Shown: piece after piece, positions 1-64,000 of the stretch
How the letters are laid out: each line of letters opens with the position of its first letter
Position numbering within the stretch: the first letter of the stretch is position 1
NCBI RefSeq assembly: GCF_028641065.1
Contig: NC_073398.1
Location: 28,582,001 to 28,646,000, forward strand
DNA length: 64,000 bases
Direction: 5' to 3'
Source of the DNA: Leucoraja erinacea
Lineage: Eukaryota
Made by a program: the position numbers and the translations under genes
Notes under the pieces: model-generated
Databases searched by the model: none
What the model saw: the letters and a program-made list of their open reading frames with translations, nothing else
Told to the model about the DNA's origin: nothing

Positions 1-207
1 AGTTAATGCACAGATTACCCAAATAAATATTCAAACATCAGTGAGAGTGTATAATACTTGGTGTAATATTGTTATATTAGTAATTCTGGTGCTATCAAAA
101 GAAGGAAGGGAACATTCCTATCAAACTCACAATAAATTGGCATGTAGTTCAATAGCAGACAAAACTGATTAACTCAATATAGATGTTTGCCTTTTTCTTA
201 AACACAG

Positions 208-282
208 GGTGCAGAGAAAGTGGAGCAGACCCCAATTGAGGTACAATATCAGGGAATGTTATACAATCTTCCACAGTACATG
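208..282 (+). CDS. STRIP2: STRIP2 exon (GAEKVEQTPIEVQYQGMLYNLPQYM)
   Basis: acag| ... atg|gtgagt; 75 nt. Confidence 0.9.
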
Positions 283-3200
283 GTGAGTATCAGCTGTCTA
301 CAGCCAGTGTGCCCAATTGTCCCAACGATGTATAGTGGCACCATCCTTGCAGACCACAGTTGTTGAGAATTATTATGGAGGAGATGTTGTCACCTATCCG
401 CATGGATTGTGGTCTGTGGGTTAGTATGTCGAGCATCCAGTGGCAGAGAGGATTACTGATTCCTCAGTCTGGGAGTTTGGAGATGAGTTTGGATGGCATT
501 ATGGCGTTGAAGGTGGAGCTATAGTCCATAAATAGAAGTCTAATGTAGGAGCCCTTGCTGTCTACATTTTCCCAAGATGAGATTCAGGCTAGGGAGATGA
601 CATCTGCTGAATGTGTTACGATGGGAAGCAAACTGCATGGTTCAAGGCTGGCTGGGGGGGGGGCTGGAGTTAACGTGCACCATCAACAGTCTCTTGAAGC
701 ACTTCACGATGGTGGATGTCAGAGCCATTGGACGGTAGTCATTAAAGCAAACAACCTTACTTTTCTTTGGTACAAAATTATAGTTGTTTCCTTGAAGCAG
801 GTGGGGACCCCTTAGTGGTGAAAGGTTACAGATGCCTGCAAATAGCCCTTGCCAGCTGATCCACAAGGTCCCGAGGATATGGCCAGGGACTCCATCCAGT
901 GCAGTTGCTTTCTGCACATTCATTCTCACAGGACGGCCAAGCTTACGTCTGCCACAGTAACCATTGGTACAGATGGACCCAAGATTGGCAGTGGGGGTGG
1001 CATTCGTCCACCAACCTTCTGTTCAAAGAGGGCATGGAATGCATTGAGTTAATTGGGGAGGGATCCTCTGTTGCCCATAATGCTGCCTACCGTTGTTTTG
1101 TAGCATGCATGCCCAGCCACAATCTATGGCACACTACTGACCACCTCTTGCACTACTGTTTCTAATTGTGTGGTTGTACTAAAGTCTTGTTTTTATTGGA
1201 GTTTTTTTATTTTCACTGTCTTGTATAAATTATGTATAATTTATTTTCTGTGTGCTGTCTGAGTCTATATTGCTTGTAATGCTGCTGGAAGCAAGCTTTT
1301 CATTGTACCTGTATCTCACCATATTTGAGCAAGAAATATGGAGTGGCGCAGTGGTAGAGTTGAGGCCTTAGTGCTTTCAGCACCGGAGTCCCGAGTTCGA
1401 TCCCAACCACGGGTGCTGTCTGTACGGAGTTTTACATTCTCCCCCTGACCGCATCGGTTTTCTCCGAGATCTTCGGTTTCCTCCCACACTCTAAAGACAT
1501 ACAAGGGGGAGTACAGAGAAGGTTCACCAGACTGATTCCTGGGATGTCAGGACTTTCATATGAAGAAAGACTGGATAGACTCGGCTTGTACTCGCTAGAA
1601 TTTAGAAGATTGAGGGAGGATCTTATAGAAACTTACAAATTTCTTAAGGGGTTGGACAGGCTAGATACAGGGAGATTGTTCCTGATGTTGGGGAAGTCCA
1701 GAACAAGGGGTCACAGTTTAAGGATAAGGGGGAAATTTTTTAGGACCGAGATGAGAAAAACATTTTTCACACAGAGAGTGGTGAATCTGTGGAATTCTCT
1801 GCCACAGAAGGTAGTTGAGGCCAGTTCATTGGCTATATTTAAGAGGGAGTTAGATGTGGCCCTTGTGGCGAAAGGTATCAGGGGGTATGGAGAGAAGGCA
1901 GGTACAGGATACTGAGTTGGATGATCAGCCATGATCATATTGAATGGCGGTGCAGGCTCGAAGGGCCAAATAGCCTAATCCTGCACCTATTTTCTATGTT
2001 TCTATGTTTGTAGGTTAATTGGCCCTAGTGTGTGTTGGAGAGTGTTAATATGTGGGGATCGCTGGTCAGTGCCGACTTGGTGGGCCGAAGGGCCTGTTTC
2101 TGCGCTGTATCTCTCAACATAAAAAACTAAACTAAATATGGCAATAAACTTGACCTGACGAGTGAATAAGCAGTGCATAAATTGACTGTCACATTACCAA
2201 GCAGTACCTCTGATGAAAAATGGTGTGGCAGTGAAATATGAGATCATTCTTCTGCAGATGATGTTCTGATGAGGTTTACTCTGCAGATAGCCCTGCTGAA
2301 GATACAGCTGGCTGCTGCTCCCACATCCAAGACAAAGACCGACTCCATCAATATCTTGGCTGACGTTCTGCCCGAGGAAATGCCGTGAGTTTTGCTTCAG
2401 TTTTAATTTAATTTTAGTAAGTTTCATGAAATCCCTTATGTCTCTGTGTAATATTTTATACTTGGGGCACTCATTGTCCTTGCACTCTCCCTCAACAAAA
2501 GTCTCATCAGTTTTCCCTGTGTTTTTACCCATCCTCTCTGGAAGCCTGTCCCCACATCGGAGAAGGATTCTAGTTTGCCACATCAAAACAACACTCTCAT
2601 TCCTAAGTCATGAAAGTTTATAATGTGTGTGTGTGAAGGCTGGAGTTACCACTGCTGTCTTCATGTGTGAGCTAACAGGAATGGGATGAAGTAATGTCCA
2701 CCACCTTATTCCACTCCCCGCTCTCTGGCTGGGGGGGCACAAACTGACAAACCTGGCCTCAGATCAGTTAATGGTTGCCTTCACACTGTGGGGAAAAATG
2801 TACAAACCAGTAATACATTTTAAATTGTTTGAGGCATTGGTCAAGTCAATGCTAAACCAATTTACCCATCCACTTTCAAACTAAGAAATGCACTAAGGAT
2901 TAAGCTTTCTGAGAAGATCTTTCAAATATTTTATTTTTTGGATTAAAACCATGTTGCTGAAACTTTATTAAGAACTTCTTAACTCTTTTTTTCGTTGGGT
3001 TGAATTTGTAGAGGGAAAGATTTTCTTTGGACGGCACACTGGTGCAGTGGTAGAGCTGCTGCCTCACAGCACCAGAAACCCGGGTTCGATCCCGACCTCA
3101 GCTGACATCTGTGTGGAGTTTGCATGTTCTCCATGACCGCATGGGTTTCCCACTTCCCAAAAACGCGTGGGTTTGTAGGTTAATTGACCTCTGTAAATTA

Positions 3201-6200
3201 CCCCTGGTGTGTAGTGGGATAACTAGTGTGAACGGGTGATCAATGGTTGGCGTGGAAACAGTGGACTGAAGGGCCAGGTTCCGTGCTGTATTGCAAAACT
3301 AAAACTAAACGAAACATCCCAAAACAAACTTGTTACAATTAACTCATTTTAGAGCCTTTGATTCAAGTTGTCACATCATTTTCTTGATCAGGGAACATTG
3401 ATAATATAATTAAGGACATTTCCTTAGCATTCCTTTAATTGATGGTTGATGGTAGACAAGGGCTGGGTGCATTTTTCCCTGCTGCATCTCTATGACTGTG
3501 ACTAATGGTGCTATCGGAAGGCATTTTTCATAAAGTTAGGCTAAATTAAAGGAAATTTAATCTAGATTTACCTCCATTGCAGCCCGATGCCACGTTGGGT
3601 GGTGCTTCTACGCTGTGAAATATACGCTTCATGATAAAATTGGTTTAGAGTGAAATTAATTATAATATATCCTGTAATAATTCAAAGCCAGATTGTCTCT
3701 ATTACATTTTATGCAGCATCACTGTGCTACAAAGCATGAAGCTAGGCATTGATGTCAACAGACACAAAGAGATAATTGTGAAAGCTATCTCTGCCCTCAT
3801 GCTTCTGCTGCTCAAGCATCTCAAGCTCAACCATATCTACCAGGTAAACTGTGTGGTTCCTCAATCGGGGCACTGCCAAACACTTGAGGTCACCTCTGGA
3901 TGCACAAAGGGGAACTTAGACTTGGTTCCTCTGTCTCCTAGAGGGCAGCTAAGGGCCACAGGGTAGGAACCCTTGCTTTGAACCCAACCAGCAACCAAGA
4001 CAACTAATCTGAATGGCATGGTTTACTGAGGAAGTGCAAAATTGTTGAGTGTGGGTGGTGGAGTAAGAATTCTACTGCCTTTCTGTGCGTTTAATCAAGA
4101 AGATGTTCATGTTTGAAAATTCCTGCATGAAGCTGAAAAGGAAGAATCCCACAAGAGGCAGGGCAGCACTCAATGTCATCTAAGGAAATGAAGCTGGACA
4201 GGTGGTGAAAATACCACTGGGGGAACAGCAATCATAATTCCGTGTTTTAATGTAATAGTGGTAAAATATATGGGTGATCCTCAAGTTATGGTCATGAACT
4301 GGGATAAACTTGATCTTGATAGCGTAAGAGAGGAATTGGTGAAAGGTCCTTGGTCTTTCACTTGGGCAGCTTACAACCCAGGAAAGGAAAGAGAAAAGAA
4401 AAAGGTCTGTGATGGGTTAGAGGTCAAGAGTGAATAGATGAAGCAGGGGACAATGGTGAATGAGACGGCCATAAAATAGAATGCAGGCCCCCAAGGGTGT
4501 ATAAACATTGCAACACAGCACTAGAGGGGTAGGGACTATAATGTGTTGGAGCTTGGTTGAGTTGTGTGAGGAGATGATCCCTCCTTACTCCCCTTTTTAT
4601 TCTCCTAGTTCGAATATGTTTCCCAGCACTTGGTATTTGCCAACTGTATCCCTCTCATTCTGAAGTTCTTCAATCAGAACATCATGTCGTACATCACAGC
4701 CAAGAACAGGTAAGGACGAACTCTGACCTCGCCCGTGTGACTGCGAACATAACCTGCGTACAGGGCATAATTTTATAACTGGGTTAGCATCCACAGGGAA
4801 GTCCACAGGGATGAGCGCATGGTCAACTGGCACATCAATGTCTTGGTCATCTAATTGTCTTTGTCAGGATCCCCATGTGTACTAGTCGAGAGCGGAAGGG
4901 ATATTTACAGCAAGCAAGCTAGCTTCTGTTTGGCCTGGCTGTCTCTTCCACCCAATTGTTGCTGGATGGGGGAAGTGACAACTGTGAGCCTGAAATGGAT
5001 TATTGACAGCCTGATTCATCATGAAGGAACATCACAAGCAGCTGACCTTGAACCTACCAAGCCAGTAAACCATTCTCAATCCAGAAAGGCTACCTAATAA
5101 AGAAGAGAGAATGGAGTCAGAAGCTAGTCGGTTGGGCGTCCTTCCTCGATGGCGTAGTGGCCTGGTGTGGACACCTGACTGGTTCTGAAAACTGGGGAAG
5201 ATTGTGAATTAAACTTTGGTATTTCCAGTTCATAAGAAATTAACACTCACTGATTTGCAACATTAAGTAAACAGTATTCTTATGATGTCTGCTGTATGTT
5301 TTTATATTGGAGTACAGAATGAGTTGNNNNNNNNNNNNNNNNNNNNNNNNNNNNNNNNNNNNNNNNNNNNNNNNNNNNNNNNNNNNNNNNNNNNNNNNNN
5401 NNNNNNNNNNNNNNNNNNNNNNNNNNNNNNNNNNNNNNNNNNNNNNNNNNNNNNNNGGCAGTGTAATTAAGAAGTCACTGTTTGCATTGGCAGGGACACT
5501 GCTAATTAAGAATTTCAGATTGAAGATAATGAAAAGGCGGGAAGATGAGAAAACATTTTCTCACAGAGCATATAACGATGTGGATAAAATCAGGAGAGGG
5601 CAGATTAAATACTAATGTTTAAAGAGAAGTTGGATAAATGCTTAAAAAAGAAAACACTGGAGATGTTTAGGGAACAACAATGGGGTAGAACTAACCAGAT
5701 TGCCCTGGAGAGCCATGTGCCAACTGGACACCCCTTGATCTCTGTTGTTTGAATGAGGAATGGAAAATGGACAGAGGAAGCACCAGATAGTTTTGGCATT
5801 AACCCTCCGTGAACTGCACAGTGTGAGAAAGCGGAGGATGGAAGCAGCAACCAAAACGATTCTGTTGATCTCAGTCATCAAATTGTGCAGTGCGGCCCGT
5901 TGTGGCTGCACAACGTCCTGTGGGGTTTCTGCAAGGCCTGCTGAGAAATCTGTGATTATGCAAATGACTCTGTAGACTTTGTCACAGCTATGTGTTGTTT
6001 TGTGCACAGTATCGCTGTCCTGGACTATCCTCACTGCGTGATCCACGAGCTGCCAGAACTTACTACTGACGCTCTGGTAAGTACAGGGAATGAAAGAAAC
6101 TAACATGGAAGGGTCTCGACCTAAAACGTCACCCATTCCTTCTCTCCAGAGAGGCTGCCTGTCCCGCTGAGTTACTTCAGCTTTTTGTGTCGAACATCAA

Positions 6201-9200
6201 TCCTGGATGGACTGACAAGATCCCCAGCCTTAGTCATAGCCATAAAGTGATACAGTGTGAAAACTGGCCTTTCGGCCCAACTTGCCCACACCGGCCAACA
6301 TGTCCCAGCTACACTTGTACCACCTGCCTGTGCTTGGTCCATATCCCTCCAAACTTGTCCTATTCATGTACCTGTCTAACTGTTTCTTAAACGTTGGGAT
6401 AGTCCCAGCCTCAACTACCTTCTCTGGCAGCTTGTTCCACACACCCACCAACCCTTTGTTTGAAGTACAGATGCCCCTGGGGATAATTTAACCATTGATT
6501 CCTGCTGGAAAGGGCAAGAGTGCTGGATGGACATACTAATGCTTCTAAATATCAAACATGCAGAGGGGTGTTCCAACATTACTCACTGGGCCAGTGGATA
6601 GGGACTGTCTCCTTTGATTTAGACATCCACAAATTCAAGGCTCACTTTCTGTGCCTGATGAGCTGAGTGAATTAGGCACGGCTTTGGTTGCTGGTTCTTC
6701 AGATCAGATTAGTGTACAGTACAGAGACAACAAAATGCTGGCTCTTGGTTGAGCTGTTAAGCTCTTTGCCCTGATCGACACCAAGATTGAACAATCAGTT
6801 CTGAAGAAATGTAGATTGTTCCCCCAGTGTCATGGTGGGTTTTTTCACTCACAGAACCCGAGCAGAAACATCCAGCATTCAGTCCTCTTTGTGGCACATT
6901 TGTCTTGGAGGTGTAGAGGAGAGCGATCAGGGAAACTGTTCATTTAGTTGCTCCTCTGGGATCTGCAGTACATCTCATGCTCTCAGAATGTGAGGTAATA
7001 CAGAGGGGGAATAATTCTGCCCTTTGCTAGTGGGCACAGTTGGACGATGACTGAAGATCAGCAGTAAAGGAAGGATTTCCCAGAGACCATGGTGAAGGAT
7101 ACTATGAGCCAATGCAGTGGGTTGTGGTGCATCTTAATGGGCCAAGATGATAGGAGTTTCAGTCCAGGTTGAATGTGTGGCATAGCTGATTGCTTTTGGT
7201 ATTCAATCCTATCTGTAGGTTGAAGTAGCGGAGACGAAATATTCATCTTCCAACCACATTTTCCCTCTTTTCCACAAATTAAACCATTGACTCTTGTTTT
7301 CAAGAATGCAACGTCTTTGTTCTATGTGTTGTTATAGAACGCAGGATTCCAACTCACACCAAGCCCCTGTTCAGTTTAGAAAAAATCTTTTTTGAAATAC
7401 TCATCCTTGTGTTCAAATCCCTCCAAGTCTTTGTATCTCCCTTTCTCCATATCTTACGCCAGGCCCTTAGCCCCAACAGCTTTATCCTTCTGGCATCTTG
7501 AACATCTATGCTTCCATGGCCTTGAAATGTCTAGACCATGGCCTCGGGAAATGCCTTCCTAAATCTACCTTTTGACACAGTCAGTATCTGTCAAGCTTTC
7601 AATGAGTAGAGCTAGTGTCAGTTCCTTTGCTGCTTTGTCCATTTTGGTCTGATTCTGCCTTGGGCTCTGGGGAGGAGTTCACTGTGTTAACTGTGCTATT
7701 TGTTCATTCTGCAGGAAGCCGGTGACCATAATCAGTTCTGCTGGAGGAACCTCTTCTCCTGTATCAACCTGCTGCGTATTCTAAACAAGCTCACCAAATG
7801 GAAACACTCTCGCACCATGGTGAGAGCAAACCTTTCTCCTTTGAGAGCCTTTGGGTTATGCTATGGGTGTAACCTTGAGGTACAATTGTAGTAATTTTCT
7901 CTGGAATGTAATGTGCAGAACTGCATGGAATGTGTGGAGGATCAATGTGATTGCTGTGATAGGGTCCAGTATGTATGTAATGGTCAAATCTCCTCCTTCC
8001 AACAATTCTATCATTCCAAATCTGTGGCTCTTTATGATTTCAGGAACTGACAGCCCACCTAGAACATGTCCCAGCCTCCCCCTTCCCTCTGCCATACAAG
8101 GATACTATAGTATCCTGGACCAGTGCCTTTTACAATTGTCGTAGGACTTAACCATTTTATGTTCCAAGACCCTTGAAATAACCATCAGCATTCAGTTAGC
8201 TAGATTTGTATGTGAGCCGTTTTGTGTTACACGTCTGAAAGCTCCTAAATTCTTTCTCGATTTAAATAAAAAACCTGTTTTATCATTCTTCCTTCCAAAG
8301 TGAACTCCTGCCAACTCTGGCATTCACCAACTTTTGCCCACACATTTAACATCAACATCTGTGAAGGTGTTTGTATCCTCGCTATAGATTGCCTTTTCAC
8401 CTACTGGAATGGCAATTTCTAACTTTTCCAATGTCCAGTTTTCTGTTGCCATTACTACACAGGTAAGTAGGAGTGATCTTACACAGACAAAAAAAAGAAC
8501 AGATCTTCCAGTCGTTATTTCCAGCGTTAATTGGTTCTTTATTGAAGTAGTTGTACAAACAAAGAGATGAACATGCCAGGTCCTTATTCGCATACAAGCT
8601 GTAACTTTCCGTTCTCTCCCATCTGGTGAGAACTGTGTGCTCTCCAACCCCTGTGCCTGGTCTGGTCACTCCCTGTCCGCTATGCTATATGTAACGCCCT
8701 TCTATGCATCAAATGCCTGCCCCCAAGTGTTCAAAATTATACTGCTAGAAATATCTAGACAAAATAATATAATATGCCAACAGTAGCTAGCCTGAACATA
8801 AATGGCTCCTACACCTACTTTGTGTCACCTGTTAATTTGGCTCCAGTACACTTGCTTCCTTAAAGTTATTAATATCTTGTAAATAGTTCACCCCACAACA
8901 CCGATCCCCCCTGGTTACAGGTTGCAACCTGAAAATAATGTCCTTATGTCTACTCTTTGCTTCCTGCCGGTTAGCCAAAGCTCTATCAATGCTAATCACT
9001 ATGAATTCTTAAGTAAGAATGCAAGGTAAACCTTTTGTGGGCACCTTCCTAAGTCCCTTTGAAAATCCAAGTATGCTACACATACTATTTCCCCTCTATC
9101 CACCCTAATACTAAATTAAATAATTTAAATAACACTGTCAGACATGATATCTACTTCATGAAGCCTTGCTGATGCTGGTTTGTCACATTTTGTCCTGCCC

Positions 9201-10661
9201 CTCCCCTCTCCCAGCTTCCCATCCCTCTCTCCCCACAATCTGAAGAAGGGCCCCAACCGGAAACGTCACTGATCCATGTCCTCCAGAGATGCTGTCTGAT
9301 CCGCTGAGTTACTCCAGCATTTTATATCCTTTTTCAGCATCTGGAGTTCTTTGTTTCTACGTTTTGAATGCCCTCATGGTGTGATCATTTTTCTAATGTT
9401 GACACTCCAAATGTTTTTTCTATTACCTCCACAATAAGTCCATCTTCTGGTTTTTCCCCAGATGCTTGTGGTTTTCAAGTCGGCGCCAATTTTGAAGCGG
9501 GTCCTGAGGGCAAAGCAGGCAATAATGCAGCTGTATGCACTCAAACTGCTGAAGATCCAGACCAAATACATGGGGCGGCAGTGGAGGAAGAGCAACATGA
9601 AGACCATGTCTGCCATCTACCACAAAGTGCGACATCGCTTTAATGATGACTGGGCGTATGGCAATGGTACGGGGAACATCATCACGCCATGAGGATATTC
9701 AATATGTAGAAACAAGGAACTGCAGATGCTGGTTTACAAAAAAAGGATAGAAAGTGCTGGAGTAACTCAGTGGTTCAGACAGCATCTCCGGAGAACATGG
9801 ATAGGTGACGTTTCGGGTCGGGGCCCTTCACCAGATCGATTGTTGCGGTGGGGTGGGGGAGGGGAGAAATCTGAGAGAGTGAAGATACAGGACAAAACGG
9901 CAGGTATTGTGAACACAGGCGGGGGGGGGGGGGGGGGGGGGGGGGGGTTGATAGGCAGATGGTCAGAACAAAAGCCAGAGATTACAACAGAAGGTGTGAG
10001 AGAACATTGACACAGTTACATAGATAGATTCTTGATTAGTACGGGTGTCAGAGGTTATGGGGAGAAGGCAGGAGAATGGGGTTGGGAGGGAGAGATAGAT
10101 CAGCCATGATTGAATGGCTGAAGAGACTTGATGGGCCGAATGGCCTAATTCTACTCCTATCACTTATGATCTTGTGTAAAGGATTAGTGAGTTGCTAATT
10201 GTGCAGCCAGAGGAAGGAATGTGGGTGGGGGAGAAGTATATGCAGGTCCAGGTGGGCACGGGGGGTGGGGGGGTGAATTAAAATGGGATGGGGGGAGTGG
10301 GTTGTTGGGGTTATCTCAAATTGGAATCTCTCAACGCCAGCATTATCCTTGTGGATCTGTGATCCTGGCTTGTAGGTCTGATGTCTATCTCTGTCTCTCT
10401 ACAGAGATCGATGCAAGGCCCTGGGACTTCCAGGCGGAGGAGTGTGCTCTGAGAGTCAACATTGAGACATTCAACAGTCGCCGCTATGGCCTGTACCACA
10501 GTGACTTGGAGTTTGCCCCGGTGGACAACTGCCTGCAGAGCGTGCTGGGACGTCGCCTGCCACTGCCCGAGGATTTCCGCTACAGCTACGAACTCTGGTT
10601 GGAGAGGGAGGTCTTTGCCCAGCCCATACGCTGGGAGGATCTGCTCCAGCCCCTGGCTTGA
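208..10661 (+). CDS. STRIP2: Striatin-interacting protein 2 (FAM40B), 3' part: last 8 coding exons; gene starts upstream of the window
   Basis: join(208..282,2287..2384,3717..3843,4609..4709,6010..6076,7715..7819,9462..9666,10405..10661). All introns are GT-AG and phases are consistent. Paralog-diagnostic residues (QGMLY, ITVLQSMKLGIDVN, NHIYQ, FEYVSQ, ELTT) match STRIP2 rather than STRIP1, and the SMKR1 neighbour agrees. Confidence 0.93.
300..1135 (-). mobile_element. Degenerate Rex1/Babar-type LINE RT fragment
   Basis: Minus-strand peptide ...DGVPGHIL...CFNDYRPMALTSTIVKCFKRL, typical of Rex-Babar RT; frameshifted. Confidence 0.7.
1343..2133 (+). mobile_element. tRNA-derived elasmobranch SINE (HE1/V-SINE-like) interrupted by a CR1 insertion
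   Basis: A-box-like TGGCGCAGTGG, B-box GAGTTCGATCC, body gtgctgtctgtacggagttt, tail gggccgaagggcctgtttc...(ACTAA)n. Confidence 0.75.
1507..2008 (+). mobile_element. CR1/HER-type LINE 3' fragment (young copy)
   Basis: ORF 1544..1915 [29 protein letters not shown]...[14 protein letters not shown] (CR1 ORF2 C-terminus) plus (TTCTATGT)n tail. Confidence 0.9.
2287..2384 (+). CDS. STRIP2: STRIP2 exon (IALLKIQLAAAPTSKTKTDSINILADVLPEEMP)
   Basis: gcag| ... cc|gtgagt; 98 nt. Confidence 0.93.
3033..3311 (+). mobile_element. tRNA-derived SINE (HE1/V-SINE-like)
   Basis: A/B boxes (GGTTCGATCC), same body and (AAACT)n tail as the other copies. Confidence 0.75.
3717..3843 (+). CDS. STRIP2: STRIP2 exon (ITVLQSMKLGIDVNRHKEII...NHIYQ)
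   Basis: gcag| ... cag|gtaaac; 127 nt. Confidence 0.93.
4609..4709 (+). CDS. STRIP2: STRIP2 exon (FEYVSQHLVFANCIPLILKFFNQNIMSYITAKN)
   Basis: ctag| ... ag|gtaagg; 101 nt. Confidence 0.93.
5327..5456. other. Assembly gap (130 N) in a STRIP2 intron
   Basis: Run of n. Confidence 0.99.
6010..6076 (+). CDS. STRIP2: STRIP2 exon (IAVLDYPHCVIHELPELTTDAL)
   Basis: acag| ... ctg|gtaagt; 67 nt. Confidence 0.92.
6235..6450 (-). mobile_element. CR1 LINE 3' fragment
   Basis: VWNKLPEKVVEAGTIPTFKKQLDRYM. Confidence 0.8.
7715..7819 (+). CDS. STRIP2: STRIP2 exon (EAGDHNQFCWRNLFSCINLLRILNKLTKWKHSRTM)
   Basis: gcag| ... atg|gtgaga; 105 nt. Confidence 0.93.
9462..9666 (+). CDS. STRIP2: STRIP2 exon (MLVVFKSAPILKR...NDDWAYGN)
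   Basis: ccag| ... g|gtacgg; 205 nt. Confidence 0.93.
9700..10335 (-). mobile_element. Penelope-like element 3' region, with a nested CR1 tail at ~10010-10170
   Basis: Same gagtaactcag...gacgtttcgggtc repeat as elsewhere; its minus-strand ...ttccaatttgagataa end matches the Penelope C-terminus at ~17370. Confidence 0.55.
10405..10661 (+). CDS. STRIP2: STRIP2 terminal coding exon (IDARPWDFQAEEC...WEDLLQPLA*)
   Basis: acag| acceptor; TGA at 10659-10661. Confidence 0.93.
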
Positions 10662-12771
10662 TGATGGCAACCTGCCTCTGCAGCAGGTGTTGCTATCCTG
10701 GCCCGTCTGCCAAAGACCTTTCCCAACGGAAATCCGATCTCAACTTTTGGCCTGGTGTTTGATTTGTAAATTTGGGATGGAACCTTGTTACTTCTCAGAC
10801 AATCCCCCAGCCCATCTCTGGCACCGTGACCTGAGTGAGTTTGTACAACATCTTGTCTCCTACCTGTCCCCACTTGGCCAACTGGAGCAACAAAACAGAT
10901 GCCATCGGGGATAATCCCTTGCACCACCACTGAGATCCTGCAGCTTTCCCTCTCATTCAATGCTGAGAGCAGCTGGACATGACCCTGCAGCCTGTAGTCC
11001 CACTCTGTAGCCATGAGCATTGAAGAGCTCAGTGCCTCAGTATGCCTATGTCTCTGCTGCTGGAGACATGACTGAAGCCCCCTTCATACATTACTGTATG
11101 GGAACAATGAGGGTAAAGTGGCTGGATTCACGATGACCCACCATACGTTCCCACACACATTGAGTGTATCTAATCTTGATTGTAATTTCCATCGCTTCCC
11201 ACCCTACATTGCCACTTTTTAAATGTTATGATTTTATTATTCATGATTTTCTCACAGTCCATTGCCAGAGTCTAGTGAAGAACAGCCAGGAAGCATAATG
11301 GGCTGATTACCAAATGTGTAATTACTTTTTATCCTGAAGGGAGATTTTGGGCTCTTGTCACAGGAAGGCTACAACATGGAAACTGGCCAAGTACCCCTTT
11401 GAGTCCATGTCACACCTTCCATAAAATGTAGCACCAGGACTGGACACAATGTTCCGACTGTGTCCTAATTAGTGTTTCATAACTTCATCAGGATTTCCGT
11501 GTCCTTGGACTCTTTGCCTCTCTTATAGTGCCCAGAAATTCACGTGTTGTTAAAGAAAAAAACACTTTTTCTATCAGTTTTGCCACTTTCAATGAACTAT
11601 CCATGTAGACCCTAGATCTCTCTGTTCATGCACACATCAAGAATTGTGTCCTCGTGTTTATGCTGCCTATTCTAACCAAAATGGTACACTTTGCATTTGT
11701 CTGCATCACATTTAATGTATCCATCTCTCACTAACTTCTCTGCGACATCTTTGTCTATTCCTATCCGTCTCAGAGTTCACTGGGCCTCCAGGTTTAATGT
11801 GTGCGCATCCATCATTGATATATATTATGAAAAGTCCTGGGGAACTCTACTGCACATATCCCTCCAGTCTGCAATGCAACTGTGTACTGTCTGAAGAAGG
11901 GTCCCAAAATGTCACCTCTCCATGTTCTCCAGAGATGCTGCCTGGCCTGCTGTTACTTCAGCAATTTGTGGCCTTTTGTGTACTACTTTTCTCTGTTTAC
12001 TGTCATTTACCCAATTCCCTGTACATACTGCCACTGCCCATTGCCTTAAGATTCATGTTGCTGCTTCTATTAAAACTATTGGTGCCCAGCTGTGGGCCGT
12101 GGTTATGTTGACTCTGCATGTGGTCAATTGTTGGAAAACCCTGACTTGCATTGTTGTAATGTTGTAGTTGTGAACAGGGCAACTAAGTTGGTCTGTGAAT
12201 CAACTGGTCACTCATTCAGCAAACGGAACATCTACTAACTGGCAGCTGAATGATTGCACTTGGAACAATGCTATGTTTGATTGGGTCATGTCTGGATTGG
12301 GTACATTAAACTGTACATGAACATGCCCTTTCGCCCAGAATGTCTGTGCTGAATGTGATGCCAAGTTAATCTCTGCCTGAAATCCATATCCCTCCATTCC
12401 ATGCATATCCATTTAGCTATCTATAAGACTCTCAAACCCACACTATTGGATCTGCTTCCACCAACACCCCTGGCAACATTCTAGACTTTATCTGTATGAA
12501 AAACCTGACTTGCACGTCTCTTTTAATCTGCCTCTCTCTCTCATCTTAACTTTATGCATTCTAGTTTGTGACATTTTCAACTTTGGGGGAAAAAGATTCT
12601 GTCTATCTACTTTATATATGACCGTTACTGTAAATGCAGCACTCAGTAGTGGAACTGAAGGTCTCCAAACATCCAGGTAATTTTCGTGTTTTGTATGTAA
12701 TAATCCCATTGTTTCATATCCTGTATTTAAGTAGTATAGATCATGGTATCAAAATAACGAGATGAAGCAAA

Positions 12772-12781
12772 AATAAATAAA
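12772..12781 (+). terminator. Candidate STRIP2 polyadenylation signal (overlapping AATAAATAAA)
   Basis: Overlapping AATAAA hexamers ~2.1 kb after the stop, followed by T/GT-rich sequence. Confidence 0.4.
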
Positions 12782-15569
12782 TCTGTTTTTGCAAAGAAAA
12801 ATATCAGATATGTCCCTGTGTTTTCTTGCTTTCTTGCTCCTGTCTACACGGATGTTGATTTCCAGGCAAATATCTAGTAAATTAATATCGAAATGAAAGG
12901 TTTAAATATTTTTCTCATTTGTGTTTTTCTTTTTTAATTAATAATAATATTTTTCTCATTTTTCAAAAACATTTTGAAAGTATTAAATTTTGGTCAAATT
13001 ATGGTCGATTTTGATAACAAATCAACTCAAAAGGATTATAGGTAGTCCCATTTTTAATGCTGTGATATTTTGTTATAATTTAATAACTTTCAAATTTGGC
13101 CACCCATATCACAGGTTGGTACCCTAATTTACGGAAACACCCATATACCTCTGAAACACTTTCATCACCTACTCAAAAAAACCTCAATCATGTTAGTAAG
13201 ACATAACCTGTTTCAGCCAAAGCCATGCTAGCTGTTCTTAATTATCCCATTCTCTTCCAAATGCAAGTAAAGCCTATCCCAGAGAATCCTCTCTAATAGC
13301 TTCCCTACCGCTGATGTTTGACCCATGCCTTATAATTTCATGGATTATCTCTACTTGTTCATCAAAGGAACAACTGGCTAGAAGGGTCTTGATCCAAAAC
13401 GTCACCCATTTCTTCTCTCCAAAGATGCTACCTGTCCCACTGAGTTGCTCCAGTTATTGGGTTGGTTGCTCCAATCTTCGGAACAACATTGGCTCCTCTC
13501 CAGTCCTCCATACTCAACCATGATGTACGTGTGTGTCACAACATGCTGAGTTTAAATCTTCGCAGTGACTTTTTGGCTGTTATCTAAAATCCGCTTTAGT
13601 TGGAGACAGATTCTCTTTAAATCCTCCTGAACTGAAAAGGTAATTGGACCATATCATGGGCAGTGAAGAATAACCTCCACACTTGTATGGTATTTTAGCA
13701 ACTGGGCTAGGACGACAGATTCACATCAAAGGTTTTATTTCATTACCTGTTTAAATTCTACAAGCTACAGTGGTAGAATATTTCAGGATTCTTGGCTCTG
13801 TCCCCCCCCCCTTTATATTTAGATCATATCTGATCTATGCTTTAACTCTGCATTCTTGCTTATTCCTTAACGCTATCAGCTAACAAAATCCTTTGTTGTT
13901 GGTTTCAGAAAGCAAACTCCAAACATGTCAATTTTCTAATTGTTTTCCTGTAACCAAACACAGAACAATTCTTGCACACTGAATAGCATAGCTCTAATTT
14001 AAAGCTTGGTACTTTATTCTTGATAATCCGTCTTCTAAACTATTTTTTTTTTAAATGATTTTAGATGCCCACAGTCCCTCAATCTCTGATACATAAGTAA
14101 ATGTGAATCAAGTTATGCGAGTTATTATTTAACAGTCTTCAACTCCAATATAATAAGCAAAATCAGTAAACAATGAAAACATACAGCAGGTCAGGCAACA
14201 TCTGTGGAAGCAGAAACAATTAACATTTCGGGTCCAGGATCCTTCCTCGAAACAAAGGTCCTGGACCCAGAACTGTTTCTCCTTTCAGAGATGCTGACTG
14301 ACTTGCTGAATAATTCTGGAAGATTTTGTTTCTGATGCCCAGCATTTGCAGTTTTTTAAATGATCATTGACATGAATCCACTCTAAGGTTCTTTCTGAGT
14401 GTTGTGCCCCAATTGGACTTCCTTCCCATTTGTATTCCAGCCCCTTGAGGTAAAGACCAAAATGTCACATCTTTTGAGCTCTTAGTTTGTGTCCTCCTCC
14501 GTCAAACCACAATGCTGATACCCCTAATGTTTCAGCCCCTATCAATCTGAAATGTGACAAAATTAGAAACTAACTACGACAAAGTCACAAAGTTTTACAG
14601 CTTCAAAACGGGCCCTTTGGCCCACAGTGTTTATGCCGACCATCACTTCTTTAAACCAATCCAATTAGCCTGCATTAATTCCATAACCCTTTATGTCCTG
14701 TTTATTCAAGTACTTGTCCAAATGCCTTGTAAATTTTGTTACATTGATATAAAATAGTTGTCTTCCTTCACATCACTTGTATGAAGCTGTTTGTAAATCC
14801 TTTCCTATCTGTCTCCCCCCTCACCCAATCTTTTTTTTTTCTTTGTTTCTCTCTACTGGATTATTCCCGGCCTGATTCTAGATATCTGCTTCCCCAGGTC
14901 TGGTCTAATTTAACGAAACCAGGGAGTGTGTTGATGTTTGACCCATGCCAACAGTCAACTTAACGGAAACAATTAGTTAGATGTTTTTGACTTATTACAA
15001 TCACTGTTTAAACTATTCAGAGCTGAATCATTGCATACATTTCAAGGTCAAATTTCTCTTAACTGCCTCAAACTGTTCATCTCAGTCTTTCCTTAAGATG
15101 GTGAGTTCTAAGTTCTGTATCCTCTCTGGGCAAGTTCCTCCTGAGCTGTCCGTTGGATTTTTTTGACTTTCTTTTATGATCCTTGTTTAGATCTCTACTT
15201 GGAAATACTTCTCCTATGTCCACCTTCTTAAGCCCGTGGTAATCTGATGGACTCTAGTTGGTACCTCACTGTTACCCCTTGTATTTCACACCGTGTAATA
15301 TTTCACCTCTGCTGTGATGTCATGAGTGGCACCAGTGACATCGTGAGCAACTAATGGTGCTCACAATGCACTGCTCCTATTCATGATGTCACAGGCGTTG
15401 GAGAAACCAGATTGAAAAACCACTTCAAGATCCTCCCTGACAATTGTCCTGGAACCAAAAACTGGATAGACTGGTTGCTGGAATGTGGTGAGTGTATGGT
15501 TCAGAGTGCTCGGCTGGAAATTTTAATGAATTAAACATATTAAAGTCAATGAGATGGAAACTTAAGTTC

Positions 15570-15990
15570 ATAAAACATGGGGGCAGAATTAGGCCATTCA
15601 GTACATCGGGCCTACTCTGCCATTCAGTCATGGCTGATCTATTTTTCCCTCTCAACACTGGTCTCCTGCCTTATCCCCGTAACCTCTGACATTCATACTA
15701 ATCGAGAACCTATCAAATTCTGCTTTAAAAGTATCCAATGACGGCCTCCACAGCCGCCTGTGATAATGAATTCCACAGATTCACTACCCTCTGGCTAAAG
15801 AAATTCCTCCTCATCTCCATTCCAAAGATACATCCTTTCATTCTGATGTTGTGCCCTCTGGCCCTAGATTCTCCCACCACTGGAAACATCCTCTCCACAT
15901 TATATAGGCCTTTCATTGTTCAGTAGTTTTCAATGAGATTCCCCCCTGATCCTTCTAAACTACCATGAGTACAGGTCCAGTGCCATCAAA
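15570..15990 (-). mobile_element. CR1 LINE 3' fragment
   Basis: [16 protein letters not shown]. Confidence 0.8.
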
Positions 15991-16159
15991 CACTAAGTAG
16001 AAAATCTGGAATGGGTTAAATACCTTTATTTGATTTTAAAACATAATGATGGATATACTTAGCAGCTCAAGCAGCATGGCAGAGTGCAAAAACAAGTAAT
16101 GTTTCCGATCAAACAAACATGCAAATTGGGAAAAGCAGTAGACCTCCAATTTCCCTTAC

Positions 16160-17740
16160 CACCATCCAGGAACCAGTACTTCGAGGTGAGACATTCTCTT
16201 GTACCTCCAAACCTGGTCTACAGCATTCAGTGCTCGTGATGTGGCTCCTCTACATTGGAGAGACCAAATAAGGATGAAGCAGTCATTTGCACAACACCTG
16301 TTCTCCATAAAACATAGGAGCAGAATTAGGCCATTCTGCCATTCAATCATGACTGATCTATTTTACCCTTTCAACCCCATTCTCTTGCCTTCTCCCCATA
16401 ACATTTGATGCCCTTACTAATCAAAAACCCATTGATCCTCGCTTTAAACATTGTCGATGACTTGGCCTTCACAGCCGTCTGCGGCAATAAATTCCACAGA
16501 TTTGCCAGCCTCTAGCTGAAGAAATTCCTCTTCATCTCCATTCTAAATGTATTCTGCTGTACCCTCTATTTCTGGATTCTCCCATTACTGAAAGCATGAT
16601 TTCCATGTCCACTTTATCCAGGCCTTTCACTATCTGTTTGTTTTCAATGAGATCCCCCCCACATTCTACTAAACACCAGTAGGTATTGGCCCTGAGCCTT
16701 CAAAAGGTCCTCGTACGTTAACCCACTCATTCCTGGGATCAATCTCGTAAACCTCCTCTGGACCCTCTCCAATGCCAATACATCGCTCCTCAGATATGGG
16801 AATCAAAACTGCTCACAATGTTCCAAATGTCACCTCACTAGGTCCTTATAAAGCCTCAGTATTAAATTGTTGCTTTTATATTCTCGTTCCCTCGAAATGA
16901 ATATTAGCAGTGCACTCGCCTTTCTTACCACCCACTCATCTGCAAAGTAACCTTTTGGGGATCCTGCTCCAGCAGTCCCATGTACCTTTGTACCTCCAAT
17001 TTCTAGATCCTCTCCCTATTTAGAAAATTTCTTTCTTTCGCCAAAGTGCATGACCGTACACTTTGCTATGTTGTATCCAATTTGGCACTTCTTTGCCTGC
17101 TCTCCCAACCTGCCCAGGTCCCCTGCAGCCTCCGTGCTTCCTCAACACTACCTGCACCTCCACCTACCTTCATATCATCCGCAAACTCAGCCACAAAACT
17201 GTCAATTCCATCATTTCACACAATAACAAATAATGTGAAAAGTAGCGGGCGCAACTCTGCCTTCATCAGTCAAGGTAAGACCAAGCACAAATTAGAACAA
17301 CAAGTCATTATTTTGCTTGGTTAGCCTACAACCCAATGGTATGGATTTACAACTTTCCAATTTGAGATAACCCACACCCCCGCTGTTTTTTTTCCATTGC
17401 CTAAAATCCATCCATGTGTTATCTCATTCACCCTTTACATTCCCCCATCTCCCACCCTAATTACCAATACCTCCTCCCTCCTCAACTCCATCTGCCCATC
17501 ATCCACACACCAAACCAGCTGGGTTTCTTCTCCCTTGGTCCACCTTCCCTAACCCCTCCTCCACCTTAGTCCATCGTCTCTCCCTTTTCCGATGTGACAT
17601 CACCTACCTTCTACTGTGTCTGATCTTCCTCCTTCCCTCTCTGACCCAGTGCCATCTCGTTAAATTCTCCTCTTCACCAATCTCCCACCAGCATCTGCCT
17701 GATGAAACATCTGCCTCGATGCTTCTTGCTATCATATCTG
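16160..17740 (+). mobile_element. Degenerate Penelope-like element (GIY-YIG endonuclease + 3' UTR), split by a minus-strand CR1 at ~16310-17250
   Basis: NLVYSIQCS*CG..(frameshift)YIGETK at ~16210-16270; after the CR1, KHKLEQQVII..LQPNGM..SNLR* and a pyrimidine-rich UTR. Confidence 0.7.
16310..17250 (-). mobile_element. CR1 LINE fragment
   Basis: Same family as 57030..58195; characteristic 3' UTR and RT C-terminal sequence. Confidence 0.8.
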
Positions 17741-17741
17741 C

Positions 17742-18172
17742 ATAGAAACATAGAACATACAAACATAGACAATAGGTGCAGGAGTAGGCCATTCGGCCCT
17801 TCGAGCCTGCACCGCCATTCAATATGATCATGGCTGATCATCCAACTCAGTATCCTGTACCTGCCTTCTCTCCATACCCCTGATTCCTTTAGCCACAAGG
17901 GCCACATCTAACTCCCTCTTAAATATAGCCAATGAACTGGCCTCAACTACCTTCTGCGGCAGAGAATTCCACAGATTCACCACTCTGTGTGAAAAATGTT
18001 TTTCTCATCTCGGTCCTAAAAGATTTCCCCCTTATCCTTAAACTGTGACCCCGTGTTCTGGACTTCCCCAACATCGGGAACAATCTTCCTGCATCTAGCC
18101 TGTGTAGCCTCTTAAGAATTTTGTAAGTTTCTATAAGATCCCCCCTCAATCTTCTAAATTCTAGCGAGTACA
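17742..18172 (-). mobile_element. CR1/HER LINE 3' fragment (young copy)
   Basis: Near-identical to 1507..2008 in reverse; (CATAGAAA)n tail. Confidence 0.9.
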
Positions 18173-18859
18173 AGCTTCTACCACCATCTCCACCCCTCCA
18201 TTCCCCTGCAACATGTTCCAGCCACTCACCTTCCCTGTATAAAACCTTGCCTTGAGAGTGTCCTTTAAACCTTCGCCCTCTCACCATAAATCTATGCCTT
18301 TCAGTATTTGATACTTGCGCTCAGGTTAACAAAAACAACTTTGAATATCTATCCTAGCTAATAATATAACAATTTCTATCAGGTCGCCCCTCAGCCGCCG
18401 AGGCTCCAAAGGAAAGAATCTAAGTTTGTCCAAACTCTTTCTACTCACTACTGTCTCTAAACACAAGGCAGCATCCCGACAAACTACTTGCATTGGTTGG
18501 CATTATCATGTATAACCGAGATTCAGTGACCATTTTTTGTTTTGCGTGCAATCCAGTCAATTCGGAGCACATCATGTAGTGTAATGGGGAAAATAAACAA
18601 AGCTTCGCATCCTTCCTGTAAGTGTAATGCAGCGACTAGCGTTGCACACAATGCTCCAACATGTGGCGCAAGCAATGTTTTCCACAGCTATAAGTGTATC
18701 TGTCAAGATGCTGTCTAATGGACACTGGTCTTCCAGATGTTTGGGATGGGGTATTTAGCCCCCATGTGCAGCCACTGGGTGAACTTACCCACCCACAAGA
18801 TGCTGGGGCATTGACTCCCATTCCTCTGGGCTCACAGTTCCCCGGGATACTTTCCCCAG

Positions 18860-19230
18860 TACATTATGCGGGAGACTCCGTGCCTTCTTGAGTTTCTATG
18901 GAGACGCGTAGTAAACAATAGTTTTCCGCCTGAGCTTGGAGCTGGGGTTTGGATTGCCCGCCTCTGACTGAGTCTGAGCCCGACCGAGCGGCGGGACCAG
19001 GTATGTGTCTACACGGGGAAGGAGGGAGGGAGAGATTGAACGAGAGCCCCTGGGGCTGGATGCCGGCGCTGTGCAACAGTATGTGCGGCTCTGGGAGCGT
19101 CTGGTCCGGGCGGGGATCCAGCGGGTGGGTCGGTGCCTGGCCCGGGGCTCCCACACCCAGCTCTCACTGTCCCGGGCATCTATCTCCCCCTCTCGCCGCG
19201 TCCAGCCCGGGCGGTGGGAACTTTAAACAC
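18860..19230 (+). promoter_or_regulatory. CpG-rich promoter and first non-coding exon, probably of SMKR1
   Basis: CpG/GC-rich patch; X-box GTTTCTATGGAGAC 18892-18905; forkhead GTAAACAA 18911-18918; donor CAG|GTATGT at 19000/19001. Confidence 0.6.
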
Positions 19231-20488
19231 ACGGCCAGACACAGAGAGAACAGCTGATGCTGGAGCATTGAGCGAAACTGTAACGTTGTCACAGGTCTGA
19301 AGAAGGGTCTCGATCCGAAACAGCTGATGCTGACCCGTCCCTTCCCTCCAGAGATGCTGCCTGTCCCACTGAGTTACTCCAGCATTTTGTGTCTATCTAC
19401 AGGGAACTACACACACTCACTGGGTCACGATTGTTTTAAAGGAACACAGCGAGTCAGGCAGCATCTCTGGAGATCACGGATAGAGGCGACGGTTCGGGTC
19501 AGGACTCTTCTTCAGACTGATGCAGTTCCTCCAGCACTTTGTGTTTTGCTCGTTACTTTGCTCGCGGGAATTGGGAAGAGGCGGGTGAGCGGTGACATTG
19601 AGGGTCTTTGTCCGGAGAGGAGCGAGGCGGCGGAACTCACGAAAACACACAGAGAGCCGCTGAAGCAATTGCTTCGGAGAGATGCATTGAACAAGGGGCT
19701 CTGCTGGTCAGGCAGCGTCAGTCCGAGGAAGGGTCCCGACCCGAAACATCGTCTGCCCATTCCGTCCACAGACTTTGAATTCCCCCAGCACTTTGTGTTT
19801 TCGCCTCTGCAGCCTCTCGTGTGGGAGGCTAGATGAATGCACGGTTGAGGGGAGGTGAGGTGGAAGAGTTAATGAGGAGCACGGAACAGCATAACCCCGC
19901 TGGGCCGAGTGGCCTGGTTTGGGTGCGCTGACTACCTTCAAAACTGGGGAAGGTCGCTCAACTGAAATGGTTGCTTCTGACTTCGAGGATGTTGTCGTCC
20001 TACAAGATAGAGCATTGGAGGAATTCCAGAGAGGCATGACAGTGGAAGGGGAATTTACTAGCGGTTATCTGGAGGAGGTTGCAGACATGATCGATAGGGC
20101 ATTGTGAAAGGGATGGTAGTATAAACATGCCTTTAACAATGAGGCTAGGGCAGTGTGTTGGGTAAGTATTCGATATAGATCCATAAGGGGTGGTGGGAGC
20201 TCAGTGCGTGGAACAAGGTGGGAGCTCGTGTTTGTAGGTGAAGGTGAGACTCTGGAATAAGGAAGTCTTAAAATGCCATGGAGCAGGATGAGGGGTTCAG
20301 CAGGATATGGGCTGAACTTGAAGTGGAAGTTGGTTGATATTATGGAAGTTGTTGTGAAGACAGATGTTGTAAAGACTAGACATTGGCTGCGCTGCTGATG
20401 AATGTCTGATTGTTGTCTCTTTCCAGGAGATGGTTGTCCTCGAACAGGACTAGGAAGATTCCCACTCTGTGACTCAAACAGTTTTACA

Positions 20489-21641
20489 ATGGTACAGTAT
20501 TGAATCCAATTTTTCTTCTTAAAGGGGGTTTATTCTTTAATGAAGGAAAATCTTCTCCATCCATCCATACCCTGCCCATTATATCAGTAAGTTCTATGCC
20601 TCTACAAAGGAATTTTGGATACCTATCCACTGGTTTGTTGACCAGTAATAGATGGGTGATGCGTACCAACAATCTTGACCTTCCACATATTCTTCTCCTC
20701 AAGCAGAGAGAATTATGGAGAATTAGGCCACTTTATTATGGCAGTGCCTTGGGTGTGAGGCATGGTTGGGTGAACGACTGAGATGGTAAACAGATCTCCA
20801 TCTGCCCCAAGGTTGTGTTTAGATGTAGGTTTATTGTAGTCACGTGTACCAAGGCACAGTGCTATATTTTGCATGCTATCCAATCAAGTACAAACTTGAA
20901 GGGAAAGATACAGAGCGCAGGAGGATGAGGGGTGATCTTATTGAGATGTACAAATTCATGAGAGGAATAGATCAGGTAGACACACAGAGTCTCTTGCCCA
21001 GAGTAGCGGAATCAAGAACATTTGGACCGGTACAAGGATAGGACAGTTTTAGAGGACTATGGGCCAAACGCAGGTAGGTGGGGTTAGTGTAAATGGGACA
21101 TGTTGGTCAAGTTGGGCCAAAGGGCCTGGGCCATACAATGTCTCTACCACTATGAATATAGTTCTCGGCATTGTAACGCATTAGTTCCATATAAAAAGTC
21201 CAATGTCCACAGGTTGGAGAATCAGGACTGTAATCTTGCTCATAGATGGATCATTCAGAAGCCTGACAAGAGGAAGCTGGAAGAGGGGAAGAGTCTCTTG
21301 GGCAACTAGTGGTGGGTAGTAGGGACATTTGGCATCAGGGACCTTTCCATCATGAGCGATCATTTTATTGGGAAAAAAACCAAGTTGCCTGCTTTTTGTT
21401 GCAGCCCGGCAAGGGAAGCAAGCCCAAGGCACAGAATACAGGCGGCAAGAAGAAGAGTGGGAAGAGGGCCGCCGGGAGCAAGAAGAAGAAGAAGAAGGAG
21501 AAAGCTTCCCAGGTGGAAGTGGACATCATGAGTCCTGCAGCCATGTTCAACCTGTATTACATCTCTCACAATGTGCCTACCTGCCTTGCTTATCGAGGCT
21601 TCCTCTGGCCTGGAAGACCCAAGAAGAAAGGACGGAAATAA
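20489..21641 (+). CDS. SMKR1: Small lysine-rich protein 1 (~79 aa)
   Basis: Main exon 21405..21641 after ttgcag: PGKGSK...[33 protein letters not shown], matching the SMKR1 motif [20 protein letters not shown]. ATG is inferred as the last 3 nt of exon 20427..20491 (ATG|gtacag). AATAAA at and after the stop. Confidence 0.85.
21405..21641 (+). CDS. SMKR1: SMKR1 main coding exon
   Basis: 237 nt ending in TAA; conserved SMKR1 core motif. Confidence 0.92.
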
Positions 21642-21984
21642 AATGATTAAATAAAGAAAATATATGTAGAAATAAATATCTAATATTCTAACATAAGATG
21701 GTGCAGATCAAAAACTGTCTATATCCCAACTCACGTTTTGGTTTAATCCACCCCTCTCACATTCCTAACCCACTGTCGTTAGGAGGAATGCCAATGGATT
21801 GATGCAATCTGCTTTCTCAGCAGCCAGGCGTCAATCTGGGAGAAATATTTAGGTTGCGGGTAGGATAGAAAAGAATTGGCAAATAGAATGCATTTTTTCA
21901 GGATGTGAGGTTTACTGAGGCGTGCTGTACTGTCCTGTTCTGTTCTGTTAAAGAGCTCACTACCAAAAGCTGTTGAGGCAGTTT

Positions 21985-22310
21985 GGAGCACAGCAGCAGA
22001 GTTGCTGCCTTAAAGCACCAGAGACCCGGGTTCGATCCTGACTACGGGTGCTGTCTGTACTGAGCTTGTATGTTCTCCCTGTGGGTTTGCTCAGGGTGCT
22101 CTGGTTTCCTCCCACATTCCAAAGGTGTGCAAGTTTGTGGGTTAATTGGTTTCTCTAAAATGTCCCCAGTGTGTAGGATAGTACAGGTGTACAGGTGATT
22201 GTTGGTTCCCGTGTACGTGGTGGGCCGAAGGGCCTGTTTCCACACTGTATCACTAAACTAAATTAAACTAAACTAAACTATTCCAAACTAAACTGAACTA
22301 AACTAAACAG
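21985..22310 (+). mobile_element. tRNA-derived SINE with long (TAAAC)n tail
   Basis: B-box GGTTCGATCC, conserved body, microsatellite tail. Confidence 0.8.
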
Positions 22311-23984
22311 CGGAGAGGGAGAGAAGCTATGGTCTGAACTAGGCAACCAAAGGAACAAACTGAAGAATTGTAGATTTCTCCTCAGAGTTTGACCAGCAAT
22401 CGCTCTTCAGCCAGAAACACTAAGGGATAAGTGACTAAATTTTCCCTACATTAAAGCAGTGACTACCTTTGTCAAATAGCTCATTGTTTGCAATTTTGAG
22501 ATGCCTGGAGGATGCAAAAGATGCAGGATTCATCCAGATTTGCCATTTTTATGCTATTTTAAGTTGTTTATGTAATGCAAGATAGGTTGTGGAAGGATAT
22601 CTAAAGCTCTATTTCCCCAAAGGCAGCGACCAAATGTTTTTATGATCTCTTTGATACTTTATATCATGTTACAATTGGACAAGTTGTTGGTGAGACCTCA
22701 CGGAGTTGTATCCGCATACTCATCTAAAGGTGGTGAGAATCGCTCGATATTATTGCTTGGTGCCTGATTACCAGTGGAAAGCAAGAGGAGAGGGTCAAGG
22801 AAGTAATTTAAAATAAAACACACAAAAGGGTTTTTTTTTTTAAACGGGAAACCTTAGCCCTGTAATTAGGGTGCCCCTGCTTCTGGGTTCAGTGACATCC
22901 TAATTACAGGGCTAGGCTCAGGTATTCCTGATCCTTTCAGGCCAAGACTATCATTAAGTGCCCATAGCTACCAGTAATTGTTTTTCGGATGAGAGGATTA
23001 CCGTGGGTCTGGATTTATAAATAAGTAAATAGCAATACCCTGTCCTAAAGAATATCGTTAAATTGGGTAAACAAAGTGCTGGAGGAAATCGGTGGGTTAT
23101 GCAGCATCTGTGGTGGGAATGGACAGACAACGCTTCAGGTCGGGAACCTTAAACGTCACCTGTCCATTCTCTCCACAGATGCTGCCTAACCCTCTGTGTG
23201 TCTCCAGCACTTTTTGTGATTTGCTCAAGATTCCAGCAACTGCAATTTCTTGTGTCCTCATTGAGTTGCCATTTGGAGTGTTTGCAATTGATCCCACTAT
23301 GAGAAATAAGGATTTATTGTATTAGAGGCAGTAACTCAGAACTTGGACAGTAATTGATTTTAAGGAGGACCTTCTAGGGGAGGGAGATGAAACACTGGCA
23401 GTTGTGGCATCTTAGGCTTGCACTGTGCAAGACTCAGTATTTTGAGATGAGATATTCATTGTCAAACCTGGCTCACTTGTGACATCGTTGTTTCCATGTG
23501 AGACAATTCTAGTTTGAATCCCACATCCTGTGCACTGGACGAGTGTTGAATTGTCAAATGGGTCATTTTAAATCAGACGCCATCCATCTAGTTAACTGAA
23601 TGTAAATCTCAAAACTTCATAAAGCAGTGGAATTTTCCAATCTGGTACTAATCCCACATAAATTAGCGCAAGACAGATTTTCTGATCATTTATTTCAGTG
23701 TTTCTGGAAGACTTTACGGTGTGAAAATAGCTTCCATGTTTGCGTTTGAAACAACAGTGACTGTACATCTTGAGTAAGATCTCCACTAGGCTGTAACTTT
23801 CTAAAGAGCTTTGAACTCATCAATTTAGTTTCCAAATATAATCAATGTTGCAGTGGTCGAATGTATTGAGAAACTGCATTGGGGTATATATAAACTGGAC
23901 AAGAGGAAATTCACCCCCCCCCCCCCCTTTCTGAAGAGTATCATTGAGCCCCATGTCAAACCAAGAGGCCAAACACAACCTCAG

Positions 23985-24085
23985 TTTAACATCACATTCA
24001 AAAAATGATGTAGCACTTCCTCAATATTGCACGCATGTGTTGGCTGGGGTTGTGTGGCAACCATGGGGAGTGGAACTTCAAAACT
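23985..24085 (-). mobile_element. Old DeuSINE/SacSINE-like fragment
   Basis: tttaacatc...cctcaatattgcac... resembles the Deu-domain as recalled; similar pieces at ~25060-25240 and ~63905-63945. Confidence 0.4.
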
Positions 24086-24629
24086 TTTTCATTGGTTACA
24101 ATGTGCAGAGAGACTTTTGAAGAACATGATAAGCAACATAAGTTAACTCTGATTTGTTTGTTTGGGAGAAGTTAGCAGAGATTGGGGTTTGGATAACTAG
24201 TGAGAGAGGAGATGACTATTCCCGATGATGTGGGAGTGCAGTTACAGTTGCTGGGTGTTTGGGGTGAGCTCTTATGATCTCAGTCTTTGTGCACTCGTTC
24301 TGCTGCCTCTCGCACAACCACGGGACAACAATACCAGGCAAAGAGCGACACCTGACTCTTCTTTGTATTTTTGCCTCTGTCTCCAGTAAATAAATTCACA
24401 TCTTAGTCAGAACACATTAAATTCCAGGCATCACCAAGTTTATCTCTTTCTGATCTTTGTTTTATTGAAACAGGATTGATCTCATACATTCCATGACAGA
24501 CATAAACTAGAAGGAACTCAGCGGATTTGGCACAAACTATTTGTTTGAAGGAATATGCAACTCTCTCGGTGGAATTCAGCCCACATCGGATCTTTGCCTC
24601 ACCCTTTTTATTAGCAGTTGGTTCAGAGA

Positions 24630-24814
24630 TCAAGAGCGGCTGCCAACAGACTCCATGATTGACTTCATCGCTTCCCAGGTCTCCTGGGCAGTTGGAATGA
24701 TCTCTCTGGAAGGCAGCATGAAACCATAGCGACCAGTATCACGGAGTTCAAACGCAAAGGAGTATTTGATGCCTTGGTTGTAAGTCCAGTCAATGCTGCC
24801 TCCACTAGCCTGAT
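24630..24814 (-). CDS. CPA2: CPA2 exon 11 ([22 protein letters not shown])
   Basis: 185 nt; E270; AATAAA at 24607-24612 (minus). Confidence 0.92.
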
Positions 24815-27800
24815 CTGAAAAGGAAGCGAGGGAAAGAGAAACAATTTGGTTTCTGAGTATTTGATCATCTGGGTTTATAAATTAAATAAAGAGTTTGGAT
24901 TCATCTAGTGTTGATGTGCGTGGTTGATCAAAGATGCAGTCCAAGGATGATCAAGCAAGCAGTCCAATGAGACATATTCTAAAGTAAAGCCATTGGCTTG
25001 ACATATAAAGTACAGAGTCTCCCACATACACCAAGTAATCTGTCTTTGTGAAATTGGTTGAGGGGTTAACATTGCTCAGGACACACAGGAGAACTACCCT
25101 GTCAAGGGATTTTTCATAAATACTGAAGAGAATAAATAAGAATGTCTCACCAATCTCAGCAATAGGTCTAAGAATTCAGTTTTTTTTTAAATTGAGCATT
25201 GCACTGGAGCATCAACTTGGATTAAGTCCTTAAATCTCTGGTGTTGTGGTGCGTGGGTCTCAAAAGGAGGCACGAAGTCCAGTGTTTGAGAAGCACCTTT
25301 ATTGTATTCCTCCCGGTTGAAGGGAAGACGAAACCAGAGGAAGATGGCACCCAAACCCTGCCTTTTAAACCCTCCGGCTGAGGGCCGCCTCCGGACTGCA
25401 CCACTCCTGTGCTGAGGGGTTCGGCAGTATAATGGCATGACCCTTAGGAGCCGCCACAGGACCCCCTCCCCCCCCAGAACCAGAGGCACAAAACGCACCG
25501 GCGGGCGCACGACACCCGGCCGGCCCGCGTGCGGAAGTCAGCAGATCCCGGGGCTTGCGGGGGCGTAGGTGGAGGGACAGGTCGAGGGGCCGGCGGGAGG
25601 ACAGGTGGAGTGACAGGTGGAGGGAGTCGTGAGGGGGGGCGCCCTCGGGGCCGAGGTTGAGCAACCAGCACCGGCTGGTCAATGTCCAGGTGCGCCGGCT
25701 TTAAACGGTCAATCGACACGGCCTCCGGCCGGCCCCCCCATGTCCAGGACAAAAGTCGAGCCACCACAGTGTGATCTTTGAACCCACGACAGTTATAGAG
25801 ATTACATAATGAGCCTCAGCTGATGTCTATAATGTTGGTGTTCTTCCATCTTTCCTGAGCTGATTCTGATGAAACCACTGTCCATGTACATCAACCATCA
25901 CCCGCATAATTTCATCCAGGTATCTCATCTTCCTGCCTGAGGCAAGACAAGGAGAGTCAACTGAACTCAAGTGCTCTGATATTCAACATTGTCCTACCCT
26001 CACCTTGGTAGTGGAAATCACCAGATACCAATTCTACACTGAACTCAAGTGCCATCCCCTCCCCTCCCCAGACTACTTCCTCTGAATATTCCTATTCCCC
26101 ACCAGAAGTAATCTCTTTCATTCAATGACGGATCAGGGAACCATTCAGGGAAGGTTATGTTTTTACCATATTCATGTTGGTTTTTAAGTCCCTCCATAGT
26201 CTTTCGTCCCTCGTCCCTGGAATCTCTAATATGATTCTCCACTCCACCAGATCCTGTACATTCCAATTTTAATTGCTTCCCCACTATTGGTGGTCGAGCT
26301 TTGTGTTGCCACAGTCCTAAGTGCTGCAATTTGTTCAGTAAAGCTCCATACCTCTCTCTATCCTACCTCTTACCTCTCTCTTACCTACTTATTCACTTCT
26401 CAGGTGCTTCCAAAGACTTTTGTCACTGCCTTCATAACTTTCTACTTGGCTTGGAATCAATGAGTCTTTTGTTTGGTAAAGCAAGTGTGGAACTAAGTAA
26501 TATTTTTTCTGCATTAAAGACACTGTTTCTACTACACTGAGAACTACAGTTACCAGCCATCAGGGAGTGTAAAATCCATTCTCTCTCTCCTGACATCGTT
26601 ATGCAAGAGACTGTAACACTGCCAGATGACTTACAGATTGCATCACAGATGGATCCAATTTCGTATCGTGTTCCATACATCGAGGTTAAAGACCTGACAG
26701 CGGATTTGGCAATTCCTTCCTAAAGCAAAGAATAATCAGGATCAGCAACAGAAGAATTCCTGACTACTAGAGTTCATTTGCAAAAGGTATTTTACATGAT
26801 GAAGAAAAGCCATCCAGCTTCTCCTGTTCACTGTTTCCATGTGGAATTCATCATCACATTCACCTTTGAAGAAGGTATTTTGGATATTGTAGCGGCACCA
26901 AACGTGGTGAATAAAGGTGAGACGTCAGGCCGGTTCAAAGGGTCGTTTATTCAGTGGTGACACGTTAGGTTGGTGCACTAACTATATTACAATGTTGCTG
27001 TAGCCGAACGAGGTTGTTCTCTCGGGCTCAGCTACCGGTTGACTCCTCAAGGTCTCGAGGTGAGAGACCTTAAGTACCAGGACACTCCCTCTAACCCATG
27101 ACGTCACGTGCCCGCCCTCGTATCTCCTGACGAGGGTTCGAGCATGAGTGGCTCGTGTTTAGGCTGACGCCACAAAATGCACTAAATGATCGGGCATTGT
27201 TTGTCACCCTTCACCCCAGCTTGGAGCGAGAAGCCAGTAGAAGCAACTTGCAAATAGGTTGGTCAGAGGAGTCCTGGGTCAATTCTTGTTCAATGTTGAG
27301 ATGACTAGCTCCAACATGGATTGGAACAGGGACACTAATTATGTATTTTCCCTCTGGAATGTGAAAGGTCCATTTTCCTGTTTGCAATGTGCCCCCTACT
27401 GGTTATCTAGGGTAGGACAATATTATAAAATAATATGTATCTCATAGATGTTAACTGAAGATGCTGAGTTGAAATGAAACAAACCTCTTCCCGATGCAGT
27501 AAATGACAATGCCTGACTTGCAAAAAATAGGCGAAAGAGGGAAAAAACACTATGGTGAGAAGGCAAGGGGAGGGGGGTGGGTGGGGTGGGGTGGGGGGGG
27601 GGGGGGGTGAAGAATTAAGAACATAGGTAAAGTTTGACCTACCAGCTCCTGGTAATCAGCAGGATGCACACATTTATACCCGAAGGGAATCATGAGGAGC
27701 TGTGAGTAACTGTGAATGGAGATGAAGCTCTTGATGTTTTTGTGGTTCTGCAAAAAGTTCACAATGGCTGCAACCTCAGATTCAGAGTTGGCGTAGGGTC

Positions 27801-30800
27801 CATGATAAGTTTCCCTGCACGGATTGCTACTGGTTCCAGGACCTATCATCGGAAGTACAGACACAATGATTCCTCACACAAACATCCAAGTGCATTGTTC
27901 CCGTCATCCTCAATTCCCTTCCTCTCCTGAAGGTGCCACCACAGTGCAGATGTCCACTATCCTCTTCCCGCGGAAGCTGCAACTTATTGTCTGACTATGC
28001 AGCAGCGATGCATGTGGTCCTCTGCTTGAACGCTACCTCATCTGCTTAGGATGTGTAGCATTCATCCCGGATTGACCTTGTCTCACCAAATCAATTCAAG
28101 GTCTGAATGGGTAAGATTTCCTTCCCATTGCAGAATCACAGAGTGGTTACAGCAGGGAAGGAAGCTTTTGAGACCATTAAGTTTACACCAGCCCTACATT
28201 AGGACAGTGAAGTGAGTCATCCTCTTCCCATAGCTCTTTATGGTATTTCCATGTTACCTATTCAGCTTTGTTTAGAATATAATCAAATCTGCTTTCACTA
28301 CCACATCCTATCTGTCCGATTCTAACCACAACCTGTAAAAAATGGTGCATTACTATTGACACTGGGAATCAATCACCTTTAATCTTAATCTGCAACAGTT
28401 ATCCCATCTTTCATGTTTTCTAGATTTCTAATAAATCTCCTCACAACCTCCTATGTTGTTCCAGTGAGATCAAAAGTACTTCCCCAATGTACAGGTTTCT
28501 CTTCCCGAGAATCAATTACTTCAATTTCAGAAGTCCTGATAGAAGTATATAACATTTTCAGAGGTATAAATAGGATAAATGCAGTTAGATCTTCTTTCCC
28601 AGGATAGAAATGTCAATTAGTAGAGTGCAGAGTTTTAGGATGAGGGGGCAACATTTAAAGTTAACATTCAAATTTAAAGAAGATATTTGGGGCAAGTATT
28701 TTTACATGGACTGTGGTGAGTGCCTGGAATGCACTGCCAGGGGTAGTAGTGCAGGCAGGGCACTACAATAGTGCCATTTAAGAGATGTTTGGATAGGCAC
28801 CTGTATAAACAGGGAATGGGGGAATGTAGCAGACAGATAAGAGTTGGTCTTGGCATCATGTTCAGTACAGACATTGTGGGCTGAAGGGCCTGTTCCTGTG
28901 CTGCAATGTTCTTTGAGGCTAGTCCTAGTTTGCTTCACCTTTATATAATGAATGGTTTAAATTAACTGAATACTATTGAGATCAAGAGTTCAGATCTCTG
29001 AATTATTACTCCAGCAACATAGCCCATTCTGGACTATAATGCCACCCACATTTCTGCCGAATGCATTCAGTCATTATATTCAGCTTCAATATTCCAAGGA
29101 TAGAGGGAACAAGACATCATGATTAGCCACCAGACCGTTAATTTCTGGAGGCTAAGGCAGTGACAGCTACAGCTATACGGATTTAACCCTGGAATAGGCA
29201 CAACAGTGGTGGCTACTGTGGTCAAATAGTTTTCTGGATAAATATACAATCTGCAGGATGGACATAGAAACATAGAAAATAGGTGCAGGAGTAGGCCATT
29301 AGGCCCTTCGAGCCCGCACCGCCATTCAACATGATCATGGCTGATCATCCAATATGATCATGGCTGATCATCCAAACGCATTGGGTTGGGCAACATCTGT
29401 GGATGGAAAGTTCTCAAAATTACAATCTCAAACACCAACCATTCCTTTGCCCCCACAGATGCTGCTTGACCAGTTGAGTTTCTCCAGCAGATTGTTGCTT
29501 CATATTCCTGCTTCTGCGCTCTTCAGAGTGTCTCCAGCTCTCTGAATCCCACTGCCTAATGGTCCCACTTCTGGCCATGAGAGGAATATACTCTTATTTT
29601 AGGGCACTTCAAATTTTCCTCGGAGGACAACTGGAAAAGCACAGGCTTGACCAAAAGCCCATACACGAGGCCACATATTCACACTACAGCTTGTGAAAGA
29701 AGGAAGGAAAATGGGATGCGGAGACAGGGAAAACAAATTTAAATTCCCTCACGAACCTCCAAAGCCGGCATCAAAGTTCCTGTTGGCATCGACCCCAAAA
29801 CATTTCCCTCCGGGGGCTACAGACCTGGTCTTGCGCCACATTCGATTCTATGGAAATTACACAAGATATTAATCCCAGCAGTGGAGAGACAGAGGTGCTG
29901 CAATAGTTATTTTGAGCTTTCAAGAATGCTAACACCCATTCTCTAAGCTCATGAGGGAAACATAATGTTGTGATCTGGCCACACAGGGATGCTACAATAT
30001 TCGTTCTCAGAAATCACAAGAATGCTCTAATACTTATTTTTCCAAAATTCTCTTGCCTAACTTTTCTTTTGGTGATGTTATGATCTTTTTCCTTTGAGCT
30101 AATATTATCTTTCTCTTGATAGATACAGAAAGCTGAAAGCTGGAGTAACTCAGAGGGACAGGCATCACCTCTAGAGAGAAGGAATGGTTGACATTTCGAG
30201 TCGAGACCCTTCTTCGGATTGAAGAAGTCTGAAGAAGACTTTCAGGTCCGAAAATGTCTCGACCCGAAACATCACCCATTTCTTCTCTCCAGAGTTGCTG
30301 CCTGTCCCGCTGAGTTACTCCAGCTTTTCTGTGTCTATCATCGGTTAAACCAGCATCTGCAGTTCCTTCCTACACATTATCTGTTTCCTGTTTGTCAAGA
30401 CCTTTTCTGTGGGTTTTCTGTTTTGTCTTAAAGCATTACATATTGCATGTAAACTATATTGGAGGAATCAGGGAGTATTAGTGAAATTATTGTTTTAGTG
30501 TTTTCTTTTGAACATTGAGGTTGAGGGGACACCTGATAGAAGTTTATAAAATTATGAGAGGCATCAATTAGGTAGACAGAATGGATTGTTTTACACTGAG
30601 AGCAGCAGATGCTGGTTAACACCGAAGTTAGACACTTGCAGGAGGAACTCAGCGGATCACAGTATATGTAATGAATGGGAGATTGGGAGGTATAGGGGGT
30701 GTGCACGTAAGGTCACTGGGTCATAGGGCTTGACGAACGGAGCCGCTCAATCCATCTGGAGGACATCCGTAACTTCCGGTATATGTTATTAATGCAAGAA

Positions 30801-33800
30801 ATGCGTACTTTCCTACCTGTTAAAAACCGCCAAAATGTTGAATTTTTGCGCTGTAAAAAATTGTGGAAGTCGGGGTAAGTGTGAGAGACATGTACCCAAC
30901 TTCAGAATTCCAAAAGTGAAGTGAAATGAAGGTAAAGAGAGAAGGGACTACAGCGAGAGTTGAAGGGACTACACTGCATTTCATTATTTATGTTTTTCTT
31001 GATTCCCTTTGGTATCTAATAAGTCTCAGAAGTGATAAACCTGACTGTAAAATTTGCTTCAGAAGCGTTTTATTTTTGTATGTAAAAACCCACTTGAGAA
31101 CCATGGGCGCTTTAAAAAATTTACAGCCAGATTTATCACTTCTGAAACTTTTTAGATGCCGAAGGAATCAAGAAAAAACACAAATAATGCCTTAGTTGAT
31201 GAAATGCAGTGAGCAAACGGCCAATGTTCGCCAAGCACTCAGGCTGTTGTTGTCCCTTCAGCTCTCGCTTCTATCTACCGTCATTTCTCCTCACTTTTGG
31301 AATTCTGAAGTAGGCTAAATGTCTCTCACGCTTATCCCGATTTCCATCATTATTTACAGCGCAAAAAGTGGCAATTCCGACTAGTTTTAACGGGCCCGCA
31401 ACGCTTGAAACAATGGTCACCTGCACTTACCTGCAGTTCATCGCGTGTACTCCAGTTGGCGTAGTGTATCAGCAGCACGGGTCATGGGTCGTGACCCGAC
31501 TGCCGTGAAACCTCCCCAGTAGCTCCTCGTTCGTTTTCTGGGCCAAGTTAAAGTTGGACTATCCCACGAACAGTTAGTTACCTGATAGATGGTTACCTGT
31601 GTATTTACTAACATCTTCAGCACCAACAGGTGACAGGTGTCCAGCGTGTTCACAATAAGGGGGCAGAATGACGGGTGGGGACTCGGTGTCTATGAGTGAT
31701 ATAACCACACCAGCTGTTCCAAGCGCAGCCCACCACACTGGGCGGCACCAAGCTGGGCGCCCCGGGCACTGACCTTGGTGTGCGTGTAGACATAGCCGTC
31801 GGGGTTCACCACGATCTCCATGTAGATGTCCATTCTCTGCAGCAACGACGTGATGAAGGTCTCCTGGCCGTAGTCACTGGCGATCTACAGGAGAAAGACA
31901 GAACATGTGGCGAGTACTGTGATAACATTGGATCTGGACGAACATGAGCGGACTCGCTGTTCCCAGTGTCTACAGTAACACGTGGAACCCGAAGGGCGTT
32001 CGGTTACATAACCTCTGCTGCCTCAAACGCAAGAAGAAGGAATCACACCTCCCCGGAATTTCGCCCGTATCTCTTCTCTCCGTATCTTTTCACATCTAGC
32101 CTTTGTCACTTACTCCACCATTTGCCAATCAGACCTCCCTCATCTTGATCCAACTGTGCTTTGCCGCGCCCCCACCCCCTTTCTCTCCTCCCCACCCCAG
32201 TTTCAAGAAGGGTGCCAACCTGAAATGCCGCCTAACCATTGCCTCGTCCACTGGTGTTAGCTGGCCCGCTAGATTCCTCCAGCACTTTGTGTTTTGCTCT
32301 AGCTCCCAGCACCTGCAGTTAGTTGGTTCCCCGTAGCTGGCTGGTTACCTTGTTCGCCATCCAGATGGCGCTGGCTGGTGACACCCACTCGCGGGCGTGG
32401 ATTCCGCTGTCGATCCAGATGGCTGGACGCTGCCTTCCCCCGGTGCTGAACTTCACACAAGTAAATGGAAGACGATTACAGGCGGGGACGAGGATTGGGA
32501 CTGGAGCGGATCGACCTCGGCTTGTTCTAGGTTAGGTGGGTACCCGGCTTCGTGTTGGTTCGTTTTCTGGGAAGCGGGATGATTTTCAATGGGATAATGG
32601 AAACCAACTCGTGGCACAGTTGATAAAGCCGCTGCCTCACAGCACCAGGGACCCGAGTTCGACTCTGAACCCGGGCACTGTCTGTGTGGAGTTTGCACGT
32701 TCTCCCTGTGACCGTGTGGGTTCCCTCCGGGTGCCCCGGGTGTCTTCCCACATCCCAAAGAGTTGGTTGTAGGTTAATTTTGGCCTCATTGTGTAGGGAG
32801 TGGATGAGAAAGTAGGATAGCATAGAACTAGCGTGAATGGGCGATCGATAGTCGGCGTGGACTCGGTGGGTCGAAGGGCCTGTCCCATGCTGGAATGTCC
32901 TATGACATTGTTGCCATAGAGGGAGTACAGAGAATGTTCACCAGACTGATTCCTAGGATGTCAGGACTTTCATATGAAGAAAGACTGGATAGACTCGGCT
33001 TGAACTCGCTAGAATTTAGAAGATTGAGGGGGGATCTTATAGAAACTTACAACATTCTTAAGGGGTTGGTCAGGCTAGATGCAGGAAGATTGTTCCCGAT
33101 GTTGGGGAAGTCCAGAACAAGGGGCCACAGTTTAAGAATAAATGGGAAATCTTTTAGGACTGAGATGAGAAAAAAAAATTTTCAAAGAGAGTGGTGAATC
33201 TCTGGAATTCTCTGCCACAGAATGTAGTTGAGGCCAGTTCATTGGCTATATTTAAGAGGGAGTTAGATGTGACCCTTGTGGCTAAAGGGATCAGGGGATA
33301 TGGAGAGAAGGCAGGTGCGGGATACTGAGTTGGATGATCTGCCATGATCATATTGAATGGCGGTGCAGGCTCGAAGGGCCGAATGGCCTACTCCTGCATT
33401 CTATGTTTCTATGCTGCATCTTTCAATCAGACTTCCATTTACACATTCTGTGGCTAATCTGGAGGGACTGGACAGGACCAGACTCCATAGGAAGTTTGTG
33501 GAAACTGTAACGGCAATAATAGTGTGGAAATCTGGCACTATGGGTCTGCTGAAGCTTTAGTAACGGAGCTGGTGAGAAGTTGCAACACTGACTCTCTCCA
33601 CACCTTCAGCACGTAGAGCGGCCGCCCTTCGAACGACGTCCCAATCTCTAGCTTCTGCAGCAGCCCGGGAAACGCAAAGACCAGATCGTCCATCCATGTG
33701 TAAATCTGCAGCAAAGGTGAGAGACAAGTTAAAACCTAACACGCAAAGAAGGCAGACGACCAGGCGGGCCGGGGAACATTCAACATTGGGTTAAGTTACA

Positions 33801-35513
33801 GAGCAGATTAGGGGAATTCAGAGGCTGCTAAACACCACGGCGAATATCCTGGACTAGGATGAGCAAGTCAAGGTGAGCATTGGACCCCGGCTCATTGCAG
33901 TGATCACCACCTGAATAACTTTTGTGGGATTAAGGGTTGCTGCTTTTCCCAGGTAGCTGCTCCAATGAGGGATGCTGTCTGATGCCGATAGCCCTTTCTA
34001 AGAATGAGATCAAAATGAGTCAAAAGGGTTTTGCGTCCATCTACAATTTGGTCGGCATGGACAAGTTGGGCCGAAGGGCCAGTTTCCGTACTATATATGA
34101 CTCTATACTTGAGGGCGCAACAATGGCACAGCTGCTAGACCCGGGTTCGATCCTGACCTCGGGTGCTGTCTGTGTGAAGTGTGCATGTTCTCCCTGTGAC
34201 CGCGTGGGTTTCCTCCGGGTGCTTCCGTTTCCTCCCACACCTCAAAGACGTGCAGGGTTGTCGGTTTCTGTAAATTGCTCCAAATGTGTGGGGTGTCGAT
34301 GAGAACATAGAACCATTATGATGGTCGGGGTGGACGCGGTGGGTCGAACGGCCTGTTCCCATGCTGTATCTCTGAAAGTAAAAACTAAAAAAAACTTCCC
34401 GGACTTTGTGACCTGATGAAAGGGCGAAGGCTTGTGACAGATGTGTTAATGTACCGCCAGTTCTTGTCAACAACGGGGTAAGGGTATACGGCATGAAGGT
34501 GAAACGTAAACCGGGGTATGCTTTCGGGTTGCGGGAAACTAACAGGAGCGAAAAAAAAGTAATTGGGAAAAAGTTGACGAGAACATCCCTGGGTATCAGA
34601 TTGAATCATAATCTGTGGTGGTTTGGGGAGAAGTGACGTTGGATATCATCCAGGAATAATTACACATGCCCCCTCCCTCAACCCGCGGTTCACTGGTCTT
34701 TGCTAATTACTTTCAGAGAGGACACACTTACTAATCCATCGGCTACCGATGAATTGATTATTGAATTTGGCTGTTCAAATGTGTCAGAACATGTAAATAG
34801 TCGGGGCTGCGGAATTTTGCTCCGGGTAACATCTTCTGCTGAGAAGAGTGGACCTCGCGCACCAGAGAGCATTGCCAGTCAATTAGCGCTCTCGTTCCCT
34901 CCTCTCTCTAGTTAGTCATAGAGTCATGCAGCTCAGAAACTGGCCCTTCGGCCCAACTCGGCCCCTCTCCACCCACGGTAACACCGCATGCCAGCGGAGG
35001 GAAGCGACGGCTGACTAGTTAGTGCCAGTGGTCCAGCCATCAGCCAATCTAGCTGACTACGCCGCTCTAGCCGACCCTGGACCCCGGGTTGCCGCATGTT
35101 GCGGGTGTTGGGCGGACTGACCTGGTGGTTTCCCGGGGCGTGTACTCACCTCACTCAGGGTGTGGTAGGTGCCGTAGTTGAATGTGGAGAAGGTGCGTTC
35201 CATCATGGTCGACCTCTCCAGCTCAGCTTTCTCGCTCTCAATCAATACCTAAAAGATGCAATGCAAAACTATACGGGCCTTTCCAATTCCTAAGGCACGT
35301 TAAAATGCTGCACTAAAGTCCCCACAATCAGCGATTAAATAAGTGACTAACTGATGACATTGGAGGGGAGCAAAACATGATCAATATCTTCGCTGTTCTT
35401 TTATTCTTCCGGGTTTCTTTTGCGCCTCAACTTTCCCGGCAAATTATCAAACTTGCGTATCAGAGACAAGTGTAATCCTCATCCTGTTTCTACTTACATA
35501 TTTGAGACCCCAC

Positions 35514-35553
<40 letters not shown>

Positions 35554-37988
35554 ACACATAACTACACAGCTGTACTCTCACCCACACGGGAACAAGACCC
35601 CACACACACGCGGGGTCGCTGGTGATATAGGTGGTGATATATTAAAACATATAAGATTGTTAAACATGTTCCCGATGTTGGGGGAAGTCCAGAACCAGGG
35701 GCCACAGTTTAAGAATATGGAGTAAGACATTTAGAACGGAGGTGAGGAAACACTTTTTCTCACAGAGAGTGGTGAGTCTGTGGAATTCTTTGCCTCAGAG
35801 GGCGGTGGAGGCAGGTTCTCTGGATGCTTTCAAGAGAGAGCTAGATAGGGCCCTTAAAAATAGCGGAGTCAGGGGATATGGGGAGAAGGCAGGAACGGGG
35901 TACTGATTGGGGCTGATCAGCCATGATCACGTTGAATGGCGGTCTGGCTCGAAGGGCCAAATGGCCTACTCCTGCACCTATTGCCTATTGTCTATTGTCC
36001 CTCCTTTAGCCCAGGCCAGCGACCGTCGGTGTGACACGGGTTAGCACAGGCTGTACCTGCAGGTCTTCAATCATTGTTGAGTACTGGATCCCATTGTGCT
36101 CCAGAAACACCTTGAAGGTCTGAAGACTACCCCGAGGAACACGGACATCCATGACGAGGTCGGTCTTGTGGGGACTCCGCCAGATGTCAAGCTAGGGGAG
36201 AAGAAGCATGGCATTTACACATTCCCAGTGGCCACCTTAATCGCTGCCCAGCTCTGCGTGTTATTGGGGATACAAGGAACTGTAGACGCTGGTTTACAAC
36301 AACAAAAATGCTGGAGTAATTCAGCGGGCCAGGCAGCATCTCTGGAGGCCAAGGGTAGGTGATGTCATCCTGTCGGTATCCGATCGTCCGGCGCCGCCGT
36401 TCGGTCACTGCCTGCACTCAAGTCTCGTCAACATCTGAAGAAGGATCCCGAGCCGAAACGTTACTCATCTTTTTTCTCCACAGATGCTGCCCGACTCGCT
36501 GAGTTACCGCAGCACTTTGTGTCTACCGTTAGTTCAAAGTAAATCTACTGAAAACTCAGCTTTAAGTGTCGAATAGGTCAGGAGGACACATTATTGGCAA
36601 CAATGCTGAATATAATATTCAACTGTCAGCTCCATACGCCAGTTTTCCCACTACACACAAATCTGATTCCTTTCTGGAGGGAGAGACAGATTGCATTTTG
36701 CAATGAAAAACCAGCATCTGCAGTTCCTTGTTTCTACATTTCCACTCAAGGTGCCCCGGGTATCTGCAGCTCCACCCGGAGCGAGTGGCGAGGCGAGTGG
36801 CTATGGCCTTACCTGGAGATGATCCTGTTCCTCCATCGACATCACCAAACTCGCTTGTTCCTCATCTCTGAGTGTGATCCGGAGTACCTGATCCCTGTAA
36901 GCAGGCCGGCGGTTACTGGTCACATTTCACTGCTGGCCCTTTTACAAATGATTACAAACTGTGGGGTTGACATTTTGTTAAAACACACATAGACTTGCCA
37001 TCCCCATCTCCGTACTTTCCCCAATCTTACAACCTTACAAGTCACCTATTTCTAGCCCGTGAACTACCTGGAGTTTTTTAATCCGTAGTTTCTCTCTCAT
37101 TGTTGCTCGTATCCCCAGTCAAGCCAAGGGAAATACCACATTCAAACCTGATGATCAAATAATTGAAGATCGACACAAAATGTTGGAGTAACTCAGCAGG
37201 ACAGGCAGCATCTCCGGAGAGAAGGAATGGGTGACGTTTCGGGTCGAGACCATTCTTCAGACCATCAAAGAATTGATCTGGTTTAAATGTGCTGCCTTCA
37301 TTGAGCTCCAGAATTCGTAGATGGGAGTGGAAACGCGGAGACCGTCCCTTCGGCCCATCGTGTTCCTCCTGACCTTAAGTGCCTGTCCATTCTAATGGAG
37401 ACACAAGAGATTGCCGATGCTGGAATGTTGAGCAAAACACGACGTGCTAGAGTAACTCAACAGGTCGGGCAGCATCATTAGTTTAGTTCAGTTTAGTTTA
37501 GAGATACAGCGCGGAAACAAGCCCTTCGGCCCACCGAGTCCGTACCGACCAGGGATCCCCACACATTAACACTTACGATAGAACTTTATTTATCCCAGAG
37601 GGGAAATTAGTTATAAAACACAAGGAGATATATGAAATTAAAGAGACGAGGTGAAAGTCCAGGGTTGGGGATGTGCAAAGATTGGGGATGGGGGATGGGA
37701 GCACGACAGAAGGGACCCTCACACACACACACTGGGAACAAATTACACATATACACCAAGCCAATGAACCTACAAACCTGTACGTCTTTGGAGTGTGGGA
37801 GGAAACCGAAGATCTCGGAGAAAACACACGCTGTCACAGAGAGAAGGTACAAACTCCGTCGTCGGGATCAAGCGCTGGCAAGGCTTGTCCGGCATCAACT
37901 CTAGCGTTGCGCCACCGGTACCGTCTGTGGAGACTTGTCTCGGCTTCCGCTTGGGACCTGTCCATTCTCCCTCCCTCCTCCTCCCTCC

Positions 37989-38033
<45 letters not shown>

Positions 38034-38477
38034 ACATTCTGCACCGGTCTTGGTGAATTTGCTCAACAATTGAAGATGGGATGCTAAGTCTTAACGACTC
38101 AACATAAAGATCTCCCACACTTTAGTCTGATTTCTGGTAAACTAATATTAATGGACCCGCTCGAAAATTACAAAGAACTACAGATGCTGGTTAATGAACA
38201 AAATGACATAAAGTGCTGGAGTAACTAACTCAGCAAGTCGTGCAGCATCTCTGGAGAACCTGGAGAGGTGACATTTGGGGTTGAGACCCTTCATCCCGTC
38301 CCGACATGTCAGCTACACATATTCTCCAGAGATGCTGCCTGACCCGCTGAGTTAACTCCAGCGCTTTGTGGCCACTTGGAAGTTACTCCGCCACTGGGCC
38401 ACACAAACTTACCCCACAAAACCTCCATGAACACAAACGGCCACCAGCAAAGCAGAGAAAACCAAAAGTTTCCCCAT
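24630..38477 (-). CDS. CPA2: Pancreatic procarboxypeptidase A2-type (M14A), complete, 11 exons, 418 aa
   Basis: complement(join(24630..24814,26635..26719,27643..27842,29757..29847,31774..31884,32349..32450,33604..33705,35150..35248,36057..36191,36813..36894,38413..38477)) = 1257 nt. Has signal peptide [14 protein letters not shown], zinc motif HARE, RKTR, NRN, IHSY and catalytic FELR. CPA2-type features: GGSID, SFAFE, and the extra Cys pair in GYKC/GSIC. Confidence 0.88.
25242..25750 (-). mobile_element. Gypsy LTR retrotransposon 3' remnant: integrase C-terminus, polypurine tract, 3' LTR (25242..25458)
   Basis: [11 protein letters not shown]...RTRAGR; [17 protein letters not shown]; LTR TGTGGCGG...AATAAA...CACAACA. 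Confidence 0.85.
26635..26719 (-). CDS. CPA2: CPA2 exon 10 ([22 protein letters not shown])
   Basis: 85 nt. Confidence 0.92.
26888..27174 (-). mobile_element. Solo LTR (Gypsy-like) in a CPA2 intron
   Basis: TGTAGCGGCA...TGACGCCACA imperfect inverted termini; internal AATAAA; flanks ATAT/AAAT. Confidence 0.7.
27643..27842 (-). CDS. CPA2: CPA2 exon 9 ([11 protein letters not shown]...[12 protein letters not shown])
   Basis: 200 nt; H196. Confidence 0.92.
28535..28915 (+). mobile_element. Old CR1 3' fragment
   Basis: LIEVYNI.RGI; gtggtgagtgcctggaatgcactgcca; gggctgaagggcctg tail. Confidence 0.7.
29757..29847 (-). CDS. CPA2: CPA2 exon 8 ([24 protein letters not shown])
   Basis: 91 nt. Confidence 0.92.
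30694..31517 (+). mobile_element. Non-autonomous ISL2EU-type element with two inverted THAP-exon remnants
   Basis: Both ends are homologous to the two ends of 40808..45611. Plus strand reads [29 protein letters not shown]; a second THAP copy lies on minus at ~31190-31375. Confidence 0.85.
31774..31884 (-). CDS. CPA2: CPA2 exon 7 (IASDYG...[11 protein letters not shown])
   Basis: 111 nt. Confidence 0.92.
32349..32450 (-). CDS. CPA2: CPA2 exon 6 ([19 protein letters not shown]..)
   Basis: 102 nt; zinc ligands H69/E72; AAG acceptor. Confidence 0.92.
32610..32894 (+). mobile_element. tRNA-derived SINE
   Basis: B-box GAGTTCGACT, conserved body. Confidence 0.75.
32905..33412 (+). mobile_element. 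CR1/HER LINE 3' fragment (young copy)
   Basis: [26 protein letters not shown]; near-identical to 1507..2008. Confidence 0.9.
33604..33705 (-). CDS. CPA2: CPA2 exon 5 (IYTWMDDLV...[14 protein letters not shown])
   Basis: 102 nt. Confidence 0.9.
34110..34386 (+). mobile_element. tRNA-derived SINE
   Basis: GGTTCGATCC B-box, conserved body and tail. Confidence 0.75.
35150..35248 (-). CDS. CPA2: CPA2 exon 4 (VLIESEK...[11 protein letters not shown])
   Basis: 99 nt. Confidence 0.9.
35660..35997 (+). mobile_element. CR1 3' fragment
   Basis: ttcccgatgttgggg...gtggaattct...(TATTGTC)n tail. Confidence 0.85.
36057..36191 (-). CDS. CPA2: CPA2 exon 3 (LDIWRSP...DVRVP...MIEDLQ)
   Basis: 135 nt, activation peptide. 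Confidence 0.9.
36813..36894 (-). CDS. CPA2: CPA2 exon 2 ([13 protein letters not shown]...HLQ)
   Basis: 82 nt, GT-AG. Confidence 0.9.
37233..37260 (-). ncRNA. Minimal type I hammerhead ribozyme motif (Penelope-type)
   Basis: Minus strand ggu-CUGAAGA-AUGGUCUCGACCC-GAAACGUC-acc; stem I ggu/acc. Confidence 0.55.
37478..37920 (-). mobile_element. tRNA-derived SINE with an internal insertion (~37575-37720)
   Basis: (GTTTA)n tail and body in reverse. Confidence 0.7.
38413..38477 (-). CDS. CPA2: CPA2 exon 1 (signal peptide [22 protein letters not shown])
   Basis: cacc ATG G Kozak context; gg|gtaagt; 65 nt. Confidence 0.9.
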
Positions 38478-38509
38478 GGTGAAGTCTTGCAGACAGACCC
38501 AATGTCCTG

Positions 38510-38605
38510 TCGGTATATAAAGGGCGAGAGGCGCGGGGGCGGCCGCCTGGCTCGGAGATTAATGACTGACATTAATTTGCAGAAAGGTGGAATAATTCCC
38601 ACACA
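38510..38605 (-). promoter_or_regulatory. CPA2 core promoter (TATA-like box; possible RBPJ/TC-box)
   Basis: TTTATATA on minus at 38514-38521, ~37 nt upstream of the ATG; TTCCCAC near 38595-38601. Confidence 0.5.
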
Positions 38606-39617
38606 AAATAATTTTCCTGTATTATTTTCCAGAAGCATCTTAATCATTGAGAGCAGAAATATGCATCAGCATAATCACTTGATGACGCTCGAATTCATTG
38701 GACACTTACCAGAATACAATTTATGCAATTGTCCTTGTAAATTAACCCTTTAAGCCTCAGTATCATTTTGCACTGCCTGCACTGCGCCGCTCCAAGGCTG
38801 CAGTTTCCTCATTTTTGAATTAGTCACAACATACTTCAGTAGATAGAAGCTGGAAGTTACAACGTGAAGTAGAGAGACTCGTTTGCGTTTCCCAGTTTCC
38901 CCAGACCCAATGTGAGTTTTAGAATCAACAAATGATGCATCTGGACTCACAAACGATTTGACCAACCGCTCCTGTTTCACGATCTCCACCGCAGTTTGGA
39001 CCTTTGTAATTCCATGGAGTCACATAGAGCACAGAACCCGGCTATTTAACCCAACCTGCCCATGCCGACCAAGATGTCCCATCTACACGAGCATCCCTCT
39101 AAATCTTTGCTATCCACGTACCTGTCCAGATGTCTTTTAAATATTAGACACACAATGCTGGAGTATCTCAGCAGATCAGGTAGTATTTCTGACGAAAATG
39201 GATGTGACATTTCGGGATGGGGACCGTCATTTAAACGTTATTATAGTACCTCAACTACCTTCTCTTACAGCTTGTTACATATACCCACCACCATATGTGT
39301 TGCCCCCCAGGTTCCTATTACATGTTCCCTTCTCACAAACCTATGTCCTTTGTTTCTTGACCCCCCCCCCCCCCCCCCCCCCCCCCCCCTACTTCCATTT
39401 AAAGATTTTTTGAATTATTAGAATCTTAATTCTTAAGCAGTCATGGTAGGTTGAAACTCAGCCTTCAATCAATTGTACCTACCCTGTCGAAAATATCCTG
39501 ACCGGTTGAACCATAGCCTGTTACGGCAATCAAACGCATGGAAGCTTTAGATACTGCTGGACTTGGCCTAGTCCACGATGGGCATTGCCCTCCATGTAAT
39601 TGAAGGGAGCTATCTAA

Positions 39618-40400
39618 GTTCATAAGTTCTAGGAGTCGAATTAGTCCATTCGGCTTATCAAGTCTACTCCGCCATTCAATCATGGCTGATTTATCTTTCC
39701 CTCTCAACCCCATTCTCCTGCCTTTGCCCCATAACCCCTGATACCTGTACTAATCAAGAATCTGTCAATCTCCACCTTAAAAATATCCATTGACTTGGCC
39801 TTTCTTCTCATCAGCTTTCTAAAGGTACATCCTTTTATTCAGAGGCTAATGTTTCTGGTCCGAGACTCTCCTTGGTTCTTAGTTTCTTGGTCCTCCAAAA
39901 TATTCCAAATGGAATTTAAACTGGAGGTGGTACCCCATCTCCCCACACACCTCTCTCCCCCCCCCATCACTCTCTCCTCCCCCTCTCCATCTCCCTCTCT
40001 TCAACCCTCTCCCTCTCCTCCCCCTCCTCCTCCCACCCCCATCCCTCTCTCCCCCACCCCCTTCCCCTCTCCCTCTGCCCCTTCCCCCTACCCCTGTGTC
40101 CCTCTTCCACCTCTCTCCTCCTACCCCTCCCTCCCCACTCTCTCCCCCTCTCTCCCCCCCCCACCCCTCTCCTCCTCCTCTCCACACTCTTCCCCCTCCC
40201 TCCCCTATCCCATCTCCCTCCTCCCCCTCCCTCCCCCATCCCAACTAGTGGAAACATCCTCTATACATTCACTCTATCCAAGGCTTTCACTATTCGGTAA
40301 GATTTGATGAGGTGCCCCCTCATCCTTCTAAATTCTAGTAAATACAGGCCCAGCGCCTACAAATGGTCATCATATGTTAACCCAATCATTCCTGGGATCT
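39618..40400 (-). mobile_element. CR1 fragment interrupted by a LINE 3' tail and a C/T-rich tract
   Basis: CR1 3' UTR and RT end split at gactctc|...|actagtggaaac. Confidence 0.75.
39935..40242. repeat. Polypyrimidine low-complexity tract
   Basis: Almost only C/T over ~300 bp. Confidence 0.9.
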
Positions 40401-40908
40401 ACATGAGGTACTGCATCATGAAGGTTGCATATATCATCAAGCATCCTCGCAATTTGGCCAAAGCCTTCATCATGACAGTATCATCAGGCAGGAGATGCAG
40501 AAGCCTGAAGTCCCCCACCACCAGGCTCAGAAACAAGTTCTCTCCAGAACTATTGGTTTGTTGAACCTTCCTGCAGAACACTAGTCCTACTTCAGCAAGG
40601 AAATACTACAGGCCTCTTGCACTACCACAAACTTTTCTAATTATGCTTTTTCTCAAATGTTTTCTTTACCACAATCTTCTGCTTTTTACCATCTTGGCTA
40701 ATTTATGTCTGATTCATGTTTTTTTGTGTTGACAGAGTCTATGTGCCTGTGATGTTGCTGCAAGGACATTTTCATCATACCTGTACCTCACTTGTGCATA
40801 TGATAATAGGGCCCTTGCACGGCAGGCGAGGTCACGACCCCTGAATCGTACTGTTGCCATGCAACGCCTTCTGGAGTACAAGCGGTGAACTTCAGGTAAG
40901 CACTTCCT

Positions 40909-43291
40909 ATGGCTGCCATTACAGCGGGCCCGTCTTCTGTCCCGGCATCCGCAGTATGCTTCCAATCTAGCAACTGAGGAGTATGCACGATATGTCCAAA
41001 AAGTCTCCTTGATTGGTATTAAACCTTACTTAGTGCCTGAAGCTGAGAAATCCCGTGACATCTCCCAACTACCAGAACTGAATTCCATGGACATCATGGC
41101 CTATCTCATCTCAACACCCAGTTCATACACAGCAAATAATTTCCAGGAGTATAAGTCATCGGAGGCTTATACTCCTGGAAATGGTTGGTTACATGACACT
41201 AGTGTATATATCCCAAATCTTGTCCACACTTACGAGTGGTGTGTGGAAAAGTAAGTTTTCTATCATTTGTTTTGCTATTACTTATTGGAAGCTATTTTAA
41301 CACTTTCTTTCTTTCTTTTCAATTATCCTCGTACTATAGGTTCCTCACTCGCAAGCTGTAGGCGTGACTTCTAGGTCATTGCTGCCGTGGGTTATTGGGA
41401 CAAATGGCCAGATTTGCAGTGCCCGCTGTGATTGCTCGGCAAAGTTTGTACCCATGTAGCAATGCTTCTCTTTGGTATTGACGCTGGAGTACGGATTCGT
41501 GAGAAAACAACAGTCACCCAGGTCAAAGCATATTGGATGGAGCCAACAAGAAAGCAAGTTAAAGCTGCGCCTGTCAGCAAAGTTGACTTCTCTTCAGCAG
41601 CAGGGGAAATGATGGCTTGATGCTGCCATAGATGGGACAGAGCCGAAACAGCAACAAACAAGAGATGAAGCTCCAACAGTGGCATCCGCTTCTTGTCCAA
41701 CATGGGAGCTGCTGCAGGACAAGCAATGAGTGAACTTTTGTTGGGCCTGTCCCTGGCCACAACAAAATCGACCATAATTAGCTCTATTGACCCTTATGCA
41801 GCAAGATTTGTTCCTTCCGAGACTGTTAAAAAAGAATTTCCACCCATTCTTACAGACTTAAAGGACAAAGACACATTCAGCTTAACATATGCTGATCGGC
41901 TAAAGAGGTGTGATATTGATTATTGTTACAGAGGAGGGGGCAAAGAATGTGGAGGCACACACTCGTCAGCAAGCCAAATCAAATATCTGGTTTTGGTATC
42001 GGGCAGGCCGCATTACAGCATTAAAACTGAAAAGTGCTTGCAGGACAAATGCAGGTGCTCCTTGGTTCTTGGTTTCTTGGTCCTCCAAAATATTCCAAAT
42101 GGAATTTAAACTGGAGGTGGTGGACGGAGAACTTAAGCCAGAAAGGGTTATTGGGAAGCTACTTTAAATTTAGATGCATCTGGTTGGGTAACTATAGTAG
42201 GGTGGAGATTATTCCATGCTTTAATTGTGCGGGGGAAGAACGAATTGCTGTACACATCTGTCTTTGTAGCTGGAATCACAAATTGGATTGAATGCCCTCG
42301 TCTGCTCCTAATTGGTTTGGGTTTGGTGTAGGTCTTGTAATCTATGTCGAGCTGACCATTTAAGATTTTGTAAAAACAGGTCAAACGGTGAGCTTCACGT
42401 CTGTCTTGGAGAGGGTTCCACCCCAGAGAATTCAGAAGTTTGGTAACACTTGCTTCTCTCTCATAGGTGTTAGTAACAAATCCTGCAATTAGTCTGATTA
42501 AATCGGAGTGCTCCTCCGATCTGTTCAGATTAAGCACCGAGGCAACAAGATGGGGCTGTGATCATGAACAGCAAGCAAGACAAGCTTATGACGATTATAT
42601 GCTGTACTGAACACTCCGGTTTCATAGTGACTCAGGACTGACCATAAACCGCAAGTACCCTCATTTGGGTGCAACACCGGATGGACTGGTTCAGTGTGCT
42701 AAGCATTGTTGCGGGGATGATGTTTTGATGTTTGTGAAACTAAATGTCCGTTCTGTAAGAAGGACATGTCTTTAATGTACACTGCAGAGGACAAACAGTT
42801 TTGTCTTCATGATGTGAATGGTGAGTTTCATCTGTCCAATGAGCATGCTTACTACTACCAGGTCCAAGCCCAAATATTTGTCTCGGAGAGACCGTTTTGC
42901 GATTTTGTGGTATGGACCAGTGATGACATCCGCCCCATACAGAGCATATAATGGGTAATCATACTTTTTGGACAGATGCTGTAGCTGCTGCCATTCACTT
43001 CTTCAATTTAGGTGTGTTACCAGAGCTTGTTGGTGAGCATTTTACCAGCCCTCCCAAAAATATGTCAAAGAATGTCATGGAGACCGATGACCAGGATAAA
43101 CAAAAAGTGGTGCTACTGTCAGGAGGGGGAAAGCGGGAAAATGATCATGTGATAACCCAAAGTGTTTTATTTTGTGGTTTCATTTTGAATGCCTGAAATT
43201 GCTGGAAAATTATGAGACACCAAAAAAATGGTTTTGCCCAGATTGTAGGCTCCTCCCAAAATTACAAAAAAAAGTTCCCAAAAAGAAATGA
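40909..43291 (+). pseudogene. Decayed ISL2EU second gene: SWIM zinc finger + YqaJ/lambda-type exonuclease + ING-like PHD finger
   Basis: CDC..CTHVA; TRQQ...W...RAGRITA; WGCDHE; SGL..HLGATPDG; ETKCP; YYYQVQAQ; WCYC..GKMI.CDN..C..WFHFEC..KWFCPDC. Intron 41251..41339, several frameshifts and stops, and a LINE insertion. Confidence 0.85.
42063..42480 (-). mobile_element. LINE 3' fragment (L2/Crack/Daphne-like) inserted in the YqaJ gene
   Basis: SVTKLLNSLGWNPLQDRR..RL..FYKI...SFFPRTIKAWNNL; TCCT duplicated on both sides; removing it restores RTNAGAP-AISLIK. Confidence 0.8.
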
Positions 43292-43607
43292 ACTGCAACT
43301 GTTGTGCTGAACAGGTTTCTCATAAATACCAAGTCCAGCATTTATATACCAAGTTAGCCTTGCACTGCATAAAACCACATAGAAGGACATTTTGTGGTCA
43401 TTTTCACACAACAGTCTCTTTTTCAAACTGTTAAATTTAAGTTTAATGCTAAAGATTTTGAAGTGCACTTTAACTTCTGTGTTTGTTATTCAATGATTTG
43501 ACAATTACTTACAATTTCATCCATAATAAATGCTCATGAGCCAAGTAACTTTTTTGAGAATTTTTATTGTTCGTATATGCCCCATACGAAAGCAAAACTA
43601 TCTGCCC

Positions 43608-45452
43608 CTACTGTGAAACTATGGCTGCATTTAAGTTGAAAAGTGCACAACAGATCCTTGCAATTTTATCAATTTTGGGTGCTTGAATTTCAGCGTTGGT
43701 CATCATGTACTCCAGTGGTACAGTATTACTTAGAATTCGGTATTTTTGCCTGACACCACCAATCACACGCTTTACGTGAATGCGTAAATGTGCAAATTCA
43801 CGAGATTTTTCCACATCCAGCGCAGATAGTTCTGCTTTCCCACTTGTAATTGCAAGGATTTCTGCTTCACAACCGTAAAATCCGGCACAATCTTTCATGT
43901 CAAAACCGCGATCAGCAAAAATGACATCTCCAGGGAGCAGGTGGTCAAAAAAGTTAGATGAAAGTGTAATTGTATTATCTGTGCCGCTGTCCTCCAATGC
44001 CGCAGATACAAATGAAATAGCACCACTTGGTGCTATACCTAATACAAATTTGATGGTGTTATGGTGTTTATAGTTCAACAAAGTCTGGGTGCGCGCATCT
44101 AAACTTGTAGGTCTATCACAAAATACTTCAAAGCAATCTATAATCACTGCCACACGCTTTCCTAATGTCTGCCGAAATTGCATGGGCATGGTCTTCCACA
44201 GAACCTCTCTTTCGGGCCAAGCAATTAACTTGGATATGCCGTAAAGGGCATCAAGCCCAGTATTGAACACGCGTGATATTGTGGATTCACTAACAAAGAA
44301 TCGATACGCAAGATCTTCATGAGTCACTGCAAGTCGGAGCTTCATCAAGATGATCAGCAACTGCTGAAAATATGTTAGTGAATGTCTAGTGGGGAGCTTG
44401 TCCTGAACATAATTGAAGACCACCATCAAAATGGTAAACGTTGGTAAACCCGTGTAGTACTCAACCTTTTTGTCGTCCTTGGAAAAGCTTTCTTGTGAAA
44501 ACTTAATTTGGTCTGCTTCTTGCCTTGCTTTAGCGAGGTCTTTATTGTTGCTGGCTGCTTGTGCTTCCAGTACTGTTATGTCTGCTGCACACATTTCTGT
44601 TTGTGTTGATGTGTCCATTGTTTCTTTGACTGGTGTTTGTGTTTCCATGTCAAGTTCATGGTGTACTTGCAGCTCCGGTTCAAAGTTTTCATAATCATTA
44701 ACCTGTTCGACTTCATCTTGCAGAGCTACCTGTTCAACTTCATCTTGCAGAGCTACGAGTGCCTGAGCTGAGATCAAATCGGCCTTCGTACACTCTCTTT
44801 TTGTTGAACTAGTATGGCGGTCTTTACGTTTAACGTTACGTCCCATATTCACAGTTGGTGCCCAATCAGGATTGGTAACATTGTTCCATGCTGCAGGTTG
44901 TTCTGTAATGCAGAAATAACTAAACAAATAATTGTGTAGGCATTAAACAAAAATGTATATTTTGGCAAATAATAAAATGTCCTGACAGCTTAAACACTCA
45001 CTCCTTTCAAAGATATTGCCAATTTACTGAGTTGGATTATGTCCAATTAACAGCTAACAATTATGCCATTCCTTGTATCTGGGTGAAAAGTAATTCAAAC
45101 CCACGTATGGTTTGCGATTTTCTAATGATAAATTTAGCTTCAGAAGCGTTTTCTTTTTGCATGCATTTATCACTTCTAAAACTTTTTAGATACCAAAGGA
45201 ATCAAGAATAAAAAACATAAAGAATGCCTTACTATTGATGAAATGCAGACAGCAAACGCGATAATTCGCAATTTTTTCAATCTTGATATCTGTACGGCCA
45301 ATGTTCGCTAACCACTTTAGCTGTTGTTGTCCCTTCACCTCTCGTTTCTCTTTACCATCATTTCTCCTCACTTTCGGAATTCTGAAGTACGATAAATGTC
45401 TCTCGCGGTCACCCCTATTGGCACAATTTAATACAGCGCAGAAATTGACCAT
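43608..45452 (-). CDS. THAP-HTH-DDE_Tnp_4 transposase, 2 exons, 504 aa, catalytic E->K
   Basis: complement(join(43608..44902,45233..45452)); donor A|gtaagg, acceptor ttacag|. THAP C-C-W-CxxH plus PDWAPT; YYTGLP; LMKLRL..DLAYRF.VSESTISR (HTH); IIDCFE; YKHHNTIK; ADRGF; RIHVKRVIG. Confidence 0.85.
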
Positions 45453-45754
45453 TTTAGTGGGTTTTTTACCAACTGAGAAAGTTGGTGTTGCGTGTGTTAG
45501 CAGTGTAAGCCGGAAGCTGCCTTGTACCCCAGAAGGCGTGAGCGACTCCGTGCGTCACGTCCTTTGACCTGATGACCTTCCGTGCAACCTCCCCCCTCTC
45601 CCTCCCTCCCTATACACAAATACTAAACATTAAAACACGTGCAAAGGGGATAAACCTGATAGACGGCACTAAAATTCCCTCAAGGCCGAGCCAACCCCGT
45701 GGATCAGGTTGTGGTGTTGATGTTGACAGTCAGTGGGGCCTAGTCTGGTCCAGC

Positions 45755-45815
45755 CTGGCCTGGTCTGGTCTGGTCTGGTCTGGTCTGGTCTGGTCTAGTC
45801 TAGTCTAGTCTAGTC
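45755..45815. repeat. (CTGGT)n/(CTAGT)n pentanucleotide microsatellite
   Basis: Direct reading. Confidence 0.9.
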
Positions 45816-45824
45816 TGGGCTCCT

Positions 45825-46165
45825 GTAGCCACGGCTCGGTCCTGCTTGCGCTCGCGGGTTATTGTCGCTGTTGCCTAGCGACACCAAGATGACAAATGCT
45901 GTTATAAACTGTTTCCTTCTGTTGATGTGCCTTTGTGTGGTGATTAATGGGGGAATGAAAGGTCAGATGGTGTTATCCCCGGGTATATTGACCCCCCCCC
46001 CCCCGGTTGACCCCGGGCCCCGCCCACGTCACGGCTCAACTTTCCCGCCTCTGTTCAAACACGCCCGGCCGACGTCTGCGGAAGTGCTCTTTACGTCCGG
46101 TGACGGCGGCGGTGGCGGCGGACTGGGTGTGAGTGGAGGGGTCACGTCGGTGAGCGGACAGGTGA
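45825..46165 (+). promoter_or_regulatory. TMEM209 CpG-island promoter and non-coding first exon
   Basis: CpG-rich; X-box GTTGCCTAGCGAC 45870-45882; E2F-like TTTCCCGC 46041-46048; ETS GCGGAAGTG ~46078-46086; donor CAG|GTGAGT at 46161/46162. Confidence 0.7.
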
Positions 46166-46204
46166 GTGGAACCAAAGATCAAATAGCAGATGTAGGATCT
46201 TTGA

Positions 46205-46500
46205 GTGGGGGAGAGGGAGAGGGAGAGGGAGGAGGGGAGGTGACGGGGGAGAGGGAGACAGGGGAAAGGAGGAAGGGGAAAAAGTGGGGAGGGTAGAGGG
46301 AGAGAGGAGGAAGAGGAGGGGAGGGGAGAGAGAGGGGGAGAGAGGGAGGGAAGAGAGGGGGGAGGGGGAAGAGAGAGGGGGAGGAGGGAGAGTGGGGGGA
46401 GAGAGGGGAAGGGCAGAGGAGGGCGGAGGGAGAGAGAGAGATCGAAGGAAGAGGAGAGGGCGGAAGGAGGGAAGAGTGATTAAGGTCAAGGAAGAGGGGA
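46205..46500. repeat. Polypurine (G/A) tract in TMEM209 intron 1
   Basis: Almost only G/A. Confidence 0.9.
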
Positions 46501-46796
46501 AGATGCCTACACCTGTGAATATCTTTTGGGCAGATACATAAAGAGATGAATTCTTGGTGAGCGAGGGGATGGACGGTTAGTGAAAGGCAGAATGAAGGTT
46601 GGATCAGCCGGCTGGGCTAAGCGACTTCCCACTAATTCACATGTGGTGCAACTGAAAGGCCCTGAGATTGGCAGTGAGTGCAGTTCCTGGGCTTTGCAGA
46701 GTTTGGTTGCTTGAGGTGTATTGTATCCAAAACACTCTTGACGTGAACTAGAAAGTTGAAAAATGTCATAACTGGTTCTGCTCAAATTGGTGGTAG

Positions 46797-63739
<16,943 letters not shown>

Positions 63740-64000
63740 TGAACTCTGGTACTGTGAAAGAAACAACGTTGATATATTCTTTCCCCTACTTGCGTCTTTG
63801 AAGATGTCGTATTTCTCCCAACAAAATATGGTTGTTATGAAAATTACCACAAACATCATTCTGGGAATGCAGGTAAAGGAGTGAGGAGGGATCTTGGGTT
63901 AGCAGACCGCTCAATATTGCACTGAAGTGTCAGCCTGGATTATGTGAGTTTGTACTGTGCGATTTGATACTGTGAATTGCAATTCACTATCATATAATCT

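Follow-up and report, generated by a model that had tools for sequence, protein, structure and literature searches.

ISL2EU DNA transposons encode, beside their transposase, an accessory exonuclease that ends in an ING-type PHD finger, and this finger is a family-wide trait of the elements. The job of the second ISL2EU protein is stated as unknown in the available text of PMC4482050, and a conserved methyl-lysine cage on it suggests how a DNA transposon might be able to read the chromatin of its host. On sequence and modelling grounds the family finger is predicted with good confidence to bind H3K4me2/3. Our preferred reading, to which we give a probability of roughly 45%, is that the finger brings the accessory protein to promoter-marked nucleosomes, most probably those at the element's own CpG-rich ends. 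The window analysed here, a 64,000-nucleotide stretch of the Leucoraja erinacea genome, contains a dead example of this exonuclease–PHD design; coordinates below are positions in the window.

An ING-type finger across the ISL2EU family

Among 123 homologous accessory proteins (4 from one search and the best 120 of 809 from another, with one common to both), 93 have the full PHD pattern in their C-terminal half, and several of the remaining 30 have cut or frameshifted fingers. The arrangement was also assessed in 80 metagenome loci, about half of them from one assembly: the finger is found in 51 of the 65 loci that continue for 500 nt past the end of the nuclease. Where 1500 nt lie behind the nuclease (54 loci), a tail-to-tail transposase is present in 44 and both finger and transposase in 40. 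This family-wide occurrence rules out a chance motif. The nuclease motif residues E, D, E and K are kept in 81–82 of 82 accessory proteins, and the AlphaFold model of one homologue (P0033; pLDDT 85.6) matches lambda and LHK exonucleases. Pooled over 13 disjoint pairs, the PHD codons give a dN/dS of 0.37, with synonymous sites near saturation.

Sequence, profile and model all describe the finger as a cross-brace of the Cys4-His-Cys3 kind that has the spacing and fold of ING fingers. When a profile was built from 82 accessory proteins, picked from those with the cage Trp, its top matches were 19 ING-family structures (E 2.6e-23 to 5.7e-19), ahead of the best non-ING PHD at 1.1e-8, and the PHD of the P0033 model overlays the ING2–H3K4me3 structure 2g6q at 1.2 Å over 49 columns. 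The finger shares with the ING PHDs (ING1-5, Yng1/2, Pho23) about 45% identity, the Cys4-His-Cys3 spacing, the aromatic–M–W cage and the D. By contrast, it is fused to an exonuclease and not to the ING N-terminal domain, for which Pfam gave no match on P0033, P0035 or P0024; its first cage residue is often W, and the ING serine and second acidic residue are not kept. The finger resembles an ING PHD, and the accessory protein is not an ING. When a PHD-only profile was run against 1.84 billion proteins, the best 150 matches were a mixture that included 42 accessory proteins, recognised by a match to the remainder of the accessory profile, and 19 proteins ING-like by motif; a tree of 59 fingers over 50 columns, comparing ING with transposon PHDs, did not place the origin of the finger. 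One further protein, P0396, is a DUF6589 protein with the same ING-type finger, possibly from another mobile element that uses it.

In ING2 numbering, we take D230 and E237 to be the acidic residues for H3R2 and S222 to be the cage serine. The first cage position is W, Y or F in 74 of the 93 fingers, M is kept in 70, D or E in 80 and the cage W in 82, with all four kept in 59; the complete set also occurs in 32 of 40 fingers from the loci, a sample that excludes near-duplicates and partial fingers. D or E is retained in 79 of the 82 fingers with the cage W and in 1 of the 11 without it, counts that come from related and not independent sequences. The ING glutamate before the W is present in 19 of 93 accessory fingers compared with 18 of 19 ING-like proteins (picked by motif; one, P0257, is probably not an ING), and the serine position is mostly E or D. 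Because the second acidic residue and the serine are not kept, affinity or specificity may differ from that of ING proteins. According to the available text of PMC4225485, M226 and W238 are cage residues of ING2, and the H3K4me3 reader TAF3 has W at the first cage position (a residue printed there under an ING2 label). In the available part of PMC6979384, only 31 human PHD constructs out of 123 showed H3-tail binding in arrays, with ING fingers among the binders. An ING-type finger, conserved across the family together with an intact exonuclease site and a kept cage, makes H3K4me2/3 reading likely. The 11 W-less fingers (P0004, P0006, P0007, P0008, P0020, P0023, P0026, P0034, P0039, P0057 and P0116) keep their zinc ligands and have mostly lost the Asp as well; they are candidate natural negative controls or candidates for a changed ligand.

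The PHD finger on the ISL2EU accessory protein is apparently undescribed. In the available text of PMC4482050, PMC4122938 and PMC9179366, the second ORF is given without a named PHD, whereas the skate and family ORF has one, and we found no mention of a PHD on this ORF in the available text of PMC5718144 or PMC9587614 either; the word 'phd' occurs once in PMC9179366, though in none of its available ISL2EU passages; Repbase reports and subscription journals lay outside the scope of the search. The supplement of PMC4482050 (2015) mentions YqaJ 13 times and PHD 0 times, two of the three supplement files of PMC4122938 hold no PHD mention (file 1, outside our scope, may list domains), and the main text of PMC9341512 contains no ISL2EU data. 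Automatic annotations already call some accessory proteins PHD-type or ING-like, and the database name 'ING3-like' for P0083 and P0103 rests on the finger alone. Annotations of invertebrate genomes call for caution here, since many of their 'ING3/ING4-like' or 'PHD-type' genes belong to transposons.

A broken copy in the skate genome

The skate element spans 40808–45611 (4804 bp) and is bordered in the sequence by AT target-site duplications at 40806–40807 and 45612–45613. Contigs of run X1 cross both junctions, which rules out an assembly artefact for the element and its finger. Its imperfect terminal inverted repeats start with AGGG and have a common TTGCACGG core, with a GA-rich expansion at the right end, and the outer bases of the target site are A and A, giving the W-AT-W form found at 14 related elements. 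The accessory gene lies on the plus strand and a THAP/HTH/DDE_Tnp_4 transposase on the minus strand, tail-to-tail. The element is a member of ISL2EU by four features: the AT duplication, inverted repeats with a purine start, a THAP+HTH+DDE transposase and a YqaJ second ORF. For the repeats, the usual purine start in ISL2EU is GG. Within the PHIS superfamily, ISL2EU elements have the same AT duplication, short inverted repeats, length of about 4.8 kb, THAP-HTH-DDE transposase and YqaJ second ORF in the available text of PMC4482050, PMC4122938 and PMC9179366, the first of which gives the target as A|AT|T. ISL2EU is reported absent from the sharks examined in the available text of PMC9179366 and PMC4482050, and the skate copy, with its candidate domesticated transposase, adds the group to cartilaginous fish.

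The accessory gene of this copy is a pseudogene. Its 5′ part lies on the plus strand at 40919–41254, with approximate exon borders taken from tblastn and alignment to the full-length homologue P0024. The main exon (41340–43291, plus strand, start approximate) contains a SWIM-like Cys/His motif, the YqaJ/lambda-type exonuclease, which matches Pfam YqaJ and Viral_alk_exo, and the PHD finger. Alignment to the closest homologue, P0033, gives 69% identity (334/485 aligned residues), 10 frameshifts and a 422-bp insert, and alignments to P0001 and P0024 have breaks near eight of these frameshift or insert places. The insert, an alignment gap at 42060–42481 on the minus strand, upstream of the finger, is a high-copy 3′ fragment whose depth is very high and whose edges at 42061 and 42482 are loose ends; we label it LINE-type from a translated motif, Pfam having given no match. 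With about 10 frameshifts and the LINE fragment, the skate copy is unable to make the finger, and the broken accessory gene together with a lost catalytic E in the transposase rules it out as an active element. A 64-bp stretch, 98% identical, at 39868–39931 and 42058–42121 represents the tail of the LINE-type repeat that interrupts the accessory gene.

The sequence-only reading had placed an ING-type PHD finger with one frameshift at 43108–43291 (plus strand) and had listed W, M, D and W as retained, and both descriptions are borne out. The first half of the finger lies in one frame (W 43108, C 43111, C 43117, M 43141), the frame breaks at about 43147, and the second half runs in the next frame from C 43148 to the stop at 43289–43291. 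Against Pfam PHD the second half scores weakly (E 0.001, 19.5 bits, below the 24-bit cut-off); against the PDB, ING-family PHDs fill its first 19 places (best E 2.6e-8), and TAF3 reaches 0.008. The cage W, M and W and the D are all present, and L stands in place of the acidic residue that ING fingers have three positions ahead of the His. A host ING gene or pseudogene is ruled out, since the finger is fused to a nuclease inside the element.

The element sits between two divergent genes. On the minus strand, a carboxypeptidase gene has Pfam exons at 24.6–36.2 kb and a likely signal-peptide start at 38477; on the plus strand, downstream of the element, four exons from 46.9 kb match Pfam PF09786, which we take to be the TMEM209 family. 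These matches define the later exons of the TMEM209-like gene, and its first exon (donor at 46161), judged from sequence, probably lies in a CpG-rich block at 45820–46190 (371 bp, GC 0.59, CpG o/e 0.91, 29 CpG), head-to-head with the transposase. The block is 209 bp from the element end at 45611, in agreement with the earlier estimate of about 210 bp to a TMEM209 CpG island. The depth of contigs guessed to derive from RNA is shallow at 46010–46190. At 18791–21640 the window has a second promoter-like CpG island, preceded by DUF3402 exons and followed by a small lysine-rich ORF, presumably SMKR1-like.

A non-autonomous relative of the element ends, with pieces 71–88% identical, lies in a carboxypeptidase intron at 30694–31517 (right end approximate) and adjoins a CpG-rich stretch of the gene body; it is made of ISL2EU end sequences with internal inverted repeats. 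Read depth at 45060–45439, the part of the large element that matches this relative, is hundreds of times the gene-body depth, which suggests a MITE family of very high copy number. Four runs also have contigs and reads that join 41267 to about 44953, the mark of an internally deleted family derivative in which both gene bodies are missing.

A candidate co-opted transposase

The skate transposase is encoded on the minus strand by exon 1 (45233–45452; THAP) and an open exon 2 (43608–44902; HTH_Tnp_4 and DDE_Tnp_4), which splice to a 504-aa ORF. This ORF is identical to a protein named for Leucoraja erinacea (P0124, LOC129707898). The joined ORF is present in 1.6-kb Logan contigs; in run X9, which we guess to be RNA, contigs match the transposase with 0–2 differences and one ends at the splice acceptor, 44902, and run X22 covers the transposase body only thinly and the 46010–46190 bin not at all. 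The third catalytic residue is K and not E (codon 451), a change that 7 of the 129 transposases carry, six of which belong to the skate copy's own cluster, and the protein deviates from the family at 23 of 105 conserved columns.

The transposase has 0 breaks in 1515 nt, compared with 10 frameshifts in 1487 nt of the accessory gene (binomial p 0.0009), and other family copies differ from the skate copy by about 9–13% in DNA (contig pieces). An Amblyraja protein, P0246, is 95% identical to the skate transposase and has the same private changes, and the differences between the two fall less in HTH+DDE (5/297) than in the linker (14/106; p 1e-5); measured against a second Leucoraja/Amblyraja pair, HTH+DDE conservation is not significantly higher (5/297 versus 11/296, p 0.14). 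We regard the skate transposase, from its sequence features, as a candidate co-opted, catalytically dead gene, head-to-head with the TMEM209-like gene. An unbroken, spliced, dead ORF common to Amblyraja means that retention can explain where the copy is found, and its place beside the TMEM209-like island likely reflects retention of a co-opted transposase and is not proof of targeting. Against domestication, this copy may have carried an already broken accessory gene when it inserted, and other skate copies also have open transposases. Two further skate copies (P0126 and P0251) differ from each other at one residue, which suggests a younger subfamily in skate.

HARBI1 is a domesticated Harbinger-like transposase, and the skate gene resembles genes of that type in having a DDE_Tnp_4 ORF that has stayed open, with a splice position that is constant between the two skate genera. 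It differs in being of ISL2EU type with a THAP domain, in the loss of the third catalytic residue and in lying still within a whole element with both ends, with selection partly shown.

Where the finger may act

Both ends of the complete ISL2EU elements analysed are rich in CpG. We identified candidate ends in 21 loci besides L064, which was left out as a duplicate of L028, and set aside 7 whose ends are weak or palindromic (L013, L039, L045, L050, L054, L073 and L079), leaving 14 complete elements whose ends are clear and which have AT duplications, all from one CpG-depleted assembly and representing about 10 subfamilies. Both terminal 200-bp segments are CpG-rich in 14/14 (o/e 0.65–1.03, medians 0.86 and 0.84), against a median of 0.35 inside the element and about 0.4 in the flanks; the terminal 200 bp of the skate element have o/e 0.73 and 0.67. 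Such ends are as expected if each of the two convergent genes has its promoter in one end. Any element with terminal promoters would be expected to have them, and an action of the finger there is what we infer. With both ends CpG-rich in every complete element, the donor's own ends would be the most obvious H3K4me3 site for the finger.

Our preferred reading of the finger follows from this layout. If the promoters of the two genes lie in the two element ends, an active copy would carry H3K4me3 at both of them; the PHD finger could then select H3K4me3-marked, and hence active, donor copies, and could position the exonuclease where the ends or the donor break get trimmed. The accessory protein is not known to contact the transposase. 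Donor selection of this kind would be an unusual form of transposon self-control.

A less probable reading is target steering: by anchoring the transposition complex on nucleosomes with H3K4me3, the finger would make new insertions land next to promoters. Steering of this kind would bear on the seeding of regulatory DNA and on gene-transfer tools. RAG2, a kelch protein with a non-canonical PHD that directs RAG to chromatin, is a precedent, and readers occur on further transposon proteins, among them the PHDs of CR1 and the chromodomains of chromoviruses. In the available text of PMC10462144, RAG2/RAG2L is likewise the partner protein of the transposase in a DNA transposon with two genes and has a C-terminal PHD; the RAG2 PHD is reported there to bind H3K4me3, to determine where binding occurs and to enhance cleavage. 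ISL2EU differs in its transposase superfamily and in having a nuclease with an ING-type finger, and the parallel with RAG2 is an analogy, not homology. The kept cage and the ING-type profile and model agree with steering, as does the skate copy 209 bp from a promoter-like island, given that 21 of the 1171 W-AT-W sites in the window lie within 250 bp of its two promoter-like islands. Against this, 206 of the 1171 lie near some CpG-rich block of at least 350 bp, the site was noticed post hoc and selection may have kept it; as evidence of targeting, this single noticed insertion is suggestive at most.

The sequence-only reading had proposed that ISL2EU may use an exonuclease–PHD partner to target promoters and had named enrichment of insertions there as a check. 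The partnership and its kept cage proved to be family-wide; targeting to promoters gained no support. In the 14 complete elements, a weak proxy for insertion preference, target flanks are not CpG-richer than distant flank (rank test p 0.20), and target sites reach a CpG o/e of at least 0.6 in 3/14 cases compared with 40/154 distant windows (p 0.75). The window's non-autonomous relative falls inside an intron, that of the carboxypeptidase gene. Medaka ISL2EU copies are spread evenly on chromosomes in the available text of PMC9179366, a pattern of little weight here, its resolution being too coarse to decide. On the evidence here, donor ends are a more likely site of finger action than targets.

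It is unlikely that the finger serves transcription and not cutting or joining, reading H3K4 methylation so as to keep the element's promoters open or shielded from silencing. CpG-rich ends in a CpG-depleted genome would suit such a role, and ING proteins recruit chromatin-modifying complexes, but the finger is fused to a nuclease with a nearly invariant catalytic motif, and the three Pfam-scanned accessory proteins lack the ING N-terminal domain.

We consider it similarly improbable that the finger does not read H3K4me3 and has as its ligand DNA, the transposase, a host protein or H3 regardless of its methylation: piggyBac-type cysteine-rich domains bind DNA (the piggyBac PHD-like domain) or H3 (the PiggyMac domain, weakly and irrespective of methylation) in the available text of PMC8086355, and two ING positions are not kept and the W is lost in 11/93 fingers, but very distant elements retain the surface aromatic, M, D and W as a set, the sequence is far nearer to ING than to any other PHD, and W at the first position is shared with the reader TAF3 (available text of PMC4225485).

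Beyond our preferred reading, in which the finger most probably acts at the element's own ends, a broader proposal seems to us only slightly less probable than that reading: that an ING-type H3K4me3 reader has sat on the ISL2EU exonuclease since early animal evolution, coupling transposition to promoter chromatin through donor choice, steering or both, as an independent second case of RAG1/RAG2-PHD logic.

The ends themselves show two further regularities. At L001, L004, L005 and 11 more loci the target has the form (C/G)-W-AT-W, and the ends contain GGAAG and CGTCA-like words. At L054, L073 and L079 the accessory genes lie within long perfect inverted repeats spanning about 4 kb, whereas other loci have short ends.

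Follow-up and report, generated by a model that had tools for sequence, protein, structure and literature searches.

The window, by which we mean the whole 64,000-nt stretch of Leucoraja erinacea DNA that was analysed, contains an old copy of an ISL2EU DNA transposon whose transposase gene has an open frame and lies head-to-head with the host gene TMEM209. The features are:

40808..45611, minus strand: old copy of an ISL2EU DNA transposon, 4,804 nt long with its repeat insertion; its ends match sibling ends
40909..43300 (limits approximate), plus strand: broken partner gene (YqaJ exonuclease-PHD in intact relatives)
42063..42480, minus strand: repeat insertion in the partner gene; a gap in all sibling alignments, with a 92% match in L032
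43563..43568, minus strand: poly(A) signal AATAAA, inherited from the transposon
43608..44902, minus strand: exon 2 of the transposase-derived gene, its linker bearing a 21-nt in-frame deletion and a 27-nt duplication; encodes a predicted long helix (aa 179-205), HTH_Tnp_4 (aa 247-294) and an altered DDE_Tnp_4 (aa 328-496)
43770..43772, minus strand: codon AAG of E451K, the third catalytic residue; common to Amblyraja
44903..45232, minus strand: GT-AG intron, 330 nt, with 4 private frame-changing indels; internal neutral control
45233..45452, minus strand: exon 1, ATG at 45452; THAP zinc finger; identical to the start of P0003
45500..46500, no strand: CpG-rich promoter region between both genes; GC 0.56-0.62, CpG o/e 0.59-0.92
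45586..45611, minus strand: 5' terminal inverted repeat, broken up by a purine-run expansion absent from siblings
45870..45882, no strand: palindrome resembling an RFX X-box, located in host DNA and not in the element; putative site, pattern match
46911..63730, plus strand: TMEM209 coding exons (PF09786, tblastn)

The spliced transposase frame described in an earlier sequence-only reading holds: exon 1 (220 nt) and exon 2 (1295 nt) are joined across the GT-AG intron into 1515 nt encoding 504 aa, with no internal stop. THAP, HTH_Tnp_4 and DDE_Tnp_4 all score above their Pfam cut-offs, the helix-turn-helix thus being retained as that reading had it, and the ligands of the N-terminal C2CH zinc finger (C5, C10, C67 and H70) are kept in both the Leucoraja and the Amblyraja proteins. 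The doubled VALQDEVEQ produced by the in-frame 27-nt duplication is found at aa 123 and aa 132; it is limited to Leucoraja, without a counterpart in the Amblyraja protein. Structure prediction with 112 sequences gave the expected domains (pLDDT 86, pTM 0.64), the model being driven by the active relatives in the alignment and thus no proof that the altered protein folds, while prediction with 11 sequences was useless (pLDDT 33). Foldseek returned weak DDE transposase/integrase matches alone (best E 8e-4).

The head-to-head arrangement with TMEM209 was borne out by the PF09786 match and tblastn, which place its exons on the plus strand; a GT donor lets us infer that an upstream non-coding TMEM209 exon ends near 46161. 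The X-box-like GTTGCCTAGCGAC at 45870-45882, noted earlier, is the sole match of the search pattern within the 64-kb window. A pentamer repeat (45755-45815; GACTA/GACCA units, minus strand) separates it from the element end. SSMEM1, TMEM209's divergent neighbour in mammals, is a possible owner of the X-box; a search with PF15468 (SSMEM1) gave no match, and its control was equally silent, so that search is uninformative. Pfam also identifies zinc carboxypeptidase exons at 24633-27873 on the minus strand; with these on the minus strand and TMEM209 on the plus, the element sits between two host genes pointing away from each other. Farther off, at 3649-3963 (plus strand), are exons of a DUF3402 (STRIP-type) gene. 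The minus-strand AATAAA seen earlier at 43563-43568 is indeed there, and is the transposon's own signal, present in 9 of the 19 old siblings that cover the position.

The element is an ISL2EU, with a YqaJ-PHD partner gene and AT flanks, and not Harbinger proper. A PIF/Harbinger (HARBI1-type) origin was rejected on the same two characters, the partner not being Myb/SANT and the flanks not being a TWA duplication. The published definition gives ISL2EU as a THAP-HTH-DDE transposase with YqaJ and AT flanks (PMC4482050, PMC9179366). The window copy resembles the elements there described in its THAP-HTH-DDE protein, its YqaJ partner and the AT at both ends (40806-40807 and 45612-45613), its 4,804 nt comparing with about 4.4-4.8 kb; it is unlike them in being fixed, in its broken partner and lost catalytic E, and in ends that, with AT taken as the flank, read AG where GG is usual (PMC4482050, PMC9179366), an alternative division being TA followed by a GG end. 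Active ISL2EU have an intact D-D-E triad and two intact ORFs, whereas the window copy has E451K and the broken partner. ISL2EU is abundant in the skate genome, in contrast to elephant shark, where none was detected (PMC9179366).

The partner ORF of the intact relative L007 carries YqaJ and PHD (Pfam), and the window partner is its broken homologue. Its breakage, with several frames carrying stops, and its insertion of a repeat of about 420 nt are as claimed before; the identity of the insertion as a LINE fared less well, with no Pfam match, although its peptide looks LINE-like. About 60 nt at the margin of the inserted repeat (42059-42120) occur again 2.2 kb away, at 39868-39930.

Relatives in the same genome (G000) are represented by 59 matches from 40 scored of 97 candidates, and fall into two groups: young copies with open frames, which agree at 98-100% in exon 2, and old ones, which agree mostly at 85-92% and include the window copy. 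Within the old group it associates loosely, with low support, with L028, L040, L047, L048 and L051. The closest other copy is about 93% identical in exon 2, and there is no second near-identical genomic copy of the window gene among the scored matches. Thirty of the 40 fetched loci served as dead-sibling controls; excluded from the sibling counts were 7 young copies, 2 intermediate ones (L025, L036) and 1 near-duplicate (L031). The recently active subfamily (L022, L023, L026, L027; L061-L079) includes L026 as one two-gene copy, its young transposase-only copies bear the 5' end at both termini, and there are many palindromic 1.4-kb young derivatives, 95-99% alike. The ends of this subfamily were derived by self-comparison, and ATAGGG stands at both ends in 18 of the 24 young loci examined. 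Two further transposases, P0006 and P0007, are 64-69% identical to the window protein against a background of 40-50%, a closeness that is a possible sign of horizontal transfer of the ISL2EU family.

The spliced window protein matches P0003 (Leucoraja erinacea LOC129707898, isoform X1) at every residue. Among the 6 members of the P0003 cluster are Amblyraja radiata LOC116985328 and two proteins found only in Logan, 506 and 496 aa long, that run through the splice junction. The contigs of the latter (1,639 and 1,582 nt, against a genomic span of 1,845 nt) leave no room for the intron, and these protein-collection records thus show indirectly that spliced RNA exists. The odd C-terminus of one of the two looks to us like adapter read-through.

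The Amblyraja protein (P0125, LOC116985328) is intact, 501 aa long and 95% identical to the window protein, and shares with it W348L, S349L, W376L, G377E, G378D, R379S, K383N, P423L, F425I, R427S and E451K. P0125 and Amblyraja TMEM209 lie on the same 43,974,050-nt contig and have consecutive accession numbers, from which P0125 is apparently at the same insertion site, beside TMEM209. The earlier suggestion to look for the frame in other skates and rays is answered for a second genus: it is kept there, with the same substitutions and apparently at the same site. The proposed alignment of the E->K codon was equally clear, with GAG in 26 of the 27 other genomic copies that cover it. The change is thus private to the locus and, being common to Amblyraja, predates the Leucoraja-Amblyraja split. 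In other skates no orthologue fragment exceeded 53% identity among the best 120 of 380 hits, and no orthologue from Rhinoraja longicauda or six ray/sawfish species, all of which have TMEM209 in the protein collection, was among the best 120 of 915 hits; this weakly suggests that the gene is restricted to Rajidae.

Another old ISL2EU copy, L021 (G000:C11:49664400-49672000, about 800-2800), has lost its 5' end and lies directly downstream of a CpG island (GC 0.65-0.72). Its exon 2 is open in both Leucoraja (P0005) and Amblyraja (P0130), while codon 26, in its exon 1, is a stop in G000; the D-D-E residues are kept, and Y351C, R405P and P423H are changed. L021 may be a second capture or an exonisation, and because it adjoins the CpG island it may not be a neutral control.

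Catalytic alteration had been read from RIHVK and LEDSGTD. Both were confirmed, the former with AAG at 43770-43772 (E451K) and the latter at aa 376, and many more residues of the active-site region are altered than these two. E451 is conserved in 98% of 108 distant homologues, and S349, G377, G378, R379, K383, P423 and Q431 (97-100% conserved) are also changed in the window protein; D329 and D404 are unchanged. The conserved PHIS motif includes P423 and E451 (PMC4122938). From residue conservation we infer catalytic death of the window transposase.

The earlier reading left room for chance survival of the frame. The window coding sequence has 0 stops and 0 frameshifts in 1515 nt, with 7-11 expected from dead siblings or from its own intron and partner gene. 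Among the siblings frameshifts occur at 4.2 per kb, and 31 of 5,741 codons are stops; at these rates 7.0-9.0 breaks would be expected in the gene, and none would be seen with a probability of 1e-4 to 9e-4. The element's own intron, spacer and partner gene have taken 16 private frame-changing indels in 2,556 nt (4 of the 16 in the 330-nt intron of the same transcript) against 0 in the coding sequence, where this non-coding rate predicts 9.5 (p=0.0006). All three coding indels across both species are in frame (21, 27 and 18 nt). The near-full-length old copies number about 5, as a lower bound, and with so few, choosing the sole intact copy does not account for the open frame. Open frames are not unique to the window copy, however, since L021 exon 2 is also open in both species. 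The G run encoding WGGR (43986-43997, codons 376-379) is a built-in self-inactivation hotspot of the ISL2EU family; its length at codons 376-378 is changed in 13 of 17 old siblings, frameshifting in 9 of them, and in the window copy it is interrupted by point changes. Siblings at first seem to carry W376L/G377E as well, but this is an artefact of aligning expanded G runs. Chance survival is thus improbable by the frame tests, yet a neutral relic stays a rival.

Purifying selection relative to the family, a check suggested with the earlier reading, did not emerge: with the majority of old copies as reference, whole-gene pN/pS is 0.85 against 0.69 in dead siblings (p=0.41), and being no lower than theirs it fails the test on average. 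Split by domain the counts are uneven. The DDE domain, one of four regions tested, has 33 nonsynonymous and 4 synonymous changes against 408 and 184 in siblings (p=0.009), and the THAP region 10 and 10 (p=0.07). The DDE skew remains under four filters that remove CpG-prone and shared sites (p=0.011-0.023), and the excess stays when changes common to two or more copies are removed. Under the locus's own mutation spectrum 25 DDE replacements were seen where 12.1 were expected (p=0.0008), and 1 silent change where 4.4 were expected; if clustered changes are counted as single events the excess falls to p=0.013-0.04. Codons 96-112 and 120-145 were left out of the grouping, change-timing, filter and mutation-spectrum tests. 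Measured against non-coding rates, DDE codon positions 1+2 were not significantly faster (20/333 vs 93/2347, p=0.11). Changes at conserved positions make up 16 of 35 in the DDE domain, against a neutral 167 of 418 (p=0.59), and 0 of 13 at highly conserved positions in the HTH region, against 20 of 102 in siblings (p=0.12). For three of the listed changes (L309W, C441R, P503S) the decayed state is that of the majority of dead copies, not of the window.

Changes were also dated with the Amblyraja protein, at the amino-acid level and in two species. Between aa 206 and 504 there are 43 shared and 5 post-split changes, against 17 and 14 in aa 1-205 (p=0.0009); aa 206-504 of L021 show 21 and 11, differing from the window gene at p=0.011. 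After the split the HTH-DDE half diverged at a rate like that of TMEM209 (5/299 vs 8/560, p=0.78), its slowdown relative to L021 was not significant (5/299 vs 11/298, p=0.14), and the N-terminal DNA-binding part was faster (14/185). Species divergence of the whole gene, 19/484, equals that of L021, 17/409 (p=0.87). The domain-wise and time-wise splits point to non-neutral evolution; the selection picture is mixed overall, and with two species the evidence is suggestive.

We consider it probable that this is a young, skate-restricted domestication of one kind or another, as host factor or as repressor. For the specific reading that it is a young domesticated gene of rajid skates whose product is a non-cutting DNA-binding protein, the chances seem to us about even. 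The candidate domestication put forward in the sequence-only reading thus gains a spliced product and a frame kept in two genera, and fails in the pN/pS test against the family. Among the alternatives, a neutral relic would owe its transcription solely to the adjacent bidirectional CpG promoter, with luck in its frame to which the broken G run contributed. Such a relic would have the near-neutral whole-gene pN/pS and the L021-like divergence between species that we found, its G run, so often altered in old siblings, is interrupted, L021 exon 2 is likewise open, and the finding was picked for being intact. Yet each of the few near-full-length old copies would escape disruption with a probability of only 1e-3 to 1e-5, frame-changing indels hit the intron of the same transcript repeatedly, the frame survives in a second lineage too, and the regional difference in timing is not predicted by neutral decay; we regard this explanation as unlikely.

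A brake on its own family, with a dead full-length protein occupying ISL2EU ends or poisoning active transposase complexes, would suit the kept DNA-binding domains and fold, the presence in the same genome of active-looking relatives with a 73% identical protein, and the clustering of changes in the catalytic domain, among them E451K and P423L of the PHIS motif (PMC4122938). The terminal repeat also differs between young copies, AGGGTGATTTCACTA, and old ones, AGGGRGGTTGCACG, which could be escape. The family nevertheless kept amplifying, as the near-identical exon 2 of its young copies and dozens of short derivatives, 95-99% alike, attest, and one substitution or truncation would presumably suffice for a brake, so that the roughly 30 DDE changes exceed the need. 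The dominant-negative idea raised earlier consequently gains little from a genome in which the young subfamily went on amplifying, and we think a brake quite unlikely. That the protein is still a working or semi-autonomous transposase is extremely improbable: it retains D329 and D404 and an open frame, but K replaces the nearly invariant E451, seven other highly conserved residues are changed, and no exon 2 copy is closer than about 93%. We therefore favour a host DNA-binding factor over a repressor of its own family, its function being predicted from these analyses.

As a host DNA-binding factor, the gene may have arisen when the element landed about 270 nt from the host X-box, with the TMEM209 start about 500 nt away, and so came under divergent CpG-island transcription. 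Decay of the partner gene and of one terminal repeat would then have fixed the copy. Before the Leucoraja-Amblyraja split the DDE domain would have gained about 30 amino-acid replacements, very few silent changes and neither stops nor frameshifts, a pattern that may be read as a dead nuclease fold remodelled into a scaffold, rebuilt rather than truncated; after the split the HTH-DDE half would have been kept almost unchanged. THAP and HTH would mediate DNA binding by the protein, probably to sequences like the element ends, of which the genome has many copies, and the protein would recruit partners as do the Harbinger-derived HDP1 and ALP1 of plants (PMC9392472).

Domesticated transposases are already known, as are dead ones and ones captured by bidirectional promoters. 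Capture at a bidirectional CpG promoter is the route described for TIGD1 (PMC2777200); TIGD1 and other such captures are, like the skate gene, recent, lineage-restricted and head-to-head with a host gene, with the frame kept. A transposase gene of the Drosophila obscura group, LOC26532114, is likewise head-to-head with a host gene and lineage-restricted (PMC13548663). TIGD1 belongs to another superfamily and keeps its DDE/D core, whereas the skate core is altered (PMC2777200); the skate gene is also unlike TIGD1 in its burst of amino-acid change followed by stasis. HARBI1, ALP1 and HDP1 similarly keep a DDE_Tnp_4-type fold as host proteins, the plant pair acting in chromatin complexes, and differ in being ancient and from PIF/Harbinger with a Myb-like partner (PMC9392472, PMC5753468), where the skate gene has its own THAP and HTH, was once paired with YqaJ, and has been found in just two skate genera. 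The transposase part of SETMAR is also catalytically impaired and kept as a DNA-binding module (PMC13548663); the skate gene is without fusion to a host domain and of ISL2EU rather than mariner origin. In the literature covered by the search, we found no printed ISL2EU-derived host gene and no paper naming the LOC129707898 locus.

The majority of domesticated transposases date back hundreds of millions of years, and their donors and early steps are lost. The skate gene can still be compared with its donor family, in the form of intact young copies and numerous dead siblings, with a neutral yardstick in the intron and partner gene of the same copy, and with a second species. Tentatively, and at somewhat less than even confidence, we propose that positive selection rebuilt a dead DDE domain for a new role in one skate lineage and then froze it, with the donor family still recently active in the same genome and ISL2EU captured again at another CpG island, that of L021. 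The order of events (promoter capture, catalytic death, remodelling and stasis) is measurable here, and in this skate system the question of repressor versus new function is directly testable.
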